From Minisyncoccota bacterium (GTDB taxonomy: Bacteria; Patescibacteriota; Minisyncoccia; Phycocordibacterales; PALSA-1337): a stretch of DNA of 64,000 nucleotides. The notes below the pieces were generated by a model. That model was not told where the DNA came from. It was given only the letters and a program-made list of their open reading frames with translations, and ran no database searches. Where the stretch lies: assembly GCA_035495115.1 (NCBI GenBank), contig DATJGJ010000010.1, positions 2,407-66,406 of the forward strand, written 5' to 3'. Of this stretch, positions 1 through 64,000 are shown piece after piece; position 1 is the stretch's first letter, and each line of letters begins with the position of its first letter. A program made the position numbers and the translations under genes.

Positions 1-554
1 GCAAGTATATCTTTCGCTTTTTGTTCCAGCATTTCCTCGCCCTGACTTTCGAGCTTGTTCATGCGGACGAGGATGTCTTCTTCGGCCTGCTTCTCGACAG
101 TCTTCAGGATCTCTGCCTTTGCTTCTTCTGCGGTCATGCGAGCCACCTTTTCGAGTGCAGAAACGCGATCGCCGTGAATCTTCTCTGCTTGTTCGCGGAT
201 AGCCTTGATTTCTGCGACGCGTGTTTTGACCAATTCGACTTCTTTGTCGAGATCAGTTTGACGTTTGTCCAAAAACTCCTCTTTTTTGATAAGACGAGAC
301 TCTGTTTGGTTTATTTTGTCCTCCTTTTCTTTTGCCTCTTTTCTGATATCTTCGAGAGTTTTGGTAGCTTTGGTCTCTGCATCTATGGTGATCTTTTTTG
401 CTTCTTCCTTTGCAGCCAGAAGCATTTCCTTGATCTCGAGCTCCATCGAGCCTTTCTTACCAAGGGAAATGATCAATCGTAGATAGTAGCCAAGAGCCAT
501 GCCAACAACTCCTGAGATGGCCAGGAATACGGCGATGAGCTTTAATGAATACAT
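1..554 (-). CDS. rny: Ribonuclease Y, N-terminal TM anchor plus coiled-coil region. Partial: the gene runs off the window start.
   Basis: Hand translation of the minus strand from ATG at 552-554 gives MYSLKLIAVFLAISGVVGMALGYYLRLI..., a TM helix followed by a Lys/Glu-rich coiled coil (EAKKITIDAETKA...RLIKKEEFLDKRQTDLDKE...LEKVARMTAEEAKAEILK). This matches the RNase Y N-terminal architecture. There is no stop before position 1, which is why it is absent from the ORF track. Confidence 0.6.
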   Translation of the reverse strand, partial: MYSLKLIAVFLAISGVVGMALGYYLRLIISLGKKGSMELEIKEMLLAAKEEAKKITIDAETKATKTLEDIRKEAKEKEDKINQTESRLIKKEEFLDKRQTDLDKEVELVKTRVAEIKAIREQAEKIHGDRVSALEKVARMTAEEAKAEILKTVEKQAEEDILVRMNKLESQGEEMLEQKAKDIL

Positions 555-704
555 ATGCGAATGTGATTCGCTCCGGCGGAACTAGGGTGAAATAAGGATG
601 TTATGAGTCTTTTTTGTTGAAAGTGTCATAAGGTAAGGGTGTCACTAAGTTCGTAAAAGCGAAATCAAAATTAAAAATTTGTAACAATTGGATTATATGC
701 TATA

Positions 705-1301
705 ATGTCGCTCATGTCTATACTCATCCCAACAGTTATCGAAAAATCAAGTTTTGGCGAACGAGCCTATGATATTTACTCGCGTTTGCTCAAAGAAGGC
801 ATCATTTTCCTCGGTGGTCCAATCGACGATACCGTGGCTAATATTGTGATCGCCCAGCTCCTTTTCCTCCAATCAGAAGATCCAAAGAAGGAGATTTCGC
901 TCTATATCAACTCGCCAGGCGGTTCAGTTACGGCTGGTCTCGCTATTCTCGATACGATGAATCATATAAAGAATGATGTTTCTACTGTTTGTGTCGGCAT
1001 GGCAGCTTCGATGGGTGCTGTTATTTTGTCAGCAGGCAAGAAAGGAAAGCGTTTTGCACTGCCAAACTCAGAGATAATGATCCATCAGCCACACGGTGGC
1101 GCAGAAGGTCAGGCAAGTGATATTGAGATCAGTGCAAAGAGGATCATCAAGAATCGTGCTGTTTTGAATAAGATTCTTGCAAAGAATACAGGACAAACAC
1201 TCCAAAAGATTGAAAAAGATGGTGATCGTGATTTCTTTATGGATGCAGAAGAAGCAAAGAAATACGGCATTATCGATGAGGTTGTGAATGGAAAGAAATA
1301 A
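705..1301 (+). CDS. clpP: ATP-dependent Clp protease proteolytic subunit ClpP. The second ATG at 714 may be the true start (leaderless).
   Basis: 198 aa with [26 protein letters not shown]...[19 protein letters not shown]...[11 protein letters not shown]...MIHQP, the classic ClpP Ser-His-Asp core. TGcTATAAT at 698-706 overlaps the first ATG. Confidence 0.9.
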
Positions 1302-1305
1302 AAAG

Positions 1306-1351
1306 AATTACTAATTTCTAATTGGTCTAATTAACCTAAACATTAGAAATT
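1306..1351. repeat. AT-rich intergenic element, copy A (after clpP)
   Basis: AATTACTAATTTCTAATTGGTCTAATTAACCTAAA...ATTAGAAATT. Shares about 30 of 35 positions and the trailing ATTAGAAATT inverted motif with copy B at 51902-51979. Confidence 0.5.
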
Positions 1352-1354
1352 TAT

Positions 1355-2083
1355 ATGCGTCTCCACCGCTTCTACATATCAGAAACTGTAGGTTCAAAGA
1401 ACGAGGTAGTACTCGATTCTTCTGACGTTGTTCATCAGATTCGCAAAGTGTTTCGTCTAAAGAAAGGCGATTTGCTCATTATTTTTGACGGATCAGGCTC
1501 TGATTATACGTGTGGCATCGAGGATTTTCGTGATGAAACCATCGTTTTAGGGGTGAGAGAAGTAAGTAAGAGTCGTTTCATGCCAGAACGAGATGTCTAT
1601 TTGTATGCTGCTTTGGTAAAGAAAGATACTTTTGAATGGATTGTAGAGAAAGCGACAGAGCTTGGTGTGACGAAAATCATTCCTATCATCGCTGAACGCA
1701 CAGAAAAAAAGGCGGTCAATGAAGATCGTTTAAAGAAAATTGTTATTGAGGCCAGCGAACAATCTGGCAGGGGCAGTATTCCAGAGATCGCACCAGTTAT
1801 AGGTTTGAAAGAAGCTGTTGTTGAACTGCAGACGAAGAATGAGACGCTCGATGCGCGCGTCCGAATGCTGGCTTTTCATACAGATGCCGAATTATTCGAT
1901 AGCTCTGACCTCGGTGAAATCGATCCTCTGGCGTGTTTCATAGGACCTGAAGGTGGATGGTCACCAGATGAGATCAGTTTGTTTCATGAAAATAAAATTC
2001 CCGTCAGATCTATCGGCAATCAAGTTTTGAGGGCTGAAACTGCTGTTGTTGCCACCCTTTCACTGGTGATGTTCGGAAAGTAG
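1355..2083 (+). CDS. rsmE: 16S rRNA (uracil1498-N3)-methyltransferase RsmE
   Basis: 242 aa. MRLHRFYI N-terminus with a PUA-like domain, a C-terminal FIGPEGGWSPDEI motif and a LRAETA SPOUT knot motif. Confidence 0.75.
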   Translation: MRLHRFYISETVGSKNEVVLDSSDVVHQIRKVFRLKKGDLLIIFDGSGSDYTCGIEDFRDETIVLGVREVSKSRFMPERDVYLYAALVKKDTFEWIVEKATELGVTKIIPIIAERTEKKAVNEDRLKKIVIEASEQSGRGSIPEIAPVIGLKEAVVELQTKNETLDARVRMLAFHTDAELFDSSDLGEIDPLACFIGPEGGWSPDEISLFHENKIPVRSIGNQVLRAETAVVATLSLVMFGK

Positions 2084-2095
2084 GGAGGTTTCATT

Positions 2096-2123
2096 AAAAA
2101 ATACCGGATAGCCGGTATTTTTG
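2096..2123. terminator. Bidirectional rho-independent terminator (rsmE / tig convergent)
   Basis: Stem ataccgg-atag-ccggtat flanked by an A-run and a T-run. Confidence 0.5.
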
Positions 2124-2140
2124 TTTCATAATTAAATCTT

Positions 2141-3235
2141 TTATTTTCCCGCCTTCTCCAAAAACTGGAATACCTTCTCATTGGTGAGGACAGTCGTCGC
2201 ATATTCCTGTGCACGTTCACGGTCTGCATCAGTGTAATGTTCAACAATATGGTTTACCTCTTCCTCAACCTCCTCTGGAGCAGGGGAGATAGACTCAGCT
2301 TTAGCAATCTCATTCAAAATGAGCTGAAGCTTCGCTTTCTTTTCAGCATGAGGTCTCCATTCAGCACGAATCTCTTCAGGAGTCTTCTTTGCATGCTTGA
2401 GGTAGTCTTCCATCTTCACGCCCATGCGTTCGATATCTGCTTCGAACTGAGCCTGCGTGCGGTTGAGCTCACCTTCAATGAAGATCTCAGGGATTTCCAT
2501 CGTCGTTGCATCAGCGAGAGCATCTGCAATACGGATGCGAGATTTTTCCTTGGCACTGTCAGCTTTCTGCTCAGCGATCATAGTTGAAAGTTTGTTCTTG
2601 AAATCAGGTACATCAGTAAAATCTCCCAATGATTTTACAAAATCATCTGTAAGCTCAGGCATCGCTGCTTCAATAGCCTTGTCATGCTCCTCAGGAGTCA
2701 TCTTCTCATGGTCATGGCCTTCGTGTGATGCACGAGACTTGCGAATCTTCAAGATCGCTTCTTCAATATCTGAATCAACAACTTTTAATTCATCAGGAGT
2801 GCTCTTTGCGACCTCGGCCTTTGATATTTTTTTATAATCAGGAAGCTTGAACTGAGGAACAATCGCTGTGGTGATCTTGAATTCAAGAGGATTGGCTGGG
2901 GCGAGCTTGGTGACGAGTATCTCAGGCTTGCCGATAGCGTCGATCTTCTCACCTATCATGATGTTTACATACGCTTTTGATAGAGCCATCTCCGCCATCT
3001 CTTCCAAGATAGCCGATTCGCCGACTTTTGTGATAAGGACATTCTCTGGAACCATACCCTTACGGAAACCATCGATACTGACAGAATTATTTATATACTT
3101 GATAGCCTCGGGGCGATATTTTTCCCAGATTGCAGTCGGGATCGAGCCAGTGATCTCAATGCGAGATTTTTCGAGGGGTTTGATAACGATTGAATCATAC
3201 GATTTTTCAATCTTCTGGGTGTCTTTTGTAGTCAT
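2141..3235 (-). CDS. tig: Trigger factor (short form)
   Basis: 364 aa. The N-terminal ribosome-binding domain has the signature GFRKGMVP motif, and the domain order matches trigger factor. Confidence 0.75.
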   Translation of the reverse strand: MTTKDTQKIEKSYDSIVIKPLEKSRIEITGSIPTAIWEKYRPEAIKYINNSVSIDGFRKGMVPENVLITKVGESAILEEMAEMALSKAYVNIMIGEKIDAIGKPEILVTKLAPANPLEFKITTAIVPQFKLPDYKKISKAEVAKSTPDELKVVDSDIEEAILKIRKSRASHEGHDHEKMTPEEHDKAIEAAMPELTDDFVKSLGDFTDVPDFKNKLSTMIAEQKADSAKEKSRIRIADALADATTMEIPEIFIEGELNRTQAQFEADIERMGVKMEDYLKHAKKTPEEIRAEWRPHAEKKAKLQLILNEIAKAESISPAPEEVEEEVNHIVEHYTDADRERAQEYATTVLTNEKVFQFLEKAGK

Positions 3236-3256
3236 GGTAGTTCTCTTATCTTATTT

Positions 3257-3478
3257 TTATTTAATCGCACTATTTAAATCGTTCTTTAATGTTTGGATAT
3301 CGTCAGGCGCTTTGTTTGTTCGGATGGTAATAGTAGTAGATGTTGCCGAGTCGGATTGAAGCAAGGCTTGACGATTGATATGTGAAGCAAATACATAGAG
3401 AGCAGCGGTGATCACTACGATAATGACAACAAGTGTCCCTATGATAGGTCCGACATTTTTACTCTCTTTTTTTTGCAT
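3257..3478 (-). CDS. Small membrane-anchored hypothetical protein
   Basis: Internal start MQKKESKNVGPIIGTLVVIIVVITAALYVFA gives a single TM helix. Overlaps the upstream ORF by 20 nt. Confidence 0.35.
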   Translation of the reverse strand: MQKKESKNVGPIIGTLVVIIVVITAALYVFASHINRQALLQSDSATSTTITIRTNKAPDDIQTLKNDLNSAIK

Positions 3479-3914
3479 ACGTTGTTTTGTGTGGTGTTGA
3501 AGATGCCTGTTCGATTGCGGCGGTGATGTCATTGAGTACGCCATTGAGCGCTTCCCGAGCCTGACTGAGGGCTACATATGCCGCTTGAGATTCGCGATAT
3601 GCTGGACGAGGGTTGGTATCAGTAACAGTAGACGTGGCATTGCCGACAGCTATGACTGCAAAATTCAATATACGATCTGCATTGCTGTACGAAGCGAGAG
3701 GGATAGTCATATCGGTGCCTGAAGCGACTTCTTTGTCTATGCGAGCGCCAATGCGCTCTTGAATGTTCTGCAAGTTAGCGAGCGATTGTTCAAGTGGAGC
3801 AAGGAGTATGCTATTGCGAAAATCACGCCCGATTTTACGCTCATAGTGAGCCTCATATCCTTGGCGGAGATTTTCTCCAAAATTGAATATATCAGGAATG
3901 TTGAAGAACATCAT
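3459..3914 (-). CDS. Hypothetical protein
   Basis: 151-aa ORF in an operon-like array with ppa and nusA. No motif recognised. Confidence 0.4.
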   Translation of the reverse strand: MMFFNIPDIFNFGENLRQGYEAHYERKIGRDFRNSILLAPLEQSLANLQNIQERIGARIDKEVASGTDMTIPLASYSNADRILNFAVIAVGNATSTVTDTNPRPAYRESQAAYVALSQAREALNGVLNDITAAIEQASSTPHKTTYAKKRE

Positions 3915-3921
3915 AGAAGTA

Positions 3922-4440
3922 TTATTTCTTGTTAGCGTACAATTTTACACCTTCCTCGAAGGCTTCTTTTGCTTCTTTTGAACCACTGAAGCCTTTGACG
4001 ATCACTTCTTTGTCCTGCAAGTTTTTGTAGGTTGCATAGAAATGAGCGACTTCGCGGAGCGTATGTTTGTTGAGGTCAGCGAGATCGTTGATATCGCTCC
4101 AGCGAGGATCTTTGACTGGTACTGCGATGATCTTGCTGTCTTCTTCGCCAGAATCGTTGATATTGGCGATAGCGACAGGGCGAACCTTAATGAGGATGCC
4201 TGGCATGAGAGGGTATGTGGTGAATACGATCACATCGAGTGGATCGCCATCATGCCACAATGTCTGAGGAACAAAACCATAGTCGAATGGAAACTCTTGA
4301 CTGGTATGTAGAACACGGTCAAGGGCGATAATGCCTGATTCCTTGTTGACCTCGTATTTGTTGCCTGAACCTTTTGCGATCTCAATGATGACATTCATCT
4401 CGCTCGCTGTTCCTGGTTTTATATCATGTACTAAGTGCAT
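3922..4440 (-). CDS. ppa: Inorganic pyrophosphatase (family I)
   Basis: 172 aa with DGDPLDVIVFT...PGILIKVRPV, the PPase I active-site signature. Confidence 0.9.
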   Translation of the reverse strand: MHLVHDIKPGTASEMNVIIEIAKGSGNKYEVNKESGIIALDRVLHTSQEFPFDYGFVPQTLWHDGDPLDVIVFTTYPLMPGILIKVRPVAIANINDSGEEDSKIIAVPVKDPRWSDINDLADLNKHTLREVAHFYATYKNLQDKEVIVKGFSGSKEAKEAFEEGVKLYANKK

Positions 4441-4481
4441 AGTGATATTGTATCAAATTTAATAAATAAGTTATCCAATGT

Positions 4482-5645
4482 TTACTCCTCACTCGACTCA
4501 GCATCCGCACTTTCTGATGCGGCTGGCTTCTCTGCGCCTTGTGACTTGATGTCGATCTTCCAGCCGGTGAGTTTTGCGGCAAGACGGACGTTCTGACCGC
4601 CTTTACCGATGGCGAGAGACTGCTCATCTTCGGTGACAGTGACGATTGCGCGATGTTCTTTCTCATCGAGCTCGAGGCTGATGACTTCAGCAGGAGAGAG
4701 TGACTCTTCGATAAAGAGAGCAGGATCCTCATTCCATTCGACGATATCTATCTTTTCACCCGAAAGCTCGCTCGTAACTGTTGAAACGCGGACGCCACGC
4801 TGACCAACCATAGAACCGATCGGGTCGATGTGACTGTCATGTGAGACAACGGCAACTTTTGAGCGTGAACCAGCTTCACGTGCGATACCTTTGATCTCGA
4901 CTATGCCCTGAGCGATCTCAGGAGCTTCTGTTTCAAAAAGCTTTGCAAGGAAGCGAGGGTGCGAACGAGAGAGCTTGAGGACGATGCCGCGTGGACTCTC
5001 CTCTACCGCGTAGAGATAGGCGCGGATACGATCGCCAGTCTTCCAGCGCTCGCTTGGAATCTGTTCCTCATATGAGATGACGCCGAGAGCACGTCCCATG
5101 TTGACGAAGACGGTGCCACGTTCGACGCGTTCGACGGTTCCAGCGACGATTTCTCCTTCTTTTGCGCCGTATTCACCCATGACGGAGACTTTTTCTGCCT
5201 CACGGATCTTCTGGATGATGATCTGCTTTGCTGTTTGTGCAGCAATGCGACCGAAATCAGCTTTGACTTCGAGAGGGAAGACGAGTTCATCACCAACAAC
5301 TGCGTCGCGCTTGATGCGGCGAGCGTCTTCGATGAGCATATGCTGCTCCGCATTGAAGCGGATCTTGATATCATCGACGTTTGTGTCTTTGAGGTCGATA
5401 TCCTGTTCCTCGTCACCTTCCATGATGACTTGGTCGCGATCAACAACGACTTTTACCTGCCAAAATTCAACGCCACCAGTTTTTTCATCGAATGATGCGC
5501 GGACGATCTGGCCTTTCTTGCCGTATTCTTTCTTATAAGCGGTCGCAAGAGACATGGCGATAGCTTCCAAGGTCTTTTCTTTTGGAATTCCACGCTCTTC
5601 TTCGAGTTGTGCGACGACTGAGTTTATGACTTTGAGATCAAACAT
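4482..5645 (-). CDS. nusA: Transcription termination/antitermination factor NusA
   Basis: 387 aa. N-terminal NusA domain, S1 domain (GEIVAGTVERVERGTVFVNMG) and tandem KH domains. Confidence 0.9.
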   Translation of the reverse strand: MFDLKVINSVVAQLEEERGIPKEKTLEAIAMSLATAYKKEYGKKGQIVRASFDEKTGGVEFWQVKVVVDRDQVIMEGDEEQDIDLKDTNVDDIKIRFNAEQHMLIEDARRIKRDAVVGDELVFPLEVKADFGRIAAQTAKQIIIQKIREAEKVSVMGEYGAKEGEIVAGTVERVERGTVFVNMGRALGVISYEEQIPSERWKTGDRIRAYLYAVEESPRGIVLKLSRSHPRFLAKLFETEAPEIAQGIVEIKGIAREAGSRSKVAVVSHDSHIDPIGSMVGQRGVRVSTVTSELSGEKIDIVEWNEDPALFIEESLSPAEVISLELDEKEHRAIVTVTEDEQSLAIGKGGQNVRLAAKLTGWKIDIKSQGAEKPAASESADAESSEE

Positions 5646-5848
5646 ATATGTAATTGTTACGTTCTATTATTAAGTTGTAATGAGGCTTTTGGCCTTATTT
5701 AAGGGCTTTTTCTCGATAGATTAGGCCCTATTTAACGAAAATGTCCGCCGGTAGGCGAACAGTTACTTACCCGACCAATATAGCATATTTGAGTCAGGAA
5801 GTAAATAAGGGCGTTTAAATGGTAAAAGTCCATGGCAAACAATAATAA

Positions 5849-5877
5849 TTGACATTTGTTGAGATTTATGCCAATAT
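5849..5877 (+). promoter_or_regulatory. Sigma70-like promoter (TTGACA-17-CAATAT)
   Basis: TTGACA at 5849-5854, a 17-nt spacer, then CAATAT at 5872-5877. The ORF-track start at 5849 coincides with the -35 box, so the real CDS start is downstream. Confidence 0.35.
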
Positions 5878-5917
5878 TTGGCTAGTAAAACAATCAAATT
5901 CTACGAAAGGTATTTAC

Positions 5918-6532
5918 ATGAAACTTGAAAAACAGGCTCAAGCACTCTGGAAGTTCTTGAACCTCACGAATGAACCCGAAAAGGCAGATGTCATATTTAT
6001 CTTGGGGGGATCATCGCTTGCTCCTGTGGAAAAAGCGATTGAACTCTTCAGGGCTGGCTTCGCTCCTCGTATCGCCTTTATTTCTATCGGCGGAACGTTT
6101 GGTGGCGAAAAAGTGTGGGGTATGCCGGAGCACCAGAAGTATCGTCAAGAAATACTTGCTGCCGGCATTCTTCCAGAAGCGATTCTTTCGGAAGGATTGA
6201 CAACTAATACTCTTGCTGAAGCGATCGCCGCGATTCCTTTTATTGCACAGAAGGGCATTGATCTCAAAAAAATGATCCTTGTCTCACGGCCAGTTCATCA
6301 GCGGCGAGCATTCCTCACGTTTGCGAGACAGCACAAACAGGTTCGTTACATCAACTGTCCTGGAAATGAAACATTCGATCCTGCCGACCTCGAAACCCAA
6401 AAACGGATGGTCGAAGAAATTGGGCGCATAATCCTTTATTCAGGCAAAGGGGATATCTTGATGGACGGGGGCATTCCTGCTGAAATCCTCGCAGCGACTC
6501 AGGATATTCGTTCCGTTCTCGGTCTTGACTGA
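5918..6532 (+). CDS. DUF218 (YdcF/ElyC/SanA-like) domain protein
   Basis: VIFILGG...IAFISIGG...NTLAEA pattern of DUF218. Start taken at MKLEKQ (5918), which has an upstream AAAGG RBS. Confidence 0.55.
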   Translation: MKLEKQAQALWKFLNLTNEPEKADVIFILGGSSLAPVEKAIELFRAGFAPRIAFISIGGTFGGEKVWGMPEHQKYRQEILAAGILPEAILSEGLTTNTLAEAIAAIPFIAQKGIDLKKMILVSRPVHQRRAFLTFARQHKQVRYINCPGNETFDPADLETQKRMVEEIGRIILYSGKGDILMDGGIPAEILAATQDIRSVLGLD

Positions 6533-6545
6533 TCCAACTCATCGC

Positions 6546-6578
6546 AAACCCGCACGCTTCACCGCTTGCGGGTTTTTT
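6546..6578 (+). terminator. Rho-independent terminator
   Basis: aacccgca...tgcgggtt stem followed by a T6 run. Confidence 0.45.
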
Positions 6579-6639
6579 ATTACCAAATTAACTAATTACC
6601 CACACAGCATGCCTACATATATCTGGTATAATATAATCG

Positions 6640-8388
6640 ATGCTCATCGAAGATACCCAGCTCTATAAATTCATCCTCGACTCTGGACTCGTATCCAAAG
6701 AGGATTTGGAAAATGCCAAAAAGGAGGCAGACGATACCAGCAAGCGTCTGGGGGATATTCTCGTTACTCAAGGCAAGATCACTGCCGACAATCTCCGTCG
6801 TATGCAGGCCTATGTCCTCGGTATACCTTTCGTCGATCTCAAAAATAGAAAGCTGCCGACTGATACACTCTCTCTCATCCCTGAGCCGATCGCTCGCGGC
6901 CACAATATCGTTGCTTTCAAGAAGACCGATACTTCGCTCGAAGTTGCCATGCTCGACGTGAATGATCTTTCTGCTATCGATTTCATCAAAAAGAAAGTTC
7001 ATCTCAAGATACTCCCGCGTCTCACTGACAGTGATTCCATCAAAGAAGCGCTCGTTCAGTATCAAAAGAGCCTCAAAGCGGAATTCGGCGATATCATCCA
7101 GAAGGAGACAGATACGATCAAAATGATCTCCGAAGAAAAAGGTGAGGCAGCTACTGAAGAAGATTTGAAGAAGATTGCAGAAGATCTTCCCGTCGTCCGT
7201 ATTGTGGATACGCTCATCAAGCACGCTATTTTGCAAAATGCATCTGATATACATATAGAGCCAATGGAGGAGCAAGTACTCGTCCGTTACCGTATCGATG
7301 GCCTCCTTCATGATGCCATGGTGCTTCCGCGCCAAGCAGGACCATCAGTCTCCGCTCGTATCAAAGTGCTCTCAAATCTCAAGCTCGACGAAAAGCGTCT
7401 TCCTCAAGATGGCCGTTTCAAAGTTGATCTTACCAATGAAAAAGTTTCATTCCGCGTTTCTATCTTGCCGACATACTATGGCGAAAAGATCGTTATGCGT
7501 TTGTTGCGTGAAAACATCTCAGGTTTTACTCTCGAGTATCTCCAATTCCATGGAGAAGGCCTTGAGCGTATCCATGATGCCCTCAAGCAAACGACAGGCA
7601 TGATCCTTACGACAGGTCCGACCGGTTCCGGTAAAACCACTACGCTTTATACGATGCTCGATCTGCTCAATACACCTGATGTGAACATATCTACTATCGA
7701 AGATCCTATCGAATATCAGATGGCGCGCATCAATCAGACACAAGTGCGCCCTGAGATCGGTTTCTCTTTCTCGCAAGGCATACGTACCCTCGTTCGTCAG
7801 GATCCAGATATCATTATGGTGGGTGAGATTCGTGATAATGAGACTGCTGCGCTCGCGGTCAACGCCGCGCTCACTGGTCACCTCGTGCTTTCAACGTTGC
7901 ACACCAACTCAGCCGCTGGCGCTATTCCACGTCTTCTCGATATGAAAGTAGAAGCATTTCTCCTTGTTTCTACTCTTGATATTGTCATCGGTCAGCGTCT
8001 CGTGCGCCGTCTGACTGATTCAAAAGTCTCTTACGACCTTTCAAAAGCAGAGTTCGCGCAGCTTGAAAAGCGCGTAGACATGGATCGTGTGCTCGCGGCC
8101 CTCAAAGCCGATAAAGTCGTCAAAGCCGATGCAAAGTGGGGTGATATTCCATTCTATAAGCCAGCGCCAGGCGGCGAGGATGATGGTTTCAAGGGGCGCG
8201 TAGGCATCCATGAGATACTCAGAATGTCGCCGACAATAAAGGATCTGATCATCAAAGGCGAAACAACTTCGGTTATTGAGGATCAGGCAAAAAAAGAAGG
8301 CATGTTGACGATGTTGGAAGACGGTATATACAAATGCGCTGCAGGCATGACGACTATCGAAGAAGTATTGCGTGTCATTTCAGAATAA
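6640..8388 (+). CDS. pilB: Type IV pilus assembly ATPase PilB (GspE family)
   Basis: 582 aa. N-terminal GspII_E domain, Walker A GPTGSGKTTTLY, and Asp/His boxes. Confidence 0.9.
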   Translation: MLIEDTQLYKFILDSGLVSKEDLENAKKEADDTSKRLGDILVTQGKITADNLRRMQAYVLGIPFVDLKNRKLPTDTLSLIPEPIARGHNIVAFKKTDTSLEVAMLDVNDLSAIDFIKKKVHLKILPRLTDSDSIKEALVQYQKSLKAEFGDIIQKETDTIKMISEEKGEAATEEDLKKIAEDLPVVRIVDTLIKHAILQNASDIHIEPMEEQVLVRYRIDGLLHDAMVLPRQAGPSVSARIKVLSNLKLDEKRLPQDGRFKVDLTNEKVSFRVSILPTYYGEKIVMRLLRENISGFTLEYLQFHGEGLERIHDALKQTTGMILTTGPTGSGKTTTLYTMLDLLNTPDVNISTIEDPIEYQMARINQTQVRPEIGFSFSQGIRTLVRQDPDIIMVGEIRDNETAALAVNAALTGHLVLSTLHTNSAAGAIPRLLDMKVEAFLLVSTLDIVIGQRLVRRLTDSKVSYDLSKAEFAQLEKRVDMDRVLAALKADKVVKADAKWGDIPFYKPAPGGEDDGFKGRVGIHEILRMSPTIKDLIIKGETTSVIEDQAKKEGMLTMLEDGIYKCAAGMTTIEEVLRVISE

Positions 8389-8398
8389 ATCAAATTAT

Positions 8399-9622
8399 AT
8401 GAGCCATTTTATTTTTAAAGCACGAAAACCGGGAGGCGAAGTATATGAAGGCGAAAAAGATGTCGCTGACCGTTATGAGCTTTACCGCATTATTCGCGAG
8501 AGCGGCGATGAGTTCATTTCTTTGAAAGAAAAAAAGAAGGGAAGCGGCAAAGGCCTGCAGATAAATATCTCATTCGGCTTCATGAAACGAGTAAAGGCGA
8601 TCGATAAGATCAATTTCGCTCGAAATTTAGGATCAATGATTGAGGCGGGTTTGCCACTGTCCCGTGCTTTGTCAGTGCTCGAGCGTCAAGCACACAATAA
8701 AAATTTCAAAGAAGTCATAGTTGAAGTGCGCAATGGCATCGATAAAGGATTGAGCTTTGCTGATGCGCTCGCAAAATATCCAAAAGTATTTTCATCGCTT
8801 TTTATTTCCATGGTTCATGCGGGCGAACAGTCAGGAACGCTGTCAGATTCTCTCAAAGTCATTGCTCTCCAATTGGAAAGCGCTCATAACCTCGAAAGAC
8901 GCGTTCGTGGAGCGCTCATGTATCCATCGGTTATTATTTGCGCGATGATTATCGTGGCAATATTGATGTTCACTTTCGTTATACCGACACTGATGAAGAC
9001 ATTCGTCGATCTCAATGTGCAGCTCCCATTTACCACACAGATCATTCTCTCGATCAGTAATATCTTGCAACATTACGGCCTATTTCTACTTGTCGGTCTT
9101 GTTATTGTAGGTGTTGTATTTATGCGTTGGTCACGAACTCCTACGGGCAAAAATATCGATCATAGAGTCATGCTTTATATGCCTATTCTCGGCCCACTCG
9201 TTAAGGAGGTGAATACAGCCCGCACAGCCCGCACGCTCTCTTCGTTGCTCGGGGCAGGCGTAGATTTTGTAGAGTCAGTTTCTATCACTGCTCAGGTCAT
9301 CCAAAATGTTCATTTTCGTGCGGTTCTAGATCAAGCCGGCGAGTCCATCAAGAAAGGTGGTCTCATGTCGCAGATATTCGCTCAAAATAACAAGCTCTAT
9401 CCGATTTTTCTTTCAGAGATGATGAGTGTGGGCGAAGAAACGGGAAAGATAGGGGAGATGCTCACAGGTGTCGCGCGTTACTACGAAGACGATGTCGATC
9501 AAAAGACAAAAGATATGTCGACAGTTATCGAACCAGTCATCATGATCGTTATCGCTGCAGGCGTCGGATTCTTTGCTGTCGCCATGATCTCGCCGATGTA
9601 CTCTTTGGTGAATGCGATATAA
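8399..9622 (+). CDS. pilC: Type IV pilus platform protein PilC (GspF family)
   Basis: Two GspF repeats and three TM segments. Start taken at MSHFIFKARKPGGEVYEGE, the typical PilC N-terminus. Confidence 0.85.
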   Translation: MSHFIFKARKPGGEVYEGEKDVADRYELYRIIRESGDEFISLKEKKKGSGKGLQINISFGFMKRVKAIDKINFARNLGSMIEAGLPLSRALSVLERQAHNKNFKEVIVEVRNGIDKGLSFADALAKYPKVFSSLFISMVHAGEQSGTLSDSLKVIALQLESAHNLERRVRGALMYPSVIICAMIIVAILMFTFVIPTLMKTFVDLNVQLPFTTQIILSISNILQHYGLFLLVGLVIVGVVFMRWSRTPTGKNIDHRVMLYMPILGPLVKEVNTARTARTLSSLLGAGVDFVESVSITAQVIQNVHFRAVLDQAGESIKKGGLMSQIFAQNNKLYPIFLSEMMSVGEETGKIGEMLTGVARYYEDDVDQKTKDMSTVIEPVIMIVIAAGVGFFAVAMISPMYSLVNAI

Positions 9623-9629
9623 AGGATAT

Positions 9630-9663
9630 AAAAAATCGCTCACAATATTGTGAGCGATTTTTT
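9630..9663. terminator. Bidirectional terminator
   Basis: atcgctcaca-atat-tgtgagcgat perfect 10-bp stem flanked by A and T runs. Confidence 0.5.
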
Positions 9664-10954
9664 ATATCTCGGTCCAATCGACTATATTGTATCCGCCACC
9701 TGGGCCCGCTTGGAAAAGGGTACTCGGTAGACCGCGGTCATACGTGACATTCGCTGTGTTTGAAAGAACGATCTTGTAGCCAGTTGCTTCTTTGACACCG
9801 GCACTTTGGTTGATAGAGATTTGTCCATGTATAGCATAACCTACCAGTGCTGATGAGCTTTGACTGATGCTTATTGCATCATTAGAACCTCCATTTTCTG
9901 CGCTATTATTTTGTGAAATCATAAACACGAATGAGTTTGGAGATCCTGATCCTTGAAACGCAGTTCCGCTATTGAGCGAGATGACACTGCCTGTTGTGCG
10001 GTTCGACGGGTCATCAGCGACAATTGCTACATTTTGGCTGCCAAGGGTGGATGCCATTTGAATAGTAGAGCCAGTCTCGACTGTTATATTGCCCGTCACC
10101 CAAATCGGACCAGAAACTGTCACTGTTGAGCCTTTTATATCTAGATCGCAGGTAATTTTTTGTGCAGTTAAAGTGACGCTGGTATTTTTGATTGTATATA
10201 TGCCTGTGCAGTTATTGGTTCCTCCAGCAGCCGCATCGCTTTCCCATTGTGCGATTTGAGCATCGGTGATTGGCAAGTCTATGCTTCCTTGGTCGGGGCT
10301 ATTTGGATATTTGGTACCAGGAACATGCGAGGATGTGTAACTATCGATGGTCGCAGCACTATAGTAGTAAGCGTCCTTGCCTGAAGAAGAGTTCTGTAGT
10401 GTGTGGGCGTAGAGTGTGCCCGTTGCATTGATACCGCTGATGAGACCGGTTGGACCAGCGGAGATGACGTCGCCATTGATGGTGTTTCCTGCGCCAGTTA
10501 CTGTTCCATTTGAAAACACATTTCCTGTCACGCTTGAGCTGTTATTCAACACGAATCCTCCTTCGCCAGACTGGATGCCGTAATGAAATGAGACACCAGT
10601 GCCAAGCGTTAGGTCCATCTGGATATTTCTCTGGTACAAATCAGTTGGAGAGGTGATAGTGACTCTCTTTCCGGTGGAAGTATTCGTCACAGCTATGGTT
10701 GCTGTGCTCGAACCGAGCGTGAGATTGAATGATGGTGCGATTTGTTTGCTGTTTTTCAATCTGTACAGCGCCTCGTTCACTGCACTATCTGCCAATAGGA
10801 AGGCCTGCTTTGAGCTAATCGAGGCTTGGGTATTGGCGTAGTGCGATATGACAGGGTAGCCGATACCGTTGATGATCAAAAGTGAGATAGCGAGAAAGAG
10901 GATTGTATTCAGAATGATGACTTGACCGCGATTGTAGAGTATTTTTTTCCGCAT
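9662..10954 (-). CDS. PilX-like large pilus-associated protein (putative minor pilin or tip protein)
   Basis: 430 aa. N-terminal RGQVIILNTILFLAISLLII hydrophobic segment resembling PilX_N. Thr/Ser/Gly/Asn-rich beta-type body. Last gene of the pilin operon. Confidence 0.5.
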   Translation of the reverse strand: MRKKILYNRGQVIILNTILFLAISLLIINGIGYPVISHYANTQASISSKQAFLLADSAVNEALYRLKNSKQIAPSFNLTLGSSTATIAVTNTSTGKRVTITSPTDLYQRNIQMDLTLGTGVSFHYGIQSGEGGFVLNNSSSVTGNVFSNGTVTGAGNTINGDVISAGPTGLISGINATGTLYAHTLQNSSSGKDAYYYSAATIDSYTSSHVPGTKYPNSPDQGSIDLPITDAQIAQWESDAAAGGTNNCTGIYTIKNTSVTLTAQKITCDLDIKGSTVTVSGPIWVTGNITVETGSTIQMASTLGSQNVAIVADDPSNRTTGSVISLNSGTAFQGSGSPNSFVFMISQNNSAENGGSNDAISISQSSSALVGYAIHGQISINQSAGVKEATGYKIVLSNTANVTYDRGLPSTLFQAGPGGGYNIVDWTEI

Positions 10955-10957
10955 ATA

Positions 10958-11470
10958 TTAATATGAATTTCTCATGATAGCTGCTCCGCTGTATGTACGC
11001 GTTTGGTTCACTCCTTTAAGGTTGAAAGTAATATCTATATCAAAATGAATGGCTGTCGATATAGGCGTAGAGATATTGGTCAAATAAAATCGGCTGATCG
11101 TAACATCTGAAGGCGTGAGATATTGAATTGTACCCGAGTTCTCTTGGTAGGTGAGTCGTCCGTTGCTGATAGTATATTGTTTCGTAAGTTGAACTGAATT
11201 TGCCTGTGCACTGAGTGATAATGATCCTAGAGTCGTACCAAATGCAGTGCCTGCAGCATTCACGCTCTGGCCACTGCGGATGCTTTTAACTATATGGTCG
11301 CTTACGGTGATGCCGACGCTGTCGACATGAGACCCGACTGTGGCCGTGCGGTACCAATCATAGGTTGCCGCGAGAAGCGTCAACATGGCAACGAGCAAAA
11401 GTACAAGTCCGCCCGCATAGACAAGTGTTTCAAGCAAAGTAAAACCGCGTTGTTTAGTTATTGTAGACAT
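10958..11470 (-). CDS. Type IV pilin-like protein (prepilin N-terminal methylation motif)
   Basis: KQRGFTLLETLVYAGGLVLLL, a class III signal with the G-F-T-L-L-E motif. Confidence 0.65.
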   Translation of the reverse strand: MSTITKQRGFTLLETLVYAGGLVLLLVAMLTLLAATYDWYRTATVGSHVDSVGITVSDHIVKSIRSGQSVNAAGTAFGTTLGSLSLSAQANSVQLTKQYTISNGRLTYQENSGTIQYLTPSDVTISRFYLTNISTPISTAIHFDIDITFNLKGVNQTRTYSGAAIMRNSY

Positions 11471-11936
11471 TGTGTATGAGCATTTCAGTCCGAGCTAATG
11501 TTGTGGACGCATTCCCAGATGGAAATACGGTGATGATGACATCCCGCGTATTCGCATCAGTGGTGCCAGACGTAGAGATGTTATCGCTGCTATCACGTTT
11601 TACTGCAGAAAAAACGATTGTACGTACATAGGTATTTTGGATAGTTTGAACTGTCGTGGTTCCGCTGTACGTGCTCCCATCCCAATAAAGATAGTAGGTA
11701 GTATTGAGTGAAAGAGGAGAGATCTTTGTGGACCATCCTGTATCACGCATGATAGTGAGGGCTTCGTCGGCTTCTTCGGTGAGCAATGCCGCTTCAGCAT
11801 AACGGCTGCTCGAGTTTGCCACTTTGAGATAGAGTTGCCATGCACCAGCTATGCCTGTCACTGCCGTTGCAATGATTGCAGCGGAAACAATGATCTCAAC
11901 AACACTTAAGCCTCGTATATAACGATGCGAACTCAT
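11454..11936 (-). CDS. Type IV minor pilin-like protein
   Basis: RGLSVVEIIVSAAIIATAV, a prepilin-like G-L-S-V-V-E motif followed by a hydrophobic helix. Confidence 0.55.
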   Translation of the reverse strand: MSSHRYIRGLSVVEIIVSAAIIATAVTGIAGAWQLYLKVANSSSRYAEAALLTEEADEALTIMRDTGWSTKISPLSLNTTYYLYWDGSTYSGTTTVQTIQNTYVRTIVFSAVKRDSSDNISTSGTTDANTRDVIITVFPSGNASTTLARTEMLIHNVYNN

Positions 11937-11942
11937 ATGAGC

Positions 11943-12413
11943 TTATTGTACCACACCTATATTGCCCAAACTCTCAACAACGATATTTTTTTTGCGAGCA
12001 GGATTCGCTATTTCCATGACTGTCACTGTAGCAGTTGAGTTCGTCGCTCCGGTAAGTCGAGTAAAGACGATCGCATCATTTGGGTCAGTAATCGTATTTG
12101 TCAGAGTTGCACCTGAATCAATGGTAGTCGTAGAGTTGCTTGCGCTACTTGTGCTATACGCGCTTCCCATAAAAGTAACATATGAATCGCTATTAAATTT
12201 GACCCCGAAACTCGCGCCATTCTTGCCGGATATAGCGTTTGAGCGCGCTTGTTCCAAAGCAGAGACAATCGAATCAGTAGTTGTCGAAACTATAGCATTG
12301 CTTCTGGCGGTGTTATACCAATATGTACCAATAGACAAAAGTATGCCCGCAATAGCGATGACAAGGAGTATCTCGATGAGAGTGAAGCCTGCGGTAGTAG
12401 ATGGGCGTTGCAT
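11943..12413 (-). CDS. Type IV pilin (probable major pilin)
   Basis: MQRPSTTAGFTLIEILLVIAIAGIL, a canonical prepilin leader and GFTLIE motif. Start set at the internal ATG at 12413. Confidence 0.7.
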   Translation of the reverse strand: MQRPSTTAGFTLIEILLVIAIAGILLSIGTYWYNTARSNAIVSTTTDSIVSALEQARSNAISGKNGASFGVKFNSDSYVTFMGSAYSTSSASNSTTTIDSGATLTNTITDPNDAIVFTRLTGATNSTATVTVMEIANPARKKNIVVESLGNIGVVQ

Positions 12414-12463
12414 GGCGATAATTGTAGCACACCCTGTTCTATGGCTGTGGTACAATTATTCCC

Positions 12464-13228
12464 ATGAATAAAAAACTCATTGTCGGCAATTGGAAAATGA
12501 ATCCAGTCACGCTCGACGAAGCAAAAAAAATAGCTCGAAAAATTAAAAGGGCTTCAGCTGGCCTTGTTTCAGTTGAGACAGTCATTTGTCCTCCGTTTCC
12601 ATTCATCTATCCTTGTACGAGCAAAGGGGAGAGCGCGCTTTTCCATATCGGCGCTCAATCAGCATCAGTAGAGATCGATCGAGGTCCATTTACGGGTGAG
12701 GTGAGCGCTACGATGCTCAAAGAAATAGGTGTTTCATATGTCATTGTCGGTCATTCTGAACAACGTGCGCGAGGTGAAAGCGATAGTATAGTCTCCAAAA
12801 AAGCAAAAGCAGTGCTCGAGGCAGGTCTCTCACCGATCATTTGCGTAGGGGAGACGTCTCGTGACGAAGCTGGGACATATTTGGAAACATTGAAAAATCA
12901 GATCAAACAGAGTTTGGCTGATATACCTCCAAAATTTGCGAGCAACATTATCCTTGCATATGAGCCTGTTTGGGCTATCGGCGCTCAGGAGGCCATGAAA
13001 AACGAAGATATATACGAGTCATCGCTTTTTGTAAAAAAAATCTTCTCTGACATATTTGGACCAGAAGCTGGGGTGAAGGCGAAGGTTCTTTATGGAGGTT
13101 CAGTGAACTACCGCAATGCACCAGATATCATCGCTATCGGCAAAGTCGATGGTCTTCTCGTTGGGCGCGAAAGCGTCAATGCTCCTGGCTTCGTCGAATT
13201 ACTCAAAGCAGTTGATCTCGTAAAGTAA
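12464..13228 (+). CDS. tpiA: Triosephosphate isomerase
   Basis: MNKKLIVGNWKMN...VIVGHSEQR...AYEPVWAIG TIM signatures. Confidence 0.9.
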   Translation: MNKKLIVGNWKMNPVTLDEAKKIARKIKRASAGLVSVETVICPPFPFIYPCTSKGESALFHIGAQSASVEIDRGPFTGEVSATMLKEIGVSYVIVGHSEQRARGESDSIVSKKAKAVLEAGLSPIICVGETSRDEAGTYLETLKNQIKQSLADIPPKFASNIILAYEPVWAIGAQEAMKNEDIYESSLFVKKIFSDIFGPEAGVKAKVLYGGSVNYRNAPDIIAIGKVDGLLVGRESVNAPGFVELLKAVDLVK

Positions 13229-13229
13229 T

Positions 13230-14396
13230 ATGAAAACATTAAACGATATCCCGCATCTCTCTGGCGTCAAAGTGCTTGTGCGCGTCGATTTTAATGTACC
13301 TATTAAAAATGGCGTTATCACTGATGACTATCGTATACGCAAGGCCATCCCTACTATTGATTTTTTAAAGTCAAAAGGCGCGCGATTGGTCCTTATCAGC
13401 CATATCGAAACTGCTGAAGGTCTCGTGACAGACCAAAGCGAAGAGCCGAGTCTGATCAAAAAGCCAACACTTGCTCCAGTGGCCGAGTATTTGAAAAGGA
13501 AAGATATGCCGGTAACATTCGTCAAGAACATTTCTGCGGCTTTCGATGCGAGCGAGCAGCTCAGCGATGGAGAGATGATTCTCGTTGAGAATATCCGCGA
13601 AAATGAAGGGGAAAAAACAAATGACAAGAAGTTCGCCAAACAGCTGGCCACTCTCGCTGATATATATGTAAACGATGCTTTTTCAGTTTCACATCGCGAA
13701 CATGCGTCAGTGTGCGCCATCGCACAGTTTTTACCGAGCTATGCCGGCATCCAACTCCAAAAAGAAGTCGAGAATCTAAGTTCAGCATTCAATCCTGCTC
13801 ACCCGTTTCTTTTTGTTCTTGGCGGCGCGAAGTTCGATACCAAGCTCCCGCTCATACACAAATTCTTGGCGAGCGCTGATAAGATATTCATCGGAGGGGC
13901 TTTGGCGAATGATGCTCTCAAGGCAAAGGGGTTCAATATAGGCATGTCCAAGACCTCAAATGGGAAGATGGACATCACGCCTATCATCTCTCAACATCAG
14001 ATCATGATGCCAATTGACGTAGTTATTCAGGACCATTCAAACAAAAAGGTTGGCAACGTAAGCAATATGGATGCGATATATGATATTGGCACTGATAGTT
14101 TGGCGGAGCTCAAAGTGAAGATAAACGAAGCACGATTTATCTTATGGAATGGACCGCTCGGACTTTTTGAAAAAGGATTTATCGACGGTACGGTCAAACT
14201 CGCACAAATGATTGCGGAGAGAACTCAGGCGGGCGCAACATCTATGGTGGGCGGGGGAGATACGCTGTCGGCGATTTCGAAGCTCGGCATAGAAGATAAG
14301 TTTAGCTTTGTTTCGACAGGCGGTGGGGCGATGCTCGATTTTCTGGCACAAGGGACATTGCCTGGTATTGAAGCGTTGAAAAACAGCGATAAATAA
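13230..14396 (+). CDS. pgk: Phosphoglycerate kinase
   Basis: VLVRVDFNVP N-terminus, GGGA..MVGGGDT hinge and GGGAMLDFL C-terminus. Confidence 0.9.
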   Translation: MKTLNDIPHLSGVKVLVRVDFNVPIKNGVITDDYRIRKAIPTIDFLKSKGARLVLISHIETAEGLVTDQSEEPSLIKKPTLAPVAEYLKRKDMPVTFVKNISAAFDASEQLSDGEMILVENIRENEGEKTNDKKFAKQLATLADIYVNDAFSVSHREHASVCAIAQFLPSYAGIQLQKEVENLSSAFNPAHPFLFVLGGAKFDTKLPLIHKFLASADKIFIGGALANDALKAKGFNIGMSKTSNGKMDITPIISQHQIMMPIDVVIQDHSNKKVGNVSNMDAIYDIGTDSLAELKVKINEARFILWNGPLGLFEKGFIDGTVKLAQMIAERTQAGATSMVGGGDTLSAISKLGIEDKFSFVSTGGGAMLDFLAQGTLPGIEALKNSDK

Positions 14397-14400
14397 GATT

Positions 14401-14428
14401 AAAAACTGCTCATATGTGAGCAGTTTTT
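14401..14428. terminator. Bidirectional terminator (pgk / HIT)
   Basis: ctgctca-tatg-tgagcag stem with flanking A5/T5 runs. Confidence 0.5.
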
Positions 14429-14798
14429 ATAGTAAGCTTTTTATTTTTTGCGCATTTCCTTCAAAATCTTTTTTATCTCCGCCCGTTCCTTCAGCGGGGT
14501 AGATCCATATATGGGCATGAGGAACTTCTTCGCCGATGATCTTACTTTGGATCATCTCCTGACCAAATGCTTTTTGCTGAGCTTTTGCGATCTTGCCGGC
14601 GACCTCAAAATATGAGCCGAGCTTAGGTGCATCCCATACCCAGCGGTAATGGTCTTTCGGGATGATGAGTGTGTGCCCAGGGGAGATTGGGCGGATGTCG
14701 AGAAAAGCGAGATAGGAGTCATCTTCATAGACAATGTGTGCAGGGATTTGCTTCGCTACTATCTTGCAGAATATGCAGGTAGGATCGGTTTTATTCAT
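14427..14798 (-). CDS. HIT family (histidine triad) nucleotide hydrolase
   Basis: CIFCKI...HTLIIPKDH..., the HxHxHxx triad region. Confidence 0.85.
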   Translation of the reverse strand: MNKTDPTCIFCKIVAKQIPAHIVYEDDSYLAFLDIRPISPGHTLIIPKDHYRWVWDAPKLGSYFEVAGKIAKAQQKAFGQEMIQSKIIGEEVPHAHIWIYPAEGTGGDKKDFEGNAQKIKSLL

Positions 14799-14880
14799 GA
14801 GGTCATTTTAACATATTAAAATAGGTGCAATAAAAAAGTCTCCGCCAAAATGGTGGAGACTGTGATTGCAATGTGCAAAA

Positions 14881-15420
14881 TTAACTGGCATATACGCTTG
14901 CAAATTCGATTTCAAGGCGTTTGATAAAGAGTCTCATCTCGGGGTAGAGCAGCTCCGCTTTTTCCCGATTCGCTATAAATGCGGAAATGATTTGCGCTAT
15001 ATCATTCCCAAGCGTATGTCGGTTCATAGTCCATGTCCGCAAATTACTTCTGATGATCTCTGAGGCGAAGTTATTCCTGAAAACTTCCAAAATTATTGAC
15101 ATAATGACGTCCTTCCAAAAAATAGGCATCATTGTTTCGTTTACAAGTTCGAGCTCGGGCACGCATACAAATATTTCAGTTACAAGCCCAAGTTCAGGGG
15201 TGCCTTTTCGAATTGACCATGTCCGTTTGAAATTATCTCGACCGCCCCAGATGTTTTCCCATGTGGGAGGCAATCTGCTCGGTGAGACGATGAATATCTT
15301 GAGGGGTCTTTGTAGGAACGATTTCCAAGTATCTGGTATAAGCTCGATCGCCGCAGAGACTATTTGTGAGACATCTGCTCCACCGTAATAGGTTACATCA
15401 ATTTTTTGCATAACATTCAT
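14881..15420 (-). CDS. Hypothetical protein
   Basis: 179-aa ORF with a downstream terminator hairpin (agtctcc...ggagact at about 14826-14858). No recognisable domain. Confidence 0.4.
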   Translation of the reverse strand: MNVMQKIDVTYYGGADVSQIVSAAIELIPDTWKSFLQRPLKIFIVSPSRLPPTWENIWGGRDNFKRTWSIRKGTPELGLVTEIFVCVPELELVNETMMPIFWKDVIMSIILEVFRNNFASEIIRSNLRTWTMNRHTLGNDIAQIISAFIANREKAELLYPEMRLFIKRLEIEFASVYAS

Positions 15421-15516
15421 TTGTTGTAAATTGTTTCTTATTCTAATCCAGTTCTACCTCATTTTGCCGTTCTAGTCAACGATAGGGGTCTATGCCTACA
15501 TGCTATACTTTTTCCT

Positions 15517-17346
15517 ATGCCGTACGCTATCCGACGAACTATTTCCGCTGATGAACAATCAAAGCTCGCAGCTTTTTCTCCAGTGCTTTCGCATCTGCTC
15601 TTCCATCGCGGTTTTACTGATGTCGTCGATGCCAATGCTTTCATTTTGCCAGATTATGATCTGCACACTCACAACCCATACGTATTGAAAGATGCGGAAA
15701 AGGCAGCTCTGAGAATCATCAAAGCAATACAGAACAATGAGCGCATCACGATTTACTCAGACTATGATGCTGACGGCATTCCAGGTGCAGTTATTTGGAA
15801 TGATTTTTTTACGCGCATAGGGTTCAAGAATTTTTCTATATATATTCCACATCGTCACAACGAAGGCTTCGGTCTCAATCTCGATGCGATCGAGCAGCTT
15901 GCAGACGAAGGTGTGAAACTGCTCATCACCCTCGATTGTGGCATCACTGATGTGAAACCAGTCGCGCTTGCCGTAGAGAAGGGGATGGATGTGATCATCA
16001 CTGATCATCATGAACCGCCAGCTGTATTGCCACCCGCTTTCGCTATCATCGATCACAAGCAAAGCGACTGTCTCTATCCTGACAAAAATCTATGTGGGTC
16101 TGGAGTGGCATACAAGTTGATACAAGCGGTGATAAAGAAGGATAGAGAACAGGAAGAAGATAGAAAGAAGAAAAAAGAAGGCGCCCAAAATGATTCCTCA
16201 ATTTTGAAAAATGGCTGGAAGGACGGTCACGAAAAGTGGCTGCTCGACATGGTCGGTATCGCCACACTTTCAGATATGGTCTCACTCAAAGGAGAGAATA
16301 GAGTCTTCGCTTACTATGGTTTGAATGTGCTGCGCCAGAGCCCACGCAAAGGTTTGGTGAGGCTGCTCGAAAAATTGAAGATCCCCCAAAAGCATCTTAC
16401 CGAAGACGATATCGGTTTCATGATCACGCCGCGCATCAATGCGGCATCGCGCATGGGTTTGCCGATGGATGCATTTAGTTTGCTTTCAGCACAGACAGAT
16501 GAAGATGCGCGAACGTATGCTGATCATTTGGACGCAATCAATAATGAACGTAAAGGTGTCGTAGCCGCACTTTCAAAAGAGATAAAGAAAATATTACATG
16601 ACCGCTATGGTGCCGATGAGTCGTCGCTCCCGCACGCTATAGTTCTGGGCAATCCTGAGTGGCGCCCATCGCTCCTCGGACTTGTGGCAAATACATGTGC
16701 GGAGCAATTGAAGCGCCCTGTTTTTCTCTGGGGTCGAGATGGTGACGGCGGCATCAAAGGGTCGTGTCGCTCAGAGGGGGTGTCGAGCGTTGTCGAGATC
16801 ATGCGCGGCGTACCTGAAGGAGTCTTCATAAAGTATGGAGGACACAAACATTCTGGTGGTTTTGAGGTGAGTAAAGAGCAGGTGCATTTTTTGGATGCGC
16901 ATTTAAACGAAGCGCAGAGTAAAATCAAAAATCAAAAAGCAAAAGGAAAAAGTGAAAGTAAAAAAGAGGAAGTTCAGGTAAACGAGGGTGATGACCATGA
17001 GATGGTCGACATGGAGCTCTCGATCGATGATCTTGATTGGGCTTTGTACAATGATATTGCCAAGCTCGCGCCGTTCGGCATGGACAATCCAAAGCCGGTT
17101 TTTCTTTTCAAAAAAGTTGCGCCTGTTGCGCTCAAGATATTCGGCAAGACTAAGGAGCATGTCGAAGTCAGCTTCGCAAAATCGAATGGACAAAAGATCC
17201 CTGCGATTTCTTTTTTTGGGGCGAACGAACAATGGGTAAAAGAGTTTGTGCCGGGTAAACCAATTGATCTTGTGGCGTCTATTGAGAAGTCGTTGTTCGC
17301 AGGCAGGACTGAGCTGAGGTTAAGGATTATCGATATGCTAAAATGA
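15517..17346 (+). CDS. recJ: Single-stranded-DNA-specific exonuclease RecJ
   Basis: DHH motifs (YSDYDADGIPG, ITDHHEP), DHHA1 motif GGHKHSGGF and a C-terminal OB fold. Contains a K/E-rich low-complexity insertion (QEEDRKKKKEG). Confidence 0.85.
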   Translation: MPYAIRRTISADEQSKLAAFSPVLSHLLFHRGFTDVVDANAFILPDYDLHTHNPYVLKDAEKAALRIIKAIQNNERITIYSDYDADGIPGAVIWNDFFTRIGFKNFSIYIPHRHNEGFGLNLDAIEQLADEGVKLLITLDCGITDVKPVALAVEKGMDVIITDHHEPPAVLPPAFAIIDHKQSDCLYPDKNLCGSGVAYKLIQAVIKKDREQEEDRKKKKEGAQNDSSILKNGWKDGHEKWLLDMVGIATLSDMVSLKGENRVFAYYGLNVLRQSPRKGLVRLLEKLKIPQKHLTEDDIGFMITPRINAASRMGLPMDAFSLLSAQTDEDARTYADHLDAINNERKGVVAALSKEIKKILHDRYGADESSLPHAIVLGNPEWRPSLLGLVANTCAEQLKRPVFLWGRDGDGGIKGSCRSEGVSSVVEIMRGVPEGVFIKYGGHKHSGGFEVSKEQVHFLDAHLNEAQSKIKNQKAKGKSESKKEEVQVNEGDDHEMVDMELSIDDLDWALYNDIAKLAPFGMDNPKPVFLFKKVAPVALKIFGKTKEHVEVSFAKSNGQKIPAISFFGANEQWVKEFVPGKPIDLVASIEKSLFAGRTELRLRIIDMLK

Positions 17347-18113
17347 TACGTATAAGCAATATTATGAATAACACTGAAACAAACATAATCATCTTCACCG
17401 ATGGCTCGTCGAGAGGTAATCCTGGTCCTGGTGGATGGGGAAGCATCATCGTCGTAATAGAAAAAGGGAAAGAAACAAAGAAGGAAGAAACCTATGTTAC
17501 TGAGCTCGGAGGTGGTGACAAACATACGACAAACAACAGAATGGAGCTTACAGCTGCAGTTGAAGGTATATCACATACGCCAAAAGGCTCGCGCATCTTA
17601 CTCCACACTGACTCGTCATACGTCATCAACGGCATCACTAAATGGATCCATGGTTGGAAGAAAAATAATTGGATCACCAAAGCAAAAGAAGATGTGCTCA
17701 ACAAAGATCTCTGGATCAAGCTCGATGCATGTGCAGCAGATCGAAAAGTGGAATGGAAGTACGTCGGCGGTCACATCGGCATCCTTGGCAATGAGCGCTG
17801 CGATCACATCGCCACGGCTTTTGCCGACGGCCGACACATCAAGCTCTATAAAGGCGCACTCTCTCAATATGACCTTCCTGACATTCTCAACGTTTCACAT
17901 AATGAAGCAGATCTGAAGAAGAAAAAGTCTAGCTCATCCAAGTCGAGCGCAAAAGCATACTCGTATGTGAGCATGGTCGGCGGCATCATCGAGACACACA
18001 AGACGTGGGCAGAGTGCGAAAAGCGGGTGAAGGGCGTAAAGGGGACGCGTTACAAAAAATCCATCAGCAGAGAAGATGAAGAAAACATCATCAAAAACTT
18101 CAGCGCTTTTTGA
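17343..18113 (+). CDS. rnhA: Ribonuclease HI fused to a C-terminal hybrid-binding domain (HBD / Cauli_VI-like)
   Basis: N-terminal IIIFTDGSSRGNPG...TNNRMELTA...HTDSSYVINGIT catalytic DEDD region. C-terminal YVSMVGGIIETHKTWAECEKRVKGVKGTRYKKSISREDEE matches the HBD consensus (W-x-EC...V-x-G...KKF-x-T-x-EEA). ATGA overlap with recJ. Confidence 0.8.
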   Translation: MIRISNIMNNTETNIIIFTDGSSRGNPGPGGWGSIIVVIEKGKETKKEETYVTELGGGDKHTTNNRMELTAAVEGISHTPKGSRILLHTDSSYVINGITKWIHGWKKNNWITKAKEDVLNKDLWIKLDACAADRKVEWKYVGGHIGILGNERCDHIATAFADGRHIKLYKGALSQYDLPDILNVSHNEADLKKKKSSSSKSSAKAYSYVSMVGGIIETHKTWAECEKRVKGVKGTRYKKSISREDEENIIKNFSAF

Positions 18114-18160
18114 GAACTTTTTAAGTGAAAATTTATCTCGCGCTGATACGATGACTCTCG

Positions 18161-19561
18161 ATGAATCGAAGAGTCATTTTGTTTTGGATGATCATCATCG
18201 GTGGCGCGGCATTTCGCGTCATTGTCTCTTTGAACGTGCCTGTTCCAGAGATTGGAAATTGTTCGAAACAAGAAGTGCAAGGAGAAGGAGTCATCGCTGC
18301 GGATCCTTCATTTGCTGAGAGCGGCCAGGTGCTCGTCGTAGATGTAAAACACATTTCACAAAAAGGGTCAGTGGAAAATGAATGCCCATCTGGTATCACA
18401 ATCCGCATGAAGACAAAACTATATCCGCATTTCCATTATGGAGATGAGATTATTTTTTCGGGAAAATTATCAGCGCCATTCAATTTTAAAAGTGATACTG
18501 GTAGAGCATTTGACTATACAGGATATCTGGCAAAGGACGATATTTTCTATGAGATAAAAAGTGCACAGGTCAAAGCTGATATAAATAGTATGAATAGGGA
18601 CACGAATGTCACAAATATATCGCAGTGGATCACTTCTATTCTGTATAAAATAAAAAGAGGTTTCGTAGATAATTTGAACCAGACTCTCGGCGAGCCACAC
18701 TCTGCTCTTGCTGCTGGACTAGTTGTCGGCGAGAAAAGCGCGCTTGGAAAAGATCTGCTCAACGATTTTCGAACGGTCGGACTCATCCATATCGTCGTCC
18801 TCTCTGGATTCAATATCACTATCGTCGCTGATGCATTGCGTCGACTGCTCACTCGTCTACCCCGCGTATGGGGGATAGTCATTGGTGGCATCGGCATGAT
18901 TTTATTCGGGGTGCTTGTCGGCGGCGGTGCGACCGTCGTGCGCTCGTGCTTCATGGCGAGCATTGCACTCGGCGCAAGTATCATCCGCCGCGATTATCAT
19001 GTCGCTCGGGCGCTGCTCTTTGCTGGCTGTCTCATGCTCATACAAAACCCGCTCATCTTGTTGCACGATCCTTCATTCCAACTTTCATTTTTGGCGACGC
19101 TTGGTCTCATACTGCTTGCCACGCCTTTGGAGAGATTCTTTTATTTTATACCCGAAAAGTTTGGTATGCGTGGGATCTTTGCAGCGACATTTGCCACGCA
19201 GATATTCGTTTCACCTTTTATCCTCTATATGATGGGACAGATATCTATCATCGGTGTTGTCGCCAACATCTTGGTCCTCCCCTTGATACCGATCACTATG
19301 CTTGCAGTGTTCCTCACTGGTTCGATTGGTCTCATCTCCACATTCGTTTCACAGATCTGTGGCTGGGGCGCGCACCTACTGCTCACTTATGAGTTATTCA
19401 TCGTCGAGACATTTGCGCGAGTGCCATATGCATCCATTACATTTCCACAATTTTCTGGATGGTGGGTGGTGGGGTTTTACATTGTTTTCTTTTTGGTTAG
19501 GTTCAAAATGAATAAACCATTGACCCATTTATCGTTTTGGAGTAAGTTTTCAAATAGGTAA
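18161..19561 (+). CDS. comEC: ComEC/Rec2-like DNA internalisation channel (DUF4131 plus competence TM domain), lacking its MBL domain
   Basis: LGEPHSALAAGLVVGEKSALGKDLLNDFRTVGLIHIVVLSGFNITIVA is the conserved Competence domain motif. Multiple TM helices follow. Confidence 0.75.
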   Translation: MNRRVILFWMIIIGGAAFRVIVSLNVPVPEIGNCSKQEVQGEGVIAADPSFAESGQVLVVDVKHISQKGSVENECPSGITIRMKTKLYPHFHYGDEIIFSGKLSAPFNFKSDTGRAFDYTGYLAKDDIFYEIKSAQVKADINSMNRDTNVTNISQWITSILYKIKRGFVDNLNQTLGEPHSALAAGLVVGEKSALGKDLLNDFRTVGLIHIVVLSGFNITIVADALRRLLTRLPRVWGIVIGGIGMILFGVLVGGGATVVRSCFMASIALGASIIRRDYHVARALLFAGCLMLIQNPLILLHDPSFQLSFLATLGLILLATPLERFFYFIPEKFGMRGIFAATFATQIFVSPFILYMMGQISIIGVVANILVLPLIPITMLAVFLTGSIGLISTFVSQICGWGAHLLLTYELFIVETFARVPYASITFPQFSGWWVVGFYIVFFLVRFKMNKPLTHLSFWSKFSNR

Positions 19562-19585
19562 CAACAAGCAACTCTTTTAAAACTT

Positions 19586-20002
19586 ATGACTACTCCTTCT
19601 ACAGAAGAGGAAGCCGCTATGGCTCTCATTGCCGAGAAGCGCAAGCTGATTGATGATGGCGATGCAATCATGGCTCAACGTATTTGCGTGCGGCACCAAC
19701 TCGTCCTTGAGATTGGTGTTATCAAGAAAAAATACAACATTGCTGTTCATGATCCAGAACGTGAGGCAAATCAAATGGCTGCACTTTGTGCTGTGGCCAA
19801 CGAACATAAAACGCCGTTGTCTATTTTATTGTTTCCATTCAAGCTTATTATTCTTATGTCCCGTCGTTCACAAGGGGAACAGAATAAAAGCAGGATTATT
19901 AATAAAATTTGCTGGAATTGTGGAATTAAGACTCCTGGTGTCGAAGATGAAGCAGGTGGAGGTTTCAGGATTTGTCTCGGTTGCCGAGCTCCACTTTTTT
20001 GA
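19586..20002 (+). CDS. Chorismate mutase (AroQ class)-like domain with a C-terminal CxxC...CxxC zinc ribbon
   Basis: LIAEKRKLIDDGDAIMAQRICVRHQLVLEIGVIKKKYNIAVHDPEREANQM fits the CM_2 pattern (L..R..ID.ID..L...R..L...G..K......DP.RE). The C-terminal CWNCG...CLGC is a zinc-ribbon motif. Confidence 0.45.
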   Translation: MTTPSTEEEAAMALIAEKRKLIDDGDAIMAQRICVRHQLVLEIGVIKKKYNIAVHDPEREANQMAALCAVANEHKTPLSILLFPFKLIILMSRRSQGEQNKSRIINKICWNCGIKTPGVEDEAGGGFRICLGCRAPLF

Positions 20003-20016
20003 ATAATCTTAAACAC

Positions 20017-20049
20017 AAAACGCAGCCTCAACTTGAGACTGCGTTTTTT
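20017..20049. terminator. Bidirectional terminator
   Basis: aacgcagcctcaa...ttgagactgcgtt stem with T-run, between convergent genes. Confidence 0.4.
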
Positions 20050-20070
20050 ATGTGCGCTATTTGTCAAACC

Positions 20071-20670
20071 TTATTTCTTCGCCCTCTTAAAGTTTTCTTC
20101 GATCACTGACCAGTTAAGGTTTGCGAAATAATCTTCCACGTACTGCTTCTTTCCTGATGGCTGGTAGTCTGCGACATATGAGTGTTCCCACATATCGATT
20201 GCGAGGATCATTTCACATCCGTTTAGTTGACCCAAATGTTGCTCGTCTATCCATGATGTAAGTAGACGGTCAGCTTTCTTGTCATACCAGAGTACCATCC
20301 AACCTATGCCACGGGTTGTAGATGCAACTGATTTGAATCCATTGAGAAATTCTTCAAATGGTCCACAGTCAGATTCGATAGCTTTTTTCAATTCGCCATT
20401 TTGATCGATATCTTTCGGTCCCCCTTCGAGAGAAGAAAAATAGACTTCATGATTTCGCATACCATTGTATTCAAAACTAAGTCTGCGTCTGAGCTCGCCC
20501 AATACATATGAATTTGCCTCACGATCCTTTTTGTATTCAAGACGTTTCTCCTCAATCAAGTTCAGGTTTTTTACATAGCCAAGATAGAGATTTATGTGCT
20601 CGCCGATTGTTTTTGCAGATATACCCTTGAGCGTAGGTATTTCAAATTTTTTTGCGGTGAATTGTTTCAT
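20071..20670 (-). CDS. sodA: Fe/Mn superoxide dismutase
   Basis: Conserved DMWEHSY motif near the C-terminus (DMWEH.Y signature of Fe/Mn SODs). 199 aa. Confidence 0.9.
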   Translation of the reverse strand: MKQFTAKKFEIPTLKGISAKTIGEHINLYLGYVKNLNLIEEKRLEYKKDREANSYVLGELRRRLSFEYNGMRNHEVYFSSLEGGPKDIDQNGELKKAIESDCGPFEEFLNGFKSVASTTRGIGWMVLWYDKKADRLLTSWIDEQHLGQLNGCEMILAIDMWEHSYVADYQPSGKKQYVEDYFANLNWSVIEENFKRAKK

Positions 20671-20795
20671 ATGAGTATTGTTTATTAATAATTTGGTTTC
20701 AAATTTAGCCCTATACTTATATTAGTTTACCACTTTTCATATGTACTTGAGAACTTTTTGATTGGTTCTTTATCTTGAACGTATATGATAGCTAG

Positions 20796-21698
20796 GTGAT
20801 TTTGTTTTCAAAAGTACGGCCTACATATATTTTTGTCAGCATAGCGATCATTATTATCGTTTGCACCTATGTATGGTCGATCAGCAAGGCGCCGTCGACG
20901 TTTGAGCTGTATGTTTTCAATACCAAAGGGAAACCCTCGATCTTTATCCGTACGCCCGAGGATGAAAGGATTCTCATCAACGGGGGCGCCAATGGCGATG
21001 TAGTCCGCTATCTGACCAAAACCATTCCTTTCTATTCGAGACGGATAGATGCAGTTATCCTTACAAAAGACGATGGCAATCATGTTACGGGACTCATCGA
21101 TATCATAAATAGATACACAGTCAGATCAGTTATTATTTCAACCCTACCGACGACGAAGTTGGAGTTGGCTAGTTCAACTGATCAGATTTATGCGACATTT
21201 ATGGATACGGCACATGCGCTTGGCATCCCAGTCAAAGAAGTTAGTGGAGGAGATGAATTACATTTCACTGGATTTACCGCGAACATGCTTTTTCCGACAA
21301 ATCCAAATCAAGCCAACCACTCAACAAGTTCAAAAGATTTTACTTATTCAAAAACATCGCCGCCCGAATTGGTTTTGAAAATATCCCACGGCGTAACTTC
21401 TTTTTTGTTGGCAGGGGATAGTAGTACAAAGATTCAAAAATTCCTCGCTCAAAATCGGTCGATAAATATCCAAGCGAATGTTTTAGTTGTTCCTCATAGT
21501 GCATCAGCAAGTTCACTTTCATTGGACTTTATAAATGCAGTTCGGCCAGAATTTATTATCTATTCACAATCTAGTGCTTCTTCAAAATCAAAAAAGACAG
21601 ATCCTCTTTATATGATACTTGATGACCGTCGTTTCAATGTGCAACAAAAAAACACCGTTAAGGTGCTTTCTGACGGAGAGTCCGTGGAGATTATTTGA
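20796..21698 (+). CDS. ComEC C-terminal metallo-beta-lactamase-fold domain protein (separate ORF, degenerate metal-binding motifs). GTG start.
   Basis: N-terminal TM, then ELYVFNTKGKPSIFIRTPEDERILINGGANG, which matches the ComEC MBL domain opening (FLDVGQGDA.LI.TP.G..ILIDGG). The later LLAGDSS...VLVVPHSASASS region corresponds to LLTGD...KVPHHGS. The HxHxDH motif is replaced by TKDDGNH. Confidence 0.6.
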   Translation: MILFSKVRPTYIFVSIAIIIIVCTYVWSISKAPSTFELYVFNTKGKPSIFIRTPEDERILINGGANGDVVRYLTKTIPFYSRRIDAVILTKDDGNHVTGLIDIINRYTVRSVIISTLPTTKLELASSTDQIYATFMDTAHALGIPVKEVSGGDELHFTGFTANMLFPTNPNQANHSTSSKDFTYSKTSPPELVLKISHGVTSFLLAGDSSTKIQKFLAQNRSINIQANVLVVPHSASASSLSLDFINAVRPEFIIYSQSSASSKSKKTDPLYMILDDRRFNVQQKNTVKVLSDGESVEII

Positions 21699-21936
21699 TG
21701 ATACCTGCGTCGCGGAGAGCTTTGAATGGACCTTTCTTTTGGATGGTGCGGAGACCGCGAGCTGAAACAACGAGAGGGAATGATCTCTTGAGTTCAGGAA
21801 CATAAATCTTCTTTTTCTGAAGATTTGGGTAACGGCGGATGTTGCCACAAGGGTTGAACTGAGTCGCACGAGTGCGGTTTGAGTATCGTCCCCCGACGAC
21901 TGATCCTACTTTAGTTATTGCACAGATTCTTGCCAT
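21691..21936 (-). CDS. rpmB: 50S ribosomal protein L28
   Basis: MARICAITKVGSVVGGRYSNRTRATQFNPCGNIRR, an L28 family match. Confidence 0.85.
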   Translation of the reverse strand: MARICAITKVGSVVGGRYSNRTRATQFNPCGNIRRYPNLQKKKIYVPELKRSFPLVVSARGLRTIQKKGPFKALRDAGIIK

Positions 21937-22005
21937 ATAAGTTAATGTCCGGACATCATAGCATTATTCCTATATTCTGCAAGTGCTGATACAATAGAGC
22001 CTCAC

Positions 22006-22617
22006 ATGATCACATTTATTTCAATCGTCATTCTTATATTCTCAGTCATTATCCATGAGGTCTCTCACGGTTATATGGCCAACTATCTCGGCGACCCGAC
22101 AGCCCGTTTGCAGGGAAGACTTACATTAAATCCACTTAAACATATTGATCCTATCGGTTCTATTGTAGTCCCACTTATTACTTCTATATCCGGTTTCACC
22201 TTTGGATGGGCAAAGCCTGTTCCATACAATCCATATAACCTCAAAAATCGACGAATCGGAGAGCTCCTGATTGCTATGGCAGGGCCCGCATCGAATATTT
22301 CAATTGCGCTCATATTCAGCCTGGTCATCCGTTATGCCGTTGGGCATTTTGCAGTCACGCCGGGGCTGAACTCATTTATCGAGGTAACGTCATATATAGT
22401 AGTCATCAATATCGTCTTGGCTATTTTCAATCTCATACCGCTCCCGCCGCTCGACGGATCGAAGCTCCTTTTTTCACTTTTGCCGAACAGCCTTTTCCGT
22501 GTCAGGAATATCCTTGAAGCTTATGCGCCTATCTGGGTGCTCATCGTCGTTATATTTGTTTGGCAGTTTATCTCGCCTATAGTGCCGTATGTCTTCAGAG
22601 TGTTTACAGGCCTTTAG
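22006..22617 (+). CDS. Site-2 protease family (peptidase M50) membrane zinc metalloprotease
   Basis: HEVSHGYMANYLGD HExxH in a TM helix, NLIPLPPLDG LDG motif, and multiple TM segments. Confidence 0.7.
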   Translation: MITFISIVILIFSVIIHEVSHGYMANYLGDPTARLQGRLTLNPLKHIDPIGSIVVPLITSISGFTFGWAKPVPYNPYNLKNRRIGELLIAMAGPASNISIALIFSLVIRYAVGHFAVTPGLNSFIEVTSYIVVINIVLAIFNLIPLPPLDGSKLLFSLLPNSLFRVRNILEAYAPIWVLIVVIFVWQFISPIVPYVFRVFTGL

Positions 22618-22786
22618 CGCTATGTTATAGTCCCTCCACTGTCTTTCGGGGCCTCAAAACCTCGAAGATCGGTACATTATTCAGGCAAGAATGAGTAATC
22701 GCCCAAGCCAATCCTCGCTTTCGTGAGGAAACTCAAGGCTTCAGCGGTGAAGAATTCAGGATTGCCACAATTTAATAAGCATATTA

Positions 22787-23206
22787 ATGCCTACAATTAA
22801 CCAGCTCACCAAGAGAGGTCGTGTTCAATTCAAGCGTAAGAGTAAGTCTATTGCACTCACTCGTACCTTCAATAGTATTGAAAACCGCCCATCATTTTAT
22901 CCAGCACCATTCAAACGCGGTGTATGTGTCAAAGTAACTACAAAGACACCAAAGAAGCCTAACTCAGCTATCCGCAAGATCGCTCGTGTTCGTCTTTCAA
23001 ATGGTATCGAAGTCACTGCATACGTTCCAGGCGAAGGTCATAACCTCCAGGAACACTCAGTGGTTCTCCTCCGTGGCGGTCGCGTCAAAGACGTCGGTCT
23101 CCGTTACTCAGTCGTTCGTGGCGTGCTCGATGCAGCAGGCGTAGAAAAGCGTCGTAAAGGTCGCAGCCAATATGGTAACAAGAAGCCAAAGGCAGCAAAG
23201 GCTTAG
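22787..23206 (+). CDS. rpsL: 30S ribosomal protein S12
   Basis: MPTINQL...PKKPNSA(I/L)RK...LRGGRVKD, a canonical S12. Confidence 0.95.
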
Positions 23207-23236
23207 TTCCATCTACTATTTAATTAATCTACTACT

Positions 23237-23707
23237 ATGCGAAGAAAGAAAAATATAAAGCGCGACCTTAGACCTGATGCGCAGTTTGATTCTCTCAAGG
23301 TTTCAAAGCTCATCAACTACGTCATGCAAGAAGGTAAGAAAAACACAGCACGTACTATCGTTTACGATTGTATGAATGCTATCAAGGATCAGGCTAAAGT
23401 AGAGAACCCTATCGAAGTCTTCGAATTGGCTCTCAAAAATACGACTCCAGCTATGGAAGTTCGTTCACGCCGTGTCGGTGGTGCCAACTATCAGGTTCCT
23501 CGCGAAGTCCGTCCAGAGCGTAAGAACGCTCTCTCTATGAAATGGATCGTCGAAGCAGCTCGCGGCAAGAAGGGAAAGCCTATGCACCTCAAGCTCGCTG
23601 ATGAGATTATCGCCGCTTCAAAGAATGAAGGTGAAGCAGTCAAGAAGCGTGAGAACGTCCACAAGATGGCTGAAGCTAACAAGGCTTTTGCTCACTTTGC
23701 GTGGTAA
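23237..23707 (+). CDS. rpsG: 30S ribosomal protein S7
   Basis: 156-aa S7 family, in the conserved position after rpsL. Confidence 0.95.
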   Translation: MRRKKNIKRDLRPDAQFDSLKVSKLINYVMQEGKKNTARTIVYDCMNAIKDQAKVENPIEVFELALKNTTPAMEVRSRRVGGANYQVPREVRPERKNALSMKWIVEAARGKKGKPMHLKLADEIIAASKNEGEAVKKRENVHKMAEANKAFAHFAW

Positions 23708-23742
23708 GTTCGAACGATTTAAATCTGTTTTAGGAAAAAAAG

Positions 23743-23775
23743 AAACCGAGGCATCCTGCGATGTCTCGGTTTTTT
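23743..23775 (+). terminator. Rho-independent terminator after rpsG
   Basis: ccgaggcatc-ctgc-gatgtctcgg stem followed by T6. Confidence 0.6.
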
Positions 23776-23789
23776 GGTGCTGTGCTTCA

Positions 23790-24113
23790 CTAAGCGGCGA
23801 CAAAGTATGGCTTGAAAGCGGGGTGTTGTTCCTGAAGCCAGTGACAGAGGCTCTGGAGTGCCCAGAGTGATTTTTCGCCGAGGGGCGTATCTCGCGATAT
23901 GGTCTTGAACTGCTCTCCCCCGATGAGGACAATGTCGTTCTCGGTGCACATGATCTCGGAGATTTCCGTGACTTGCTGTATGCCCGATGCGTAGATACAC
24001 TCTGGTATCCGGCCTTCATTCTTGAGGAATTGCAGGATTCGAGCGACCGTCATTATATCTTCGTAGGTCATCTTCGGCACCTCGGTCGCTGTTTGACTAT
24101 TAGTCGCACTCAT
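23790..24113 (-). CDS. Hypothetical protein
   Basis: 107-aa ORF inserted between rpsG and fusA on the opposite strand. No recognisable domain. Confidence 0.3.
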   Translation of the reverse strand: MSATNSQTATEVPKMTYEDIMTVARILQFLKNEGRIPECIYASGIQQVTEISEIMCTENDIVLIGGEQFKTISRDTPLGEKSLWALQSLCHWLQEQHPAFKPYFVAA

Positions 24114-24414
24114 ATATTAGGCTCCTTTCTTGAGTTTGGTTGATGGTGTGCTACTTTGAAATGAGTATATCATATTAAAACATAAAAATCAATGAGTGTC
24201 TATTTACGAACGCATAGGTTCATACTCTTGAGAGGGAACAAAAAGAGCAGGGGAAGGATATTGAGGCTATCTATATTGCTGTGAGCAAGCTTTTAAAGTA
24301 GAAAGATAAGCTGACAAGTGTGGTTGGGTTTGTGGCTTAAAGTTATTAACTTTTAGTAAATTGCCAGTTTACAATAGTAGTGTTACTTTTGAGATATTGG
24401 GCTAGTTAAACAAC

Positions 24415-25239
24415 GTGAAAAAATATCCATTTATAATATTTTTAGCATTTCTTATACCAACTACAACTTATGCAGTTTGGTATAATCCTGCAACATGGTT
24501 TTCTAATAGTAATCCTGACAACAATGAACTCCTGCAGAGAGTGGCTGATCTCGAAAAGAAACTGTCTGATAAAGCCGATGTTACCCCAAATGTTTCAATG
24601 GAAGTTAAGAATAGTAATAATACAAGTACAACTACTATTAGTGAAAATAGTAAGATGACATCTTTAAAAGCAGAAGTTTCATTACTAGAAAATAAATTAA
24701 ATGATTTGCAAGTCAAATATAATATATGTTCGAATCAGATAATGAAAAATGGCTCAATAAACAAAGCTGTTCCAGTGGCAGTTTCTACAGATTCAAACAT
24801 CGTTCAACTGAACAAACCTTATGATTACAAAAATTATCCAGAAATTAACATCAAGGATTATGTTAAAAGTCCGCTAAAATGGATGGGTTGGGGTGTTGAT
24901 GTTATAACAGTGAACATTGTTGATTTTATTGCTGCTGGCAATTTAGAACAGCATAACTACTTGCTGATTTCTGATGCAACGAGTGATTCTGTTATCCCTG
25001 AAAAGATGATTGTTGAAGTTGATGATCAAACAGATTGGGATAATATAACAGCTCTCAAGAAGGGTGCATTAGTAAGTGTATACGGAATAGGTGCTTCAAG
25101 TCAGAAATTTAAGATAGGCGTATCTGACTCAGACAGTACTTATTATCCAGTTATTAAGCTACAAATGCTCAGCAAGTGTACTCTTGGTGGAAACTGCGGA
25201 GCTGATTCAACTGTTTGGGTTACGGGTAGGTTTCATTAA
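24415..25239 (+). CDS. Secreted hypothetical protein (signal peptide, coiled coil, C-terminal beta-rich domain)
   Basis: N-terminal MKKYPFIIFLAFLIPTTTYA signal peptide, a coiled-coil segment (LQRVADLEKKLSDK...LENKLNDLQVKY), and an AT-rich local composition. Confidence 0.5.
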   Translation: MKKYPFIIFLAFLIPTTTYAVWYNPATWFSNSNPDNNELLQRVADLEKKLSDKADVTPNVSMEVKNSNNTSTTTISENSKMTSLKAEVSLLENKLNDLQVKYNICSNQIMKNGSINKAVPVAVSTDSNIVQLNKPYDYKNYPEINIKDYVKSPLKWMGWGVDVITVNIVDFIAAGNLEQHNYLLISDATSDSVIPEKMIVEVDDQTDWDNITALKKGALVSVYGIGASSQKFKIGVSDSDSTYYPVIKLQMLSKCTLGGNCGADSTVWVTGRFH

Positions 25240-25368
25240 TTTAATTTGCCAATTTCCATCATTTCCTGTACATTATCCCTTACTAAAGGCGACTCGCTTT
25301 TTTAATTTATCATCAATTTTTGAGCCACATTTATCATAAACGGCATCAAATTTTAAGAAAACAACACC

Positions 25369-27534
25369 ATGCAACGCGATTACCCACTTGAGAGAATGCG
25401 AAACTTTGGAATCATCGCTCACATCGATGCCGGCAAGACGACGACATCAGAGCGTATCCTCTATTACACCGGTATGATCCACAAGATCGGTGAAGTTCAC
25501 GAAGGTGAAACAACCACTGACTGGATGGAACAGGAGCGTGAACGCGGCATCACTATCACAGCTGCTGCCATCACGTGTTTCTGGAACCCAACCTATATGC
25601 GCGGACTCAAAGGCGCAGATGGCAAAGATGATGTTTCAAAGAAAGTTCGTTTCAACATCATCGATACACCAGGACACATCGACTTTACGGTAGAAGTGAA
25701 GCGTTCTCTTCGTGTGCTCGACGGCGCAGTCGTAGTTTTCGACGGTGTGGCAGGTGTTGAGCCACAGTCTGAGACAAACTGGCGCTATGCCGATGAAGCT
25801 AATGTTCCACGCCTCTGTTTCATCAACAAAATGGACCGTATGGGCGCATCATTTGAAAAGTCATTCAAGTCGATTCTCGATCGATTGAATAAAAACGCCG
25901 TTCGCTTCCAGCTTCCGATCGGAACAGAGGCAGATCACCATGGCGTTGTCGACCTCCTCCGAATGAAGGCATACACCTTCTCAGGTGAAAAGGGTATCGA
26001 TATCATCGAAAGCGAAGTTCCAGCTGATATGCTCGAAGAGGCAAAGAAGTATCGTGCTGAGATGATAGAAAAGGTCGTCGAAACAGATGATGTTGCTATG
26101 CAGAACTTCCTCGATGGAAAGGAAATTTCAATCGATGAATTCAAGAAAGTCTGTCGCAAGGCTGTCATCGCCAACAAGATCTTCCCAGTCTTCACGGGTT
26201 CAGCTCTCAAGAACGTCGGTGTCCAGCTTGTGCTTGACGCAGTCGTCGACTATCTCCCATCACCACTTGATATGCCAGCTATCAAAGGCATCGATCCAAA
26301 CACAGGTGCAGAGATCGAGCGTCATGCATCAGACGCTGAGCCTTTCTCAGCTCTCGCATTCAAACTCCAGAACGATCCATTCGTCGGTGCTCTGACCTTC
26401 TTCCGTGTGTACTCAGGTACTATCGAAGCGGGCACATATATCTACAATGCATCAACTGGCAAGAAAGAGCGCCTCGGCCGCATCGTTCGTCTTCAAGCTG
26501 ACAAGCGCGAAGAAGTAAAGAAAGTTTTTGCTGGCGAAATCGCAGCCGCTGTCGGTCTCAAGGATGCGCTTACCTCACACACGTTCTGTGATGAAGACAA
26601 GCCTATCATCCTCGAAAAGATCAAATTCATGGAACCGGTTATCTCTCTCCGTATCGAACCAAAGACAAAGGCCGATCAAGAGAAAATGGGTCTTGCGCTC
26701 CGCAAGCTCGGTAATGAAGATCCAACATTCCGTGTTTCTAGTAACCAAGAGACAGGTGAGACGATCATCTCAGGTATGGGAGAACTCCACCTTGAAATCA
26801 TGGTTGATCGTATGAAGCGCGAGTTCACTGTCGAGGCCAATGTTGGTAAGCCACAAGTGGCATATCGCGAAACAATCCTTGGTTCTGCTGAAGCTGAACA
26901 TAAGTACGTCAAGCAGACCGGTGGTAAGGGTCAGTATGGTCACGTCAAACTCAACATCAAGCCTATGCAGCCATGGCCAGAAGGCGAGAAAGTTCCAAAG
27001 AACGTCAGTAACTATGATGACTTCCGTTTCATCAACTCTATCACTGGCGGTGCTATCCCAGGCGAATTCATCCCTGCAGTAGAAAAGGGTGTTCATGAAG
27101 CTATGGATCGCGGTATCCTTGCTGGTTTCAAGCTCGTTAACATCGAGTGTGAATTGACCTACGGTTCATACCACGACGTCGACTCGTCAGAAATCGCCTA
27201 CAAGATCGCTGCTTCACAAGCATTCCAGGATGCATGTAAGCGCGCAAAGCCAGTTATCCTCGAACCTATTATGAAGCTCGAAGTCGTCTGTCCAGAAAAA
27301 TATATGGGTGACGTCATCGGCTCTATCTCATCGAAGCGTGGTCTTATCGAAGGTTCAGAGCCAAAGGGTCAGAACCTCGCTATCCATGCCAAAGTTCCAT
27401 TGTCAGAAATGTTCGGTTATACCACTGATCTTCGTTCTATGACTTCAGGTCAAGGAAGTGCTCAGATGGAATTCGATCACTATGATGTGGTTCCAAAGAA
27501 CGTTGAGACCGAGATCATCGAGAAGAAAAAATAA
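25369..27534 (+). CDS. fusA: Elongation factor G
   Basis: [16 protein letters not shown]-domain and full five-domain EF-G. Carries a short G-domain insertion ([16 protein letters not shown]). Confidence 0.95.
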
Positions 27535-27628
27535 TTGAAATAGAAAACCGGTCTCATGGCCGGTTTTTTATTTGTGGATAACTTAGTTTGCGTGAAGCTA
27601 TAATCGCGCTATACTGTTCCCAACTACC

Positions 27629-27656
27629 CAAGCACGTGTCGAAAGACACGTGCTTG
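27629..27656 (+). promoter_or_regulatory. Perfect 12-bp-stem palindrome (operator or 5'UTR hairpin) upstream of a secreted-protein gene
   Basis: caagcacgtgtc-gaaa-gacacgtgcttg, located between a TATAAT box (27599-27604) and the ATG at 27688. Confidence 0.45.
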
Positions 27657-27687
27657 TCTCGTTATTAATTAATTAAAGCAAATTATC

Positions 27688-28230
27688 ATGACCATGTTCG
27701 GCAAAAACTTAAAATACATTCTCATTCTTGCGGCTCTGGCGATCCTCACTTTCACGAACCGCGCAGTGCTCGATGCTATATCAAGTGGCATGGCATATAC
27801 ACAAGAACAAGCTGCTGTCGGAGATATCTTCGGACACGCTCGTCCAGGATTTAGTTTTAGAGATTTATTCAGGGTAGAGGTTCGAGACAGCAGAGTATCT
27901 AGTTCATTGATGATGAGAGGCTTTGCGAGCACGACACGACCGATGATGTATGCCACATCGACGCGTCCTCTAGGCGACAAGCCAGAAGGAAAAGAGCAGG
28001 ATCGCCGCCTGACTCCTGAACAAGTCATCACTATTCTTTTTAAAGCGGGGATCATTCCACAAAATAAACTTGATCAAGCACGAAGGATTATCAATGGGGC
28101 ACACATGAGCTCCACCACAATGGGTATGGTGATTCGCGAAGAAGTCGAAGATAAAATAGGTACGAGTACGCGCATGATGCCGCCTCCACCACCATTACCA
28201 CCTGAAGGGTCAACAACTATTCCGTTATAA
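27688..28230 (+). CDS. Secreted hypothetical protein with a C-terminal poly-Pro segment
   Basis: Signal-peptide-like N-terminus KYILILAALAILTF, and a C-terminal MMPPPPPLPPEG segment. Confidence 0.4.
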   Translation: MTMFGKNLKYILILAALAILTFTNRAVLDAISSGMAYTQEQAAVGDIFGHARPGFSFRDLFRVEVRDSRVSSSLMMRGFASTTRPMMYATSTRPLGDKPEGKEQDRRLTPEQVITILFKAGIIPQNKLDQARRIINGAHMSSTTMGMVIREEVEDKIGTSTRMMPPPPPLPPEGSTTIPL

Positions 28231-28273
28231 CAATATATAACGCAACAATAAAACTCCGAATACGTGCGGAGTT

Positions 28274-29092
28274 TTATTGTCTCGGAAATTCATTGATGAG
28301 CTCATTCGAATAGTAAAACCTGCCAGCCAAATCTCCAAAGCTATATGTAGTTGAACCGAGAGTGATGGCTGCGCCACCGCTTTCCGGATTCTGATGTGGA
28401 TGCGAATTTTGGAAACCGATATTAAAGAGCGTTGCAAGTATCTCTGGTCTGTCAGATATATCGACGCCAGCTTTATCCCATTGCGATATCAGTTCTTTGA
28501 GCGCACATGCGCCATACAGATATGAATAGTATCGGTCATGTTCATCAGTCAATCGGGCAAATCGCTCGGCATCTTTGTCTGTCGTAGTAGCAGGGTAGTC
28601 GAGGGTGTGCGCTGAAACATTTCCAATATACCAAGGCGAAGCAGTGTCAGTGAGGTTGTTCTCAATCTGTATAGCTGTATCTTGTTTGATACCCATTACA
28701 CCCCATGAGAATTGAGATTGTGTGCCAAGGATTTTGAGTGGAGCAAAGACAGATTTGAATATTTCACGGTCAGAATGAAAAAGACGCAGCTGTTCTACGA
28801 TGAGAGTGGAAACGATAAACCGGGGAGGTATACCAACGACAGCTGCCGCCCGATTGATGGTAGGAACATCTTTGAGAATAGCTTCCTTCAATACGTTCCA
28901 CTCCTCTTCATTCTGCCAAGCATCAAGAGTGCTCGTAGCATTTTTGAAATAATCATGTTGTCTATCGATGATACCGGATGTTTTGGTTAGGCCGAGCTCA
29001 ACTGCACCATATACGGTAACAAGGAGAAAGCCGATAATGGCAAATATATAGATGATGACAGAGAATGCTCGTTTCATGTGTTGATTAGCCAC
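28274..29092 (-). CDS. Membrane-anchored hypothetical protein
   Basis: N-terminal TM (FSVIIYIFAIIGFLLVTVYG). The roughly 250-aa extracytoplasmic domain has no confident family match. Confidence 0.45.
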   Translation of the reverse strand: MANQHMKRAFSVIIYIFAIIGFLLVTVYGAVELGLTKTSGIIDRQHDYFKNATSTLDAWQNEEEWNVLKEAILKDVPTINRAAAVVGIPPRFIVSTLIVEQLRLFHSDREIFKSVFAPLKILGTQSQFSWGVMGIKQDTAIQIENNLTDTASPWYIGNVSAHTLDYPATTTDKDAERFARLTDEHDRYYSYLYGACALKELISQWDKAGVDISDRPEILATLFNIGFQNSHPHQNPESGGAAITLGSTTYSFGDLAGRFYYSNELINEFPRQ

Positions 29093-29254
29093 ACTATATC
29101 ACAGGGTATTTGTTTGTGGATAACTTCGCTTGGCATTTCTGAGAATAGAGATATAATTATCTCACTACCTAAGACGTGTCATCACTGGCAGGTCTTTTTC
29201 TATTTTACTTATTCGAAACAAGTGAATAGAAACTTAATCAATTAATATAGGTTA

Positions 29255-31120
29255 TTGTTCTTTATGAACGTACAACAAACAGGGAATGATGCTATGAGAT
29301 ATACGGCTACGCTCGCACTCTTGATGGGGATGGCATTTATGCTTCCTTCATTCAGCGGAGCTGTCATGGGTGTAGGTGCTTCTGACGCGTCGATCAATGC
29401 GGCAGCAGCAGTCACTTCGCTTTCTGTGACAAACAACAAGTCGATAAAATGTCCCGCAGGCTATACCTGTATCCCAAATCCAGTACCATTTTCAGATGTT
29501 ACTGCGAAAGTAACAGGGGATCCAAAGTTAGTGTTGACCTATGATTCAAACAATAAAGAAGCACTGCTCACTGCAAAATTTAATGTGACTGTTGATGGAG
29601 GAAAAAATGGAGTATACGTATATCAATATCCATATATCAGCTTTCACGATGCATCAGGCAATAATTCATATGTAAATACACAACGCAATTTGCCACTTCT
29701 CCCTGTTACAAAGATGGAAATGAAAACCGATAGCTACGGTCAGGTGGTTTATTGGGTAGCGCCAAATCGTCAAGCGAAATTTATCGCATTGGGAAGCGTA
29801 AATCCAAAGTCCCTTCTTTCTGGTTCATACACCGCATCTCTTGATGTGTTGATAGGTGAGAACTCGCTCACCAGTCCCTCTGGATTCAAGATTCCAGTAA
29901 GTCAGAACCAAACAAATTCAAAGACAATCATCGGCGAAACTTCTCCTTATATTTCTAGTATATCTCCATATCAAGCAAATGCGGGAGATAAGGTTACAAT
30001 ATACGGCCAGCGCCTAAATGCGGGAACAGTATATATAGATGGCGCGGTCATGTCTGGAGTCTTCGTTGGCAGTGCTCTTGATGGTACAGCTATGTGGTTC
30101 AATATTCCATCAACTCTTGCTACAGGATGGCATATCCTCACAGTTAGTAATGCTGATGGTATGAGTAATGGTGTTGGATTGGAGATTATTACACCTGTTT
30201 CAGTTGCTTCGATCGATGTTTCACTCGATCCCTCAAGTCCAATTGCAACAACAGTAGCAAGTACAAGTAGTGTACCTTTACTGGTTTTTGATCTAACTGC
30301 GCATGGCGGTATAGTGAATCTGTCTGGTGTCACCGTATCATTGTCAGTTTCTGGTGCAAATGGTAGTTCAGGTAGCTTAACTAAGGCATATTTGTATCGA
30401 GGTTCTGTTCTCGTGGGCACAACTGTTGTCACAAGCAGTCCTGAAACCGGAAGTATTGCTAAGTTCGATACTCAAAATATGCAGTTGCCTGCTGATGTAC
30501 ATGTTCCATTTGTTGTAAAAATCGACGCTGTTCCTGGTTCAAGTGGTATAACGTTGAGTGCTAGCGTAAACCCTGTAGCAGTGATGGCGACAGATTCAAG
30601 TGGTTCAACAATTAGTCCTACTGGTGGAGCAAGCGGTAGTACTATCACTATAATAGGTCCAGCCGCTACTTCTCCAGCACTCTCAAATATGTCAGCAAGT
30701 CTCGGTGCCGCGGTTGGTGATTCGAGTGGTATTATTTTGTACCCTGCAAAGTTTAATTTCACGCTTACAGCTGCCAATGCGTCGATTTATCTACTCACAA
30801 CAACATCAACAACTACAGGTCAAATAAATTCAATTAAGTTCGCTACAACGTTAGCAGATAACGATATGTTGCCAACCATCGCATCACTCGATGCTCAACC
30901 GAGCTCATTGGCAGGTGATAGTGCAACTTATTACGTTATCCCTGCAGGTACGTCACGTTCATTCTCGCTTTCTACTATGTTAAAAAAGTCAGATGCTCCT
31001 TATCAAACAGGATTAAATGTCGCTCAAGTTACGGAAATTGATTACAGGACAGATCCAACCTCAAAATACGGTTCTCCTCTGTATCCAGTTGACGGTCTTA
31101 AGGTTTTAGTCACTTTTTAG
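29255..31120 (+). CDS. Large secreted or cell-surface protein with an IPT/TIG-like Ig-fold region
   Basis: Signal peptide (MRYTATLALLMGMAFMLPSFSGA). Ser/Thr/Gly/Val-rich beta repeats. ISPYQANAGDKVTIYGQRLNAGTVYIDG...HILTVSNADGMSNG resembles an IPT/TIG domain. Confidence 0.55.
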   Translation: MFFMNVQQTGNDAMRYTATLALLMGMAFMLPSFSGAVMGVGASDASINAAAAVTSLSVTNNKSIKCPAGYTCIPNPVPFSDVTAKVTGDPKLVLTYDSNNKEALLTAKFNVTVDGGKNGVYVYQYPYISFHDASGNNSYVNTQRNLPLLPVTKMEMKTDSYGQVVYWVAPNRQAKFIALGSVNPKSLLSGSYTASLDVLIGENSLTSPSGFKIPVSQNQTNSKTIIGETSPYISSISPYQANAGDKVTIYGQRLNAGTVYIDGAVMSGVFVGSALDGTAMWFNIPSTLATGWHILTVSNADGMSNGVGLEIITPVSVASIDVSLDPSSPIATTVASTSSVPLLVFDLTAHGGIVNLSGVTVSLSVSGANGSSGSLTKAYLYRGSVLVGTTVVTSSPETGSIAKFDTQNMQLPADVHVPFVVKIDAVPGSSGITLSASVNPVAVMATDSSGSTISPTGGASGSTITIIGPAATSPALSNMSASLGAAVGDSSGIILYPAKFNFTLTAANASIYLLTTTSTTTGQINSIKFATTLADNDMLPTIASLDAQPSSLAGDSATYYVIPAGTSRSFSLSTMLKKSDAPYQTGLNVAQVTEIDYRTDPTSKYGSPLYPVDGLKVLVTF

Positions 31121-31140
31121 ACATAAAACTCTAATGCAAA

Positions 31141-31173
31141 AAACCGCTAAAGCACAATTTTAGCGGTTTTTTT
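31141..31173. terminator. Bidirectional rho-independent terminator
   Basis: aaccgctaaa-gcacaa-tttagcggtt perfect 10-bp stem with an A-run upstream and a T7 run downstream. Confidence 0.55.
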
Positions 31174-31193
31174 GTGCTCGAGTGGGGTTATAT

Positions 31194-31222
31194 TTGACAA
31201 CTTCACCCTCTATTGCTAATAT
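31194..31222 (+). promoter_or_regulatory. Sigma70-like promoter for tuf (TTGACA-17-TAATAT)
   Basis: TTGACA at 31194-31199, a 17-nt spacer, then TAATAT at 31217-31222. Confidence 0.45.
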
Positions 31223-31358
31223 GGCTGAATTCGCCTACCTGGCGTTTTATTAGTCATCCGACTGATAATTTATAAACTATTAATAACTTTATCTTTATCT
31301 TTTGATGTTTGGCATCACGCCTAAACGTAAAAAGGTAAAGCACTAAACAAATAATACT

Positions 31359-32549
31359 ATGGCAGCAGCAGAATTTAATCGTACCAAGCCTCACGTTAAC
31401 GTAGGCACAATCGGTCACGTTGACCACGGAAAGACAACTCTTACTACAGCTATCCTCGCCGTTCAGGCGAAGAAAGGTCTTGCTCAAAACAAGGCATATG
31501 CTGATATTGCAAAGGGTGGAACAGTTCGTGACGCTTCAAAGATCGTTACTATCTCTCTCGCGCACGTTGAATACGAGTCTCCTACTCGTCACTATGCGCA
31601 CATCGACGCTCCAGGTCACGCCGACTATATCAAGAACATGATTACTGGTGCCGCTCAAATGGACGGTGCAGTTCTCGTCGTATCAGCGCTTGATGGTGTT
31701 ATGCCACAGACACGTGAGCACGTTCTTCTTGCAAAACAAGTTGGTGTGCCTCGTATTGTCGTCTTTTTGAACAAGTGTGATGCAGTTCCAGAAGCTGATC
31801 TTATCGATCTCGTTGAGGAAGAAGTGCGTGAACTCCTCACAAAGCAAGGTTTCGACGGAAAGGGTGCCCCAGTCGTTCGTGGTTCAGCTCTCAAGGCTCT
31901 CGAAGGAGATGCTACATGGGAAGCGAAGATCGGCGAGCTCATGGATGCGTTGGACAACTATATTCCTATGCCAGTTCGTGAGACAGACAAGCCATTCCTC
32001 ATGCCTATCGAAGACATCTTCTCGATTGAAGGTCGTGGAACCGTGGTTACAGGCCGTATCGAGCGCGGTATGATCAAGGTTGGTGAAGAAGTTGAGATCA
32101 TCGGTTTCCGTGATACAACAAAGACAACTATCACTGGTATCGAAATGTTCAACAAGCAGCTCAAAGAAGGAATCGCTGGCGACAACGCTGGTCTCCTCCT
32201 CCGTGGTACAGCAAAGGATGACGTTTCTCGTGGTCAGGTCCTTGCAAAGCCAGGTTCAGTCAAGCCTCACACAGAATTTGAGTCTGAAGTATACGTTTTG
32301 AAGAAGGAAGAAGGTGGTCGCCACACCCCATTCTTTACTGGTTATAAGCCTCAGTTCTACATCCGTACGACAGACGTTACTGGTGAAGTTACACTCGCTG
32401 CAAACGTTGAAATGGTTATGCCAGGTGACACAGTCACATTCAAGGTTAAGCTCGTAGCACCAGTAGCTCTCGAAGAAAAGATGCGTTTCGCTGTCCGTGA
32501 AGGTGGCAAGACCGTCGGTGCAGGTGTCGTAACAAAGATCGTTGCCTAA
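31359..32549 (+). CDS. tuf: Elongation factor Tu
   Basis: [23 protein letters not shown] motifs and a full-length EF-Tu. Confidence 0.95.
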
Positions 32550-32574
32550 ATCCTCTTTATAGAGACTGATTATC

Positions 32575-32946
32575 ATGACTACTGCTAAAGAAACAACAAA
32601 GAAAGCTCCTCGTGCCAAGAAAATCAAGGCAGAAGGGGAAGTCTCTCATCTCCGCATTCGTGTTCGCGCCTATGAGCACAAGATCCTTGACGCTTCACTT
32701 CGTCAGATCATGGATATTGCTTCGAGATACGATGTAACCGTCAACGGCCCAGTACCGCTCCCAACAGAGATCAAGAAGTACACCGTCAACCGTTCATCAT
32801 TCATCGACAAGAACAGCCGTGAACAGTTCGAAATGCGTGTCCACAAGCGCCTCATAGATATTATCAACCCAAATCCAAAGGTTATCGAAGCCCTAACGAA
32901 CTTGAGTCTACCATCTGGAGTCAACATAGACGTAAAGATGATGTAG
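32575..32946 (+). CDS. rpsJ: 30S ribosomal protein S10 (with about 20-aa N-terminal extension)
   Basis: IRVRAYEHKILDAS...GPVPLPT S10 core. Confidence 0.9.
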   Translation: MTTAKETTKKAPRAKKIKAEGEVSHLRIRVRAYEHKILDASLRQIMDIASRYDVTVNGPVPLPTEIKKYTVNRSSFIDKNSREQFEMRVHKRLIDIINPNPKVIEALTNLSLPSGVNIDVKMM

Positions 32947-33032
32947 CTTGAAAAGGGAATAAGAGAAGTAAGGAAAGATGAAAATTTCATTCTTCCCTTA
33001 TTTCATCTTTTCCCTACACTTAAAATACTGAC

Positions 33033-33638
33033 ATGAAATTCATTCTAGGAAGAAAACTGAATATGGCCCAGATATATGACGCTTCTGGCGCTGTTATACC
33101 AGTGACTCTTGTCACAGTACGTGGCAATGTCGTCACTCAAGTACGTACAAAGGATGTTGATGGCTATGAAGCTGTCCAGATTGGTGAGGGATCACGCAAT
33201 CCAGGACGCATCAACAAGGCACAAAAAGGCCAATTCAAGGATTTGGGCAATTTTGCGGCAGTTGCTGAGTTCCGTGTCGATGCCCCAGCGGTAAAGACAG
33301 GGGACAAAGTAGAGCTCTCACAGTTTGCAGTAGGCGACGTAGTCACTGTTTCAGCTATCTCAAAAGGTAAAGGTTTCCAAGGTGTCGTTAAGCGCCATGG
33401 ATTCGGCGGTGGACCACGTTCACACGGCCAGAAGCACTCAGAGCGCGAGCCTGGTTCTATCGGTGGCGGTCTCCGTACCCGTGTTCCAGTCGGCATGCGC
33501 ATGGCAGGTCGTATGGGTAGTGATCGTATTACTGTCAAGAACCTCAAGGTCGCTCATATTGACGCAGACGAAAATGTCATGTATGTTGCTGGAGCAATCC
33601 CAGGAAAGAGAGGTACATTAGTGGAGATCGTAGGTTAA
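33033..33638 (+). CDS. rplC: 50S ribosomal protein L3
   Basis: KLNMAQIYD...GKGFQGVVKRHGFGGGPRSHGQ L3 signature. Confidence 0.95.
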   Translation: MKFILGRKLNMAQIYDASGAVIPVTLVTVRGNVVTQVRTKDVDGYEAVQIGEGSRNPGRINKAQKGQFKDLGNFAAVAEFRVDAPAVKTGDKVELSQFAVGDVVTVSAISKGKGFQGVVKRHGFGGGPRSHGQKHSEREPGSIGGGLRTRVPVGMRMAGRMGSDRITVKNLKVAHIDADENVMYVAGAIPGKRGTLVEIVG

Positions 33639-33652
33639 TCATTTATACCATC

Positions 33653-34321
33653 ATGGAAACAAAAATCTACAATCAAACAGGCAAAGAAGCAGGAAAGTTC
33701 AAACTCCCTGTCGGTATCTTTGACTTGCCATGGAATGCTGACCTCGTCCACGAAGTGGTCCGTCTCATGAACTCAAATTCACGCACAAACGTCGCTCACA
33801 CGAAGACTCGTGGCGAAGTTCGTGGTGGTGGCAAGAAGCCATGGAAGCAAAAGGGTACAGGTCGCGCGCGTCACGGTTCATCACGCTCACCTATCTGGGT
33901 TGGTGGTGGTGTTACCCATGGCCCACGCAATGATCAGAATTTCAATCGTAAGATCAACAAGAAGGTCAAGGATAAAGCTCTTCTTACAGTTCTTTCACGT
34001 AAGTGGAAGGACGGCGAGATCCTCTTTGTCGATGCTATTTCTCTTGCAAAGCCAAAGTCAAAGGATGCACGCGCTATACTTACCGCTTTTGGTTCTATCA
34101 AAGGCTTTGAGAAGGTTGCAACAAAGAAAAAGAATGCAGCTCTCATCGCTTTCGACAAGAGAACAGAGGCTGTCGACAAGAGTTTCAAGAACTTCGGCAA
34201 TATTTCTATCGAAGAATTCCGCAATATCAACCCGGTTTCTTTGATGAATCACTCATATCTTATTGTCGTCAATCCTGAGAATTCACTCAAGACATTATCA
34301 GCTAAGGTTACACAAGCTTAA
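33653..34321 (+). CDS. rplD: 50S ribosomal protein L4
   Basis: 222-aa L4/L1e family, in the conserved S10-operon position. Confidence 0.9.
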   Translation: METKIYNQTGKEAGKFKLPVGIFDLPWNADLVHEVVRLMNSNSRTNVAHTKTRGEVRGGGKKPWKQKGTGRARHGSSRSPIWVGGGVTHGPRNDQNFNRKINKKVKDKALLTVLSRKWKDGEILFVDAISLAKPKSKDARAILTAFGSIKGFEKVATKKKNAALIAFDKRTEAVDKSFKNFGNISIEEFRNINPVSLMNHSYLIVVNPENSLKTLSAKVTQA

Positions 34322-34330
34322 TTTACTACT

Positions 34331-34744
34331 ATGGCATTATTTGGATCAAAAAAGACAAAGACAGAAGTAGTGGAGAAGGCTGCTGCACCAGCTGTTAAGA
34401 AGGCAACAAAGAAAGTTTCTGAAAAGAAATCAACCGCAGTTGCTCCAGTCGTTGCTCATGTTGCACCTATGTCAGCTGCATCTATCATCCTTCGTCCACA
34501 CATTACAGAGAAGTCAGGCATCCTCAGTCAAGGCGGCGTATATACGTTCGTTGTCACGAAAGGAGCCAACAAGCCTTCTATCGCTCAGGCAATCAAAGCT
34601 CTCTACAAAGTAAGCCCAATCAAAGTAACCGTCGTCAATCTTCCTTCAAAGAATGTCTTTGTTCGTGGCAAGAAAGGCGTCGTATCTGGCATACGTAAAG
34701 CAGTTGTCACTTTGAAAGAAGGAGACAAGATCGACTTTGTGTAG
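34331..34744 (+). CDS. rplW: 50S ribosomal protein L23 (Lys/Ala-rich N-terminal extension)
   Basis: ILRPHITEKS...YTFVV core of L23. Confidence 0.85.
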   Translation: MALFGSKKTKTEVVEKAAAPAVKKATKKVSEKKSTAVAPVVAHVAPMSAASIILRPHITEKSGILSQGGVYTFVVTKGANKPSIAQAIKALYKVSPIKVTVVNLPSKNVFVRGKKGVVSGIRKAVVTLKEGDKIDFV

Positions 34745-34801
34745 GCCGCACCACGAATACGCCACACGAATTAGAACAAATTCAATTTAAATTATAAAAA
34801 C

Positions 34802-35653
34802 ATGAAATCATTCCGCCCAACCTCAAAATCACGTCGTCACATGACTGTTCTCCCATTCAAGGAGTATCTCACAGTCAGCGAGCCATATAAGCCTCTTACC
34901 CACGGTTTCAAGCGTGATGTAGGACGCAATGCGCACGGTCGCATCACTGTTCGTCATCAGGGTGGAGGTCACAAGAAGCTCTATCGCGAGATTGATTTCA
35001 TGTATGACAAAAAGGATGTTATTGCAACGGTGAAGACCATTGAATACGATCCATTCCGTACTGGTTATATCGGTCTTGTTGCATACAAGGATGGTGAGAA
35101 GCGCTACGTTCTCCTCCCAAAGACCATGAAGGTCGGCAACTCATTCATCGTTTCTGAGAATGCGCCTGTTACTACTGGTAACCGTCTTCCACTCAAAAAG
35201 ATTCCTGTCGGCGCTTTCGTTTTTAATATCGAAGTTAAGCCAGGCTCAGGATCAAAGCTTGTTCGCTCAGCTGGTTCATTCGCTCAGGTTATCGCTAATG
35301 ATGCAGGTTATACTCACATCAAGATGCCTTCGACAGAAGTCCGCAAGATTCACGAAGACGCATGGGCATCAATCGGTGCAGTTTCAAACGAAGAAAACCG
35401 CCTCGTTAATGTCGGTAAAGCAGGTCGCTCACGTTGGATGGGTATCCGTCCTACAGTTCGTGGTACTGCTCAGAACCCAGTGGATCACCCATACGGTGGT
35501 GGTGAACAGCGTCAGGGTCGTGGTCTCCGTCGTCTCAAGACACGTTGGGGTAAGCCAGCAGGTAAGGGCCAGAAGACACGCACACCAAAGAAATACTCGA
35601 ACGTCTTTATCGTTTCTCGCCGTCAGGTTGGCAAGAAGAAGACAACTCTCTAA
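34802..35653 (+). CDS. rplB: 50S ribosomal protein L2
   Basis: RNAHGRITVRHQGGGHKK and GTAQNPVDHPYGGGE signatures. Confidence 0.95.
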   Translation: MKSFRPTSKSRRHMTVLPFKEYLTVSEPYKPLTHGFKRDVGRNAHGRITVRHQGGGHKKLYREIDFMYDKKDVIATVKTIEYDPFRTGYIGLVAYKDGEKRYVLLPKTMKVGNSFIVSENAPVTTGNRLPLKKIPVGAFVFNIEVKPGSGSKLVRSAGSFAQVIANDAGYTHIKMPSTEVRKIHEDAWASIGAVSNEENRLVNVGKAGRSRWMGIRPTVRGTAQNPVDHPYGGGEQRQGRGLRRLKTRWGKPAGKGQKTRTPKKYSNVFIVSRRQVGKKKTTL

Positions 35654-35764
35654 TCATGAGAAATGTCGCTCACGGTTTGCACAAGATCTTTGTGAAAGTC
35701 GTAAAAGCGACACTTCACAAGATGGTGATGTTCACTATCACAAAAGAGATTCTCTAAAGAGAAC

Positions 35765-35788
35765 AAAACACCCGAAAGGGTGTTTTTT
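35765..35788 (+). terminator. Rho-independent terminator after rplB
   Basis: aacaccc-gaaa-gggtgtt stem followed by T5. Confidence 0.5.
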
Positions 35789-35904
35789 GTTTCCGCCAAT
35801 AATCATTGACAAATTAGGAATTTCAAGTAGTTTTACAGCAGAACTTGAGGGGTAGCCGCCTCATATTCCAAAACTACAAGGCTACATAAGGAAAGAACAT
35901 TACA

Positions 35905-37122
35905 ATGAGAAAATCATTACTACAACCTGCCGGAGGTAATATCTTCCAGGCAGTCAAAGCTCAACGAGCCGAAGCTGAAAGAGCTGGCATCAAGATCATC
36001 AACCTTACGATTGGACAACCTGCTGGACCTGCCTTTGAAGCAGCCAGAAAGGCGGCTGCTGAGGCGGTCATGTCAGGGGCGGAGAACATGCACGAGTATC
36101 AGGACAACGCTTGTCATCCGTGTCCGGACTTTGCCTCACGTTTTGTCGCGTGCCACGTGTTCCGTGATCTTGAAGGCGCCGCAGTTGAATACTTGCCGAT
36201 CGTTGGCATCAAGCCGACGCTCGATATGGTCATTAAATCTTTGGGCACATGGGATCGTTCGGATGCCAAGCCTGCCCGAGTCTTCACTATGACCAATCCG
36301 GGCTATGGCACCTCCGCCTATGCTTGCAAAGCGATCAAGGGCATCGAGCAGTATCCTTTGCCCATGGATCAGAAGGATTGCTTTCTGTTCGATCCAGAAC
36401 TGATTAGGCTCAAGGAAGGCATCGTTCTTGGGGAAGGCGACATGATTATGTTGAACTTCCCGCACAATCCAACGGGCATCATTGCTCGTGAAGAATGGCT
36501 TCGTTGCTTGTGCGCCTTTTGCGAGTCTCGTGGCATTCGTTTGTTCAACGATGGCGCATATCATATCTTGGCTCACAATGATGATTCAGTGACTCTGGCT
36601 GATGTTGCGATTGATTTTCCCAATCTCAACTGGGCTGAAGCCTTCTCTGCTTCAAAGGCAGGTAACTTCACTGGATGGCGCATCGGTGCGATCGTTGGTT
36701 CGCCGGAGTTCGTGAACGATATCAAACGGATCAAAGGCGAATCTGATAGTGGCTTTGTTGCCTTTGCTGCTGCCGGTGTCTTGGATCAGTTTGAAAAACA
36801 TGGTTCCGACATTGTTCAGCTGCGGGGGCTTTACAAGAAACGTCTCAGGCTCGTAGCGGATACGCTGACTGGGAACGGCATGCGTCTCTCAGTTGAACCG
36901 GAGGCAGGTTTCTTCCTACTCTTCGATAGTCCGTCCTTGGCGTTCGGTCAAGAATGCGCCAATGCTGCTGAATTCAACGCATTGATGATCCAGAAGACAG
37001 GGATCGCCGGTGTCCCATTCGGCAAATGGATTCGTTATGCCATCTGTGCCACTGATGTTGAGGCAGTCATCAACGAAATCGAGGCAGGCTTTATGGTTGC
37101 CGAGGTTGTCTATTATAATTGA
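35905..37122 (+). CDS. PLP-dependent class I/II aminotransferase (DapL or AspC-like)
   Basis: 405 aa with NFPHNPTG, the SASKAGNFTGWRIG PLP-lysine motif, and a higher-GC composition than its neighbours. Confidence 0.7.
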   Translation: MRKSLLQPAGGNIFQAVKAQRAEAERAGIKIINLTIGQPAGPAFEAARKAAAEAVMSGAENMHEYQDNACHPCPDFASRFVACHVFRDLEGAAVEYLPIVGIKPTLDMVIKSLGTWDRSDAKPARVFTMTNPGYGTSAYACKAIKGIEQYPLPMDQKDCFLFDPELIRLKEGIVLGEGDMIMLNFPHNPTGIIAREEWLRCLCAFCESRGIRLFNDGAYHILAHNDDSVTLADVAIDFPNLNWAEAFSASKAGNFTGWRIGAIVGSPEFVNDIKRIKGESDSGFVAFAAAGVLDQFEKHGSDIVQLRGLYKKRLRLVADTLTGNGMRLSVEPEAGFFLLFDSPSLAFGQECANAAEFNALMIQKTGIAGVPFGKWIRYAICATDVEAVINEIEAGFMVAEVVYYN

Positions 37123-37221
37123 TTGTTTCTCCCTCACCTCGCCATCCGGTTTTTACTGGGTGGCGATTTTTAATATAAAAACCGTTCCCAGGGAAGGAAA
37201 CGGTGAGAATGAAGGAAGGCT

Positions 37222-37716
37222 TTAGAAAAAGAGAGGAGGGCTATTTTCCAAGAATGCCTTGAACAGTGCGCCAGCCTTTGCATTGATTTGGATGGCAAAA
37301 GTTTCGGCGGCAATATGGTCATCGTCTCCAGTTTTGAAGCCACTGATTGCAGTAACCAGATTGTTGAAGTAAACGCCGCCAGGAAACCTGAAGTCGCCCT
37401 CACAAATGAGTGCCGGTTTTTTGAACATATCAATGTTCGACATCTTGGTTCGCCAAGCTGCCCGAGCCTTCGCAAATGCGAACTCGCTGTATTTATGTGG
37501 CCATTTTGTTTCTTCCTGCTCACCGAGCGTGCCGCGCCACAATACCTGCGGATCAAGACCACTATCAACTGTTATGACCGGGTCCAATACGATGATGACC
37601 GCCGCGGTCCGACCAGGGACATTGGTGATGTATCTTTTGGTTAAATCAGCGCACTGCTCTTGGAATATTTCCTCAATCATTTCCGCGGTAACGAACTTTG
37701 ATTTTGACATGTTCAA
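37222..37716 (-). CDS. Hypothetical protein (possibly GlcG/DUF336-like)
   Basis: 164-aa ORF inside the higher-GC island. Only a weak resemblance to heme-binding DUF336 proteins. Confidence 0.3.
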   Translation of the reverse strand: MNMSKSKFVTAEMIEEIFQEQCADLTKRYITNVPGRTAAVIIVLDPVITVDSGLDPQVLWRGTLGEQEETKWPHKYSEFAFAKARAAWRTKMSNIDMFKKPALICEGDFRFPGGVYFNNLVTAISGFKTGDDDHIAAETFAIQINAKAGALFKAFLENSPPLFF

Positions 37717-37898
37717 GCCTTTGTTGTTGCCATCGCGTCATGCAATGGATCTGGCGTATTTCTACCTTTTTTGTATCGGTGTGTCAAACACATTTCTTGA
37801 CATTGCCCGAGATAATCAGTAGTCTTGCGACAGACACAGTATCGGCGGTCTGTGTTAAAAACTACCGCTATAACAACGTAATATGGAGAAAATTAGTT

Positions 37899-39206
37899 AT
37901 GCCAATGTCGAAAGACTTCGAAAAACGTTTGTTGGCCATTCTGCCACAAGTCATTGAAAAATTTGGGACACCATTTCACATCTATGATGAGCAGGGGATA
38001 TGCGAAGGCCTTCGTCGCTTGAACGGTGCTTTTGCATCGCACGAGTTGCCGTTCAAAGAATTCTACGCAGTGAAGGCTTTGCCGAAACCTGCCATTATGG
38101 AAATCATCAAGCGGGAAGGTTGCGGTTTCGACTGCAGTTCGATTCCCGAGCTCCGCTTGGCCCGCAACGCCGGCGCACGACCAGGGGACATCATGTTCAC
38201 TTCGAACAACACGTCTTTGAAAGAATTCCGGGAAGCTCTTGATCATGGTGGTTGCATCCTCAATCTCGACGGTATCGAATACATCGAGAAGGTCAAATCG
38301 CTCGGTGCATTTCCGGAGCTTATCTGTTTCCGGCTCAATCCCGGTGACCGTAAGACCGACAATGAAGTAAACTCGATCATTGGGAAGCCGAAGGAATCAA
38401 AGTATGGTGTGCCGATTGAAAATATCGTCACAGCTTACAGGTTGGCAAAGGAGGCCGGCGCAAAATCCTTCGGACTGCACACGATGGTGTGCAGCAATGA
38501 TCGGGACTACAAGCACATGGTTGCCACTTTCAAACTGTTGCTTGAAGTCGCGGAGCAACTTGAGAAAGAGTTGGGTATCGTGCTCGAATTCGTCAATGTC
38601 GGTGGGGGAGTGGGTATTCCATATCGTCCTGACGACACGGAATTCGACATCGAAGCATTCGCCAAGGACTGTTCGGCTCTTGCAGATGAATTCGAGTCGA
38701 AGCACGATTACGTCCCGCGAATCTTTATGGAAAGCGGGCGTTGGGTGACTGGTCAGCATGGCGTTCTGGTTAACCGCGTGATCAATACTTACGACAAATA
38801 CAAGAAGTTCGTGGGTGTTGAAGTGGCGATGCCGGCACTTATGCGACCTGGTATGTATGAAGTGTATCATCATTGCACTCTTCTCAACTCTGACGGGTCG
38901 CCGATCATTGAGGGGAGCCGTCCTCTGGTTCAAGTCACCGTTGCGGGATCAATATGCGAAAATTGTGATGTTCTCGCGCGCGACATTTGGTTGCCGGAAC
39001 CGCACGAAGGCGACCTGATTGTTACGCATACCACCGGGGCACATGGCACGGCGATGTGTTTCAATTATAATGGCAGGACCCGCATCCAAGAGCTGCTCAA
39101 TTACATAATGGGCTACGTTCGTCGCATCTGTCGCGCTGAAACCGATGATGACCTCGAAGTTCGTCATCGCGACCTCGAGGGTGAAGAACACGTTATCAAG
39201 GTTTGA
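37899..39206 (+). CDS. lysA: Orn/DAP/Arg decarboxylase family-2 PLP decarboxylase, most like diaminopimelate decarboxylase LysA
   Basis: FGTPFHIYDE, FYAVKALP (PLP lysine), NVGGGVGIPY, MESGRWV, LMRPGMYEVYHH, VAGSICENCD and THTTGAHG motifs all align to LysA. Start taken at MPMSKDF with a GGAG RBS. Confidence 0.7.
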   Translation: MPMSKDFEKRLLAILPQVIEKFGTPFHIYDEQGICEGLRRLNGAFASHELPFKEFYAVKALPKPAIMEIIKREGCGFDCSSIPELRLARNAGARPGDIMFTSNNTSLKEFREALDHGGCILNLDGIEYIEKVKSLGAFPELICFRLNPGDRKTDNEVNSIIGKPKESKYGVPIENIVTAYRLAKEAGAKSFGLHTMVCSNDRDYKHMVATFKLLLEVAEQLEKELGIVLEFVNVGGGVGIPYRPDDTEFDIEAFAKDCSALADEFESKHDYVPRIFMESGRWVTGQHGVLVNRVINTYDKYKKFVGVEVAMPALMRPGMYEVYHHCTLLNSDGSPIIEGSRPLVQVTVAGSICENCDVLARDIWLPEPHEGDLIVTHTTGAHGTAMCFNYNGRTRIQELLNYIMGYVRRICRAETDDDLEVRHRDLEGEEHVIKV

Positions 39207-39227
39207 CCAATTAACTCTAACTTCACA

Positions 39228-39259
39228 CCGGATCTCCCCACAGGGAAGTCCGGTTTTTT
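39228..39259 (+). terminator. Rho-independent terminator after the island
   Basis: ccgga...tccgg stem followed by T6. Confidence 0.45.
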
Positions 39260-39323
39260 ATTATTCGGTTTCTACGAAAGTTCACCATTCTTTTCAATAT
39301 CCATGAAAATAAGCCTTAAATGC

Positions 39324-39352
39324 TTGACTTCGAAATCTGGCTCTGCTACTAT
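39324..39352 (+). promoter_or_regulatory. Sigma70-like promoter for rpsS (TTGACT-17-TACTAT)
   Basis: TTGACT at 39324-39329, a 17-nt spacer, then TACTAT at 39347-39352. Confidence 0.4.
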
Positions 39353-39400
39353 ACCTCTCACGCTCATTTGAGCTTTTTTAATTCTACATTCACTCATTCC

Positions 39401-39748
39401 ATGGCACGATCACTTAAGAAAGGTCCATATGTCGAGGAAAGACTCCTCAAGAAAATAGCTGGCAAAAAGCCTGCTACTTCTGGCGTCATCAAGACATGGT
39501 CACGTCGCAGTCAGATCTCTCCTGAGATGCTCGGCTTTACTTTTGGCGTACACAACGGTCGTGCTCATATAGAAGTTCTAGTCACCGAGGACATGGTTGG
39601 ACACCGCCTCGGTGAATTCTCGCCTACACGTAAGTTCGTACGTCACGGTGGTAAGATGCAAAAGGAAATCGAGCTCAAGGCAAAGGAGGCTGAGGTCGCA
39701 GCTGCAAAGTCAGCAAAGGAAGCAGCTACTACCGCTACAAAGAAATAA
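39401..39748 (+). CDS. rpsS: 30S ribosomal protein S19 (Lys/Ala-rich C-terminal extension)
   Basis: [19 protein letters not shown]...[13 protein letters not shown], a canonical S19. The upstream in-frame ORF extension covers the promoter and is not coding. Confidence 0.9.
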
Positions 39749-39757
39749 TACATTTTT

Positions 39758-40135
39758 ATGATTACTGCCTCACTCAAAAATACTCGCATCGCTCCTCGTA
39801 AAGTTCGTGTTGTCGCTGACATGATTCGTGGCAAGAGTGTTGCAGATGCACAGACCATCCTCGGTTTTGCTGCAAAGAAAGCTCGCCATCCTATCTCAGT
39901 CCTCATCGACTCAGCTGTTGCCAATGCTTCACACAATTTCAAGATCGGTCCAGAAGGCCTCATCGTCAAAGAGATTCGTGTCGATCAAGGCTTTGTTATG
40001 AAGCGCTCGATGCCTGTATCACGTGGTTCTGCTCACCCTATCGCTCTCCGTACGAGCCATATCCTCGTTGTTCTTGCTCCAGGAGTTGCAAAGAAGTCGA
40101 AAAAGACCGCAAAGAAGGCTACTGCTAAAAAATAA
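39758..40135 (+). CDS. rplV: 50S ribosomal protein L22
   Basis: APRKVRVVADMIRGKSVADA L22 N-terminus. Confidence 0.9.
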   Translation: MITASLKNTRIAPRKVRVVADMIRGKSVADAQTILGFAAKKARHPISVLIDSAVANASHNFKIGPEGLIVKEIRVDQGFVMKRSMPVSRGSAHPIALRTSHILVVLAPGVAKKSKKTAKKATAKK

Positions 40136-40139
40136 TCAT

Positions 40140-40817
40140 ATGTCACACACCGTACACCCTTATTCTCATAGACTTGGCATCATCCGCGATTGGAAAGGTC
40201 GTTGGTTCGGCACAGATCAAGGATACCGCACAGCCCTCAAGACTGACGTTATCATCCGCGAATTCCTCCAAAAAGAGCTCCGTACGTTTTACGTAGGTGG
40301 CGTTGAGATTGAACGATCACAAAAAGTGCTCCGTGTTGTCATCAAGACTTCACGTCCAGGCATGCTCATCGGCAAATCAGGCGACGGTATCGTCAAACTC
40401 CGTGCAAAGATCATGACTCTTCTCCGTAAGGCGAAGATCGATCTCAAGAACCAAGAGCTCAAACTCGACATCGAAGAGGTTCGTACTCCTGAGTCAAACG
40501 CCGCTATTACAGGCATGATGATCGCTGAAGCTCTCGAAAAGCGTCTCCCATTCCGCCGTGTTCTCAAACAGACTATCGAAAAGGTTATGGCAAACAAAGA
40601 GGTAAAGGGTATCCGTATCCGCCTCGGTGGTCGTCTCGGTGGTGCTGAGATCGCTCGCTCAGAAGAGCTCAAGAAAGGACAGGTTCCTCTCCAGACACTC
40701 CGCGCAGACATCGACTTCGCTCGTGAAAAAGCTCATATGACTTACGGCGATATCGGTATCAAAGTTTGGATATACAAGGGCGAGATCTTCGCAAAAGACG
40801 TCGCTGCAAAGAAATAA
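40140..40817 (+). CDS. rpsC: 30S ribosomal protein S3
   Basis: MSHTVHPYSHRLGIIRDWKGRWF followed by KH domain and S3 C-terminal domain. Confidence 0.9.
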   Translation: MSHTVHPYSHRLGIIRDWKGRWFGTDQGYRTALKTDVIIREFLQKELRTFYVGGVEIERSQKVLRVVIKTSRPGMLIGKSGDGIVKLRAKIMTLLRKAKIDLKNQELKLDIEEVRTPESNAAITGMMIAEALEKRLPFRRVLKQTIEKVMANKEVKGIRIRLGGRLGGAEIARSEELKKGQVPLQTLRADIDFAREKAHMTYGDIGIKVWIYKGEIFAKDVAAKK

Positions 40818-40835
40818 ATCATTTAATTTACTACT

Positions 40836-41261
40836 ATGTTATTCCCTAAGAAAGTAAAACACCGCAAGTGGTTCACCAAACGCAAGAACAGCGTTAAGGA
40901 AGCTGCAAAAAATGAAACTCGTGGCGTCGAGGTCTCTTTTGGCTCATACGGCCTCAAAGCTATGAAGTATGCTCGTATCACTTCAAACCAAATCGAGTCA
41001 GCACGTAAAGTTATGGCTCGCTATGCTACCAAGTCTGGCAAAGTTTGGGTCCGTGTTTTTCCTGATCGTCCATATACTCAGAAGCCTGCCGAAGTGAAAA
41101 TGGGAAAGGGAAAGGGTGAACCGGTCGGCTTCGTATGTGAGGTCAAGCCAGGTCGCGTTATGTTCGAGATTGATGGTGTTGACGCTGAGGTTGCACGCGA
41201 AGCTCTCCGCAAGGCAGGTACAAAACTTCCTATGAAGACCAAGGTTGTCACACGCATCTAA
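40836..41261 (+). CDS. rplP: 50S ribosomal protein L16
   Basis: MLFPKKVKHRK...RVFPDRPYTQKP...GKGKGEP L16 signatures. Confidence 0.95.
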   Translation: MLFPKKVKHRKWFTKRKNSVKEAAKNETRGVEVSFGSYGLKAMKYARITSNQIESARKVMARYATKSGKVWVRVFPDRPYTQKPAEVKMGKGKGEPVGFVCEVKPGRVMFEIDGVDAEVAREALRKAGTKLPMKTKVVTRI

Positions 41262-41281
41262 TACTTTATATATCTACTATT

Positions 41282-41500
41282 ATGAAATCTACTCTCAATA
41301 AAGACATCGCCCACAAGACACAAGCAGACCTCGCAAAGATGGTGTCTGACAAGCGCGAAGCTCTCCGCCTCTTCCGTTTTGGTGCTGCTGGTGCAAAAGC
41401 AAAGAATGTCAAAGAGGGTAAATCTATCAGAAAGGACATCGCACGCATTTTGACTGCTATGAATAAAGGGAAGCACGAAAACATGGAAGCAGGGAAATAA
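41282..41500 (+). CDS. rpmC: 50S ribosomal protein L29
   Basis: 72 aa, L29 helical hairpin, in the conserved position. Confidence 0.85.
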   Translation: MKSTLNKDIAHKTQADLAKMVSDKREALRLFRFGAAGAKAKNVKEGKSIRKDIARILTAMNKGKHENMEAGK

Positions 41501-41543
41501 AAACTAGACAAATCATCTAATTTCAAGTAATATCACAACTCTT

Positions 41544-41804
41544 ATGAAAGCAACTAAAACAACAGTAGAAAAGAAGATCACACGCCAAACATTCACTGGT
41601 GTTGTTAGTTCTGACAAGATGAAAGACACCGTTGTTGTTGTGGTCAATCGTTTCATGAAGCATCCAAAGTATCAGAAGTTCATCAACAAGAGAACAAAGA
41701 TCATGGCTTCAGATATCGGCAATACAAAGAAGATAGGAGACAAAGCTACTGTCGAGGCTTGCCGTCCAATCTCAAAGAACAAATCATTCAAGGTTATCGC
41801 CTAA
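41544..41804 (+). CDS. rpsQ: 30S ribosomal protein S17
   Basis: TFTGVVSSDKMKDTVVVVV...KYQK S17 OB fold. Confidence 0.9.
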   Translation: MKATKTTVEKKITRQTFTGVVSSDKMKDTVVVVVNRFMKHPKYQKFINKRTKIMASDIGNTKKIGDKATVEACRPISKNKSFKVIA

Positions 41805-41820
41805 ATTTTAATACACTACC

Positions 41821-42192
41821 ATGATTCAACCACGCTCAATCGTCAATATCGCTGATAACTCTGGTGCAAAGATCGGACGTATCTTCAAAGTTCTCGGTGC
41901 ATCTCACAAACGCTATGCTGAGATCGGTGAAGTCGTTGTGCTCTCAGTCCAAAAGGCAGAGCCTCGCAAGGCAGTCAAGAAGAAAGACGTTCTCCATGCC
42001 GTCGTCGTTCGTCAGCGCAAAGCTACTCGCAGAAAGGACGGTTCATATATTCGTTTTGATGAGAACGCGGTTGTTATCATCGAGAAAGACAAGAAAGAGC
42101 CTATCGCTGGACGCATCTTCGGTCCAATCCCACGCGAGATCGCAGAAGCAGGTTTCAAGACTATCGCTTCAAAAGCTTCAGAAATCGTATAA
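41821..42192 (+). CDS. rplN: 50S ribosomal protein L14
   Basis: MIQPRSIVNIADNSGAK L14 N-terminus. Confidence 0.95.
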   Translation: MIQPRSIVNIADNSGAKIGRIFKVLGASHKRYAEIGEVVVLSVQKAEPRKAVKKKDVLHAVVVRQRKATRRKDGSYIRFDENAVVIIEKDKKEPIAGRIFGPIPREIAEAGFKTIASKASEIV

Positions 42193-42203
42193 CTTTTACT
42201 ACC

Positions 42204-42422
42204 ATGCATATCAAAAAAGGTGACACAGTTAAAATTCTCTCAGGAGATGACAAGGGCAAGACCGGCAAGGTCATCAAGGCTTTTCCTGCTACAGGAAAGG
42301 TGCTCATTGAAGGCATGAACATGATGAAGCGTCACGAGAAATCTCGTAAGCAGGGAACAAAGGGTCAGATCGTCGACCGTGCTATGCCGATGCATGCTTC
42401 AAAGGTTGCAAAGGCTGAATAA
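42204..42422 (+). CDS. rplX: 50S ribosomal protein L24 (short KOW form)
   Basis: MHIKKGDTVKILSGDDKGKTGKV KOW motif. Confidence 0.8.
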   Translation: MHIKKGDTVKILSGDDKGKTGKVIKAFPATGKVLIEGMNMMKRHEKSRKQGTKGQIVDRAMPMHASKVAKAE

Positions 42423-42433
42423 TATCCACTACC

Positions 42434-43006
42434 ATGACTACTACTCACAAGAAAACTGTTCTCGATTTAAATAAGGAATCATTCAAAGCTCTCAAGGACT
42501 CTTTGAACATCAAAAATGCTATGCAGGCTCCACAGCTCAAGAAAGTGGTTGTCAGTAGCAGTTTCGGTTCAGTGAAGGACAAGAAAAAGATTGAGATTAT
42601 CGCTGATCGTCTCGCTCGCATCACTGGCCAAAAGCCAGCCCCACGTGCAGCAAAGAAAGCTATCGCTACATTCAAGACTCGCGTCGGCGATCCTCTCGGC
42701 TACCAGATCACTCTCCGCGGCCCACGTATGTTCGATTTTATGGATCGTTTGATCAACATCGCTCTCCCTCGCACAAAGGACTTCCGCGGTCTCTCACGCA
42801 ACTCTGTCGACGCAATGGGCAACTATACGATCGGTATCAAGGAACACACTATCTTCCCAGAGACATCAGATGAAGACCTCAAGGACGTTTTTGGTCTCGC
42901 TATCACTCTCGTCACTACTTCAGATGACAAGGCAAAGACCATTGGCTTCCTCGAATACCTCGGTCTCCCACTCAAGAAAGAGGATGACAAGAAGGGAAAG
43001 AAATAA
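42434..43006 (+). CDS. rplE: 50S ribosomal protein L5
   Basis: 190-aa L5 family, in the conserved position before S14. Confidence 0.9.
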   Translation: MTTTHKKTVLDLNKESFKALKDSLNIKNAMQAPQLKKVVVSSSFGSVKDKKKIEIIADRLARITGQKPAPRAAKKAIATFKTRVGDPLGYQITLRGPRMFDFMDRLINIALPRTKDFRGLSRNSVDAMGNYTIGIKEHTIFPETSDEDLKDVFGLAITLVTTSDDKAKTIGFLEYLGLPLKKEDDKKGKK

Positions 43007-43011
43007 TATCT

Positions 43012-43038
43012 AAAAAACCACCGATGAGGTGGTTTTTT
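43012..43038 (+). terminator. Rho-independent terminator after rplE
   Basis: aaccacc-gatg-aggtggtt stem followed by T6. Confidence 0.5.
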
Positions 43039-43060
43039 GTTTTCTGCTATACTACCAGCC

Positions 43061-44905
43061 ATGACCCAAGCCGAAGCATTAAATATTCTCAAAACGGGTG
43101 CAAACGTTTTTCTGACCGGACCAGCGGGCAGCGGCAAAACCTACGTCCTCAGAGAATACCTCCAGTGCCTGCGTGAACGAGAGATACCCGTCGGCATCAC
43201 GGCCTCGACGGGTATTGCTGCAACTCATATGGGCGGTGTCACTATACACTCGTGGTCTGGCGTCGGCGTACGCGATACTCTCTCAGAGCAAGATCTCGAG
43301 GAGATTTCAGAAAAGAGCTATGTAAAGACAAAGATCGAAGCGGCGAAAGTACTCATCATCGATGAGATATCTATGCTTCATCATTTCCGTTTGGATTTGA
43401 TAAATGAAATAGTTAAAAAAATCCGTAAATCAGATCAGCCGTTCGGTGGACTGCAAGTAGTCGTGTGCGGCGACTTTTTCCAATTGCCGCCGATCTCTCG
43501 TGGGGGAGAGCCCGATGCCTATTTTGCCTACCATTCAAAGGCATGGAAGGAAGCTAATTTCGTCGTCTGCTACCTCGAAGAACAACATCGTCAGATAGAC
43601 AAAGAATACGTAGGTATCTTGAATGGTATACGTGCCCAGTCGCTTTCAACGGCAATGATGGATTTGTTGCACGGGCGCATCATTTCTCGCAATAAGAGAG
43701 AAGACGACGGCATTGAGTTTCTGACTGATGAGCATATGGGTGCTGAAGAAGACGTTGTTTTTATTGGCGATGAAGATGAAGTTAAAAAGAAAGTCGAAAC
43801 AGATATTCCTGTCGAGATCCCTACGATTTTGACAGAGAATATAAAAGCCACGCGACTTTATTCTCACAATAGTGACGTTGACGCTGAAAATGACCGTGAG
43901 CTTGCCGCTGTTCCGGGGAACTTCTTGGAGTACAAGATGATATCTCACGGCAATAAAAAGCTGGTCGAAGGATTGAAGAAATCATGTTTGGCACCGGAAG
44001 TTCTCCGCCTCAAAGTAGGCGCTCAAGTCATGTTCGTCAAGAATAATTGGGAAGTAGGATATGCCAATGGTACACGAGGCGTCGTCGCTGAATGTACGTA
44101 TGACAGCATTGTCGTCAAAACACTCGATGGGAGAGAGATCGATGTTCCACTCGAAAGTTGGCGTGTCGATGAGGGCGATAGGACGCTCGCCGAGATCGAG
44201 CAGTATCCATTGCGACTCGCATGGGCTATCACTATACATAAGAGTCAGGGCATGTCGCTCGACGCTGCACACATCGACCTATCACGTTCATTTGAGAAGG
44301 GTATGGGCTATGTAGCGCTCTCTCGTGTACGATCGCTCCTCGGGCTTACCTTGGCAGGTCTCAACGATGTAGCCTTACATATTCATCCGGAAGCGTATGA
44401 GTTTGATAAGCATTTTCGTGAACAATCCAAAAAAGCCGAGGCGCATTTTATGTCGTTGTCAGCAGATGATCTCAAGGCGCGACAAAAGAAATTCCTCGGC
44501 CCTGATCCAGTGACAAAAGAAGATGGTGAGTCAGATGAAGATTTTGCGGAGAGATCAAAAGCCGTAAAACGCACTAGAAAAGGCAAAAAACCAAAGATAC
44601 CTACGGCTGAAGTTACACGCAGTCTCATCGATATGGGAAAATCCGTCCGTGAAGTCGCCAAGGAGCGCGGTCTTTCATTTGATACTATCCTCAATCACAT
44701 AGAACATGAAAAAAGAGAAGATCCGACGTGGAATATCTCGCATCTCCGTGACGCGCTCCCGGTCACTCGTTTCAAGAAAATCTCAATGGCGTTTCATACG
44801 GTGGGTATGCAAGAGGGGGGAGGTAGAGCACTTTCACCAGTTAAAAACATATTGGGCAATGGTTTCACTTTTGAGGAGATCAGGCTCGTGAGATTATTTC
44901 TGTAA
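43061..44905 (+). CDS. Pif1-like (SF1B, RecD/Pif1 family) DNA helicase with C-terminal HTH
   Basis: Walker A GPAGSGKTY, LIIDEISM, GDFFQLPPI and IHKSQGMSLD helicase motifs. C-terminal HTH_40-like segment (TAEVTRSLIDMGKSVREVAKERGLSFDTILNHIE). Start set at ATG 43061, downstream of the terminator and a TATACT box. Confidence 0.75.
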   Translation: MTQAEALNILKTGANVFLTGPAGSGKTYVLREYLQCLREREIPVGITASTGIAATHMGGVTIHSWSGVGVRDTLSEQDLEEISEKSYVKTKIEAAKVLIIDEISMLHHFRLDLINEIVKKIRKSDQPFGGLQVVVCGDFFQLPPISRGGEPDAYFAYHSKAWKEANFVVCYLEEQHRQIDKEYVGILNGIRAQSLSTAMMDLLHGRIISRNKREDDGIEFLTDEHMGAEEDVVFIGDEDEVKKKVETDIPVEIPTILTENIKATRLYSHNSDVDAENDRELAAVPGNFLEYKMISHGNKKLVEGLKKSCLAPEVLRLKVGAQVMFVKNNWEVGYANGTRGVVAECTYDSIVVKTLDGREIDVPLESWRVDEGDRTLAEIEQYPLRLAWAITIHKSQGMSLDAAHIDLSRSFEKGMGYVALSRVRSLLGLTLAGLNDVALHIHPEAYEFDKHFREQSKKAEAHFMSLSADDLKARQKKFLGPDPVTKEDGESDEDFAERSKAVKRTRKGKKPKIPTAEVTRSLIDMGKSVREVAKERGLSFDTILNHIEHEKREDPTWNISHLRDALPVTRFKKISMAFHTVGMQEGGGRALSPVKNILGNGFTFEEIRLVRLFL

Positions 44906-44960
44906 TTAACAGGTCATTGCTGTTATTCTGACTGAGCTAGGTTATACTTTGTGTATACTT

Positions 44961-46103
44961 ATGATCAATAAACAACTGCTTGATTACATCTCATACAAAC
45001 TTGCTCATGGCTCAAGCGATGAGGCTATAGTTCAAAAAATCTTAGCAGAAGGTAGTTGGACAACTGCGGATATCAACGAGGCGTTCGCTGCGCTCGGCCG
45101 AAGTGTTCCAGAAAACAAAAAGCCCCAATTTATTGTACCTCCAATTGTACCTCCAATTTCAGCAACAATTGCACCAAAACCACCAGCCACACTTTCTGTG
45201 CCAGTTCGAGAACCTCTGACTCCTCCACCAGCGCCAATGCCGATCGTACCAAAACCGGAGGTTCAGCCAATACCAAAACCTACACCTCTTCCGGAAACCG
45301 CTCCGGTATCTCAAGCATGGGAAATGCCGCCTCGTGAAAAATCTCCCGCATCATCATTTCCACGTCCATCAGTTCCAACGCCACCGCTCCCGCAAACATC
45401 TGCATCGCATGTATTTGTAGCTCCAGTAAATCAGCGCCAGACTTCCACACATTCCGGGGCGCGTATTATCATTATCCTTCTCATTGTCGCCATTCTTGGA
45501 GGTGCGGGCGCATATATGTATTTGTATCGATTCGATACTGTACAATCGCTCATAAAGAGTATTGCTGGAAAGAGTGAGTCTACCACAGCCCCAAGTCCTT
45601 CAGTCCAAAAGCCGATAAAGAGAACTCCTGCTATGGTTAATAATGCATCATACAGTTTCGTATTACCTGATGGTTGGCAGGCATCAGCCTCATCAAATGA
45701 TGGTCAAGGCGTCCAAGCTTCAAATCCAACAACGGGATTTGTAGTATCGACAGCTATCACTCAAATCCCTAAAAGCGCAGGCGCTATCAGTTCGATTGAT
45801 CAGATAATGACGTCTGATACAACAAAGGCAATCATCAAATCAGAGTTCCCTGGCATGACTGTTGCTTTCGGCAAGGTAAGTGCCGGTATGCTCGGGGGAG
45901 AGAAGGCGGTTATTGTGGCTTTTACTTTGACAGCAACAAGCACAACTGATGGAGTCGAACAATTAAAGACCAAAGCGATGTTACAGTATAGTGCGGTGCA
46001 TGAGGGTATTTTATATAGTGTTGTTTTCAAATCAGATTTGGATAAAGGGTTGGATTTACTAAAAGATGCTGAGACTATAGCGGGAAGCTTTACGTTTATG
46101 TAG
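44961..46103 (+). CDS. Pro-rich membrane protein (cytoplasmic N-terminal helical domain, Pro-rich linker, one TM, extracytoplasmic domain)
   Basis: MINKQLLDYISYKLAHGSSDEAIVQKIL..., then a PxxP-rich segment (IVPPIVPPISA...PPPAPMPIVPKPEVQPIPKPTPLPE), a TM (IIIILLIVAILGGAGAYMYLY), and a roughly 190-aa C-terminal domain. Confidence 0.45.
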   Translation: MINKQLLDYISYKLAHGSSDEAIVQKILAEGSWTTADINEAFAALGRSVPENKKPQFIVPPIVPPISATIAPKPPATLSVPVREPLTPPPAPMPIVPKPEVQPIPKPTPLPETAPVSQAWEMPPREKSPASSFPRPSVPTPPLPQTSASHVFVAPVNQRQTSTHSGARIIIILLIVAILGGAGAYMYLYRFDTVQSLIKSIAGKSESTTAPSPSVQKPIKRTPAMVNNASYSFVLPDGWQASASSNDGQGVQASNPTTGFVVSTAITQIPKSAGAISSIDQIMTSDTTKAIIKSEFPGMTVAFGKVSAGMLGGEKAVIVAFTLTATSTTDGVEQLKTKAMLQYSAVHEGILYSVVFKSDLDKGLDLLKDAETIAGSFTFM

Positions 46104-46120
46104 GTTACAAAGAGAGACTA

Positions 46121-46149
46121 TTGACCCTTTATGCATCATCTGCTAGTAT
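46121..46149 (+). promoter_or_regulatory. Sigma70-like promoter (TTGACC-17-TAGTAT) driving rpsZ and the distal spc genes, with a roughly 100-nt leader
   Basis: TTGACC at 46121-46126 and TAGTAT at 46144-46149. Confidence 0.35.
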
Positions 46150-46254
46150 CATACCTACCTCAATAAAAGCTCGTTCTGAGGAAGTGATTGGAAGCAAACG
46201 CCTAAATTAAGGGCTTTAGCTAACCAATCGAAATTTTGTTTAAATAAACACATT

Positions 46255-46440
46255 ATGGCAACTAAAGCAGTCATTGCACGCTCAAAGAGAACACCGAAGT
46301 TTGCTTCGCGTGTTGTTCGTCGTTGTTTCCGTTGTGGTCGTAAGCACGGTTATATGCGTGATTTTGACCTCTGCCGTATTTGTTTCCGTGAATTCGCCAA
46401 TGAAGGCATTATCCCAGGCATAAAGAAATCATCATGGTAA
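46255..46440 (+). CDS. rpsZ: 30S ribosomal protein S14, Zn-ribbon (Z) type
   Basis: 61 aa with [23 protein letters not shown] (C4 zinc ribbon). Confidence 0.85.
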
Positions 46441-46820
46441 CAGACCCTATTTCAGACCTCATAACACGTATCAAGAACAGCAGTGATGCAAAGAAAGCAT
46501 CAGTCACTGTTATCGCATCAAAGCTCACAGAGAATATCGCTCACGTTCTCAAGAAAGCAGGCTACATCTCTTCTGTAGAAAAGAGCAAGACAAAGCGCGA
46601 GCTCGAGCTCGGTCTCGTCTACTTTGATGGTGTTCCTCGTATCAATGGCGTTGAGCGCGTTTCAAAGCCTTCTCGCCGTCTTTATCAGAAAGCAGCAGAT
46701 ATCCGCTCATTCCGCAGTGGTTTTGGTAACACAATCTTTACCACTTCAAAGGGCATTATGATTGATGCTGATGCAAAGAAGCTCAAACTTGGTGGAGAGA
46801 TCCTCTTTAAGATTTGGTAA
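46434..46820 (+). CDS. rpsH: 30S ribosomal protein S8
   Basis: [16 protein letters not shown]8 N-terminus. Confidence 0.9.
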
Positions 46821-46839
46821 TAAATATTTCAATACTACT

Positions 46840-47373
46840 ATGTCAAGAATTGCCAAAAAACCTATAGTTATCCCAGCCAAGACAGAAGTTACTTTTGTTA
46901 ACGGTGTTTTGACTGTAAAGGGACCTCTCGGCGAGCTCAAAAAGAATCTCCGTGACGATGTTTCGATCACTATCGCAAACAACGAGATCGTTCTCGCCAA
47001 GAACCGCAACACCCTCCAGGCAGCCGCTATGATCGGCACATATGCTTCACATATCCGTAACATGATCGCTGGTGTCCACAAAGCATACGAAAAAAAGCTC
47101 GTCATCGAAGGTATCGGTTTCAAAGCTGATGTAAAAGGTACAAATCTCGTTCTCAACGTTGGTTTCTCGCACCCAGTTACTCTTCCTATCCCTGCAGGTC
47201 TCAAAGTAACGACTGAAAAGGCAAATATCATCGTCTCGGGCATCGATTGTGAAGTAGTCGGTCAGTTCGCAGCAGTCACTCGCGCAACAAAGAAGCCTGA
47301 GCCTTATCTCGGAAAGGGTATCCGTTATTCTGATGAAGTTATCCGCAGAAAGCAGGGTAAGAAGGCGGCATAA
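46840..47373 (+). CDS. rplF: 50S ribosomal protein L6
   Basis: MSRIAKKPIVIPAKTEVTFVNGVLTVKGPLGEL, a canonical L6. Start set at the internal ATG 46840. Confidence 0.9.
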   Translation: MSRIAKKPIVIPAKTEVTFVNGVLTVKGPLGELKKNLRDDVSITIANNEIVLAKNRNTLQAAAMIGTYASHIRNMIAGVHKAYEKKLVIEGIGFKADVKGTNLVLNVGFSHPVTLPIPAGLKVTTEKANIIVSGIDCEVVGQFAAVTRATKKPEPYLGKGIRYSDEVIRRKQGKKAA

Positions 47374-47388
47374 ACATAATTTACTTAT

Positions 47389-47742
47389 ATGAAATCAATT
47401 ATCAAAACTCAAAACAAGAAATTTGCTCGCCGTCATGCTCGCACACGCGCAAAGATCAGTGGTACAGCAGAGCGCCCACGCCTCTCTGTTTTCAAGTCGC
47501 ATCGCTATATCTATGCTCAGATCATTGACGATACAAAGGGCAACACTCTCGCTGCTTTCTCATCAAAAGAGGTAAAGGCAAAGAGCCCAGCTGATCGCGC
47601 AAAGGAGGTTGGCACAGGCATCGCAAAGAAAGCTCTTGCAGCAAAGATCACCAAGGTAGTCTTTGATCGAGGAGGCTATTTGTATGCCGGTAAGATCAAG
47701 ATCGTGGCTGATGGTGCTCGCGAGGGAGGACTTCAATTCTAA
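47389..47742 (+). CDS. rplR: 50S ribosomal protein L18
   Basis: [21 protein letters not shown]18 signature. Confidence 0.9.
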
Positions 47743-47756
47743 TTTTAATAACTATT

Positions 47757-48443
47757 ATGCAAGACAAAGACACACAGGTTAATACACAAGCTCCAGTAGC
47801 ACCAGCGACAGTTGTTCCAGCAGTCGCAAACAAGGTCACTCCAGGACGCAAGATGCGTGATTCAGCGCGTGCAGGCACACCAGGTGCTCGTAGCAGCAGC
47901 GATACACGCGGACGCGGCGGACGTACTGGCGGAGGACGTGGCAGTGAGCCACGTGAGCGTGTTAAGCCAGAATTCGATGCAAAGATGATCGATATTCGTC
48001 GTGTTACTCGTGTGTCATCAGGCGGACGTCGCTATAGCTTCAGTGTCGCTGTCGTCGCAGGTGATCGCAAGGGTCGTGTTGGTGTTGGTCTCGGTAAGGC
48101 AGGTGATACATCACTCGCTATCGAAAAGGCTACCCGTGAAGCAAAGAAGCACCTTGTCAAAGTTCCGCTTTCTGCTCAGATGACTATCCCTCACGCAACT
48201 TCAGCGAAGTTTGGCAGTGCTCGCATCATGGTATTCCCAGCTCGTGGTAGCGGTATCGTTGCAGGTAGTTCAGCACGTACAGTTATCGAGCTCGCAGGTA
48301 TCAAAGATGTCTGTGCAAAGATCATGTCAGGTTCAAAGAACAAGGTGAACATCGCTCGTGCTATCATCCTCGCTTTCGATAACTTGAGCAGGATCAATCG
48401 CCGCACTCTCCAGAACAAGGCGCCTAAAGTAGCTGCTAAATAA
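47757..48443 (+). CDS. rpsE: 30S ribosomal protein S5 (Arg/Gly-rich N-terminal extension)
   Basis: IDIRRVTRVSSGGRRYSFSVAVVAGDRKGRVGVGLGKA S5 dsRBD and C-terminal domain. The next gene is rplO with no rpmD between them. Confidence 0.9.
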   Translation: MQDKDTQVNTQAPVAPATVVPAVANKVTPGRKMRDSARAGTPGARSSSDTRGRGGRTGGGRGSEPRERVKPEFDAKMIDIRRVTRVSSGGRRYSFSVAVVAGDRKGRVGVGLGKAGDTSLAIEKATREAKKHLVKVPLSAQMTIPHATSAKFGSARIMVFPARGSGIVAGSSARTVIELAGIKDVCAKIMSGSKNKVNIARAIILAFDNLSRINRRTLQNKAPKVAAK

Positions 48444-48454
48444 CTTTTAATACT

Positions 48455-49051
48455 ATGCAATTCCATCAACTTAAACGAGTCCACAAGAACAAGAAGCGCA
48501 TGACGGTTGCCCGTGGTGGCAAGCGTGGAAAGACATCTGGCCGTGGTGGCAAGGGTCAGTCTGCTCGTGCAGGTAACAAGCGCCGTCCAGAATGGCGTGA
48601 CATCATCAAGCGCCTCCCAAAGTTGCGTGGTCGTGGCGTCAACCAGCACAAGCCAGTTTCAGATGCATTCAAGGCTATCAATGTCAGTTTGATCGAAGCT
48701 ATCTTCAATGCAGGAGATATGGTTACTCCTACTTCTCTCGTTGAAAAGGGTGCAGTTGCTACATTTTCAGGAAACATTCCTCCTATCAAGATTCTTGGCG
48801 ACGGTGAGATCACCAAGGCTGTCAAAGTCTCAGGATGTGCTCTCTCGGGCAGTGCAAAAGAAAAGATCGAGAAGGCAGGCGGTACAGTCACACTCATCAC
48901 TCCAAAGGTTATTTCAAAGCCAGTAAAGGCTCCTAAAGTTAAAAAAGAAAAGGTTGCATCAGAAGCAGCTCCAGCAAAAGAAATCGCAGAAAAGAAGCCT
49001 ATTAAGGCAGCTGCAAAAAAGGCTCCAGCAAAGAAAGCAAAAGCCGAGTAA
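48455..49051 (+). CDS. rplO: 50S ribosomal protein L15 (Lys/Ala-rich C-terminal extension)
   Basis: MQFHQLKRVHKNKKRMTVARGGKRGKTSGRGGKGQ L15 N-terminus. Confidence 0.85.
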   Translation: MQFHQLKRVHKNKKRMTVARGGKRGKTSGRGGKGQSARAGNKRRPEWRDIIKRLPKLRGRGVNQHKPVSDAFKAINVSLIEAIFNAGDMVTPTSLVEKGAVATFSGNIPPIKILGDGEITKAVKVSGCALSGSAKEKIEKAGGTVTLITPKVISKPVKAPKVKKEKVASEAAPAKEIAEKKPIKAAAKKAPAKKAKAE

Positions 49052-49101
49052 GTAAGCTATACTAGTTGAGTTCCCATTAAGAAGTAAGTAATCGAAATAT
49101 C

Positions 49102-50373
49102 ATGCAAAACTTCTGGCAAAAATTCACCACAGCTCTCAAGGATCCAGTTCTCCGCAAGAGAATAGGCTTTACTATCGGCGCGCTCCTCGTCTTTCGTCTT
49201 TTGGCGACTATTCCAATACCAGGCGTCGATGTAGCAAATCTTTCTAAACTCCTCGCTTCAAGCCAGTTCTTCGGTTTCCTCAACATCTTTTCGGGCGGAG
49301 GCCTCTCGAATCTTTCTATCGTCATGCTTGGTGTCGGTCCTTTTATCACCGCATCGATCATTATCCAGCTCATGACCATGATGTTCCCAAAGTGGAAGGC
49401 TCTCATGCATGATGAAGGTCAAGCTGGCCGCATGAAGCTCTCGAACTATTCACGTATTCTTTCTGTGCCACTTGCTATCGTTCAAGCTATCGGCTTCATC
49501 ATCCTTCTCGAAAATCAGAACGTTATCGCTCATATCGGTGGTATGCAGCTCGCTATCAACGTGCTCGTCGTCTCTGCAGGCTCTATCCTCCTTATGTGGA
49601 TCGGTGAGCTCGTATCGGAGTTCGGTATCGGTAATGGTGTTTCTCTCGTTATCTTCGCAGGTATCGTTTCTCGTTTGCCAAAGGATGCTGTTCAGTTCCT
49701 CTCAACATTCGACTCAAGTCAGATCACGGTCTATCTCGCAGTCCTTGCAGTTGCAATCATCGTTATTGCTGGCGTGGTCTTTGTCACTGAGGCTGAACGT
49801 TCAGTTCCCGTGACTTATGCAAAGCAGGTCCGTGGCAACAAAGTCTATGGAGGCGTTTCCACGTATCTCCCGCTCCGTCTCAACCAAGCAGGCGTTATTC
49901 CTATCATCTTCGCTCTCTCTATTCTTTTGTTCCCTCAGATCATCGCCAACTTCCTCTCTCATGCATCAAATGCAGCTATTGCAGCGTATGCGTCATCATT
50001 TGCAACATTCTTCAATAGCGCATGGGTATATGGCAGTTTCTACTTTATACTCGTTGTTCTCTTCACGTACTTCTATACTGCAGTTACCTTCGATCCTACG
50101 ATGATCTCGCAGAACCTCCAGCAGGGAGGCGCATTCATCCCAGGCGTACGTCCTGGTGATCACACTCGTGATTATCTCGCGGCTATCGTTACCCGTATCA
50201 CTCTCGTCGGCGCAGTCTTCCTTGGTGTTGTAGCCATCTTGCCGCTCATGATGCAGCATCTCACTGGCGTTCAGACGCTCGCTATAGGTGGTACATCTCT
50301 CTTGATCGTGGTCTCAGTCGTTCTCGACCTTTTGAAGAAGATTGATGCTCAGGTATCGATGCGTGAATATTAA
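49102..50373 (+). CDS. secY: Preprotein translocase subunit SecY
   Basis: 423 aa, 10 TM segments, GVDVANL...LNIFSGG and GIQPGI-type motifs. Confidence 0.95.
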   Translation: MQNFWQKFTTALKDPVLRKRIGFTIGALLVFRLLATIPIPGVDVANLSKLLASSQFFGFLNIFSGGGLSNLSIVMLGVGPFITASIIIQLMTMMFPKWKALMHDEGQAGRMKLSNYSRILSVPLAIVQAIGFIILLENQNVIAHIGGMQLAINVLVVSAGSILLMWIGELVSEFGIGNGVSLVIFAGIVSRLPKDAVQFLSTFDSSQITVYLAVLAVAIIVIAGVVFVTEAERSVPVTYAKQVRGNKVYGGVSTYLPLRLNQAGVIPIIFALSILLFPQIIANFLSHASNAAIAAYASSFATFFNSAWVYGSFYFILVVLFTYFYTAVTFDPTMISQNLQQGGAFIPGVRPGDHTRDYLAAIVTRITLVGAVFLGVVAILPLMMQHLTGVQTLAIGGTSLLIVVSVVLDLLKKIDAQVSMREY

Positions 50374-50488
50374 AAAGCGAAAAAGTAAAAATTCAGATAA
50401 GAAAGAACCCCGGCGGATGACGTCGGGGTTTTGATTTAGGTAAATGAAGCTCATCTGCTATACTGTGGCTAATTAATTTAATATTCAC

Positions 50489-51085
50489 ATGTCACCACAA
50501 GCATTCATTTTCGTCGGCAGATCTGGAAGCGGAAAAGGTACTCAAGTAGCTCTTCTTTTAGAGGTGCTCAAGCAAAAGGATCCGACTCATAAGATTTTCA
50601 CTGTTGAAACAGGCAAAGAGCTCCGTAAATTCATCGAGGGAGACACATTCACCCAAAAGCTCGCTCACAAGATCCAGACGTCTGGCGGATTCCAGCCTTC
50701 ATTTCTCGCTATCTACAACTGGGCAAAGGTTTTCATTGATACTTATGAAGAGGGTATGCACATGGTCCTCGACGGCACGTCGCGCAGGCTCCCTGAAGCA
50801 ATCGCTCTTGATTCAGTTTTTGATTTTTATGGCATCTCAAAATGTTGGGTCGTATACCTCGACATTCATGATGAAGAAGCGACCAACCGTCTCCTTGCCC
50901 GCGGTCGTGCAGATGATACGCATGAGGGTATCAAGAACCGTCTCAGTGGTTTTGAGCAGGACATGAAGCCGTCAATCGAATTTTTTAGAAACAATAAGAG
51001 ATATGATTTTTTGGACATAAACGGCATAGGTAAGATAGAAGACATTCACGCCGATATTGTGAAAAAGCTCGGTCTCGATAAATAG
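50489..51085 (+). CDS. adk: Adenylate kinase
   Basis: P-loop GRSGSGKGTQ and the position after secY. Divergent and lid-less. Confidence 0.8.
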   Translation: MSPQAFIFVGRSGSGKGTQVALLLEVLKQKDPTHKIFTVETGKELRKFIEGDTFTQKLAHKIQTSGGFQPSFLAIYNWAKVFIDTYEEGMHMVLDGTSRRLPEAIALDSVFDFYGISKCWVVYLDIHDEEATNRLLARGRADDTHEGIKNRLSGFEQDMKPSIEFFRNNKRYDFLDINGIGKIEDIHADIVKKLGLDK

Positions 51086-51131
51086 TTTCGTGGCATTCGT
51101 ATAATTCGTAGATTCGTGTTATTTTGTCTCT

Positions 51132-51899
51132 ATGATCAAGATAAAGACCAAGGAAGATATAGCCATTCTCCGTGAAGGCGGCCGCCGTCATGGGGCTATT
51201 TTGCGTGAATTGGCAAAGATGGTCGCTCCTGGCGTGCATGCGCGTGATCTCGAAAATCGCACCCGCGAGCTCATAGCGGAAGGTGGCGATACGCCGGCTT
51301 TTCTCAATTACACTCCTGTCGGTGCGGACAGGCCGTTCCCGGCAGCCCTTTGTCTCTCTATAAATGATGAAGTGGTCCATGGTATTCCCAATGAAGAAGA
51401 TAAAGTACTCATGGAAGGCGATATCGTCACTCTCGACCTCGGACTCGTTCACAAAGGCCTCATCACTGATGCCGCAGTAACGGTCGCAGTGGGCGCCGTC
51501 ACTCCTGAGCGAGCATTGCTCCTCTCAAAGACAAAAGAGGCTCTCCAGGCCGGTATAAAGGCTGCCAAAGGGGGAAAGAAGGTTGGTGATATCAGTAGTG
51601 CCATCGAACGCATCGGCATCTCAGCGAAGTTTGGTATCGTCGAAGAGCTTGCTGGCCACGGCGTCGGGTATCATGTCCACGAAGATCCTTTCATACCGAA
51701 CTATGGCGAAGCGGGGAAGGGTCCGCTCTTGAAACCAGGCATGGTCATCGCTATTGAGCCTATTTTTAATCTCGGTGACAGGCATGTCGATCTCGATGTT
51801 GATGGATATACATACAAGACTGTTGACGGTAGCCCAAGCGCACATTTCGAGCATACGGTGCTCATCACCAAAGGGGACGCGGAGGTACTCACTGCGTAA
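51132..51899 (+). CDS. map: Methionine aminopeptidase type I
   Basis: Pita-bread fold motifs (DIVTLDLG, GHGVGYHVHE, IAIEP, HFEHTVLIT). Confidence 0.9.
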   Translation: MIKIKTKEDIAILREGGRRHGAILRELAKMVAPGVHARDLENRTRELIAEGGDTPAFLNYTPVGADRPFPAALCLSINDEVVHGIPNEEDKVLMEGDIVTLDLGLVHKGLITDAAVTVAVGAVTPERALLLSKTKEALQAGIKAAKGGKKVGDISSAIERIGISAKFGIVEELAGHGVGYHVHEDPFIPNYGEAGKGPLLKPGMVIAIEPIFNLGDRHVDLDVDGYTYKTVDGSPSAHFEHTVLITKGDAEVLTA

Positions 51900-51901
51900 A
51901 A

Positions 51902-51979
51902 AATTACCTAATTTCTAATTATTCTAATTAATCTAAAGTTGTGATTTAGGAATTAGATTAATTAGGTCAATTAGAAATT
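51902..51979. repeat. AT-rich intergenic element, copy B (after map)
   Basis: AATTACCTAATTTCTAATTATTCTAATTAATCTAAA, then a 13-bp inverted repeat (TTAGATTAATTAG), then ATTAGAAATT. Confidence 0.5.
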
Positions 51980-52006
51980 GTATCTACAATACTGTACAAT
52001 ATTCGA

Positions 52007-52621
52007 ATGACATCACACCCACATCCCAAACACGAACGCACCCTCGTTATCATCAAACCAGACGGTATCCAGCGAGCTCTTATCGGAGAGATTATCGGAC
52101 GCTATGAGCGCATCGGCCTCAAACTGGTCGGCATCAAAATGCTTACGCCTACGGCGGAAATGATAGAGAAGCATTATACTCTTGATCCAGAGTGGATGAT
52201 GAAGACGGGGTTGAAGACGCTGAAAGGGTATACAGATAAGGGCCTCGTATCTCCAGAACAAGATCCTCTCAAGATTACCGCGCGCCTCCTTAGGCGTCTG
52301 GTGGCATATATGACAACTGGTCCTGTTATCGCCATGGTTTGGCAGGGGGCACATGCAGTTGAGATCGTACGTAAATTAACGGGCAGTACCGAACCGCTTA
52401 CTTCTGATGTGGGTACGATTCGCGGCGATTTCGTCCTTGATTCGTATCGTATGAGCGACAGCGATGATCGTACTATCCGTAATTTGATACATGCTTCAGG
52501 ATCAGTCAAAGAAGCGAATGATGAAATCGCATACTGGTTCAAAGAAAACGAGCTCTTTCAATACAATTTGATGGTTGAAGCGATGCTCTACGGAAAAAAT
52601 ATCGACGGGATTTTGGGGTAA
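52007..52621 (+). CDS. ndk: Nucleoside diphosphate kinase (with internal insertion)
   Basis: ERTLVIIKPDGIQRALIGEII...NLIHASGS. The H in NLIHASGS is the catalytic His. Confidence 0.8.
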   Translation: MTSHPHPKHERTLVIIKPDGIQRALIGEIIGRYERIGLKLVGIKMLTPTAEMIEKHYTLDPEWMMKTGLKTLKGYTDKGLVSPEQDPLKITARLLRRLVAYMTTGPVIAMVWQGAHAVEIVRKLTGSTEPLTSDVGTIRGDFVLDSYRMSDSDDRTIRNLIHASGSVKEANDEIAYWFKENELFQYNLMVEAMLYGKNIDGILG

Positions 52622-52960
52622 GTTATTTTGGTGAGACAAATAAAGCTTGAGTGCAGTATTAATTTTGTTGCTTGTCAAAGAAAGTGGTAAAACTCAATAT
52701 TCACACTTGCATTACTCTGTAGGAGGAATACAATGAATTCAGGTTGCGAGAGTTAAACCCTAAACTTTTCAACGGTAAGTCGACGAACTCCTGAAGTTCA
52801 CATTCACTTGTGCTTTTGCACGTTAGAGATAGACAAACCACCTAGAATATCTAGGTCTGACTCTCGCAATCCTTAGTAAAACATCTGGTATCTGCTGATA
52901 TCAGGTGTTTTACTTTACGGCTCTGTTTACCGATTACTGTTTACGGATTACAATGTCTCT

Positions 52961-54319
52961 ATGAATCAAAACAAAATCACATTCTGCACAGGCGTAGGGA
53001 CAGTGACGGGAGCAAACTTTCTTTTTGAAGCTGTAGGTAAAAAAATCCTCGTTGATTGCGGTATGGTCCAAGGGGAGAGGGTGGCGCAGCAGCAAAACTA
53101 CGAGCCTTTTGGCTATGATGTTGCGTCGATCGATTTTCTTTTTATCACCCACGCTCACCTCGACCACGTCGGTCGCATCCCAAAGCTGGTCAAAGAAGGC
53201 TTCAGAGGAGTTATTTACTCGACATCTGAGACTCGTGAGCTCGCTGAGCTCGTCTTGAATGATGCAGTCAATATCCTCACCATGGAAGCAGAGCAACATG
53301 GTCTCGAACCACTCTATAACGTCGACGATGTCGCTCAAGTCTTTCCGCTATGGAAAACCATTGCCTATCATGAAAAGTTCGAAGTGACACCGGGTGTTTC
53401 AGTGTTTCTCAAAGATGCGGGACATATCTTGGGATCAAGTATGTTCGAGTTTTCTATTGGAAACAAAAAAGTTCTTTTTACAGGTGATCTAGGTAATTCG
53501 CCCGCACCCCTTCTCCGCGATACGGAGCCAGTAGGCGACGTTGATTATCTCATCATGGAAAGTGTCTATGGTGATCGCAATCATGAAACCCGCGAAACGC
53601 GTCTCGAAGAATTCACAAAAGTCATCAACGATACGTTAGCTCGTGGAGGTACGCTTGTCATTCCTGCCTTCTCAATTGATCGCACACAAGTTCTTTTATA
53701 TGAATTGAACAACTTGGTCAAAGACAAAAAGATCCCTTCAGTGCCCGTATTCCTTGACTCACCGATGGGGGAGAAGGCAACTGCTATATATCGTGCAAGC
53801 ACAGAGTTTTTCAACCCCACTGCTCAACAGCAAATCAGAAATGGGGATGATGTTTTCTCTTTCCCACATCTGACTTTTGTTGAGTCTCAGCGCGAGTCTC
53901 AGGGCGTAGATCGATTGAAAGGTGCAAAGATTATTCTTGCTGGTTCAGGCATGTCAGTCGGCGGACGCGTCATAGGACATGAACAGCATTTTCTCGGTGA
54001 TCCACAGAGCACGATCCTCCTTGTCGGGTATCAAGCGTCCGGCTCTCTCGGTCGCGAGCTCGCCGATGGAGGCAAGAAGGTAGTCATCCACGGTCAGAAG
54101 ATAGAAGTGAAAGCGCATATTGAAACCCTCTATGGCTATTCAGCTCATAAGGATGGCGATCATCTGGTTGAATTTGTTTCTACAGGCACTGATAGGCTCA
54201 AGGAGGTATTCGTAGTCATGGGCGAGCCAGGAGCGTCTATGCACCTCGCCCAGCGTCTCAATGATGAGCTCAATGTGAAGGCTGTCGTGCCGGAGAGGAT
54301 GAAGGGGTATGAGGTTTAA
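52961..54319 (+). CDS. beta-CASP family MBL-fold ribonuclease (CPSF73/RNase J-like, COG1236)
   Basis: ILVDCGMVQG, HAHLDHVG, ESVYGDR and a beta-CASP region with a C-terminal His motif. 452 aa. Confidence 0.7.
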   Translation: MNQNKITFCTGVGTVTGANFLFEAVGKKILVDCGMVQGERVAQQQNYEPFGYDVASIDFLFITHAHLDHVGRIPKLVKEGFRGVIYSTSETRELAELVLNDAVNILTMEAEQHGLEPLYNVDDVAQVFPLWKTIAYHEKFEVTPGVSVFLKDAGHILGSSMFEFSIGNKKVLFTGDLGNSPAPLLRDTEPVGDVDYLIMESVYGDRNHETRETRLEEFTKVINDTLARGGTLVIPAFSIDRTQVLLYELNNLVKDKKIPSVPVFLDSPMGEKATAIYRASTEFFNPTAQQQIRNGDDVFSFPHLTFVESQRESQGVDRLKGAKIILAGSGMSVGGRVIGHEQHFLGDPQSTILLVGYQASGSLGRELADGGKKVVIHGQKIEVKAHIETLYGYSAHKDGDHLVEFVSTGTDRLKEVFVVMGEPGASMHLAQRLNDELNVKAVVPERMKGYEV

Positions 54320-54363
54320 ATACAAAAAATCCCCAAGCGGGGATTTTTTTGAGTAAGAAAAGC

Positions 54364-54714
54364 TTATTTTACTGAAGTGACAACTCTCTTGAAAGCTTCA
54401 GGCTTGAACTCAGCGAGATGAGCGAGAGCTTTGCGGTCGAGGAGGATACCAGCTTTCTTTGCTGAGCCCATCCACTTGCTGTATGAGAGCTTTGCATCTA
54501 TAGCACGAAGACCAGCATTGATCTTGACGTTCCAGAGGCGGCGCATGTCGCCCTTCTTGTCGCGACGGTGTGCGAACGCATATGCACCAGCATGTGCGAG
54601 AGCTTCGATTGCAGCCTTTTCATTTGTTGAACGGCGGAAACGAAAACCTTTAGCCTGCTTGAGGATATTGCGACGGGTTTTTAATGCATTGACTCCTTTT
54701 TTGACGCGTACCAT
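54364..54714 (-). CDS. rplT: 50S ribosomal protein L20
   Basis: MVRVKKGVNALKTRRNILKQAKGFR L20 N-terminus. Confidence 0.9.
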   Translation of the reverse strand: MVRVKKGVNALKTRRNILKQAKGFRFRRSTNEKAAIEALAHAGAYAFAHRRDKKGDMRRLWNVKINAGLRAIDAKLSYSKWMGSAKKAGILLDRKALAHLAEFKPEAFKRVVTSVK

Positions 54715-54754
54715 ATAAGTAAATGTTAATAGCTATTAATTAATTGAATATTCT

Positions 54755-54809
54755 AGTTGCAAGTGACAAGTGGCAAGTTGTAATTACTTGTACCTTGTTA
54801 CTTGCAACT
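54755..54809 (-). promoter_or_regulatory. 24-bp imperfect hairpin between rpmI and rplT (candidate L20 autoregulatory or processing element)
   Basis: agttgcaagtgacaagtggcaagt-tgtaatt-acttgtaccttgttacttgcaact, with about 21 of 24 positions paired. Confidence 0.35.
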
Positions 54810-54817
54810 TGGAACTG

Positions 54818-55015
54818 TTAAAAACTTGTTGAAAGGAAACGACTGCGAGCCTTGTTGCCCATAGTGATGACCTGTGTGCGACGTTTGCTCATACTGGTTG
54901 CACTGCGCTCCTTTGCATTGTAGTGGTTCTGACCAGGCTTGCGAGCGATGAGTTTGCCATTTTTGGTGACCTTCATGCGCTTTAAGTATGATTTATTTGT
55001 TTTTGTTGTAGACAT
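54818..55015 (-). CDS. rpmI: 50S ribosomal protein L35
   Basis: 65 aa, highly basic, MSTTKTNKSYLKRMK L35 N-terminus. Confidence 0.85.
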   Translation of the reverse strand: MSTTKTNKSYLKRMKVTKNGKLIARKPGQNHYNAKERSATSMSKRRTQVITMGNKARSRFLSTSF

Positions 55016-55046
55016 ATATTTAAAGTTAATTTAAAAGTTTAAGCGA

Positions 55047-55550
55047 TTATTTCTTTTCAAGATAGACAGTGAGTCCTTTTGGACCTTTGACTGGCTCTTG
55101 GGCAATCTTGTATTCGACAGTGATGAGCTTCAAGATGCGTTCGAGGCGCTCCTTGAGGAAGTTGAGATCCATGAACTTCGATCGTCCGACGAGGTAGAGG
55201 TCAACTTTGACGCGATTGCCTTCTGACAACCACTCAGAAGCCTTTTTTGCTTTGAGTTCGAGATCGTGCTCGCCAGTACCAATTTTGACCTGAACACTCT
55301 TGAGTTCACTGATCTGGGTACGAGCTTTGGCGACCTTCTCTTTCTTCTTTTCATCGTACTGATACTTGCCATAATCCATAATCTTGGCAACAGGAGGAAC
55401 TGCTGTAGGGGAGATCTCAATGAGATCGAGTCCGCGAGCTTTGGCCTCTGCCAATGCCTTATCTGTCGATATTACACCCAGGTTTTCACCTTCGGCTGTG
55501 ATAACGCGCAGTTCTGGCGCTTTTATTTGGTGATTTATACGTGCTTTCAT
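55047..55550 (-). CDS. infC: Translation initiation factor IF-3
   Basis: ELRVITAEGENLGVISTDKALAEAKARGLDLIEISP... The start at MKARINHQ is assumed, and a non-ATG start further upstream is possible, as is classical for infC. Confidence 0.85.
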   Translation of the reverse strand: MKARINHQIKAPELRVITAEGENLGVISTDKALAEAKARGLDLIEISPTAVPPVAKIMDYGKYQYDEKKKEKVAKARTQISELKSVQVKIGTGEHDLELKAKKASEWLSEGNRVKVDLYLVGRSKFMDLNFLKERLERILKLITVEYKIAQEPVKGPKGLTVYLEKK

Positions 55551-55676
55551 CAATAGATTACAGGTTATATTTATAGCATATAGCGCATTATTTATCAACA
55601 GTTGGATGTTTCGGGTCTATGTAAATGCGCTACAATGGGTATATGTGTTCGTTTACTATATATTAATAATAATTTT

Positions 55677-56348
55677 ATGAAACTTACTCGCACATCAGTA
55701 CTCGCTGCTTCAAGTCTCCTCATCGGAGGATTCATGGGGGCATCAGCGCTCGTAGCGCTCGCTGGCTGGACAAATGCACCAGCAAATCCTCCTTCAAACA
55801 ATGCAGCTGCGCCAGTCAATGTTGGTGGTGGTGATTATCCTGCCGGTGATTCAAGAAACTACTCGCAGACAAAAACAGGCCTTTTGGGTCTTGGAAATTT
55901 TCAATTTGTTCCACCTGGAATGCCTGCTACAGGTACAACTGGAAAGGTTCTCACTGCTATAGATGATTTCGGCACAGTTGGATGGGGTAATGCTGGCGGA
56001 GGGCAGTCGATACATTTTATAACCCCGGTTTCTATCACACTCGCAACTCCTAGTGGCACCTGGTCAACTTTTAACGCATCTCCGTACATACCGTCGACTA
56101 ATGTAAGCGCTGTTATACTTCAATATTACGCTCAGATTGGTCAGGGACAAAATGAGATCGACGTAAGACAAAATTCATCAGCACAATCATATCCACTTAT
56201 TGACTGCGAACCAAACGGCAGTTCAGATACTTGTACAGTAAAAGGAATGGGCTTTGGGCCAATAAATTCAGATAAGACATTTCAGTATGCACAGTTTTAT
56301 AGAGGCGGAAGTCGCACGTTGCAACTGGTCGGTTATGTGGGAAACTAA
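55677..56348 (+). CDS. Secreted hypothetical protein (signal peptide, Gly/Asn/Ala-rich)
   Basis: MKLTRTSVLAASSLLIGGFMGASALVALA signal peptide. Start set at the internal ATG 55677. Confidence 0.45.
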   Translation: MKLTRTSVLAASSLLIGGFMGASALVALAGWTNAPANPPSNNAAAPVNVGGGDYPAGDSRNYSQTKTGLLGLGNFQFVPPGMPATGTTGKVLTAIDDFGTVGWGNAGGGQSIHFITPVSITLATPSGTWSTFNASPYIPSTNVSAVILQYYAQIGQGQNEIDVRQNSSAQSYPLIDCEPNGSSDTCTVKGMGFGPINSDKTFQYAQFYRGGSRTLQLVGYVGN

Positions 56349-56409
56349 ATCAGCGCAAAATAAATCAAGTAAGTAATAAAAACCATCCTTATGAGGTGGT
56401 TTTTATATA

Positions 56410-57489
56410 TTACAAAAACTTTCTCACGAGCGTGATAAGTTTCTCCGGTATCTTCTCCACGAAGAACCGGTTTTTCCATTCAGGGTAGAGCACTTCTTTG
56501 CTGTCTTGTATATCGCGTACGAATAGCGCGACGAGCTCTTCGGCAAAGCGCCCATTTCTACTGATGATGTTCGCTTCAAAGTTGTAGAGCAAGCTGACAC
56601 GATCAAGGTTCATGGTGCCGACGGTTGCCCATTCACCGTCGATGACAGCGGTTTTGGCGTGGATCATATTCCCTGAGTAGAGGAATATGCGCACTCCCGA
56701 TGAGAGGAGAGTATTGAAGTATGATCGCGCGCCAAGGTCTACGGCATAGTAGTTTGAGTTCTCTGGAATGATAATGCGCACATCGACGCCACGCCGGGCT
56801 GCGAGACGGAAGATGCGCACCAGACGACGAGTCGGAACAAAATAAGGATTGGTGATATATATGTATTTACGCGCTGAACGCACTGCTTCGATGAGCTCGG
56901 TGTAGATGTGGCGGCGACGGGGAGCGGGGTAGTTGGTGATATAGCGGAATTCGTGATTGCGAACATGGATGCGTTCGGGCATAACCTGAGAATGTTTGGC
57001 ACGTGCCCACATACGATCAAAAGCATTCTTCATTTCTTGAACCACTGACCCTTCGAGGCGTAGATTTGTATCGCGCCAGCTTTTCATGGGTTCATAGACG
57101 CACATGCTACCGGTATAGCCTATACGGTCATCGATAACGAGCGTGCGACGATGGTTGCGGAAGAACCATGCACGGAAATTTGGGATTTTCGAATAGTCAG
57201 GTATGAGCGTTTTCCAAAAAATAAGCTCGATACCTTTCTTTTTGAGATCCTCGGCGATGTTCGAACCCCATAGAGTGAAGCTACCAGCTGCATCCCAGAG
57301 AAAGCGCACTTTTACTCCTTGTGCCGCACGTTCGGCGCAGACGTCCATGAGCTTTTTGCCAAAATCATCTGCAACAAAGATGTATTGTTCGAGTACAATA
57401 CTCTCTTTCGCTTGGGCGCAGTCAGCGAGCATTGCTGCCCAGGCTTCTTCGTTCGATGAGTAGAGATTCCAGGTTGTTTCGTGATTCAT
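56410..57489 (-). CDS. cls: Phospholipase D family protein, cardiolipin synthase-like (ClsB-type, no N-terminal TM)
   Basis: One HKD motif is visible: HAKTAVIDGEWATVGTMNLD (HxKxxxxD) near the C-terminus. The first half is a PLD-like domain. Confidence 0.75.
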   Translation of the reverse strand: MNHETTWNLYSSNEEAWAAMLADCAQAKESIVLEQYIFVADDFGKKLMDVCAERAAQGVKVRFLWDAAGSFTLWGSNIAEDLKKKGIELIFWKTLIPDYSKIPNFRAWFFRNHRRTLVIDDRIGYTGSMCVYEPMKSWRDTNLRLEGSVVQEMKNAFDRMWARAKHSQVMPERIHVRNHEFRYITNYPAPRRRHIYTELIEAVRSARKYIYITNPYFVPTRRLVRIFRLAARRGVDVRIIIPENSNYYAVDLGARSYFNTLLSSGVRIFLYSGNMIHAKTAVIDGEWATVGTMNLDRVSLLYNFEANIISRNGRFAEELVALFVRDIQDSKEVLYPEWKNRFFVEKIPEKLITLVRKFL

Positions 57490-57515
57490 GGGTAAAAGTA
57501 TACTATACTTCCTCT

Positions 57516-57956
57516 ATGGTTGTTTTGATCGATTACCGCAAAGCTCACTTCGAATATGAGATCCTCGAGAAATACGAGGCTGGCATCGAGCTGCTCGGTT
57601 TCGAGGTGAAGTCGCTCAAAGGCAAGCATGGCTCTCTCGATGGGGCATATGTGCTCGTGAAGGGAGGCGAGGCGTGGATCCAAAACATGCTTATCCCTCC
57701 GTATCAGGAGAAGAATACGCCCAAAGACTATGAGCCGCGTCGCCATCGTCGGTTGATCATGAAAAAGAAGGAGATTGCGCAAATAGCTGATGTTGCCAAA
57801 GGATTGACAGTAGTGCCAATTTCAATGTACACTAAAAACAACCTTATCAAGGTCACCGTCGCTATCGTCAAAGGAAAAAAGAAGTATGATAAGAGAGAGA
57901 CGACAAAGAAACGCGAGGCAGATAGGGAGATGGGAAGGGTTATGAGGGATCGTTGA
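57516..57956 (+). CDS. smpB: SsrA-binding protein SmpB
   Basis: VLIDYRKAHFEYEILEKYEAGIELLGFEVKSLK...RRHRRLIMKKKEI. Start set at the internal ATG 57516. Confidence 0.85.
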   Translation: MVVLIDYRKAHFEYEILEKYEAGIELLGFEVKSLKGKHGSLDGAYVLVKGGEAWIQNMLIPPYQEKNTPKDYEPRRHRRLIMKKKEIAQIADVAKGLTVVPISMYTKNNLIKVTVAIVKGKKKYDKRETTKKREADREMGRVMRDR

Positions 57957-58049
57957 AAATTAAGTACACTACTTCTGTAGGAGGTCAGGTCGAAATTTTT
58001 TGTTGCTCACGCAACAAAAATATTTCGACACGATTTCCTTACAGGGAAA

Positions 58050-58417
58050 TCGGGGATGAATTTGGCATCGACAATCGACAGTTTTCGTTCGTGCGGTGCG
58101 AGCACCAGTAACTCGTAAATCTGCTGGAAATCCAATTGCAAAATCTTCTGTCTCTCCATATTTTGGAGCAAAGGACTTTCAATTCGCTCTCGTTTAACGA
58201 GGCCGTCTACCTACTGGGATCCTGACGGTAGGCTGGGCGTAATAACCTGGATGTAGGGCAGGTAGAGCTTCTCACTCTATCTCCTGAAACAATGAGATCG
58301 TGATCATGTGTTTTGTTTTCTTTCAAGCATGATCATTAAACTTTAAAGGATTCTACCACCGTAGAGTCGCTCGATGAACTTCGATTGCACGGCGGTTCGA
58401 TTCCGCCCATCTCCACC
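58050..58417 (+). ncRNA. ssrA: tmRNA (ssrA), one-piece, immediately downstream of smpB
   Basis: 5' GGGGATGAATTTGGCATCGAC (acceptor plus D-analog). 3' GGCGGTTCGATTCCGCCCATCTCCACC (T-arm plus acceptor, complementary to the 5' GGGGATG). An internal in-frame tag ORF ends in FALV-TAA. Confidence 0.75.
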
Positions 58418-58424
58418 GAAAACA

Positions 58425-58448
58425 GAAACCGCCTTGTGCGGTTTTTTG
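58425..58448 (+). terminator. Rho-independent terminator after tmRNA
   Basis: aaccgc-cttgt-gcggtt stem followed by T6. Confidence 0.5.
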
Positions 58449-58580
58449 TTTGAGGGGGAGTGAGCAAAGTGCCTACGCACTTTGCGTGGCGGAATCGAAA
58501 AGGCTCTCCCATATTTTCGATCCTTCGAAGCTTTAGCGCAGAAGGGGAGAAAATGGGAAGCCTGTACTGAAGCTGTAAGC

Positions 58581-58602
58581 TTCGATTCCGCCCATCTCCA
58601 CC
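58581..58602 (+). repeat. Exact 22-nt direct repeat of the tmRNA 3' end (att-like scar)
   Basis: TTCGATTCCGCCCATCTCCACC occurs at 58396-58417 and again at 58581-58602. Only the second copy is followed by A, giving CCA. Confidence 0.6.
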
Positions 58603-58706
58603 ATATTGACTTTTACAAAATAATATGCTATTATGTGCAATAGCAGTTTTTGAGGTATTCCTGCCTAACCACAGGACGAGAGGTGTGAGGCCTCATTTGA
58701 GAACTT

Positions 58707-58994
58707 ATGAAAATCCAAAAGAATGCTATTGGTGGACTTCAAGTTAAAAATGTCCATACGGACGTATTCAAAGCGATCTTGAAAGACCTGAATTCGAATC
58801 TACCGGATAGTCGTGGCAGCTGGGTTTTACCTTTTACTCAAGGTCACGCCATCCGAGACGATGACGATGGAGAAGGGTTCTTGGTTCTTTTCCCAAAATT
58901 TATTGACAACACCAAGACCCGACAGATGATTGAAAAAGCGCTTGGTATTAAATTAAAAAAATACAAAGTGATCACGATTTGGGACGAGCGCTGA
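58707..58994 (+). CDS. Hypothetical protein
   Basis: 95-aa ORF just downstream of the tmRNA 3'-end duplicate. No recognisable domain. Confidence 0.3.
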   Translation: MKIQKNAIGGLQVKNVHTDVFKAILKDLNSNLPDSRGSWVLPFTQGHAIRDDDDGEGFLVLFPKFIDNTKTRQMIEKALGIKLKKYKVITIWDER

Positions 58995-59072
58995 GGATCC
59001 CATAGAGTTAATTGTTCTGTATCATTGAACAATCATAAGCCCGTGGTAAAACCAGCGGGCTTTTTGTATAAA

Positions 59073-59696
59073 CTATTTTCTCACAAGCTCGATAATTTTG
59101 ACTAAAATAATCGCTCCAACCTGTATGACTATTCCTACAAGTATCAGTTGCAAAGCAATGGTAAGAAGGTTCGACAGGGGAGCGATATCGATAAATAAAA
59201 ATATGATAAGTGCCGGCCACATGTTTTTGATGTCTTGCCAGGAAGGACTGAGCATAGCACCAACATTGATGAATAAAAGAATGAGGACCCATGTCTGCCA
59301 GTGAAGGAGATTGATCTGGAAAATCAGACTGAGTAGGCTATTATATATATTTTCCAATACGACCGAATGTATTGCGAACTGACTATGTAAAACATATGAA
59401 TTTACAAGATATAAAAATATTAGGCCACCAAAAAGTGGCGCCAATGATATGAGCATGTTGCCGACAAGAGGGATTTTTGGTTTGCCGTAAACGACGCGAG
59501 GCTGCTCAGAGAATACTTTAAATTCATGTATGTGCGAACCGAGCACGACAGCAACCAATGCATGCGAGCTTTCGTGGATAAGCGCTCCTATATAGTACAA
59601 ATAGCGCGTAATATTTGAGTTGAGAAACTTCCAGTTGAGCCAGTTACTAAAGTAGGCGACTGCGATTACGATGAGGAGGATAAAGCCGGTAGTCAT
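59073..59696 (-). CDS. Polytopic membrane protein with an HExxH motif in a TM helix (putative intramembrane metalloprotease)
   Basis: About 6 TM helices. The motif is IGALIHESSHALVAVVLG. No LDG motif is present, so the family is uncertain. Confidence 0.4.
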   Translation of the reverse strand: MTTGFILLIVIAVAYFSNWLNWKFLNSNITRYLYYIGALIHESSHALVAVVLGSHIHEFKVFSEQPRVVYGKPKIPLVGNMLISLAPLFGGLIFLYLVNSYVLHSQFAIHSVVLENIYNSLLSLIFQINLLHWQTWVLILLFINVGAMLSPSWQDIKNMWPALIIFLFIDIAPLSNLLTIALQLILVGIVIQVGAIILVKIIELVRK

Positions 59697-59827
59697 TTGA
59701 TATAGGATAGCATTTTTATCCGAAGAGAAGTGTTGTTGACGGTATAAGAATAGTATGGTAATTTTTATTCTGAATCGTTGGAAACAGTTTCAATAAAAAA
59801 CAAATAACATATTACCTGGAGGAAAAA

Positions 59828-60268
59828 ATGATCATTGATACGACATCGTTTGCTGTCGGGTGCGCAACTCCCATTGTTTTGGGTGCTGCTGTTTATCTCG
59901 TTGGCAACAGGCTTCGTCATAAGTGCAAGACAGATGGGTGCGGATGCGGAACGGTGACCTATTATCGGTTGCTTCATCTGCACAATGTCCCCATGACTAA
60001 GAGCGGTTACAAAGTATATGCGGTTTACAAATTTCGTTCATGTAGCCGAGGCCATGTCTCGGTGTCCATGAAAACCAAAATGTTCTCGAACAGTCAGATT
60101 TGTTTGAAACCGGAAGCTGAGTTCGACTGGACGTCAGAAGTTGTCGAGCGCCTGTGCACCAAGGCAGGAATAAAAAATCCGGGAACTGATTTCATGGTTG
60201 ATCAATTCAGCAGCCCGAATGCAACCCCTCGGATACCTGTCATTGCATCGCACCATAGTCGGAAGTAA
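59828..60268 (+). CDS. Cys-rich hypothetical protein (uncertain gene)
   Basis: 146-aa ORF with CKTDGCGCG. A weak terminator follows. Confidence 0.25.
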   Translation: MIIDTTSFAVGCATPIVLGAAVYLVGNRLRHKCKTDGCGCGTVTYYRLLHLHNVPMTKSGYKVYAVYKFRSCSRGHVSVSMKTKMFSNSQICLKPEAEFDWTSEVVERLCTKAGIKNPGTDFMVDQFSSPNATPRIPVIASHHSRK

Positions 60269-60459
60269 TCGTGTTATTCTCACCAGCCACTCCTTTATTG
60301 GGGTGGCTTTTTGATTTAGTGAAATTATGTAAGCAAGCTTCCATAAATCCTCACTTGAGGCTATATTCGCAAAAGCTCATATATCGTCTGCGCTCAGACA
60401 TTATTACAACATGTAAACAAGTTGTAATAAGTCTTCACTTGACGCTATAATCAATTCCT

Positions 60460-62382
60460 ATGAATCCCCAAAATAATACGCCCCAAAACGGCCAGAATAC
60501 ACCTCAAAATAAGAAGGGAAAAGGGTTCCCAAAGATGAATTTCTTGAATTCGATCGCTACGGTCATTATCATCTTTTTGATCATTACGACTTTCTACGCG
60601 GAGTTTTCAGGCAAATCGACTTCAGGCACAGCGGTACCGCTTTCAACCTTGGCAAAGGATATCAAGAAAGGTCTGGTAACTTCACTCACTATCCAAGACA
60701 CTGAGGTTGTCGCACAGTACAAAGATAAGACTGTCAAAACAACTCAACGCGAAACGGACGCTTCGCTTACGGATAGTTTGAGTCGCTTTGGTGTGACATC
60801 GGCTGATCTTGGTTCTACGACGATCAGTGTTATTTCTCCATCCGGCTTCTGGTATTGGGTGGGACAACTTGCTCCGTTCATCGTTCCTCTGCTTTTCCTT
60901 GCACTTTTCATCTGGATGCTCTCGCGTCAGATGCGCGGTGCGGGCATGCAAGCCATGTCGTTCGGTCAGTCAAAGGCGCGCATCACTTTGCCTGATGATA
61001 CGAAGCAGAAGGTCACATTCAAGGATGTTGCAGGTGCAAAAGAAGCAAAACAAGAGCTCTCTGAGATTGTCGACTTCCTCAAGAATCCAAAGAAATTCAT
61101 CGACATTGGCGCTGAGATACCGAAGGGAGTGCTCCTCATGGGTGCGCCAGGTACCGGAAAGACCTTGCTCGCTCGCGCAGTAGCGGGTGAAGCAGGCGTT
61201 GCATTCTTTTCTATCTCTGGCTCAGAGTTCGTCGAAATGTTCGTTGGTGTCGGTGCATCACGCGTACGCGATCTCTTTCACATGGCAAAGCAAGCTGCTC
61301 CTGCTATCGTATTCGTCGATGAGATTGATGCTGTCGGTCGTGCTCGTGGTTCAGGCACTGGTGGCGGCAATGATGAGCGCGAACAGACATTGAACCAGAT
61401 CCTCGTAGAGATGGATGGTTTCGAGCAAAATCAAAAAGTCATCGTTATGGCTGCGACCAACCGTCCTGATGTGCTCGATCCAGCGCTCCTCCGTCCTGGC
61501 CGTTTTGACCGTCGCGTCACTATCGACCTTCCTGATCGCAGCGATCGCGAGGCTATCCTCACTGTTCACTCAAAGAAAAAGCAGTTCGCAGAAGACGTCA
61601 ACCTCAAAGTGGTCGCTGAACGTACACCTGGTTTCTCCGGCGCAGATCTTGCAAGTCTCATGAACGAAGCAGCTATCCTCGCTGCACGCGAAGACCGAAA
61701 GACGATTGGTCAGTTTGATCTCATCCGCTCTATTGAAAAGGTTATGCTCGGCCCAGAGCGCAAGAGCCACGTCCTCTCGCCAAAAGAAAAAGAGATCACG
61801 GCCTATCATGAAGCAGGTCACGCTATCGTCGCATCTGTTCTCCCGCACGCTGATCCAGTCCACAAGATCTCTATTATCTCTCGTGGCCGTGCTGCAGGAT
61901 ATACATTGAAATTACCGTTCGAAGAGCGCAAGCTCCAGTCGCGCAATGAATTCCTCGATGATATCGCTATGTCTCTCGGTGGATACGTGGCTGAGAAAAT
62001 GGTCTTTGGTGATATCACCACAGGCGCATCGAATGACCTTCAAGTCTCGACGGCCCTCGCGCGCGATATGGTCACTCGCTACGGTATGTCTGATAAGATC
62101 GGCCCTATCGCTCTTGAAAGCGCTCAGGGCAGAACACTCTTTGGCATGGGCGTCTCAGATCGTGAGTACTCAGAAACAGTAGCCGCTCTCATTGATGCTG
62201 AAGTATCAAAGATTATGACCGAAGCTCGTGAGCGCGCGATTGCTACTCTTGCTGAGCACAAGAAGGCATTTGAAGCAGTCTCGAAGCGCCTCGTAGAAGC
62301 TGAGACCATCGAACGCGAAGAGTATGAAAAGATAATCATCGCCAATGGTATTCCATTGAAAAGAGAGGCGAAGGTTGTGTAG
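60460..62382 (+). CDS. ftsH: ATP-dependent zinc metalloprotease FtsH
   Basis: TM anchor, AAA+ Walker [22 protein letters not shown], and HEAGHAIV zinc site. Confidence 0.95.
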
Positions 62383-62392
62383 GCTTTGACAG

Positions 62393-62419
62393 AAAACCGC
62401 CACCATAGTGGCGGTTTTT
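62393..62419 (+). terminator. Rho-independent terminator after ftsH
   Basis: aaccgccac-cata-gtggcggtt stem followed by T5. Confidence 0.55.
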
Positions 62420-62483
62420 CTTACCTTGACTCTTTTGACTGATAGAGTAGGATTTTACTAAACAATTAACAGAAAGGATCTTT

Positions 62484-62870
62484 GTGAGAATTCCATATTT
62501 CTTCGCTTGTTGTAAAGAGATGGTAAGGTTGCGCTGGATGTGCCTTTTGTCACCATCGGGTGAACTGCATGTTCTCTTGAGAACTGAGCTTATAGATGAA
62601 GATATACCAGAGTTTTCCCAGCCACTATTTTCTGTGGCAAGAGACGTGGTCGGTTTTCATCCAAATAAAGAAAAAGATTTTCTGAAGGCGGCCCAATTAC
62701 TTGGGTTACCGAATGAATTTGCAACACTTGTATATGTTGCCTCGTTAAGAAGTGATAATTTATCAGGTAAAACGCTTGCTGTTAGAGAAGAATTGGTGGA
62801 GTGTTTGAGGCCGCGGAAGCTTTTCGAACCACCACCTAATTCTTTACGCGCACCGGTCATTTCAGTATAA
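62484..62870 (+). CDS. Hypothetical protein (uncertain)
   Basis: 128-aa ORF. No motif recognised. Confidence 0.25.
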   Translation: MRIPYFFACCKEMVRLRWMCLLSPSGELHVLLRTELIDEDIPEFSQPLFSVARDVVGFHPNKEKDFLKAAQLLGLPNEFATLVYVASLRSDNLSGKTLAVREELVECLRPRKLFEPPPNSLRAPVISV

Positions 62871-62970
62871 TTATTTCAATAAAGAGTTCTAGGTTTTCCT
62901 AGGCTCTTTTTTAGTTCTTCTGACAGTTGTTTCTCTGGTGAGTTTACATTATGATGATTGAATCGATAAA

Positions 62971-63044
62971 CCGCCCTTAGCTCAGTTGGTTAGAGCACAG
63001 AGCTTATACCTCTGGGGTCCTTGGTTCGAATCCAAGAGGGCGGA
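62971..63044 (+). tRNA. tRNA-Ile with anticodon UAU (decodes AUA). CCA is not encoded.
   Basis: Manual cloverleaf: acceptor CCGCCCT/AGGGCGG, D-arm GCTC-AGTTGGTTA-GAGC, anticodon stem CAGAG/CTCTG with loop CT-TAT-AC, T-arm CTTGG-TTCGAAT-CCAAG, and discriminator A. Confidence 0.75.
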
Positions 63045-63054
63045 CAAGAAATAG

Positions 63055-64000
63055 TTACTCAAAATGCGTCTCGATCTTCTTTGAAGCAACCTCTTTTTTA
63101 AGCTCAGGATATTTCGATAGAGTGATATCTTCGATGATGAGCCGTCCCGCTTCTTCGCGAGCAGCTTCAACCATCTTGAGATTTTTGAGAGCTTCCATTG
63201 CTATGTCAGAGACGCCCCACTGGCGCATGCCAGAAAGCTCGCCGGCACCGCGAGCCATGAGGTCGAGTTCGGCCAGCTCAAATCCATTCTTTGCATTCTG
63301 GAGCGCCTTGAGGCGAGTAATGGATTTTTCGCTAGTCGTTTCGGTAAATACATAACAGTACGCTTGATGGCTGCTGCGCATGACGCGGCCGCGGAGCTGA
63401 TGAAGCTGAGAGAGACCAAATCGTTCTGCGCCTTCGATGAGGATGACAGTAGCGTTCGGCACATTGACGCCGACTTCGACGACTGAGGTGGCGCAGAGGA
63501 TGGTGATCTCGCCGCGCTTGAACTGGCCCATGACGCGGTCTTTTTCTTGAGGTGACATTTTGCTATGCATAATGCCAATCTCATATTCAGGAAAGATTTT
63601 TGCTTTGAGGCGCTTCGCTTCTTCTTTGACTGACTTAGCGTTGAGTGCTTGCTCCTTGTCTGGATCTGGTTCGTCAATACGCGGACAGATGACATAGGCT
63701 TGTCTACCTGATTGGAGCTCGGCGCGCATTTTTTCATATACTGCTTCACGGCCGTTCGGCAGGACGAGCTCAGTAATGATTGGCATACGTCCGACAGGTG
63801 ACTGATCGAGAAGAGTGAGGTCGAGGTCGCCGTACATAGTGAGAGCGAGCGTGCGCGGTATCGGCGTTGCGGTCATAGAGAGGAGGTGCGGAGCGATGGT
63901 GTCTTTACGGATGAGCTTGGCACGCTGAGCGGTGCCAAAACGGTGCTGCTCATCGATGATAGCTAAGCCGAGGCTCTTGAACTTCACCGACTTTTGGATG
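63055..64000 (-). CDS. recG: ATP-dependent DNA helicase RecG, C-terminal part. The 5' end of the gene lies beyond the window.
   Basis: GLAIIDEQHRFG (DEQH), SMTATPIPRT, and helicase C-terminal motifs (QLRGRVMRS). Confidence 0.85.
   Translation of the reverse strand, partial: IQKSVKFKSLGLAIIDEQHRFGTAQRAKLIRKDTIAPHLLSMTATPIPRTLALTMYGDLDLTLLDQSPVGRMPIITELVLPNGREAVYEKMRAELQSGRQAYVICPRIDEPDPDKEQALNAKSVKEEAKRLKAKIFPEYEIGIMHSKMSPQEKDRVMGQFKRGEITILCATSVVEVGVNVPNATVILIEGAERFGLSQLHQLRGRVMRSSHQAYCYVFTETTSEKSITRLKALQNAKNGFELAELDLMARGAGELSGMRQWGVSDIAMEALKNLKMVEAAREEAGRLIIEDITLSKYPELKKEVASKKIETHFE

Follow-up and report, generated by a model that had tools for sequence, protein, structure and literature searches.

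Why does the 3' end of the tmRNA gene occur twice in this genome, and what is the DNA that lies between the two copies? The gene, ssrA, occupies positions 58052 to 58417 (end 58417/8, + strand, tag AKSSVSPYFGAKDFQFALV*) just downstream of smpB (57516-57956; SmpB Pfam E 9e-47), and was identified by ARAGORN and by Rfam RF00023 (115.1 bits, E 3.4e-45). The initial annotation had reported that the last 22 nt of the tmRNA recur exactly downstream of the gene, and an exact search for this 22-mer, TTCGATTCCGCCCATCTCCACC, in the window (the whole stretch of DNA analyzed, 64 kb) recovered both occurrences, at 58396-58417 and 58581-58602. The window held no further match at up to 3 mismatches (0 expected in 100 shuffles), and the third copy that would bound a larger island, which had been envisaged, does not appear with degenerate matches allowed. 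The answer favored in this study is that, on balance, a non-coding, non-autonomous insertion element of ~120-230 nt occupies 58396/58418 to 58580/58602, as one member of a family specific for the 3' ends (T-loop to acceptor end) of tRNA and tmRNA genes (tDNAs).

Anatomy of the interval between the repeats

The 22-nt repeat is designated X. Because ARAGORN and Rfam place the end of the tmRNA at this point, copy 1 (58396..58417, + strand) represents the T-loop, the T-stem 3' strand, the acceptor 3' strand and the ACC of the tmRNA; it is followed by G (CCg). Copy 2 (58581..58602, + strand) is a direct repeat of the tmRNA 3' end and is followed by A, and the initial annotation was right that only the downstream copy gives CCA. 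The start-to-start spacing of 185 nt leaves 163 nt between the copies, rather than the 165 bp first given. A second tRNA-like gene had been considered unlikely since the 5' half of the T-stem is not conserved. This half is indeed absent beside copy 2, but GGCGG is present 81 nt upstream of it as a piece of an inverted copy of X, and therefore the interval and copy 2 can fold into an acceptor/T-like helix. Neither ARAGORN nor Rfam identified a second tRNA or tmRNA gene at the interval plus copy 2.

From left to right, the unit consists of X, a palindromic hairpin/terminator and an inverted X copy interrupted by a conserved hairpin, followed by the inner hairpins, the hairpin of the right end and X again. 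The inverted copy, which lies between the two direct copies, had been overlooked. The first hairpin, termed t (58420..58451, + strand, from predicted folds), carries an A-run on one side and a T-run on the other, and the part at 58426-58451, AAACCGC-CTTGT-GCGGTTT followed by the T tract TTTTGTTT, corresponds to a rho-independent terminator; a terminator scan scored the mirror site of t on the - strand. The terminator and the GC-rich hairpin (58464-58485) first described in the interval are thus both present. The hairpin t is also the apex of one long hairpin built with X copy 1 and an anti-acceptor segment, X'_b (GGGGGAGTG, 58454..58462, + strand), which is a degenerate reverse complement of CATCTCCAC(C) and supplies the first nine positions of our covariance model, R1. 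The complement is perfect in relatives (GTGGAGATG in loci L003, L009, L041, L066 and L075).

The conserved hairpin, hpL (A-GCAAAGTGC-CTAC-GCACTTTGC-GT, 58463..58487, + strand), has its stem at 58464-58472 and 58477-58485 and its loop at 58473-58476, and interrupts the inverted X copy exactly at the acceptor/T-stem junction. It was defined by covariation and by model R1, whose sole match in the window is 58454-58499 (54.6 bits, E 6e-13). Across 49 units it is 98.9% paired, with 103 double-change cells, a level that 0 of 500 shuffles attained. The remainder of the inverted copy, X'_a (GGCGGAATCGAA, 58488..58499, + strand), is the exact reverse complement (12/12) of the T-loop and T-stem 3' strand, TTCGATTCCGCC, in both X copies. 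Next comes an imperfect inner hairpin, A (58501..58563, + strand, from predicted folds), which is homologous to the inner hairpin of L003 and contains the loop motifs C-GAA-G (58526-58530) and C-GCA-G (58537-58541). The right-end hairpin, hpR (GAAGCT-GTA-AGCTTC, 58569..58583, + strand), was identified from folds and family comparison; it is preceded by TGTAC-TG, and X copy 2 begins within its 3' arm, the two sharing 3 nt. A right end of the form TGTAC TG nnnn TGTAA nnnn is common to many family members, and T-GTA-A is the commonest inner loop of the family (11 times).

No credible ORF of at least 60 aa was found in the 163-nt interval. Directly after copy 2, a sigma-70-like promoter with a TG element (TTGACT-17-TATTAT, 58606..58634, + strand) was recognized by consensus match only; it is context of a downstream 95-aa ORF and lies outside the unit.

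The interval is highly structured (z = -7 to -9). Folded as a circle, the unit is 75% paired (z = -7.8), and folded as ssDNA it reaches z = -8.7 on the + strand, with both strands folding about equally. The loops are strand-specific. C-GNA-G occurs 58 times on the tRNA-sense strand versus 25.7 +/- 4.6 expected, and its reverse complement 13 times versus 12.9 expected, so that the enrichment is confined to the tRNA-sense strand; G-GNA-C is depleted (11 versus 25.8 expected). This pattern fits the published rule for stable DNA GNA mini-hairpins (PMC3201870, PMC13037366), and the strand-specific loops favor a folded single-stranded DNA. Selection on one strand as RNA, acting through G-U pairs, was also considered and was dropped, as no asymmetry was seen (GT/TG 4 versus AC/CA 4 in hpL; 18 versus 23 in X:X'). 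The ssrA gene is probably co-oriented with replication, and if so its sense strand would be the lagging-strand template.

Related units in other genomes and at other tRNA genes

The repeat had been interpreted as the mark of an insertion at the ssrA 3' end, and comparisons of filled and empty flanks among relatives bear this out. In "empty" genomes the native flank adjoins ssrA, and in "filled" genomes it adjoins copy 2. For example, the flank after ssrA in L009 and L063 is the flank after copy 2 in L002 (score 42 versus a shuffle maximum of 25). Likewise, the flank TCGACT...CTCGTGGCAAGCCAC directly after ssrA in L001 and L058 is the post-copy-2 flank of L041 and L078; this flank scores 26-38 versus a shuffle maximum of 20-23, and the post-copy-1 flank scores 10-16. 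The post-copy-2 flank of L003 matches L001 only, as L058 versus L003 scores 14, which is at shuffle level. These alignments show the unit to be an insertion, flanked on both sides by the target tail, X, as a direct repeat.

The unit architecture follows ssrA in at least 12-16 of ~64 Paceibacteria relatives. Of 62 relatives, 7 repeat the tmRNA tail 155-230 nt downstream and one more does so at 833 nt, and an inverted copy of X was found in ~16 loci. The T-arm sequences vary among genomes, and every duplicate fits its own gene. Model R1 matches after ssrA in 11 loci and after tRNA-Ile in L017. Occupancy is patchy: ~17-25% of the ssrA loci have a unit, as do 1-2 of the 47 tRNAs in these Paceibacteria loci.

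A metagenome scan, using a sample chosen with a pattern derived from the family itself, added at least 120 taxonomically unassigned contigs with the module. Of its 125 matches, 113 have a perfect variable hairpin stem, and 98 have the end of a same-strand tRNA or tmRNA gene within 700 nt upstream, mostly at 16-70 nt, with all isotypes represented. The antisense segments of the metagenome units are complementary to their own upstream tRNA/tmRNA gene. In L224, one scaffold stands at two different tRNA-Ser genes, its antisense segments differing between them. The antisense T segment of L273 fits the element-side copy and not the gene. The tRNA tail, t and X'_b form a single hairpin in 47 of 47 family members, and the left edge of copy 2 is consistently within the T-loop. 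The hairpin t differs between units with a common scaffold and ranges from a 5-nt loop (5-7 nt in some members) to a 50-nt terminator. An origin of the terminator by fold-back of the native flank was rejected, as the post-copy-1 and post-copy-2 flanks are unrelated in most units, L231 excepted. Hammerhead or other small ribozymes in type-B units, suggested by a GATGAGAAC-like stretch, were also rejected, as they had no Rfam support.

Overall, model R1 has 130 matches in 100 loci, with at most 4 per 15 kb. The window contains one unit copy, and copies within one metagenome contig are mostly diverged; where several tRNAs are present in a locus, 1-2 of 5-8 are occupied. Units stand in tandem in six loci (L066, L075, L055, L202, L295 and L259), and X-bounded gene cassettes lacking an integrase occur at the ssrA site in L259 and L011. 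Such comparisons show that a fixed modular anatomy recurs at many tDNAs, with antisense segments that fit the local gene, and that the units occur in tandem and alongside gene cassettes. Full-text searching of the literature found no description of such units, and they apparently represent an undescribed large family of small elements at tRNA/tmRNA 3' ends, mostly of CPR (tiny-genome) bacteria.

Explanations for the unit

In the favored explanation, a site-specific insertion element would enter at or in the T-loop and would supply its own gene 3' end, plus a terminator in the present case. The tmRNA would stay intact and its original CCA-encoding tail, now copy 2, would be pushed downstream. 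The active form may be a folded single strand in the tRNA sense. Pairing of X with its inverted copy would give this strand a helix like the acceptor/T-arm of the target, and the conserved hairpin would occupy the point from which the tRNA body leaves. The enzyme, a recombinase or nuclease, would be encoded elsewhere and act in trans, and gene conversion within the palindrome might preserve the match of the inverted copy to the local gene or restore it once the element has moved. Several points weigh against an insertion element, among them the outcome of the enzyme searches described below. The compensatory changes in hpL and the complementarity of X and X' are equally expected of a structure useful to the host, and the variability of t is awkward for a simple cut-and-paste unit. 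A more specific proposal, that the units form a new class of miniature mobile DNA, hairpin "mini-tDNA mimics" with the conserved hairpin in place of the tRNA body, active as single strands, homing to tRNA and tmRNA gene ends by a split antisense match, mobilized in trans and retargeted by templated conversion, is put forward tentatively and is doubtful as it stands.

Searches for a mobility enzyme agree with the observation of the initial annotation that no integrase is present, within tests that were crude or limited to the top 25 families listed. Among those families, Pfam detected no integrase or transposase in 70 window ORFs (a weak test) or in 133 ORFs downstream of ssrA from 62 relatives, and no recombinase, transposase or reverse transcriptase was found downstream of ssrA in those relatives. 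A crude search of the whole window with a regular expression for integrase catalytic motifs gave no match. Clustering of the neighbors of 110 units returned no recombinase, transposase or reverse transcriptase cluster; the top cluster was a YraN-like ORF in 7 loci. We saw neither an excised form of the unit, nor a read from an empty site, nor identical copies left by recent transposition, which likewise counts against mobility; L224 is the exception to within-contig divergence.

The most serious rival, which we regard as unlikely, is that the unit serves the host in cis as a structured 3' trailer, of RNA or DNA, that benefits the tRNA/tmRNA gene. It might act in termination or insulation, as a tRNA-like processing signal for RNase P/RNase Z that separates the gene from downstream transcripts, or as an acceptor/T-helix decoy, with its match to the gene kept by concerted evolution of the repeats. 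The strong long-term covariation of hpL speaks for such a role, as do an X' that tracks the local gene even where scaffolds have diverged, the fixed position and orientation relative to the gene in those 98 of 125 matches, and the strand specificity of the hairpin loops. The unit and copy 2 can also be folded into an acceptor-like stem, a D-arm-like hairpin (A-GC...GC-GU) and an extended T-like helix, and co-transcription is expected in tRNA arrays (L224) and for units lacking a terminator (L312). However, in the window and in most ssrA units the terminator precedes the structure, so transcription from the gene would be rare. The 5' strand of the helix in relatives, in disagreement with a functional second tRNA or tmRNA, pairs the discriminator and C74, and G3-U70 is replaced by A-U at position 3:70. 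By tRNA identity rules, such a helix is a poor RNase P substrate and no aminoacylation mimic; therefore the unit is not a tRNA mimic for aminoacylation. Patchy occupancy, filled/empty polymorphism and tandem copies also count against a host function, as does the lack of a G-U excess. The loops are of the GNA triloop type usual in DNA hairpins and are neither GNRA nor UNCG, and an Rfam search with the homologous units of 6 loci found no described RNA family.

The initial annotation had proposed that this might be a decayed islet, or an att site awaiting or left by an element. It is improbable here that an integrase island or prophage once sat in ssrA and decayed to attL, rubble and attR, or that an att site was left over. 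A direct repeat starting in the T-loop is the classical tDNA signature of tyrosine integrases (Islander, PMC4383910), larger X-bounded cassettes occupy the same site in L259 and L011, and in L112 a P4-like integrase gene lies beside a unit. Yet the interval is complete and structured, and its 75% base-paired sequence is free of ORF fragments. More than 130 independent loci agree in size, in the order of modules, in the covarying hairpin and in an inverted copy matched to the target, which decay would not produce. Within the searches described above, no enrichment of integrases near units was seen, and the L112 unit lies outside the integrase side of the junction. A phage origin was likewise rejected, as scans of 2.9 million viral contigs, from which the module is essentially absent, gave L112 alone; a BLAST of the L112 region against plasmids and phages found only a shared terminator in a Variovorax phage. 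The recurrence of the unit fits either a small element of a distinct kind or a structure with a function, and does not fit debris from a larger island.

The 1.8 kb beyond copy 2 had been included in the supposed islet. It encodes three ORFs, of 95 aa (58707-58994, +), 207 aa with HExxH (59073-59696, -) and 146 aa (59828-60268, +), between the unit and ftsH (60460-62382). Their description as unannotatable holds, since there was no Pfam, PHROG or NCBIfam match save one below threshold, a Peptidase_M50B-like match of the 207-aa ORF (20 bits), and no integrase domains were found in the three. No homologues were found in the loci of 80 relatives, in 54 of which ftsH was found, and the three ORFs are, as far as these comparisons go, lineage-specific ORFans. 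No third X occurs before ftsH and nothing ties the ORFs to the unit; as they are not bounded by a third repeat, their link to it is unsupported.

It is very improbable that the unit is a second tmRNA that has degenerated, the product of a tandem duplication or a step on the way to a permuted (two-piece) tmRNA. Rfam 15 at E <= 1 returned nothing for 58418-58602 except an overlapping, sub-threshold match to tmRNA_permuted (RF04321; 24.6 bits). Four relatives gave similarly weak matches (24.5-28.8 bits), and all fall below the gathering score of 47. The matched order, T-arm/acceptor 3' strand, loop and an acceptor-5'-like strand complementary to the acceptor 3' strand, does resemble permuted tmRNA, and a 12-nt similarity exists between the tag region (58156-58167) and hairpin A (58509-58520). 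However, a complete one-piece tmRNA is present here, ARAGORN found no second gene, and the units also follow ordinary tRNA genes. The similarity, CTCTCC(C)ATATTTT(G/C)GA, had suggested a mini-tmRNA or tag remnant, but units behind ordinary tRNAs contain CATATTTT too, and this origin of hairpin A was therefore dropped.

Lastly, an assembly artefact (a chimeric join or a collapsed repeat at the palindrome) is scarcely credible: the Logan contigs (SRR9009773) do break within hpR/copy 2, near 58559 and 58586, but gene content and order over these two contigs agree with the window and an independent JGI contig (sample 3300045391) has the same 751-nt spacing from smpB to the 95-aa ORF, and therefore misassembly is unlikely; the assembler's k also exceeds the 22-nt repeat, dozens of independent MAGs and metagenomes contain homologous units, and look-up of strain variants by exact protein returned the same arrangement only.

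Comparison with known systems and significance

The unit shares features with several known systems. First, tyrosine integrases insert islands and prophages into tDNA, as in Islander (PMC4383910), the Ms6-type T-loop attB (PMC1762012) and the Dehalococcoides ssrA islands (PMC3146451). In both cases the gene is left intact, a displaced piece of its 3' end that begins within the T-loop follows downstream in the same orientation, the insert supplies a new 3' end (here with a terminator), and accretion at one site can be in tandem. In contrast to these islands, the unit is 163 nt long, has neither genes nor integrase nor kilobase cargo, and combines a conserved scaffold of hairpins with an inverted copy of the target that a hairpin splits in two. 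Left of the copy 2 T-loop there is also no mimic of the T-stem 5' strand, which is expected of a symmetric core site.

Secondly, the unit is small, non-coding, palindromic, in some contigs multi-copy and presumably reliant on an enzyme elsewhere, as are CIMEs, MITEs/PATEs and REP/BIME. CIMEs are att-flanked elements lacking an integrase that are mobilized in trans, and PATEs have subterminal hairpins with a fixed target of 4-5 nt. Non-autonomous and palindromic elements of these kinds have been reviewed (PMC2229807, PMC3184786, PMC3733652). Unlike them, the unit is strictly site- and orientation-specific for tDNA 3' ends and is bounded by target direct repeats of 14-24 nt, not by short target-site duplications. 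It has no terminal inverted repeats of its own, as would be expected of a MITE; its inverted repeat is internal and target-derived, and its internal antisense segments vary with the target.

Third, integron attC and the CTX-phi attP(+) hairpin (XerCD) are recombination sites formed by a folded single strand. The unit resembles them, in its sequence, as an imperfect palindrome whose folded strand would imitate a duplex target, and also in its strand-specific features, gene-free "cassettes" and arrays. The order X - t - X' - inner - X is that expected from a single-strand exchange in the X of a circle composed of [X-t-X'-inner]. The target of the unit, however, is a tRNA-like gene end of ~21 nt, and no integron integrase/attI, GTTRRRY core sites or dif-like site was recognized. 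By inspection of 58418-58602, no RYYYAAC/GTTRRRY core-site pair was recognized (the T-loop reads GTTCGAT), and weak tests saw no IntI-like gene in the window.

Lastly, in the IS200/IS605 family (IS608), a DNA "guide" of 4 nt next to a subterminal hairpin recognizes the cleavage site. Like IS608, the unit has a subterminal hairpin at each end, both on one strand; a stretch at the 5' foot of the left one is complementary to the target beside it, the target is repeated at the right end, and insertion is probably on the lagging-strand template. It differs in its longer guides (9 + 12 nt versus 4 nt), in the lack of TnpA/TnpB nearby and in a junction that is apparently in the T-loop, not after the target.

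The elements known to occupy the ends of tRNA and tmRNA genes, which are the classic landing sites for integrating DNA, are large and encode an integrase of their own. The unit described here has no genes, measures ~160 nt and joins a fixed scaffold of hairpins to a mirror copy of its target, and it was found again at dozens of tDNAs in bacteria whose genomes are very small. A short repeat of a tDNA tail need not, then, signal a lost prophage, and model R1 offers a concrete annotation model for a feature that current tools leave blank. If the units serve the host, they would represent an unknown layer of tRNA/tmRNA gene architecture. If they are mobile, they would imply an unrecognized trans-acting machinery with sequence-matched target choice, which could be re-programmable, and would account for many "tRNA fragments" and odd palindromes in CPR assemblies. 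As "mini-tDNA mimics," if that proposal is true, they would constitute a natural DNA-encoded, guide-like targeting system for tDNA ends that is abundant in CPR bacteria.

The tmRNA tail repeat and its unit

The tmRNA gene of the window is a standard one-piece gene at 58052-58417/8 (ARAGORN; Rfam, 115 bits) with smpB immediately before it. The exact duplication of its tail downstream of ssrA, reported in the initial annotation, was confirmed. The 64-kb window contains two exact copies of the 22-mer TTCGATTCCGCCCATCTCCACC (58396-58417 and 58581-58602), and no further copy was found there at up to three mismatches, with 0 expected by chance. Since the tmRNA ends at 58417/8, copy 1 consists of the T-loop, the 3' strand of the T-stem and the 3' strand of the acceptor stem. 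The copies start 185 nt apart, and the gap between them is 163 nt rather than the 165 bp first given. The next base is G after copy 1 and A after copy 2, so that only the downstream copy gives CCA, as had been stated. The tmRNA genes of relatives mostly lack an encoded CCA (they end in CTCCAC, then AA); the window gene ends in CCg and its displaced copy encodes CCA. A sequence within a 466-aa ORF (TTCGATTGGTCTCATCTCCACA, 19321-19342) matches the 22-mer at 17 of 22 positions, which is probably coincidence, with an estimated 0.05 or so such matches expected by chance.

The initial annotation overlooked a third, inverted copy of the tail (X). The first 12 nt of the repeat recur as their exact reverse complement in GGCGGAATCGAA (X'_a, 58488-58499), and GGGGGAGTG (X'_b, 58454-58462) complements the acceptor strand in degenerate form. 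The hairpin described earlier is present between these two antisense pieces (hpL, 58464-58485), at the exact acceptor/T-stem junction of the repeat. The order of modules in the unit is therefore X copy 1 (58396-58417), a palindromic, terminator-like hairpin called 't' (58420-58451), X'_b, hpL with GT, X'_a, inner hairpin A (58501-58563), the right-end hairpin hpR (58569-58583) and X copy 2 (58581-58602).

The unit is self-complementary throughout. The fold of X through X' has an energy of -57.7 kcal/mol (z = -8.6) and that of X' through copy 2 has -71.2 kcal/mol (z = -7.0), while the 185-nt unit as a closed circle is 75% paired (z = -7.8). The gene's last 10 nt join with 't' and X'_b into a single continuous hairpin in 47 of 47 units, often a perfect 24-25-bp palindrome. 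The 't' module ranges from a 5-nt loop to a 50-nt terminator, and units with the 5-nt loop have the native terminator after copy 2. Across the units compared, the anatomy is shown to be modular and conserved.

Filled and empty sites among relatives

Relatives were represented by 80 Patescibacteria loci retrieved via smpB (Paceibacteria: Taylor-, Nomura-, Kaiser-, Vogelbacteria and others), with a best SmpB identity of 73%. Of the 62 loci in which a tmRNA was detected, 7 have a near-exact repeat of their own tmRNA tail 155-230 nt downstream, and in locus L011 the repeat lies at 833 nt. The T-arm sequence varies among genomes (CCGCC, CCCAG, CCCGC, CTCAC), and about 16 loci carry an inverted T-arm copy 50-90 nt past the gene. 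The module order of the window, including hpL with compensatory changes, was also found in L003, L041, L066, L075, L015, L045, L078, L009 and L073, and a variant scaffold lacking hpL in L002, L011, L021, L055 and L072.

The initial annotation had proposed a comparison with genomes lacking the interval, and the flanks of filled and empty sites do match. The flank AAAAATAAG..GACTATATTTTTGTAGGATGCCG is directly 3' of the tmRNA in L009 and L063 and 3' of copy 2 in L002 (alignment score 42, shuffle maximum 25). The flank TCGACT...GCTCGCTCGTGGCAAGCCAC is directly 3' of the tmRNA in L001 and L058 and 3' of copy 2 in L041 and L078, with scores of 26-38 against shuffle maxima of 20-23 and scores of 10-16 for the flank after copy 1. 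In L003 this flank after copy 2 is supported against L001 only, as L058 versus L003 scores just 14. Two unrelated native flank types are thus found either after the tmRNA or after copy 2, and this comparison of sequences shows the unit to be an insertion bounded by target repeats.

The native tmRNA flank TCGACT...GCTCGCTCGTGGCAAGCCAC is conserved in L001 (4669-4716), L058 (1736-1780), L003 (7070-7105), L078 (7071-7105) and L041 (7159-7250); it holds the hairpin GTGGC-AA-GCCAC without a T-run and may signal 3' processing or termination at these tmRNA genes. Another short conserved element found at tmRNA 3' ends, AAAAATAAGGAGCGAAGCGACTATATTTTTGTAGGATGCCG followed by a hairpin and CCCCAC (L009 7087-7150, L063 6763-6830, L002 2729-2800), is common to distant Patescibacteria and ends in a CCAC-like tail.

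Tandem units occur in L066, L075, L055, L202/L243, L295 and L259, so that the unit is shown by locus comparison to be multi-copy and array-forming. In L259 and L011 units stand in series with gene-bearing, X-bounded cassettes that lack an integrase. The cassette of L259 (3690-5470) holds a 339-aa RhuM-like ORF and that of L011 (958-1790) a 156-aa coiled-coil-like ORF with a Fic-domain gene next, each bounded by tmRNA-tail copies. By analogy, such a series at a tDNA end resembles an integron-like array.

Units behind tRNA genes

A JGI metagenome scan with a pattern of hpL plus T-loop complement matched at least 120 contigs, with a few chance matches expected; this sample was picked by a family-derived pattern. 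Among the matches listed, the variable stem is perfectly complementary in 113 of 125, and a same-strand tRNA or tmRNA gene ends within 700 nt upstream (mostly 16-70 nt) in 98 of 125. The upstream genes cover all isotypes among these matches (Ser 19, Gly 14, Arg 10, Lys 8, Val 8, Pro 7, Leu 6, tmRNA 5, others). By their sequence context, then, units are not confined to tmRNA genes. The antisense pieces complement the tail of their own gene and follow the genomic flank, not the CCA end, which shows at the level of base matching that they fit the local target. Many matches also have a direct tail copy 120-200 nt downstream.

A covariance model of the module (R1, with rough E-values) matches the window once, at 58454-58499 (54.6 bits). 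Paceibacteria loci totalling 842 kb yield 12 strong matches, of which 11 follow tmRNA and the other follows tRNA-Ile(UAU) in L017, and 100 metagenome loci yield 130 matches, with a maximum of four per 15 kb. The hpL covariation is strong: 98.9% of cells are paired, with 103 double-change cells, and 0 of 500 shuffles were as high. Loci with several tRNA genes have units at some of them only. L224 has units at two different tRNA-Ser genes. Their hpL is identical and their inner start nearly so, and they differ in antisense segments and apex hairpins; other unit pairs on one contig are diverged. The window's own tRNA-Ile with anticodon UAU (62971-63045), unusual for bacteria, has no unit, and the same isoacceptor carries one in L017 (tRNA 3240-3313, module 3345-3390, tail copy near 3465-3481).

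Most unit-bearing metagenome contigs look CPR-like; L112 and L224 do not, L112 resembling beta-proteobacterial DNA and L224 being rich in GC and encoding CCA. Among viral contigs the module was found once, in L112 (IMG/VR provirus, 2150-2560), beside a P4-like integrase and on the chromosomal side of the junction, and this sequence suggests a wider range for the family than CPR bacteria. The DNA there is GC-rich, and the terminator of the L112 module and one in a Variovorax phage are identical across 33 nt (L112 2150-2560, L321 1201-1233). No similar module was found in plasmid and phage collections, no Rfam family covers the unit, and a full-text literature search found no description of such units.

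A putative non-autonomous element

Mismatches of hpL and X:X' show no excess of G-T over A-C, and both strands fold about equally (as ssDNA, z = -8.7 for the + strand and -7.2 for the - strand). Thus, there is no sign of selection for wobble-tolerant RNA pairing. The hairpin loops are strand-specific: the tRNA-sense strand has 58 occurrences of C-GNA-G versus 25.7 +/- 4.6 expected and is depleted in G-GNA-C (11 versus 25.8), while the reverse complement of C-GNA-G is at expectation (13 versus 12.9). T(GTA)A, C(GAA)G, C(GTA)G and C(GCA)G are the most frequent loops; those of the GNRA and UNCG types are rare. This bias fits a rule published for GNA mini-hairpins of high stability in DNA, including its dependence on a C-G closing pair (PMC3201870, PMC13037366). 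GC skew and gene orientation in the window suggest that ssrA is co-oriented with replication, which would make its sense strand the template for lagging-strand synthesis.

A recombinase was found neither in the unit nor among the ORFs that follow copy 2, and a crude catalytic-motif search of the window gave none; nor did one appear in the best 25 families listed for the 133 ORFs downstream of ssrA in relatives or for the 70 window ORFs, and none was enriched beside about 110 units. By these weak tests no recombinase was detected next to the unit, which agrees with the lack of an integrase noted initially. The commonest neighbour, seen in 7 of about 110 loci (e.g. L228 1195-1638), is a YraN/UPF0102-like predicted endonuclease of 147 aa; it may just be a gene often near tRNAs in CPR genomes.

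On balance, we favour with modest confidence the reading of the unit as a non-autonomous element. The main rival, a structured trailer that serves the host, accounts for the hpL covariation and for the tracking of the target. However, it leaves the patchiness, the filled and empty sites, the tandem copies, the preceding terminator and the DNA-type loops unaccounted for, and we consider it unlikely. A decayed island scar is an improbable reading. No third X that would bound a larger island, degenerate matches included, lies ahead of ftsH. The PLD-smpB-ssrA-...-ftsH synteny is conserved, and 54 of 80 loci have ftsH adjacent to smpB. The three unannotatable proteins reported before ftsH are indeed ORFs of 95, 207 and 146 aa with no family assignment and no homologues in any relative's locus; they are a lineage-specific variable block of 1.86 kb, and nothing ties this block to the unit. 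Upstream of ftsH, a promoter-like sequence of 42 nt occurs twice (60327-60368 and 60411-60452, 79% identity), and a 14-nt palindrome (60401-60430) lies between the two; this may be a rearrangement trace at the ftsH-proximal edge of the block.

A degenerate or permuted tmRNA is very improbable. An assembly artefact can practically be dismissed, because gene spacing is identical in an independent JGI contig and the Logan assembly, in two contigs, has the gene content and order of the window. The two Logan contigs (SRR9009773) overlap within hpR/copy 2 (window ~58559-58586), and this break may stem from low coverage or from a heterogeneous population with tandem or empty alleles.

If the unit is a non-autonomous element, the empty site would read tmRNA body, single X, then ATATTGAC. 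The element would act as a single strand, folded so that X:X' mimics the acceptor/T helix and hpL stands where the tRNA body would be, and a trans-acting enzyme would mobilise it. It would enter at the T-loop or the 3' end, and a circle [X-t-X'-inner] undergoing one exchange within X would yield the observed order X-t-X'-inner-X. The element would thereby bring a replacement tail, leaving the original CCA-encoding tail as copy 2, and, judging from the two tails, the insertion may have taken away the encoded CCA end of the window tmRNA gene.
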